Source of the DNA: Candidatus Nanohaloarchaea archaeon
Lineage (GTDB): Archaea; Nanohalarchaeota; Nanosalinia; Nanosalinales; Nanosalinaceae
DNA: 15,964 nt
Assembly (NCBI GenBank): GCA_042218325.1
Contig: JBDGRE010000020.1
Location: 1 to 15,964 of the forward strand
Direction of reading: 5' to 3'
Shown here: in pieces, positions 1 through 15,964 of the stretch
Layout of the letters: every line of letters begins with the position of its first letter
How positions within the stretch are numbered: position 1 is the stretch's first letter
Notes under the pieces: model-generated
What the model was told of the DNA's origin: nothing
Database searches by the model: none
The model's input: the letters and a program-made list of their open reading frames with translations, nothing else
Position numbers and translations under genes: made by a program

Positions 1-29
1 ATCCGCACAACCACGGAGGCAACGGGGCA

Positions 30-212
30 GTGACCATCCGCTGCACCCAGTGCCACACCCTGTCAGTCGAATACCAAAGCAGCTTCGGCTTCGAAGAATG
101 GCACTGCAAAAGTTGCGGGTACTGCGTCAGACAGAACCGGTACAGCGGTTTCATCAAAAAAGGCCGCAACGTCCAACCCGAGCTCCAGGACGAAGAGGTG
201 CAGCCTGAATGA
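30..212 (+). CDS. Small Zn-finger/Zn-ribbon protein
   Basis: CTQC...CKSC motif pair; GGAGG at 15-19 before the GTG start; ATGA overlap with the next gene. Confidence 0.75.
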   Translation: MTIRCTQCHTLSVEYQSSFGFEEWHCKSCGYCVRQNRYSGFIKKGRNVQPELQDEEVQPE

Positions 213-490
213 CTGAGGTCGCGGAAACCTCTATCAGTGCCTACCACGACATCCTTGAGAGCGGGCAGGTCAGCGAACAAGCAACCAAAGTCCTCAAAGC
301 ACTCCAAGCCTTGGACCATCCGCCCACCATCAACGAACTCAGCATGGGTCCGCTCGCCGGATGGCAAAAATCGACGATTTCAGGGAGGCTCAACGACCTG
401 AAAGACGAAGGCCTGGTCCACGTCCCCGGCAAAAGAGCCGACAAACACAACAACCGCAAGGCCAAGATCTGGGAGCTGACGATTCAATGA
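209..490 (+). CDS. Winged helix-turn-helix DNA-binding protein (MarR-like)
   Basis: T-INELS...KSTISGRLNDLKDEGLV wHTH pattern; translationally coupled on both sides. Confidence 0.8.
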   Translation: MTEVAETSISAYHDILESGQVSEQATKVLKALQALDHPPTINELSMGPLAGWQKSTISGRLNDLKDEGLVHVPGKRADKHNNRKAKIWELTIQ

Positions 491-981
491 AAGGACCTGT
501 CACACTGGAAGAAGCGGGCAGCGAGGAGATAGCGCAGGCAGTCAACACACTTGCGGACCGCGTGAACTCCCTAGAGGACCAAAACGTTGAACTCAAAGAT
601 CGTGTCACTGAGCTTGAAGAGGAGAAAAGAAAACTGCGTGGCCGCATCGACGAACTAGAAGAAGAAGTCAAAGTGGCGAAAGGCGGTAGGCAGCCAAACA
701 GCAAGCTTCAAGTGACGGACAGCGACGGCAAGCTGACGGAAGAATCGCTAAAGGTAATGCGCAAGACGCGTGACGGACCTGTCAGTGATGGAATGAGGAC
801 CAAGGACGTGAAGCAACTGCTCTCAAGTCTTGGTTATGATCGTCACCGTAGCACGGTTATTGAGTTTATGAAGAAGCTTGCTTCGAGTAGGCAGGCACTT
901 GTCTACAGATCTGCGAATGATTCGAAATCCAGGACCAAGCATTCCCGTTTAATTTGGGATGAATCCAAGCTGGAGATTTAG
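487..981 (+). CDS. Coiled-coil protein with putative C-terminal wHTH; candidate replication initiator
   Basis: True start is likely the ATG at 487 (ATGA overlap), giving 164 aa. N-terminal heptads (LADRVNSLEDQNVELKDRVTELEEE); C-terminal TKDVKQLL...HRSTVIEFMKKL HTH-like pattern. Lies directly upstream of the inverted-repeat region. Confidence 0.7.
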   Translation: MKGPVTLEEAGSEEIAQAVNTLADRVNSLEDQNVELKDRVTELEEEKRKLRGRIDELEEEVKVAKGGRQPNSKLQVTDSDGKLTEESLKVMRKTRDGPVSDGMRTKDVKQLLSSLGYDRHRSTVIEFMKKLASSRQALVYRSANDSKSRTKHSRLIWDESKLEI

Positions 982-1261
982 TGTTGTGACTGGTCGATGC
1001 ACGGCTGTTGTGCTAAAAACCCCAACACAACATCGGTTTTTCGAACCGAAGTGTTACCGAGGGGTGACGCGCGATGTTGGGAAATCGGCTAGCCAACGCC
1101 TAAGTATAGGTATATACCAGTATAACCGATTAATAATTAGTTATGACCCTGATTCTTCAGGGTCTAATTATCTCAGAAAATCCGTGACTTCTTCGCATCT
1201 TAGACCCGATGTTGTGTTGGGGTTTTTGACGCAACGGTCGGATACCGAAGAGTCACAACAC
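981..1261. repeat. Nested inverted repeats around an AT-rich core; candidate replication origin
   Basis: Perfect 22 bp IR at 1015-1036/1206-1227 and perfect 11 bp IR at 981-991/1251-1261, both centred on 1121. Repeated TGTTGTG motif; AT-rich core at ~1101-1145. Confidence 0.75.
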
Positions 1262-1286
1262 ATTTTTCGGAGGTGCAACTGACAGA

Positions 1287-1733
1287 ATGGTGTTCACAAA
1301 GAACAGGCCAAAACACAGCCAAACCACCTGGGGATTCGAAACCTTCAGGCACACGAACCAAATTCAAGCACACAAGTTCAAAATCAAATCAAAGGCGGTA
1401 GCTCGAGACACCGAAGACGCATTTCAGCAGGCAGCAGATGTTGAAGGACAGTCGGTGTATAAGCTGGCGCCGGGCAACAACTTCGACACACTGATAAAAA
1501 AGAAGAATGTCTCCAAAGGTGTTTTGAAAGCACTCAAATACAGGTATGATTTAGAGTGGGAAGAGATTTCTAAGGCGGGGTTACCAGATTTTTTAGTTGT
1601 TGATGGCTATGGAGAGCCGTTCTTTGTTGAGTTGAAGAAAGAGGGGACTGGTTTAGGAAGGAATCAGCTTAAGTGGTTCGTTCGGTTCAACAAACAGCCT
1701 AATTACCTATGCTACGCGGTGCGTGCGCCGTGA
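1287..1733 (+). CDS. VRR-NUC-like PD-(D/E)xK nuclease (possible junction resolvase)
   Basis: GLPDFLVV...FFVELKKEGTGLGRNQLKW motif; GGAGGTG Shine-Dalgarno upstream. Confidence 0.8.
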   Translation: MVFTKNRPKHSQTTWGFETFRHTNQIQAHKFKIKSKAVARDTEDAFQQAADVEGQSVYKLAPGNNFDTLIKKKNVSKGVLKALKYRYDLEWEEISKAGLPDFLVVDGYGEPFFVELKKEGTGLGRNQLKWFVRFNKQPNYLCYAVRAP

Positions 1734-1779
1734 CTGGGCCTGGCGGTGTCAAAGGCGGGTTCGATTCCTGCCGCCCGGT
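1733..1779 (+). ncRNA. tRNA-like minihelix (acceptor stem plus T-arm, no D or anticodon arm)
   Basis: ACTGGGC (1733-1739) pairs with GCCCGGT (1773-1779). GGCGGG/CCTGCC stem closes a TTCGATT loop (1760-1766). A T-run follows. Confidence 0.55.
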
Positions 1780-1788
1780 TTTTTCGCT

Positions 1789-2052
1789 ATGGCAGACGAC
1801 ATCGTTTTCGACGCGGACAACGAGCCAAAACCCAGTACACAGCAGGAATCGACGGGCGACCGACCAGTCTTTAAAGGACCGGGCGACGTTGCGGCGGCGT
1901 GGCTTGAAGAAGCGCAGGACGGGACCTACTACCTCAGCGTGCAAATTGATGTACCGTTCCTCGGTAAGGAGAACATTCCGTTGTTCCCGACGGAGGCCAA
2001 GGACATGGAAAAGTTGTTTCAAAAGGCAGGGACGGTGGCCTCAGAGAAGTAG
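1789..2052 (+). CDS. Acidic DUF736-like protein, putative ssDNA-binding protein
   Basis: Likely start at ATG 1789 (87 aa); VAAAWLEEAQDGTYYLSVQIDVP resembles the DUF736 consensus (GAAW...G..YlSv.lD.P). Confidence 0.6.
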   Translation: MADDIVFDADNEPKPSTQQESTGDRPVFKGPGDVAAAWLEEAQDGTYYLSVQIDVPFLGKENIPLFPTEAKDMEKLFQKAGTVASEK

Positions 2053-2190
2053 GGGCCGAGTTACTCGATTTCGGTCTTTAAGCCTTTCTTTTTCCGGGGT
2101 TTCAGGTACATGTGCTCGGACGGTTCTTCTTTGGGCAAGGGTAATAGAACAAGATATGGGTAAGACCACATACCCGGAGGCTGTTTCCGC

Positions 2191-2475
2191 GTGATTCCGC
2201 CGGGAAAGGGCGAAACAGTCTCCAGTGCATACAATTACGGGTTTATGTTGGCTGTTGAGAAGTTTGAGATCATTATCTTCGCGGTTTTCACCGGACTGTT
2301 CCTGAATCAGGTGGCGCAGATCTCTTTGAATCGCGGATGGGTGGACGCGCCGAAGGAAACGGCGCTGGCTGAGACGGTCAGGGATGCCGGGCTTCAGATG
2401 GCGTGGGTGTTGAGCATCTGGCTGGTCGTGACTTCGCAGATTTTCGGAAAGGCGTTGAGGGTGACCGGCGGATGA
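2191..2475 (+). CDS. Small membrane protein with two predicted TM segments
   Basis: Two hydrophobic stretches; GGAGG before the GTG start; ATGA overlap with the next gene. Confidence 0.65.
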   Translation: MIPPGKGETVSSAYNYGFMLAVEKFEIIIFAVFTGLFLNQVAQISLNRGWVDAPKETALAETVRDAGLQMAWVLSIWLVVTSQIFGKALRVTGG

Positions 2476-2747
2476 AAGAAAAGAATGCAGTGAGCGAGTC
2501 CAAGTTCAACAAGATTATGGAAAGGGTAACAGACAAAATTGATGAGTCGGAGCACGGCCTCGAAGTGGGGTTGGAGAACTGGAGGAATCAGATGGTTTTG
2601 CTTCGTCGTGCTGGCGTGGCGGACGACGACCTGGAGGATATGTTCTCCGAGCTTGAGGATTATGTCGAGGACGGGGACCGTGAGTCCGCGGAGCAGGTCA
2701 GTGCTGCGATGCGTGAAAAGGTGAAGACGGAGCTGCTGGCCAGATGA
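2472..2747 (+). CDS. Acidic helical hypothetical protein
   Basis: Start at ATG 2472 by ATGA overlap (91 aa); D/E-rich halophilic composition. Confidence 0.7.
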   Translation: MKEKNAVSESKFNKIMERVTDKIDESEHGLEVGLENWRNQMVLLRRAGVADDDLEDMFSELEDYVEDGDRESAEQVSAAMREKVKTELLAR

Positions 2748-3025
2748 AAGCCACCAAGCACTGCAACACGGAGACAGTTGAGCGCGTGTTCAAGGCTTTG
2801 TGCCGGAACCAGCTGCGGCATCAGCCGGAGAGAAATTATCCCAGGAGGATTATTCGCGATACGGATCTCGGTCGGAAAGCTGTTGCGAGCGCGTTGAATC
2901 ACTTGGAGAGGATTGGAGTGGTTAAGCGTGAGTGGAACGGGCGCAGAAAGCAGTTGACCGTGAACCCAGCTGTGTTGGAGTCGTTGAAAGAGGATTCAGA
3001 GCCCGAGTCCGAGGTCGAGGCCTAG
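2744..3025 (+). CDS. Winged helix-turn-helix protein
   Basis: RRIIRDTDLGRKAVASALNHLERIGVV wHTH pattern; last gene of the plus-strand operon. Confidence 0.75.
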   Translation: MKATKHCNTETVERVFKALCRNQLRHQPERNYPRRIIRDTDLGRKAVASALNHLERIGVVKREWNGRRKQLTVNPAVLESLKEDSEPESEVEA

Positions 3026-3241
3026 CTCGAAGTCATTTCTTTTGTTCATCTCTTCTTCTATGAATGAGATGTCTGCCTTGTATCTCCGTGTTTTGTAGCC
3101 TGTTGCGCGGTATTTCCTGCTTTGGAGGCGTTTTTTGACTTTGTCTGCTCCGAGTCTGCGGGCGGCTTTCCTGAGGAATGGTCTTCGTTCTTGGGCGTTG
3201 GCTGTGACGCGGTAGCCGAAGTCTTCGAGTGTGTCGGTCAT
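2996..3241 (-). CDS. Small basic protein, putative virion nucleoprotein
   Basis: Strongly K/R-rich in an otherwise acidic proteome; final gene of the structural operon, coupled to the upstream gene. Confidence 0.65.
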   Translation of the reverse strand: MTDTLEDFGYRVTANAQERRPFLRKAARRLGADKVKKRLQSRKYRATGYKTRRYKADISFIEEEMNKRNDFELGLDLGLGL

Positions 3242-3603
3242 GTGAAGATTCGTGCGGCTGCGACCGCGACGAACGCGGATACCGCTACCGCAAGGCCTGT
3301 GAGTATTCCGGTTCCGAACGGCAGGAGGCCGAACTGGGTGAGGGTGAAGGCTGTTGGTATCATGACTGCTGCGGTGGTGTCGAGGCTGGTCTGGTTTTGG
3401 TAGAGTCCGAATCCTAGTACGGCGAGGAGTGCGATTCCTGTGAGTGGTCTTGTGCCGACTGTTTGGGGTCCGATGGCTGTCCCGATTTCTGTGGCGAGTT
3501 TCTGGGTTTTGAGTTGGCCTGTGGTGTTCGCCAGGTCTGCGTATGTCGGTGGTTCAGTGACGTTTAAGTTGTTGTAGCTGAGTTTTTCTGTGTAGTTTGT
3601 CAT
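3238..3603 (-). CDS. Membrane protein, probably structural
   Basis: Several hydrophobic segments in the C-terminal half; N-x-T sequons near the N-terminus; ATGA coupling. Confidence 0.75.
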   Translation of the reverse strand: MTNYTEKLSYNNLNVTEPPTYADLANTTGQLKTQKLATEIGTAIGPQTVGTRPLTGIALLAVLGFGLYQNQTSLDTTAAVMIPTAFTLTQFGLLPFGTGILTGLAVAVSAFVAVAAARIFT

Positions 3604-3989
3604 CGGATTCCTCCTCCGCGGAACGCGGCTATTACTGCGACTATTGCCTGGATTGCGAGTATTCCCTGGACGAAGAGTTTGAAGGCTTGTGGCACGAAGC
3701 TCAGGTTTCCTATGACTATGATCGGTGCGAACAGGAGTTCAACGAGCGGTCCGAGGAGCGGTGCCGCAAGCACGGCGTCCGTGAGTCCTCCGCCTGTTCC
3801 TGTCCCGGTTTCGGTCCGGTTTTCGAGTGCTCCGACGACCTTTCCGTCGCCTCTGAACTGGTTGACGTATTGTTTCGGTGTACTTCCGTCCGGTCCGTCT
3901 CCGAGTGGGACGAAGCCTGCGCTGCCCATCGTGAACAGGATAAAGTTGAGTGTGAAGTTGAACACCAGGACTTGGCTGGCGGATACCAT
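3600..3989 (-). CDS. Membrane protein, probably structural
   Basis: N- and C-terminal hydrophobic helices; coupled to the spike gene by TAATG. Confidence 0.75.
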   Translation of the reverse strand: MVSASQVLVFNFTLNFILFTMGSAGFVPLGDGPDGSTPKQYVNQFRGDGKVVGALENRTETGTGTGGGLTDAVLAAPLLGPLVELLFAPIIVIGNLSFVPQAFKLFVQGILAIQAIVAVIAAFRGGGIR

Positions 3990-6900
3990 TATTGGAAGAA
4001 CACCGCTGCTGTGACGCCTATCAAGGTCGTTGTGAATACTGCTGGGTTGACGAATCCGATGAGTGCGAAGCCTCCGAGCACTGTTAATGCGAGGAGTCCT
4101 CCTCCAACGCGGTTGATTTGCCTGCCTGTTGCTATGCCTGTGGCGGAGACCACTATGATGGCGATAAAGCTCTGTGTGATGTCTCCGGTTGTGGCCTTGA
4201 GCTTTTGAACGGCGAATCCGAGGCTGGTGTCACCGAGCTCGAACGGCTGGAGGACTGTGTATCTGCGGTCGTAGTTGAAGCGTTCTCCGTTGCTTGTGAA
4301 GAAGCCCTCGACCCGGACCTGTTTCGTGTCGTTCAAAGTGAGGTTGGCGGTGACTGTTCCTCCGGTGCTGCTCCCGGTCTCAACCTTTTCGAATATCTTC
4401 GCCCCTGTCTTGTTGAAGACTTGAAGTCCGAAGACGGAGATGCTGTTCTCGCTGTCTATCACGGTGTAGTTCAAAGTGGTGTTCGGTTTCAGCGTGGCTT
4501 CTTGGGGTTTGAGGCGTTGGCTGACGCCTTGGAGTCTTGTTGTGAAGTTGAACTCCGAGGCGTCTGACAGGATGATCTGGAATGGTTTGAACTCGAAGTT
4601 CGCTGGGTTGAATGTTCCTTCGAATCCAACGAACTCGGGCGCGGTCACGACCGCGCGATACCTTGTGTCTGGGTCGAGGAAGAAGCTGGCTCCTCCTGCG
4701 GTACTGGTATCTGCCTGGGACACGGTTTTGAACGCGCCGTCGATGCGTTTCTGGATGGTGACCTGTGCGCCTGTAACAGGATTTCTTTTCGTGTCAAGCA
4801 CTTCGACACTTGTTCTTAGTCCTTGGTTCAGCGGCAGTAGGAAGGTGTCGAGCGTGGTCTTGGTGCTGCCTGTTATAGTGGTCTGATATGTCCGGGTTTG
4901 GAATCCTGGGCTTTCTACCTGTACGTCTACGTCTCCCTGGGGGAAACCTGATTTCTGTATAGCCTCGAAATCTAGGGTGGTTTGGCCTGTGTCCGGTGGC
5001 AGCGCTGTTATATCTTGTATTTGTATATTTGCGTTTTCGGTGTTGCCGTCGCCATCGTTGACGTTATAGCCAACTATGGTCATGCTTGTTACCCGTTTAG
5101 GGTTATCTAGCTGTATTTTATGGCTGCTTCCTGTATTCCCTACGTCCTCAATTCTCCCTATTCTTTGCCCGTTCACGTTTACCTCTAAATCCATTATTCC
5201 GCTGCCGCCGGTGTATGTCTCACTTATCTTTAATTCTCCGACTTTGAGGCTTGTGAGCCCGTTTTGATTTACTAAAGTCGCCTGGCCTGGGATCGAGCCT
5301 CCCTCCGTGATTGTTTTTTGCGGGCCGTTCCCGAACTCGGTTGTTATCTGGGTCTTGTTGAGTTGCTGGGTGGCCGTGGCGTTGCTGATTGTCACGGTTC
5401 GAGGGTCTAGTTCCTCGCTGGGTTTCTGTTCGTTGAAGGCGTTGAACGTGAATCCTGCGCGCTCCAGATCTAGGTTCAAGTCCTGGTTAAACGTGTTGTC
5501 TACGCCTGTCAGCGTCTGGTTTGACAGCGTAAATCCTGGGCTGTTTACCGTGACTGTAACGCTTCCTTTCGGTAACTCTGTGGTAAAGAACTCAAGCTGT
5601 CCGTCTGTCGTGTTTTTACTGAGTGTGTCTGTGCTGTTGCTGAATGTGGCGGTGAACTCGCTTATCTGCGTGTTCGATACTTTTGCGTCCGCGGTGAGCG
5701 TGTTTTTGATGTCAACTTTGAAGGTCTTGATGGTCTGGCCTTCGTTCCCGGCCTGGTCTTGTGCGAACACGGTTACGTTGTGTTGCCCGATGCTGCCGTA
5801 GTCTATCGTGGTGTTACCTGTGGTGCTTATCCGGGTGCCTCCGTCTTTCGCGTACTCGAACGTGGACGTGTCCGCGCTGCTGGTTGCGTCCGCTGCTTGG
5901 AACTTGAGAGGTATTCCTTGACTGCTGTTTGTTTTGCCGTCTGGCTCGAATATCGTGATGTTTGGCGGCGTTGTATCTATGGTGAACGTGCTGCTTTCCT
6001 GTTTGCTCCCGGCGTTCTCACTCGCCACGGCTTTAAAGCTGTGGCTTCCGTCCGCCTGGCTTGGAACAGTGCCGGTGAGAAAACCTTTGCCGGTGACGGT
6101 TTTGGTGTCGAACTTGGTTCCATCCACTTTCAAATTGACCGTGACCTGTTCGTTTGGCTCGCTGTCCGTGGTTGAGTCAACTGATACGTTAAACGCCGGG
6201 TTTTTCGTTCCTTTGAGGTTGGTCGGTTCAACGACTTGAACGCTCGGCGGGCTGTCCGTCAACGTCCTAGTCAACGCGGATGTGGCGGTTGCGCCATCGT
6301 TGTCTGCAACCGTAAAAGTTGCAGTTATGTCGCCTTCTGTCAGATTATCGGGAGGGCTGAAAGTACCGGATGCGGAACTTTTCGACCCCGTGAATATTGT
6401 CGTGCCATCGTCTTTTAGCGTGAGGTCTACGCTGCTAATCGTTCCATCCGGGTCGCTGGCACTGTACGAAAAATCTGCTGTTTGCCCGATCAAAGGAGGA
6501 TTAGGACTAATTGAAGTGGAACTAAACTGAGGTTTTGAATTAGGTATTACTCCATAGAAAGTAAGGTCCCCGATGTCTTGCTGACTTGATTCGCTATTAC
6601 TCGCAGCATGAGTCCAGTAGGCAAAAGTACTGGAGGGCGATGTATCGTAGTACCCCTTAAAATACTCGTAAGTACAGTAACCAGAGTTTGTTGATGGAGT
6701 ATAGAAAGTAATTTCGTAAGTATTCCCCTTTTTTATCTCATAATTTGAAATATCGAAGGTTACAGTAGTACTCCCACCAGTAATGTCGCTGAAAGCACCT
6801 ACTTTGGTTCCATCAGTCCAAGTGCTGTCAGCTCCTCCTTTATCTATGTATACTTCGACATTGACGTCTAGGACGGAGGTACAGTCCCCGTAAGAGTTTG

Positions 6901-7126
6901 GTGTCGGTATTTCAACCTTCTTAATTCTAAAGTCTTTATTGTAGTTGAACTCATGAGAAGAATGATAATATTTGGTGTCACGATACCCGAAGAAGTATGG
7001 TTGAAAATCTGGAGAGTTTCTTGAGCCATCCCCTATCGTATTAATAGTGTTAAATGACTTAGCCGATGCTCCGCCGACCATTCCAACTGCGAGAAATGCC
7101 AAACACAGAACCCGCCAAAGTTTCAC
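3989..7126 (-). CDS. Large membrane-anchored spike/adhesin glycoprotein with Ig-like domains
   Basis: Signal peptide (MKLWRVLCLAFLAVGMVGGASA); T/S-rich beta-strand repeats (ASDPDGTI, IDTTPPNITI, VFAQDQAGN); many N-x-S/T sequons; C-terminal TM helices, an architecture like fusellovirus VP4-type adhesins. Confidence 0.85.
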   Translation of the reverse strand: MKLWRVLCLAFLAVGMVGGASAKSFNTINTIGDGSRNSPDFQPYFFGYRDTKYYHSSHEFNYNKDFRIKKVEIPTPNSYGDCTSVLDVNVEVYIDKGGADSTWTDGTKVGAFSDITGGSTTVTFDISNYEIKKGNTYEITFYTPSTNSGYCTYEYFKGYYDTSPSSTFAYWTHAASNSESSQQDIGDLTFYGVIPNSKPQFSSTSISPNPPLIGQTADFSYSASDPDGTISSVDLTLKDDGTTIFTGSKSSASGTFSPPDNLTEGDITATFTVADNDGATATSALTRTLTDSPPSVQVVEPTNLKGTKNPAFNVSVDSTTDSEPNEQVTVNLKVDGTKFDTKTVTGKGFLTGTVPSQADGSHSFKAVASENAGSKQESSTFTIDTTPPNITIFEPDGKTNSSQGIPLKFQAADATSSADTSTFEYAKDGGTRISTTGNTTIDYGSIGQHNVTVFAQDQAGNEGQTIKTFKVDIKNTLTADAKVSNTQISEFTATFSNSTDTLSKNTTDGQLEFFTTELPKGSVTVTVNSPGFTLSNQTLTGVDNTFNQDLNLDLERAGFTFNAFNEQKPSEELDPRTVTISNATATQQLNKTQITTEFGNGPQKTITEGGSIPGQATLVNQNGLTSLKVGELKISETYTGGSGIMDLEVNVNGQRIGRIEDVGNTGSSHKIQLDNPKRVTSMTIVGYNVNDGDGNTENANIQIQDITALPPDTGQTTLDFEAIQKSGFPQGDVDVQVESPGFQTRTYQTTITGSTKTTLDTFLLPLNQGLRTSVEVLDTKRNPVTGAQVTIQKRIDGAFKTVSQADTSTAGGASFFLDPDTRYRAVVTAPEFVGFEGTFNPANFEFKPFQIILSDASEFNFTTRLQGVSQRLKPQEATLKPNTTLNYTVIDSENSISVFGLQVFNKTGAKIFEKVETGSSTGGTVTANLTLNDTKQVRVEGFFTSNGERFNYDRRYTVLQPFELGDTSLGFAVQKLKATTGDITQSFIAIIVVSATGIATGRQINRVGGGLLALTVLGGFALIGFVNPAVFTTTLIGVTAAVFFQ

Positions 7127-7365
7127 CGCGCCCGCCTCCTTCTCTTCTTTCGTGCTGAAAGCTCTGTGTTTGCAGCAGCACTCCCGAGGACAAGCAACAG
7201 AAACAACGGGAAGAACCCGGCCATAAAAGCCTTTGTCAACGGGTTCTCGGCTGTCTGAAACCCGGTGCTCAAGGCCTCAAACAGGACTGGGGCCATGGCC
7301 GCGGAAAGAAACAGGACTGATCCGATGAAAAGAACGGAGGTAAAGGTGATGAGACGGCCCTTCAA
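7123..7365 (-). CDS. Hydrophobic hairpin protein with poly-basic tail; possible minor capsid protein
   Basis: Probable TTG start at 7365 overlapping the upstream stop (TTGA), 80 aa; two hydrophobic helices followed by RKKRRRRAR. Confidence 0.65.
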   Translation of the reverse strand: MKGRLITFTSVLFIGSVLFLSAAMAPVLFEALSTGFQTAENPLTKAFMAGFFPLFLLLVLGSAAANTELSARKKRRRRAR

Positions 7366-7559
7366 CGTATTTCGTCGCCTCCTATCGCGCTCGTGACCGT
7401 TGACAGAAGCAAGATCGCCGGAATCGAAATCAGGATGAGGTCGGCGACCTGCCCCGTGAACGGCAGAATCGTGTTTACGGCCTGCTGCATCAATGGGACG
7501 ACAGCTGCGAAGGCCGCCAACGTGACTAAAAGTCCGACAATATTTTCCACGCTGCTCAC
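7362..7559 (-). CDS. Capsid-protein paralogue (minor capsid protein)
   Basis: 65 aa two-helix hairpin. VVPLMQQAVNT...TGQVADLILISIPAILLL parallels GIPVVQEVINT...TGISATVVGFVPVGL of the MCP. Confidence 0.7.
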   Translation of the reverse strand: MSSVENIVGLLVTLAAFAAVVPLMQQAVNTILPFTGQVADLILISIPAILLLSTVTSAIGGDEIR

Positions 7560-9688
7560 AGTAGATCACCTCCGGTCGATGGCTGGAATCCTGAAAGAAG
7601 ATTTATCTCGGTTCGCTGGCTTTCCTCCAGTTCAAAGCTTTCGACCTCCTGTCCGCGGCTTTGTATGATACTGGCTCCGACCAAGCCGAACTGCGCCTCC
7701 GCCGGAGCTTCTTCTCCGAAGACAGCCTCGCTGTCTTCTCCGGCTTCTTGTTCCCGGGGCTGCTGTGTGTCGAAGTCCGGTGCTTGGAACGGTGTTCCGC
7801 TGCCTTGGTTCGGTGGCGTGGTGGAGGTCGGTGTGCCTGGTTCCGGGTTTGAGAATACGGATCCGGGGAACGGTGTGTCCTGCCGCGTTCTCCCTCTGTT
7901 TGTTTGGAAGGCGAAGGGCGTTGTGTCTAGGTCGGTGTTGAGGCCTGTGTCCTGTCCCTGCGCTTGGCCCTGGGGTTGTTCTTGTATCTCGCGGTTGAAT
8001 GGTGTCTGGTCCTGCTGGTTTTCGGGTGTTGTTGTCTGTGTGTTCTGCGTTGTACTGGTTTCTTGGGTTTGGCCGACCGCTACCGTGGGTGCGACGGTGG
8101 TGACATCGGACGGAGAGATGGTGTCGGTGCCTCCTCGGTTCCGCGTGGCCGCAGAAAGGTCAGGTCTCTCCGGTCTGCCTCTGCCAGCCGGGTCGGGAAG
8201 GCTGTCTCCAGGCCTCGAGGTATCGCCGAAAAGGTCTCTAAGCGAATCACTCGATACCTCCGGCCTCTTCTCTTGAACAAGAGAACCAGCTCCGCTTCCC
8301 AAAGCATTCGGATCCTCGACAGCGCTCTGTGCATCTGAAAGAAATTGCTCGACCCTGCTGCGCTGCTCCGGCGTTACCTCTACCTCGACGCCGCCGTCGT
8401 CCGTGAATCCTGCTATGTTCAGCGAGCTCGCGCCCTCGCGCTCCGCAAGTATACTGGCTTCCTGCTGCGAAAGCGTCAGGGTGTCGTCGGCCTCGCTTGC
8501 TGGAGCGGTGAAGTCGGAGGAACGGTCCTGGGCTGTCCGTAGCTGTGTCCGGCTTGCGGCCTCCTCCGAGACTTGGAGAAGGTCCTCGCCGCGCTGGTCT
8601 TGGTCTTGGAACTCGACATCTGTTTGTTCCTCCCTAGTATCCGGTCTTCGTGTATCTGGTTGCTGGCGGGTTCTTCTGCGGCTCTGCACCACGGAGTCCG
8701 GCTGGACTACCCCGGGGTTGGAGGCGACATCCGCAGTTTCTCCCGTCTGTTTTCTCCCGAGCTCTTCACCTAGAGTCCTCTGGTTGAAAGGTGTGTCGTC
8801 CAACGTGGCTTCTGTGCCGGAGGCCTCGGACCTGGTTTTGACAGGCCCAGTCTTTGTGGTGACATCTGTTTCGGTTCTTGATGCTCCTCGTGCCAGGGCG
8901 GTGCCGATGGCCGGAGCTGCTGCCGCGCCTGCGCCTGCGAGAGCGAGCTGGGTTCCGACAGCTTTTTGCCTGTTCTCTGCTGCTTCGGCTCTTAGGCTGT
9001 TCGGGTTGGCTCCGGCAGCGATCGCTCCTTGGATGCCGCCGGGCACTTTGCCGCTTCGTGCCTGTCTTGTGCCGCGTATCTGTTCTTCGACGAAGTCCGC
9101 CGGGCCTACTGTGGTGGCGCGTTGGATGTCCTGAGGTATCTGGGTGACGCCGCGGATAGCGGAACGCCCGACTGTCTCGGCTGTTCCAACTCCCTCGGCC
9201 AGTGTGTCGGTTGGTCCGGGGAGTTGTTCGATTCTTTGTTCTGTCCTTGCTGCTTTCTCAGCTGGGCCTCGTTGAAGCTGGTTCTCGCCCTCCAGGTTCT
9301 CCTGAGTCGGGCTGATTGTCGCTGGTTCATCGCTCGCTCTTGCCTCATCGCTTTTTCTGCTTGGGTCGGTGTCTTCGATTACGTTGTCGCTTGTGAACCC
9401 TGCGGTGTCGCTGACTTGAGGGTCGCCCGCCGGGTCGTCCACACCTCTGTCCGCGGAACCCTGCTTGTTGACATCTTTCGCATCTTTCCCAGCTCCTGAA
9501 CCACCGACGTCGACTCCTGTGGCTTTCTGTACTTCGTCCTCTACCTTGTCGACAGTGTCCTCTGCGCCGACAGCCTCCGCTGCATCCTCCGCGGCCTCTT
9601 GAGCTGTGTCAACAGCCTCGTCCGCCGCGTCCTTCGCTGCATCAGCTGCGTCTCCTGCTGCATCTGCAACACTGTCGAGAAAACCCAT
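7556..9688 (-). CDS. Large acidic low-complexity protein, probably virion-associated
   Basis: 710 aa; A/D-rich amphipathic N-terminus, an A/G-rich hydrophobic patch, and a Q/T/P/D-rich disordered remainder; lies within the structural operon. Confidence 0.8.
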   Translation of the reverse strand: MGFLDSVADAAGDAADAAKDAADEAVDTAQEAAEDAAEAVGAEDTVDKVEDEVQKATGVDVGGSGAGKDAKDVNKQGSADRGVDDPAGDPQVSDTAGFTSDNVIEDTDPSRKSDEARASDEPATISPTQENLEGENQLQRGPAEKAARTEQRIEQLPGPTDTLAEGVGTAETVGRSAIRGVTQIPQDIQRATTVGPADFVEEQIRGTRQARSGKVPGGIQGAIAAGANPNSLRAEAAENRQKAVGTQLALAGAGAAAAPAIGTALARGASRTETDVTTKTGPVKTRSEASGTEATLDDTPFNQRTLGEELGRKQTGETADVASNPGVVQPDSVVQSRRRTRQQPDTRRPDTREEQTDVEFQDQDQRGEDLLQVSEEAASRTQLRTAQDRSSDFTAPASEADDTLTLSQQEASILAEREGASSLNIAGFTDDGGVEVEVTPEQRSRVEQFLSDAQSAVEDPNALGSGAGSLVQEKRPEVSSDSLRDLFGDTSRPGDSLPDPAGRGRPERPDLSAATRNRGGTDTISPSDVTTVAPTVAVGQTQETSTTQNTQTTTPENQQDQTPFNREIQEQPQGQAQGQDTGLNTDLDTTPFAFQTNRGRTRQDTPFPGSVFSNPEPGTPTSTTPPNQGSGTPFQAPDFDTQQPREQEAGEDSEAVFGEEAPAEAQFGLVGASIIQSRGQEVESFELEESQRTEINLLSGFQPSTGGDLL

Positions 9689-9690
9689 GT

Positions 9691-10293
9691 CTAAAATCTC
9701 ACATCCAGTTCAACACCGAGCTTGTTCCCGGTGGTTTCGTCCTCGAACTCGAAGGCCTCGCTCTCGGTTCCCTCGACATTCAACGAACTCCCGCCTAGGT
9801 CGACACCGAGGTCTGCGCCGCCGGAGTCAACGCCCTGGGCGTCGCCGCCGAATATGTCATCCGTCCGCAGGCCGAGGTCGTTTGGCTCGCCGAACGCACG
9901 CCTGAAGCTGTCCTGCACGCTGTCAGTGCTCTCGGCGATGCTGAGGAAGCTGCTGCCAAGACCGGATGCAGCTGTCTCGTTGCTGCGCAACGCCTGTTCA
10001 TCCTCCTGCTGCATTTTTCTTCGCTGCTTCTCCCTCTCTTTCAGCTCTTTGGCCTTTTCTTTCGCTTTCTTAACAGTTGACATGTCTCCGCGGGACGCAG
10101 CCTGTTTTGCCTTCTGCTTCAAGGCGTTCAGCTTGGCGCGGATACCTGTCGAAGAATCCTCGACCTGGTCGTCCAGGCTGTCACCAAAGTTCCGTGCATC
10201 CGCCACGGACACTCTTTCATCGTCGGAATCATCTCGCGGCGTTGTATCGGCCAGAGGCACACGACTGTCGCCTATTTGTCTTTCTCGGGCCAT
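9691..10293 (-). CDS. Hypothetical protein with central charged coiled coil
   Basis: 200 aa; K/E-rich helix followed by a D/G-rich tail; ends 2 nt before the next start; GGAG upstream. Confidence 0.7.
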   Translation of the reverse strand: MARERQIGDSRVPLADTTPRDDSDDERVSVADARNFGDSLDDQVEDSSTGIRAKLNALKQKAKQAASRGDMSTVKKAKEKAKELKEREKQRRKMQQEDEQALRSNETAASGLGSSFLSIAESTDSVQDSFRRAFGEPNDLGLRTDDIFGGDAQGVDSGGADLGVDLGGSSLNVEGTESEAFEFEDETTGNKLGVELDVRF

Positions 10294-10397
10294 CAGTATA
10301 TCTCCATCGTGCCGTTGTCGTCTCCAACAAGCGACTCATACTTTGTATCGAGGGTTTTACCGAAGTTGAACTCCTTGTCCTCTACCATCTTGGTCAT
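10293..10397 (-). CDS. Small 34 aa peptide, probable first gene of the minus-strand operon
   Basis: ATG 10397 lies ~25-30 nt downstream of TATGTATA (leaderless geometry); TGATG overlap with the next gene. Confidence 0.45.
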   Translation of the reverse strand: MTKMVEDKEFNFGKTLDTKYESLVGDDNGTMEIY

Positions 10398-10419
10398 ACG
10401 CACAGGTGCGAACTCAAGG

Positions 10420-10462
10420 GTGTATACATATCCGTTTCCGCTCCGGAAACGCCTGTTTAAGT
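10420..10462. promoter_or_regulatory. Bidirectional promoter for the two structural operons
   Basis: IR CGTTTCCG-ctc-CGGAAACG (10433-10451), followed by TTTAAG (10456-10461) on plus and TATGTATA on minus. Confidence 0.6.
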
Positions 10463-10507
10463 GACGCCAACTTATCCTTAACGACCGGAGGTGCACAGAC
10501 TCGAAAA

Positions 10508-10702
10508 ATGGGACTGATACAAGACAGCATGGGAACGATGATCGCAGCCGTACTGATCGGCGGCGTCGGAATCCCGGTCGTCCAGGAGGTAATCAACACA
10601 GCCAACCTCACTGGCATTTCCGCGACCGTAGTCGGATTCGTACCAGTAGGACTAGCAGCTTCGCTCCTACTCGCATCGTTCTCCAGCTTCCTCAACAGGT
10701 AA
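10508..10702 (+). CDS. Major capsid protein, spindle-shaped virus type (His1 VP21/fusellovirus VP1-like)
   Basis: 64 aa; two hydrophobic helices joined by a short turn carrying an N-L-T sequon (IPVVQEVINTANLTGISATVVGFVPV); first gene after a clear TATA and GGAGGTG; followed by a hairpin. Confidence 0.8.
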   Translation: MGLIQDSMGTMIAAVLIGGVGIPVVQEVINTANLTGISATVVGFVPVGLAASLLLASFSSFLNR

Positions 10703-10721
10703 AATCCTGTGAGGAAAGCAG

Positions 10722-10783
10722 AGATGCAGCGGCGGCCACCAGCAAAAAAACACTTAGCTGGTCCGGCACGCCGCCCTCCATCT
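10722..10783 (+). other. Imperfect long stem-loop downstream of the MCP gene
   Basis: Nested pairs AGATG/CATCT, GCGGCG/CGCCGC, GCC/GGC and ACCAGC/GCTGGT around an A-rich loop. Confidence 0.5.
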
Positions 10784-10796
10784 TAAATTCTATACT

Positions 10797-11162
10797 ATGC
10801 AGCTCATCTTCCTGCTCGCACTTCTCGCCGTCTCCCTAGGCCTCGCGTTCACAGCCGCAGCAGCCAAGGACTCCAACCTGCTGATAGGCTCCGCCACATT
10901 CATGCTCGTGGCCGCGGCCTTCACACTGGTAGGAAGCGTGGAAGTACAAAACGGATTCACACAAACCGAAAACCCAGGACCAAACAACTCAACAGAGATC
11001 GACCGCTCCCCGAAATTCACGACGCTGAGCGAAAGCACCGGCAGCCCTCAGGCAAACGAGTTCGTTGGAGTCGGCCTGATCGGCGTCTCGCTGTACCTGT
11101 TCTTCCAGGGCGTTGTACCTAGCGGGAGAGACGAAGATCTCGTGGCGAGGCTGACGCAGTGA
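10797..11162 (+). CDS. Membrane protein with about three TM segments
   Basis: Hydrophobic segments flank a polar loop with an N-x-S/T sequon; GTGA coupling downstream. Confidence 0.75.
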   Translation: MQLIFLLALLAVSLGLAFTAAAAKDSNLLIGSATFMLVAAAFTLVGSVEVQNGFTQTENPGPNNSTEIDRSPKFTTLSESTGSPQANEFVGVGLIGVSLYLFFQGVVPSGRDEDLVARLTQ

Positions 11163-11617
11163 CCCGAAAACAGCAGTTCATCCAGGAGGAATCCAAGCCT
11201 CAGACCGAGATGCAGGTCAGGAAGAAGGCCTTGTTCGGCTCTTCGGACCACGAGGACACGCCCATCAACGAGGTCGTGCCTTCAGGACACCTCGACAGCG
11301 AGGAGCTCGAGGTCCTGCACATGTACCACGACCTGTACGGAACCTTCCAGTTCCTGCGCGACAAGTTCGGGTTACCGGAAACACAGCTCGAGTCCAAGCT
11401 CCTGGAGCGAATCGCGGTTGTACCGCACTTCTCCAAGGCCGAGAAAGGTTTCGCGTCCGAGATGCTTATCACAAGCAAGTCGCAGCAGTTCCAGGCCATG
11501 AAGCAAAAGCGGGAGCTCGACAGCGGACCAGGTCTCGGAGAAAAAATCAGTCAGGCGATTGACAGCCGGAGCGAAAACACTGGGAAGGAGATCGGGAGCC
11601 CTGATCCTGAATGGTAG
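11159..11617 (+). CDS. Hypothetical protein
   Basis: 152 aa, coupled ORF with typical codon usage. Confidence 0.7.
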   Translation: MTRKQQFIQEESKPQTEMQVRKKALFGSSDHEDTPINEVVPSGHLDSEELEVLHMYHDLYGTFQFLRDKFGLPETQLESKLLERIAVVPHFSKAEKGFASEMLITSKSQQFQAMKQKRELDSGPGLGEKISQAIDSRSENTGKEIGSPDPEW

Positions 11618-11919
11618 AAATCTTCGGAAGGCAGGTGATGGACAGCGACGGCGAGTACCACGAGGTTGAGAGCCGTGAGGACATTAAGGACGAGCTCGAT
11701 GAGAACACGGAGACAATCTCGGAGGACGACCGCCGGTACCTGGCGCGTTTCATCGAGAACCAGGTCTCCCTGGCGAAAAGTGTTGGGCGGAAGGAGGCTG
11801 AGATGCGCGGCGAGTCCAAGATGAAGCAGATGTTCATCGCCAGCGCAGCCGCCGCAGTGTTCTCGATGGGTGCTGCCGCCGCAACCGTGATGCGTGCCTA
11901 CGGAATGATAGGCGGATGA
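11611..11919 (+). CDS. Acidic protein with C-terminal membrane anchor
   Basis: D/E-rich N-terminus and Ala-rich hydrophobic C-terminus; GGAG upstream. Confidence 0.7.
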   Translation: MVEIFGRQVMDSDGEYHEVESREDIKDELDENTETISEDDRRYLARFIENQVSLAKSVGRKEAEMRGESKMKQMFIASAAAAVFSMGAAAATVMRAYGMIGG

Positions 11920-12092
11920 GCCGCAGACGCAAAGCCGAGATAGTCATTAAGAAGAGTGGTGGCCCGCAGTGGGAGATGAAAGAGTTCGAGCTGCGGGACG
12001 ACCTCACTGAGGCACTCGCCGACGTGGTCCAGAAGTACGGCCGCCTCGAAGAAGTTGTAGAGGAGGTGAGGAGCCGTGAGCGAGACGGATGA
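11916..12092 (+). CDS. Small hypothetical protein (58 aa, absent from the ORF track)
   Basis: Manual translation MSRRRKAEIVIKKSGGPQWEMKEFELRDDLTEALADVVQKYGRLEEVVEEVRSRERDG; ATGA overlap; fills the operon gap. Confidence 0.65.
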   Translation: MSRRRKAEIVIKKSGGPQWEMKEFELRDDLTEALADVVQKYGRLEEVVEEVRSRERDG

Positions 12093-12477
12093 GACGCGGA
12101 TCCCTGAGTGGCATCTAGGGAAGGCACGTACCGAGCAGATCGGCGAGGTACTCGGTCAGACGAACCAGGAGCTCCGGACTGTGTACCGGGACAGGAGCCT
12201 GGACGATGTGGAGGAGTGGTTTGCCTCGCTCCGGGCCTTGTGGCGGAGCTTCAAGTATTTCGTGCCAGAGGAGGACCGCCGCGAGACCGAGCAGATGATC
12301 GACAGGTTCTACGAAAAGCTGAACCGAGACAAGGCTGCGATGGAAAAAATATCACGCCGCGAAATCGGAGAGCTCCACGACCAGGTGCAGCGACTCTTGG
12401 TTGAGGAGTCAGGCCTCGGAATCCCAACGAAAGCAGCCGACGAAGATGAGTACGGGCCGGAGGACCTGTACCTGTGA
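12076..12477 (+). CDS. Helical hypothetical protein coupled to the ATPase gene
   Basis: GGAGGTGA Shine-Dalgarno before the GTG start; GTGA overlap with the ATPase gene. Confidence 0.75.
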   Translation: MSETDETRIPEWHLGKARTEQIGEVLGQTNQELRTVYRDRSLDDVEEWFASLRALWRSFKYFVPEEDRRETEQMIDRFYEKLNRDKAAMEKISRREIGELHDQVQRLLVEESGLGIPTKAADEDEYGPEDLYL

Positions 12478-13325
12478 CGGAGTACCTCCAAAACAGTATC
12501 AGGAAGGCGTTGGACAGTACGAAAGAGCGTGTGAAGTCACGGGACAAGGACGCCGTCTTTCTCGTGACCGGGGGGGAGGGCAACGGGAAGTCATCTCTGT
12601 CAATCCTTATGGCGAACTACCTCGACCCTGACTTCGACGCCGGCGAACAGATTGTTATGGACCACGAAGACCTGATTCGGACAGCGGACGAGCTCTCCAG
12701 CTACCAGAGCATCGTGTTCGATGAGGGAATCGAAAGCCTGTTGAGCAGGAACCACGGCAAGAGCCGGAACAAGATGATGATAGAATGGTTCCGCGAGGTC
12801 CGAGCCAAGAACCTGTTCATCTTCGTGAACATGCCGGAGTTCAAGGAGGTTGAGAAACCGATTAGGGACGACCGCGCTCACATGCTTGTGAGATGCGTGA
12901 AGCAGGGATGGGCGCACTTTTACAACGAGGACAGGATGCAGGAGATAGTTGTCGAAAGACGCGGCAACCGCGTCCGGGCGGAGTATTCCGACCCGATATT
13001 CAAGGCAGGTTGGAAGGATCCGTCCGACCTCGACTTGTGGCCTGCGTACCAGGAGATGAAGAAGGAGAACGTCTCCAACCTAGCTGGCAAGTATCTTGAC
13101 GGCAATGAGGACGACAAGGGCCGATATGAGAAGAAGCTGCGCAGGCTTCGCATGAGGGTGGCGAAGACAGGTGTCAAAACTGGAATGAGCCAATCTGATG
13201 CGATGAGAGATTTGCTCGACATGGATCCATCAACATACACAAGGTGGAAGAAGAAAGGCGAGCTCGGCAACATACCTCCGTTCAAGCCCTTGATTGATGA
13301 TGGAGATGATTCTACACACGCGTGA
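12474..13325 (+). CDS. P-loop ATPase (putative morphogenesis/packaging ATPase) with C-terminal HTH
   Basis: Walker A GGEGNGKS; Walker B IVFDE; C-terminal SQSDAMRDLLDMDPSTYTRW HTH-like motif. Confidence 0.85.
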   Translation: MTEYLQNSIRKALDSTKERVKSRDKDAVFLVTGGEGNGKSSLSILMANYLDPDFDAGEQIVMDHEDLIRTADELSSYQSIVFDEGIESLLSRNHGKSRNKMMIEWFREVRAKNLFIFVNMPEFKEVEKPIRDDRAHMLVRCVKQGWAHFYNEDRMQEIVVERRGNRVRAEYSDPIFKAGWKDPSDLDLWPAYQEMKKENVSNLAGKYLDGNEDDKGRYEKKLRRLRMRVAKTGVKTGMSQSDAMRDLLDMDPSTYTRWKKKGELGNIPPFKPLIDDGDDSTHA

Positions 13326-13348
13326 CGGCCACGCGGGCGCGCACGCGG

Positions 13349-13561
13349 CTATCTTCTCAGTTTCCTCTTTATCCGGTACTTGTAACGCCTGACAAACCGT
13401 TTTACGGGTTTGATGACGGGACGGAACAGCTTCAGCACCATTCCGAAGGTCTCTGAGATGTACTTCGCCATGCCGCCTACCGCGCGGACGAACTTTGACA
13501 GCACAAACAGCACCAGGATAGTGAACAACGCCATGAAACCAAGCGTCACCCAGTCCACCAT
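13349..13561 (-). CDS. Small membrane protein with highly basic C-terminus
   Basis: Likely start at ATG 13561 (70 aa); N-terminal TM helix, an amphipathic helix, then a K/R-rich tail. Confidence 0.65.
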   Translation of the reverse strand: MVDWVTLGFMALFTILVLFVLSKFVRAVGGMAKYISETFGMVLKLFRPVIKPVKRFVRRYKYRIKRKLRR

Positions 13562-13586
13562 AACATAACAGTCACGGAACCGACTC

Positions 13587-13615
13587 AAAAAAAGAGGTGT
13601 TCGCGCTACGCGAAC
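13587..13615 (-). terminator. Possible terminator after the AbrB-like gene
   Basis: GTTCGCG-3nt-CGCGAAC hairpin (13599-13615) followed by T7 on the minus strand. The T-run could instead serve as the TATA element of the next gene. Confidence 0.4.
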
Positions 13616-13691
13616 CTGAATACATACAGCCTGGAGTCCGCATCTACGTCGACCGCGACACACTCGAAGTCGAGGACTACCCCGTCCTGAG

Positions 13692-13844
13692 CTAGTCGAC
13701 CTCGATGATGACCTTGGAATTGTCGCGGCTGTGCCGCTTCCAGTAAATTTTGTCTCCTGGCTCCAGGTCGTGTTCGTCCCTGAATGATTTGGGAAGTGTG
13801 ACCTCGCCTCGCTGCTGAACCGTGCGGTATCCACTTGATGGCAT
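13692..13844 (-). CDS. AbrB/MazE/SpoVT-family DNA-binding protein (50 aa, absent from the ORF track)
   Basis: Manual translation MPSSGYRTVQQRGEVTLPKSFRDEHDLEPGDKIYWKRHSRDNSKVIIEVD matches the V..RG.VTLPK..R....L.PGD AbrB signature. Confidence 0.85.
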   Translation of the reverse strand: MPSSGYRTVQQRGEVTLPKSFRDEHDLEPGDKIYWKRHSRDNSKVIIEVD

Positions 13845-13958
13845 TTCACTTCAAAATTATTTCGTGAAATAGAAAAAGGAAACGGCTCTCAAAACAAGGA
13901 AAACCTCTACGGGATTGTACATTTTGGGAAAGTCCGGGGGTCGGGACTCCCTCAAACG

Positions 13959-13987
13959 TTAAATCCCTTAGACACCTAAGTTTAGGT
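13959..13987 (+). promoter_or_regulatory. Integrase promoter with operator-like palindrome
   Basis: TTAAAT at 13959-13964, ~28 nt before the GTG (leaderless); ACCTAA-gt-TTAGGT at 13974-13987. Confidence 0.5.
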
Positions 13988-13991
13988 AGAC

Positions 13992-15197
13992 GTGGCAGAC
14001 GTACACAACCGCACACAGATCAACAAGAGAATGTCCGCAAAACTGGAGGAAAGCAGCCTCTCCCAAGAAAACACGGAATCCGTCCAAGCCTTCGTTGACA
14101 AGCTCAAAGCCAGCGGCATCGGAAAAGACAGGATAAGAAACTACCTCTGGAGCTTCGAATACCTCGCCGACCACATAGACTTCGCCCTCGAAGACGCAAC
14201 ACAAGACGAACTCATCAAACTAGCCGGAGTCATCAACGGCGACCTCAGAGAAGACCTGTCAGAATACAGCATCGCCGAACTCAAGAAAACACTGTCAAAA
14301 TACTACGGCTGGCACCTGGACCGCCGCAGCGACATAGACTTCCTCGGCACCACAGTTGACCAGACACGGATGGAAGGCCTCAAACCCGAAGAAGTCCTCA
14401 GACCGAGCGAAGTCAAAAGCATCGTCCGCAGCGCATCCAACCCCCGAGACAAAGCACTCATCATGACACTCTGGGCCAGCGGCGGACGCATCGAAGCCAC
14501 GTTGAACACGCGTTGGAAGGACCTCGAGCTCGACGGCCTAGGCAGCCAGCTCCGGTTCACAAGCAACAAAACACAGCCCCGCCGCGTACCAGTCGCGGAA
14601 GCCGCACCCTACCTGAAAGCATACGCAGAGGTTACAGACGCAGATCCCGATGACTACATCTTCACCAAGGGCGAGGGCTGGCAGAAGGACGAAGGCACAA
14701 CCCAGGAACAGATGAACTACGGCACAGCCTACAGCGCCATAGACCGCGCCGTCCAAAACACCGACATACCCGAAACAAGGCAGACAAGCCCGCACGGATA
14801 CCGGAAGAGCAGAGCCACCTTCCTCGCCAGCCAAGGCATGAACGCACCACAACTAATGGAGTTCTTCGGCTGGAGCCAAATGGAAACAGCGAAGAAGTAC
14901 GTCGGCCTAGCACAGAACCAGCTCGAAAGTGCGTTCAACGAAGCCATCGGCCTCCAAGACCAAGACCAGACCGGCCTGGACATGGACGAAGAAGAGCTCC
15001 GGCCCCGGCGTTGCCACGTCTGCGGCAGCATCGTCAGCCCCGCACAAAAAAGCTGCTACAACTGCAGCACAACCATCACAGCCGACGACCTGCTCTCAGC
15101 CTTGGAACCAGAAAAAGAACAAGCCGTGAGCCCCGACAGCGCTTTGGACATGCTGAAAAACATGGACGCAGACGAGCTTAAACAATTTTTAGACTAG
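13992..15197 (+). CDS. int: Tyrosine recombinase/integrase with C-terminal Zn ribbon
   Basis: Catalytic residues R (SGGRIEA), K (SNKT), HxxR (PHGYR), FGW and Y (AKKY); C-terminal CHVC...CYNC. Confidence 0.93.
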   Translation: MADVHNRTQINKRMSAKLEESSLSQENTESVQAFVDKLKASGIGKDRIRNYLWSFEYLADHIDFALEDATQDELIKLAGVINGDLREDLSEYSIAELKKTLSKYYGWHLDRRSDIDFLGTTVDQTRMEGLKPEEVLRPSEVKSIVRSASNPRDKALIMTLWASGGRIEATLNTRWKDLELDGLGSQLRFTSNKTQPRRVPVAEAAPYLKAYAEVTDADPDDYIFTKGEGWQKDEGTTQEQMNYGTAYSAIDRAVQNTDIPETRQTSPHGYRKSRATFLASQGMNAPQLMEFFGWSQMETAKKYVGLAQNQLESAFNEAIGLQDQDQTGLDMDEEELRPRRCHVCGSIVSPAQKSCYNCSTTITADDLLSALEPEKEQAVSPDSALDMLKNMDADELKQFLD

Positions 15198-15264
15198 TTC
15201 ACAGTACTTCAGACACTTCAGACACCCGAGAACCAGTTTAACAACGAATGCTGAGCAGTACAAA

Positions 15265-15375
15265 ATGGTGGTGGAGCGACTTCACACGACGCAGACCGAG
15301 ATGATGCTGAAAGCGCTTGAAAACTGCAGCAAACAGAGCCGTGAAGAATTCCTAGAAGAATACAATAAGCTATAA
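15265..15375 (+). CDS. Possible 36 aa peptide
   Basis: MVVERLHTTQTEMMLKALENCSKQSREEFLEEYNKL; TTTAAC ~25 nt upstream; stop overlaps the convergent RHH gene stop. Confidence 0.35.
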   Translation: MVVERLHTTQTEMMLKALENCSKQSREEFLEEYNKL

Positions 15376-15570
15376 TTTTTCGTCCAAATTCAAAGCCTCA
15401 GCCATTTCTTTCGAGCTCAAATTCTGGTTGTCATCAATCATTCGTCGAACTGAATAAGTAATAAACTCTTTTGGTGATTCAAAACCGTACTCAGGATGTT
15501 CTTCTATGAACTCCTCAATAGCTTTTCTCAATTCTTGTGAGAGCGAAGGGCGATAGTATTTCTTATCCAC
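15370..15570 (-). CDS. Ribbon-helix-helix (CopG-like) regulator, putative repressor
   Basis: Pattern SLSQELRKAIEEFI....GFESPKEFITYSVRR; TTTAA ~25 nt upstream on minus. Confidence 0.8.
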   Translation of the reverse strand: MDKKYYRPSLSQELRKAIEEFIEEHPEYGFESPKEFITYSVRRMIDDNQNLSSKEMAEALNLDEKL

Positions 15571-15589
15571 GGGAATCTTGGGTTGAGGT

Positions 15590-15678
15590 TGTGTTAAAGT
15601 ATTGCTGAGTCAAGACTTAGAACAGGTCTGGTTCAAGAATAGACAACCTATATAAATGCTGTACTACATTAGTACGTT
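15590..15678. promoter_or_regulatory. Divergent promoter/operator region (putative genetic switch)
   Basis: TATATAAA at 15649-15656 (plus); TTTAA at 15598-15594 (minus); palindrome GTACTA-cat-TAGTAC at 15661-15675. Confidence 0.65.
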
Positions 15679-15933
15679 ATGGGACAGATGGGTCGGCAAA
15701 GAATGCGGTGTCCTGAGATCCTGCACGAGATAGCGGAGGACCACCGCGAAAACGGAGAAACCAAAGGCGAGGCACTAGCCCGCTACGTCCGCTCCCTCAG
15801 AGACGGCGACAACATCGAGGAGTTCAAAAACAGATTCAGAAATCTGTCAGACGAAGAACAGCTCCTCTTCATGAAGTTCGCATTCACCCACGGAAACCCG
15901 ATAGAAGACATGAATCAGCAGGTGACGGCATAG
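15679..15933 (+). CDS. Putative RHH-like DNA-binding protein, first gene of the early operon
   Basis: Short strand followed by helices (QRMRCPEILHEIAEDHRENGETKGEALARYV); leaderless behind a TATA box. Confidence 0.65.
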   Translation: MGQMGRQRMRCPEILHEIAEDHRENGETKGEALARYVRSLRDGDNIEEFKNRFRNLSDEEQLLFMKFAFTHGNPIEDMNQQVTA

Positions 15934-15964
15934 ACGATGCCGCACACTGCTTTTGCTCGTATGA

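Follow-up and report, generated by a model that had tools for sequence, protein, structure and literature searches.

A coiled-coil winged-helix gene and an adjoining inverted-repeat locus as a candidate Orc1-independent replication module of a nanohaloarchaeal mobile element

Where does a small circular element of a nanohaloarchaeon begin its replication, and which protein marks the place, when its genes include no recognised initiator? The question is raised by a window of 15,964 nt (the whole stretch of DNA that was analysed), which represents most of a circular element of about 19.6 kb (contig C13, 19.63 kb, closed by a 55-nt terminal overlap) binned with a nanohaloarchaeon-like genome in an assembly of 35 contigs and 1,072,872 nt. 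Its tyrosine integrase (13992–15197, forward strand; Pfam Phage_integrase, E 3.5e-18), which shares 37% identity (E 8e-58) with an integrase in a related chromosome (G073:C2), marks as mobile what reads as a virus- or plasmid-like element. Scanning of the ORFs with Pfam and PHROGs named no Rep, MCM, primase or Orc1. The one exception is an ATPase (12474–13325) with a weak PHROGs match to a 'DnaA-like replication initiation protein' (E 1.1e-5); it shows no likeness to the Pfam initiators, and no relative of it was found in a phage collection. The cumulative GC skew of the element carries no usable replication signal, since it lacks a V shape, with its lowest point at 455 and its highest at 13262, and does not come back to zero, and the orientation of the genes does not match forks leaving position 1121, the axis of the locus described below.

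The inverted-repeat locus

The genes form a closely packed co-directional array in which a large inverted repeat (IR) occupies the one gap of 305 nt. Upstream of it, on the forward strand, lie the genes of a 93-aa winged-helix protein (209–490) and of a 164-aa protein that combines a coiled coil, a GGxQP motif and a winged helix (487–981; CC-wHTH in the following) and is here proposed to bind the origin; since the stop codon of the first gene overlaps the start of the second, both are assigned to the same operon. The 93-aa protein matches phrog_1123 (E 3.9e-14), to which no function is assigned there, and its Pfam HTH matches are weak and below the cut-off. BLASTP reveals no similarity between it and the products of the wHTH genes beside the CC-wHTH homologues in two related genomes (G017 and G010), and it was therefore kept out of the proposed module. 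The first gene past the locus (1287–1733, forward strand), whose ATG is preceded at 10 nt by GGAGGTG, encodes a 148-aa VRR-NUC/PD-(D/E)XK nuclease-like protein (Pfam VRR_NUC, E 3.3e-4, 21.1 bits, under the cut-off of 23.8; phrog_5702 'Holliday junction resolvase', E 2.9e-5).

An earlier note, made from the letters of this DNA, had described two perfect IRs on a single axis, with degenerate symmetry between them and a recurrent heptamer, around an AT-rich core, and the description proved exact. Positions 1015–1036 are the exact reverse complement of 1206–1227 (22 nt), and 981–991 of 1251–1261 (11 nt); 1121 is the axis of both, the pair 1002–1012/1230–1240 is degenerate, and the heptamer TGTTGTG/CACAACA is found at 982, 1006, 1026, 1210 and 1254. 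The left arm (981–1051), which includes the perfect 11-mer and the perfect 22-mer, begins at the final base of the TAG stop codon of the CC-wHTH gene (979–981) and contains three heptamer boxes, forward at 982 and 1006 and reverse at 1026. The right arm (1191–1261) includes the 22-mer, the degenerate box and the 11-mer, and in an ungapped comparison the two arms are complementary at 54 of 71 positions. The heptamer is also found at 446 and 4538, so that the window contains seven copies against 2.38 expected (sd 1.49), a number reached in 3 of 200 shuffles, and five of the seven are packed into 281 nt. The core between the arms (1052–1190), which includes a local hairpin (1145–1152/1157–1164), has a GC content of 0.42, falling to 0.30 over 1101–1180, compared with 0.54 for the window.

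This locus is far beyond chance, being the sole IR of its kind in the assembly and folding far below shuffled sequences. Indeed, a scan of all 35 contigs for perfect IRs spanning 100–500 nt, with arms no shorter than 16 nt, yields exactly this one, and the predicted single-stranded fold of 975–1268, at -65.3 kcal/mol, lies far below the mean of the shuffled sequences (-31.9; z = -9.25, none of 200 shuffles as low). A T5 tract lies just inside the left 22-mer (1037–1041, forward strand) and two more are located at 1223–1227 and 1263–1267; we take all three to be possible archaeal oligo-T terminators of the upstream operon. Searches of viral contigs with the 22-mer and with the VRR-NUC protein gave no match.

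Contigs of four DNA runs were also aligned to the window at a likeness of at least 80%. A 755-nt X3 contig spans 1007–1761 with 54 differences and short X10 contigs span 1009–1341; among the differences listed, beyond which there are 115 more, those in the IR locus (1044, 1088, 1183 and small indels at 1181–1191) all fall outside the perfect arms, a pattern to which we attach no weight. Parts of 520–967 have no cover in the X3 and X10 contigs.

The CC-wHTH family and its linkage to inverted repeats

The AlphaFold model of the 164-aa protein (mean pLDDT 79.9) agrees with the coiled-coil–wHTH build first read from its translation, with a single long helix at residues 12–65 and a winged helix at 85–157. 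The suggestion that the protein oligomerises likewise finds support in modelling, which predicts a parallel, in-register coiled-coil homodimer over residues 15–65 with a score of 0.62, against 0.01 for the best of three controls; at least 93% of the contacts agree between runs and the partner pLDDT is at least 74. Of proteins solved as same-chain pairs, 20 of 30 attain the mark applied to this score; of those solved as single chains, 1 of 23 does. Coiled coils being a textbook dimer interface, this outcome may stem from resemblance to structures already solved.

Profile searches gathered 44 cluster representatives at E≤1e-3 among 1.84 billion. They share the build of the 487–981 protein, that is an N-terminal coiled coil, a GGxQP linker motif and a C-terminal winged helix within 100–170 aa, and Q69, P70 and M128 are near-invariant. 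Close relatives (P0001–P0004) are 67–89% identical to the 164-aa protein, and some family clusters are encoded on contigs of up to 18 kb. CC-wHTH is a small family without annotation: its members are labelled 'hypothetical', 'TolA-binding', 'ZapB' or 'DUF465' in the source databases, and the latter three labels mirror the coiled coil only. In Pfam, the 164-aa protein yields only coiled-coil noise, including KfrA_N at E 0.018, far under the cut-off, and no match to the WhiP/Cdt1-like or Rep-type winged-helix initiator families. A Foldseek comparison with the PDB gave no match at E≤0.001, the best being the winged-helix domains of Fur, histone H1 and ORC2 (the last at E 0.19–0.25), and the ESM Atlas returned unnamed clusters under 0.9 together with generic winged-helix folds. 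Neither WhiP/Cdt1 nor UBP, another Sulfolobus origin protein taken up below, surfaced among these sequence and fold matches. The winged-helix domain is generic and would suit a repressor equally well. No match was found when viral contigs were searched with the 164-aa protein and with P0005, nor when metagenome contigs were searched with the family alignment A1 and with P0005.

If the gene and the IR form one unit, they should recur together. At E≤1e-8, the family profile identifies 11 loci besides the window in related genomes; this tally omits weaker matches in long ORFs (G014:C3, where no IR is present, G056:C133 and G044:C12), and 60 of 70 genomes of the phylum have no CC-wHTH profile match. 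The check proposed in the earlier note, whether similar IRs always follow the homologues, comes out positive for a majority but not for all, a long IR being present at 7 of the 11 loci and absent from four. Six of them (G010:C105, G003:C76, G017:C9, G029:C37, G010:C58, G043:C2) have a perfect IR with arms of 13–28 nt and a span of 225–360 nt, starting 0–60 nt past the stop codon, and in the seventh (G010:C82) the unit lies about 870 nt downstream, past an inserted gene; no such unit was found at G010:C117, G010:C72, G065:C52 and G009:C2. A single genome, G010, contributes five of the 11 loci, including two near-duplicates, and independent support therefore amounts to about five genomes besides that of the window. 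The arm sequences are unrelated between elements, and several arms are made of element-specific repeated words, like iterons. On this comparison of loci, gene and IR appear to travel together. One of the sister loci (G010:C58) also seems to lie in a replication context, since the genes adjoining its IR unit encode MCM-type sequences: an MCM N-terminal/OB fragment (MCM_OB, E 2e-9) and, at the second neighbour, a match to the archaeal MCM winged helix just below the cut-off (E 1.1e-5).

A palindrome shared with chromosomal origins

The ORB–DUE–ORB arrangement of archaeal origins had been put forward as a parallel for the locus, with boxes of a non-ORB type. The boxes are indeed not ORBs: a matrix built from 17 ORB instances, which scores 23–31 bits in the host oriC (G000:C15, about 20200–20360), has its best match in C13 at 13286 with 11.0 bits and no top match in 981–1261. 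The parallel itself turns out to be closer than was claimed, in that the centres of the IR loci share a palindrome with the region midway between the ORBs of the host oriC.

In its exact form, a 15-mer, this palindrome has a single copy in the host genome, flanked by inverted ORB boxes that bear G-strings and located some 125 nt upstream of orc1/cdc6. Of 50 genomes of the family, 25 have the 15-mer, and a reversed control pattern is found in none. Its neighbourhoods were inspected as loci at 30 of 41 places, and the 29 distinct places among those inspected include 22 beside orc1 and three beside a CC-wHTH gene. The count over 80 orc1 loci took in 72, leaving aside five with orc1 at the edge of the locus (L088, L092, L098, L100, L114) and three with less than 250 nt upstream (L070, L087, L102), and the palindrome upstream of orc1 reaches the Aenigmatarchaeota. 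In the chromosomal oriC, the box has a 7-1-7 palindromic form and is repeated in two to three copies at a spacing of 18–19 bp. Judged by sequence, the chromosomal origins of the host lineage carry a sharply conserved mid-origin palindrome that extends to another phylum.

Within the stretch inspected at each of the eight IR-bearing loci, that of the window included, the arms enclose the best match to the 15-mer. Exact copies of the box are present at sister loci. The window has a degenerate copy at 1121–1135 (reverse strand), with its centre 7 nt from the IR axis. A matrix for which 18 chromosomal oriC loci supplied 42 boxes places its best match in the circular 19.63-kb element at this very position, with 10.4 bits, the next being 7.7 bits at 15649. 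This is weak in comparison with the 26.9 bits of the exact 15-mer and, as the other 1.05 Mb contain 55 sites of at least 10.4 bits, about one is expected per 19 kb, so that the weight of the match rests on its position at the axis, noticed after the fact.

A comparable element has been described in Sulfolobus. According to PMC12141716, the ucm motif occupies the midpoint between ORB2 and ORB3 and is common to three origins, each with its own initiator (Orc1-1, Orc1-3 or the winged-helix protein WhiP); its binding protein UBP is confined to Sulfolobales and Desulfurococcales, and the authors raise the question of whether mid-origin factors of this kind exist in further archaeal lineages. The box described here resembles ucm as a short motif midway between flanking sites in known or candidate origins with different (here putative) initiators, and differs from it in being a 15-bp palindrome, often in two to three tandem copies. 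The 15-mer could serve as bait for finding a mid-origin factor in these archaea.

A proposed origin bound by the CC-wHTH protein and the alternatives

The earlier interpretation of the locus as an origin stands in part, its architecture having passed the checks proposed with it. On balance, we favour the reading that 981–1261 is an origin independent of Orc1, with arms to which the dimeric CC-wHTH protein encoded just upstream (487–981) binds. Gene and locus together are probably the replication module of the element, so far unrecognised. The protein would form a parallel coiled-coil dimer presenting two winged helices, as the model predicts, and such dimers would fill the heptamer boxes. With a convergent pair, TGTTGTG-N13-CACAACA, and a further box outside it in each arm, two protein arrays in mirror image would result, some 170 bp from each other. 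These arrays would take the place of the ORB-bound Orc1/Cdc6 of the host chromosome and direct the host MCM onto the AT-rich core, while a host factor presumably reads the degenerate palindrome at its centre, by analogy with ucm and UBP. The same intergenic stretch would also have to terminate the upstream operon and start the downstream one.

Compared with an archaeal Orc1/Cdc6 oriC, the locus likewise has an initiator-type gene directly beside it, inverted candidate binding boxes around an AT-rich core and, at its centre, a degenerate and weakly scoring candidate copy of the 15-bp palindrome of the host oriC. Unlike such an origin, it belongs to an element on which the Pfam and PHROGs scan of the ORFs recognised no orc1/cdc6 (Cdc6/AAA+ initiator); its arms consist of element-specific heptamer boxes, with no ORB or G-string boxes in 981–1261, and its neighbour is a coiled-coil wHTH protein without an ATPase domain. 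In having a non-Orc1 winged-helix protein as candidate origin definer, it resembles oriC3 of Sulfolobus with WhiP. Iteron-type plasmid origins also work with winged-helix Rep proteins, such as RepA of pPS10, RepE of F and pi of R6K. As in these plasmids, the gene of a small winged-helix protein lies beside repeated, replicon-specific words flanking an AT-rich region, and an interplay of dimer and monomer is plausible. In contrast to them, the protein has no match to Rep_3 or another Rep family of Pfam, its predicted dimerisation is through an N-terminal parallel coiled coil, the boxes form a large mirror-image IR instead of direct iterons, and the machinery of the host is archaeal.

The alternative that survives best, although we consider it rather unlikely, keeps the origin and changes the role of the protein: host factors would fire replication at the central box and AT-rich core, and CC-wHTH would cover the arms as a regulator of copy number, handcuffing or lysogeny. 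The evidence from the IR and box architecture applies equally to this proposal. The central box is also present in chromosomes without a CC-wHTH gene, and can therefore work without the protein; the winged-helix fold resembles that of repressors such as Fur and MarR; and in the G010 elements ORB-like words of 16.3 and 11.7 bits lie beside the IR. However, the element of the window has neither an ORB nor a recognised initiator gene, so that something else must define its origin, and element-specific arms at the positions that ORBs hold in oriC fit an initiator better than a regulator.

Somewhat less probable is a purely transcriptional switch, in which a repressor or activator would use the arms as operators of the VRR-NUC operon and have no part in replication. 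The precedent is Orf4 of SNJ2, a temperate pleolipovirus, presented in PMC10123103 as a wHTH lysogeny repressor that acts via a palindrome, targets the promoter of the integrase gene and operates together with an Orc1/Cdc6 homologue. CC-wHTH is likewise a small wHTH protein, Orf4 being one of a temperate archaeal membrane virus, and its generic fold would suit the role; the locus lies between two operons and has T5 tracts and AT-rich, TATA-like sequence. On this reading the arms would also terminate the upstream operon. The present element nevertheless differs from SNJ2 in that it is without an Orc1 homologue and its repeats lie away from the integrase gene and enclose an oriC-type box. Operators past the regulator's own stop codon, in arms about 170–300 bp apart, would be unusual, and a switch leaves unexplained why the centre has a box of the chromosomal oriC type (beside orc1 at 22 of 29 places), why this box is repeated two to three times at a regular spacing in oriC and why MCM-fragment genes adjoin the sister locus G010:C58.

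That the unit is a partition cassette, with the arms as centromere and CC-wHTH as a KfrA- or AspA-like centromere-binding or tethering protein, is improbable. The combination of a wHTH domain with a long coiled coil does recall KfrA, the KfrA_N match itself being weak, and the boxes are repeated in both orientations, but no ParA or other motor gene adjoins the locus, the element's ParB_N domain is fused to a DNA methylase away from it, and the oriC-type central box and AT-rich core would have no explanation.

Two further readings were named by the earlier note as fatal to its proposal if they held, a dispersed MITE and the attP of the element, and both were rejected. An insertion of MITE type, a structured non-coding RNA gene or a large terminator hairpin would account for a 281-nt unit bounded by inverted repeats and for its strong predicted hairpin, but is very improbable: the unit is a single copy in 1.07 Mb, with BLAST of 975–1270 and of the whole of C13 giving self matches only for the region, no Rfam family reaches the gathering score in the window, and linkage to one gene family with a sequence that differs by element is unlike a transposing MITE or a conserved RNA. 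Least probable of all is an attP or other site-specific recombination site, with the small wHTH protein as directionality factor and the arms as arm-type binding sites, for although an integrase is present and the 15-mer of G073:C2 lies 30 nt past the integrase homologue, the IR locus is about 7 kb round the circle from the integrase gene, BLAST finds no match to it elsewhere in its own genome and hence no host attB identity, a 7-1-7 palindrome is without the overlap region of 6–8 bp of tyrosine recombinase cores, and in G017:C9, whose contig holds one copy of the 15-mer only, the gene–IR–box unit is intact and unsplit in an integrated provirus-like region beside EF-2, EF-1alpha and S10.

To return to the proposed origin bound by the CC-wHTH protein, its setting may be viral. 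The nanohaloarchaeal pleomorphic viruses are stated, in the portion of bioRxiv 10.1101/2025.02.15.638363 relevant here, to 'not encode detectable replication proteins'. As described there, the 'Nanopleoviridae' (DNPV-1, ANPV-1) share with our element a nanohaloarchaeal host, the lack of a detectable replication protein, an integrase, membrane proteins, a large surface protein and an AAA ATPase; their size of 9.1 kb differs from its approximately 19.6 kb, and its membership of the pleomorphic viruses is only a candidate assignment. The ATPase of the element shows no BLASTP similarity to that of the CC-wHTH-bearing provirus-like region G017:C9.

More tentatively, and with less confidence than we attach to the origin itself, the findings may be drawn together for two DPANN phyla, Nanohaloarchaeota and Aenigmatarchaeota: their origins would be built around a 15-bp palindrome read by a putative host factor, and viruses and plasmids would have copied this core while exchanging the Orc1/ORB arms for private repeat arrays bound by an ATPase-less CC-wHTH initiator family with the GGxQP motif. 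If true, this would constitute an Orc1-independent route to MCM loading in archaea and the second natural case, after WhiP and oriC3, in which a winged-helix protein other than Orc1 defines an origin in archaea. It would also supply the missing replication module of nanohaloarchaeal viruses of the pleomorphic type, for which the gene-plus-origin unit, recurrent in otherwise unrelated elements, is a concrete candidate. The small size of the module (164 aa and about 280 bp) makes it amenable to direct biochemistry and, since we know of no genetic tools for DPANN archaea at present, so compact an origin would be useful for vectors in these organisms.

The inverted-repeat locus and the element that carries it

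The assembly containing C13, the contig from which the window is taken, comprises 35 contigs and 1.07 Mb with a completeness of 96%, and the sequencing runs containing the stretch are labelled salt lake metagenome. Its Orc1/Cdc6 (Pfam Cdc6_C, E 1.9e-28) is 77–87% identical to proteins labelled Nanohaloarchaea, Nanosalina or Nanohalobium, so that the bin can be regarded as nanohaloarchaeon-like. C13 itself is 19,685 nt long, with a gap of 100 N at C13 15965–16064, immediately past the window end; its ends overlap directly by 55 nt (window 1–55 corresponds to C13 19631–19685) and it thus circularises at ~19.63 kb. The element encodes a tyrosine integrase (13992–15197, Pfam E 3.5e-18), an AAA-type ATPase (12474–13325) and, on the minus strand within 3238–10293, an Ig-domain surface protein of 1045 aa along with several membrane proteins. 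The C13 tail past the window adds a ParB_N-DNA methylase (N6/N4) fusion, another methylase-like gene and a pair of zinc-ribbon proteins, of which the final one crosses the circle junction into window 1–212. Searches with Pfam and PHROGs recognised no Rep, primase, MCM or Orc1 on the element, apart from a weak PHROGs label of 'DnaA-like replication initiation protein' for the 12474–13325 ATPase (E 1.1e-5). Both ends of another contig of the bin, G000:C22 (L016, 6.7 kb), match the membrane-protein region at window 3596–3992 with 78–92% identity, which suggests a second, related element that may be circular; a further match of 25 nt (92%) connects window 13591–13615 with C22 3385–3409.

The plus-strand gene array runs from ~10.4 kb through the circle junction to 3025, with many adjacent genes overlapping, and its sole sizeable gap (982–1286) is where the inverted-repeat (IR) unit sits, directly after the 487–981 gene. 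All coordinates given in the earlier note are confirmed, including its two perfect inverted repeats: positions 1015–1036 are the reverse complement of 1206–1227, and 981–991 that of 1251–1261. Both pairs share the axis at 1121, and of the 71 positions in the ungapped arms 981–1051/1191–1261, 54 are complementary. Recurrence of TGTTGTG/CACAACA is likewise confirmed: the window has seven copies of this heptamer where 2.38 are expected, and the 281-nt unit contains five of them. The left arm can be read as a convergent heptamer pair (1006 and 1026, 13 nt apart) plus an outer box at 982, the right arm as a convergent pair with the same 13-nt distance (1210 and a degenerate copy near 1230) plus an outer box at 1254. 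The core between the arms is indeed AT-rich (GC 0.30 at 1101–1180 vs 0.54 overall). The boxes were correctly called non-ORB: an ORB matrix reaching 23–31 bits in the host oriC gives no hit within 981–1261, and its best score in C13 is 11.0 bits, at 13286. The 1.07-Mb assembly contains exactly one perfect inverted repeat with arms ≥16 nt long and a span of 100–500, and it is located here. A 107-aa open frame (959–1282, plus strand) passes right through the unit and was treated as a repeat by-product rather than a gene. The first gene past the unit (1287–1733) encodes a VRR-NUC/Holliday-junction-resolvase-like nuclease; the unit upstream of it could extrude a large cruciform (predicted fold z −9.25).

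The CC-wHTH family and its linkage to inverted repeats

The structure model of the 487–981 product (pLDDT 79.9) comprises a long helix (residues 12–65), a low-confidence linker and a winged helix (85–157). Foldseek against the PDB returned nothing at E ≤ 0.001, only generic winged-helix domains (Fur, histone H1, ORC2 WHD). The two-copy model forms an in-register parallel coiled coil through residues 15–65 and scores 0.62 vs 0.01 for the best of three controls; the runs share at least 93% of contacts, with pLDDT of at least 74. The mark used for this score was attained by 20 of 30 proteins whose solved structure is a pair of one chain, compared with 1 of 23 whose solved structure is a single chain. 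Coiled coils being a familiar interface, the predicted dimer is taken as a likeness and not as proof. Members of this family, which we call CC-wHTH, are rare: only four close relatives were found among 5.8 billion clustered proteins, and a profile search of 1.84 billion representatives yielded 44 at E ≤ 1e-3, of which 19 reach E ≤ 1e-10. Almost all have 100–170 aa, and where a source name is given it is either hypothetical or a misnomer prompted by the coiled coil. Their most conserved feature is a GGxQP motif between coiled coil and winged helix, whose Q-P is nearly invariant in the family alignment (Q69 and P70 are kept in ≥90% of 40 sequences). Since this region (window 679–711, residues 65–75) is the most conserved and falls where the model is least confident, GGxQP may be a partner-binding peptide.

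Profile searches of 70 phylum genomes identified 11 other loci at E ≤ 1e-8. That an inverted repeat follows the homologues holds for seven of these. Six of the repeats start 0–60 nt past the stop codon and span 225–360 nt, with arms of 26 nt (perfect) plus 14 nt in G010:C105, 25 nt in G017:C9, 13 nt in G029:C37, 28 nt in G010:C58, 15 nt in G043:C2, and 21 nt perfect or 24 nt with one mismatch in G003:C76, where the repeat begins at the stop codon like that of the window. In G010:C82, 23-nt arms (96% complementary) lie ~870 nt downstream, past an inserted opposite-strand gene. No inverted repeat was found after the homologue in the remaining four (G010:C117, G010:C72, G065:C52 and G009:C2). As five of the 11 loci, two of them near-duplicates, come from the single genome G010, independent support amounts to about five genomes. 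Given a background of one such repeat per megabase, the linkage as judged from these sequences cannot be chance. The arms have no sequence in common between elements, several consisting of element-specific repeated words, such as one 9-mer present six times in G017:C9.

Gene context varies among these elements. In G017:C9 the unit belongs to a provirus-like insertion next to EF-2, EF-1alpha and S10, in the order wHTH gene, CC-wHTH gene, IR unit, membrane and spike-like proteins, ATPase. The latter ATPase has no BLASTP similarity to that of the window, and the window integrase is 37% identical to one in G073:C2, so that elements differing in their other genes have this module in common, a frequent trait of replication modules. 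G010:C58 (L029) carries tandem CC-wHTH paralogues (252–677 and 778–1392, the second with a C-terminal zinc ribbon) and, directly past the IR/box unit, two genes at 1806–2594 (plus) and 2591–3283 (minus). One encodes a 230-aa MCM_N/MCM_OB fragment (MCM_OB E 2e-9), the other a 262-aa protein whose C-terminus matches the winged helix of archaeal MCM (E 1.1e-5, 25.8 bits for a cut-off of 26.1). These MCM-related genes are a direct replication context for the module; their products may be separate MCM parts that serve at the origin as adaptors or decoys.

A central palindrome shared with the host origin

Side-by-side comparison of the sister loci reveals a common palindrome, TATAACACTGTTATA, near the axis. 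The exact 15-mer occurs once in the element's own genome, at C15:20270, ~125 nt upstream of the orc1/cdc6 start (18910–20145, minus strand). This region is the host oriC (G000:C15 ~20200–20360, L037, outside the window), in which two palindrome copies, at 20270 and 20288, lie between inverted ORB boxes of the type TTCCAnnnGAAAtcaGGGGG(tGGGGG), that is, classical ORB elements with G-strings. ORB-like direct repeats without the G-string are found just outside the IR arms of G010:C105 (L024/L143) and G010:C82 (L057), with scores of 16.3 and 11.7 bits; host Orc1 may thus be engaged by the G010 elements as well.

Of 50 family genomes, 25 contain the exact 15-mer, mostly once; the reversed control pattern gave 0 matches. 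The surroundings of 30 of the 41 places were examined, representing 29 distinct ones: 22 are located 130–220 nt from orc1, three beside a CC-wHTH gene and four beside neither (two in RtcA-like coding sequences, one after an integrase, one in a toxin-antitoxin-like region). In oriC the box is usually present in 2–3 copies spaced 18–19 bp. A survey of named genomes with an Orc1 query, counting matches of at least 18 bits to the box matrix upstream of orc1, gave a match in 65 of the 72 genomes scored. By identity of Orc1 to that of the host, box match and exact 15-mer were found in 27/28 and 15/28 at ≥77% (a group overlapping the matrix-source genomes), in 8/9 and 6/9 at 60–76%, and in 30/35 and 10/35 below 60% (mostly labelled Aenigmatarchaeota, sharing no genome with the matrix source). 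On this sequence survey, the box upstream of orc1 reaches well past the family.

Other settings of the 15-mer were also observed. In L053 (G011:C1, position 1501) it lies inside a 351-aa coding sequence, which by the look of it we take to be an RNA 3'-phosphate cyclase, and some copies therefore mark no origin; L054 (G072:C31, position 1501) has a near-identical flank. Exact 15-mers ~840–900 nt apart occur amid PIN-like and ATPase genes in G036:C10 (2981, 3882) and G036:C25 (2134, 2997, 3832; see also L055). In L056 (G073:C2, 511–1515) an integrase ends 30 nt before an exact 15-mer. Zinc-finger and ATPase genes resembling those in the G003:C76 element come next, and the 3 kb examined there contain no CC-wHTH gene.

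Scored with a matrix derived from 42 chromosomal boxes, the whole circular element has its top match at 1121–1135 (10.4 bits), with the centre 7 nt off the IR axis, and its runner-up at 15649 (7.7 bits). Equally strong matches number 55 in the other 1.05 Mb, approximately one per 19 kb, and the weight thus rests on the position of the match, which was noticed post hoc, and not on its existence. In all eight IR-bearing loci, the window included, the best box match of the examined stretch lies between the arms.

A candidate origin and its proposed initiator

The analysis shows the sequence architecture, its linkage to the gene family, its likeness to the host oriC and a dimer model. The locus is probably an origin of some kind, and we lean slightly towards the CC-wHTH protein as its candidate specific origin-binding initiator or adaptor. 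The earlier note's interpretation, an origin-like locus with an adjacent initiator-type protein, is partly supported, namely by the architecture and the comparative tests; the rest we infer. CC-wHTH dimers would occupy the heptamer pairs in both arms, the mirror-image arrays standing in for ORB-bound Orc1, the AT-rich core would receive host MCM, and the central palindrome would be read by a host factor. The closest precedent is provided by Sulfolobus, where the ucm element sits halfway from ORB2 to ORB3, recurs in three origins served by Orc1-1, Orc1-3 or WhiP, a winged-helix protein, and is bound by UBP, which contacts the MCM N-terminal domains (PMC12141716).

The main alternative retains the origin, with the CC-wHTH protein regulating copy number or lysogeny. 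An operator-only model patterned on SNJ2 Orf4 (PMC10123103) leaves the oriC box and the MCM-fragment genes unexplained. An attachment site is rejected, the unit being whole in the integrated block of G017:C9 and the 15-mer single on that contig.

Full-text literature searches turned up nothing describing an oriC of nanohaloarchaea or DPANN, the 15-bp box or the CC-wHTH family. Nanohaloarchaeal pleomorphic viruses are described as encoding no detectable replication protein in an article whose main text contains 'origin of replication', 'inverted repeat', 'winged' and 'coiled' 0 times each (bioRxiv 10.1101/2025.02.15.638363). Origins flanked by IRs and adjoining an initiator gene are an arrangement already known; what is new is the candidate initiator family, the arms private to each element, and the shared mid-origin palindrome.
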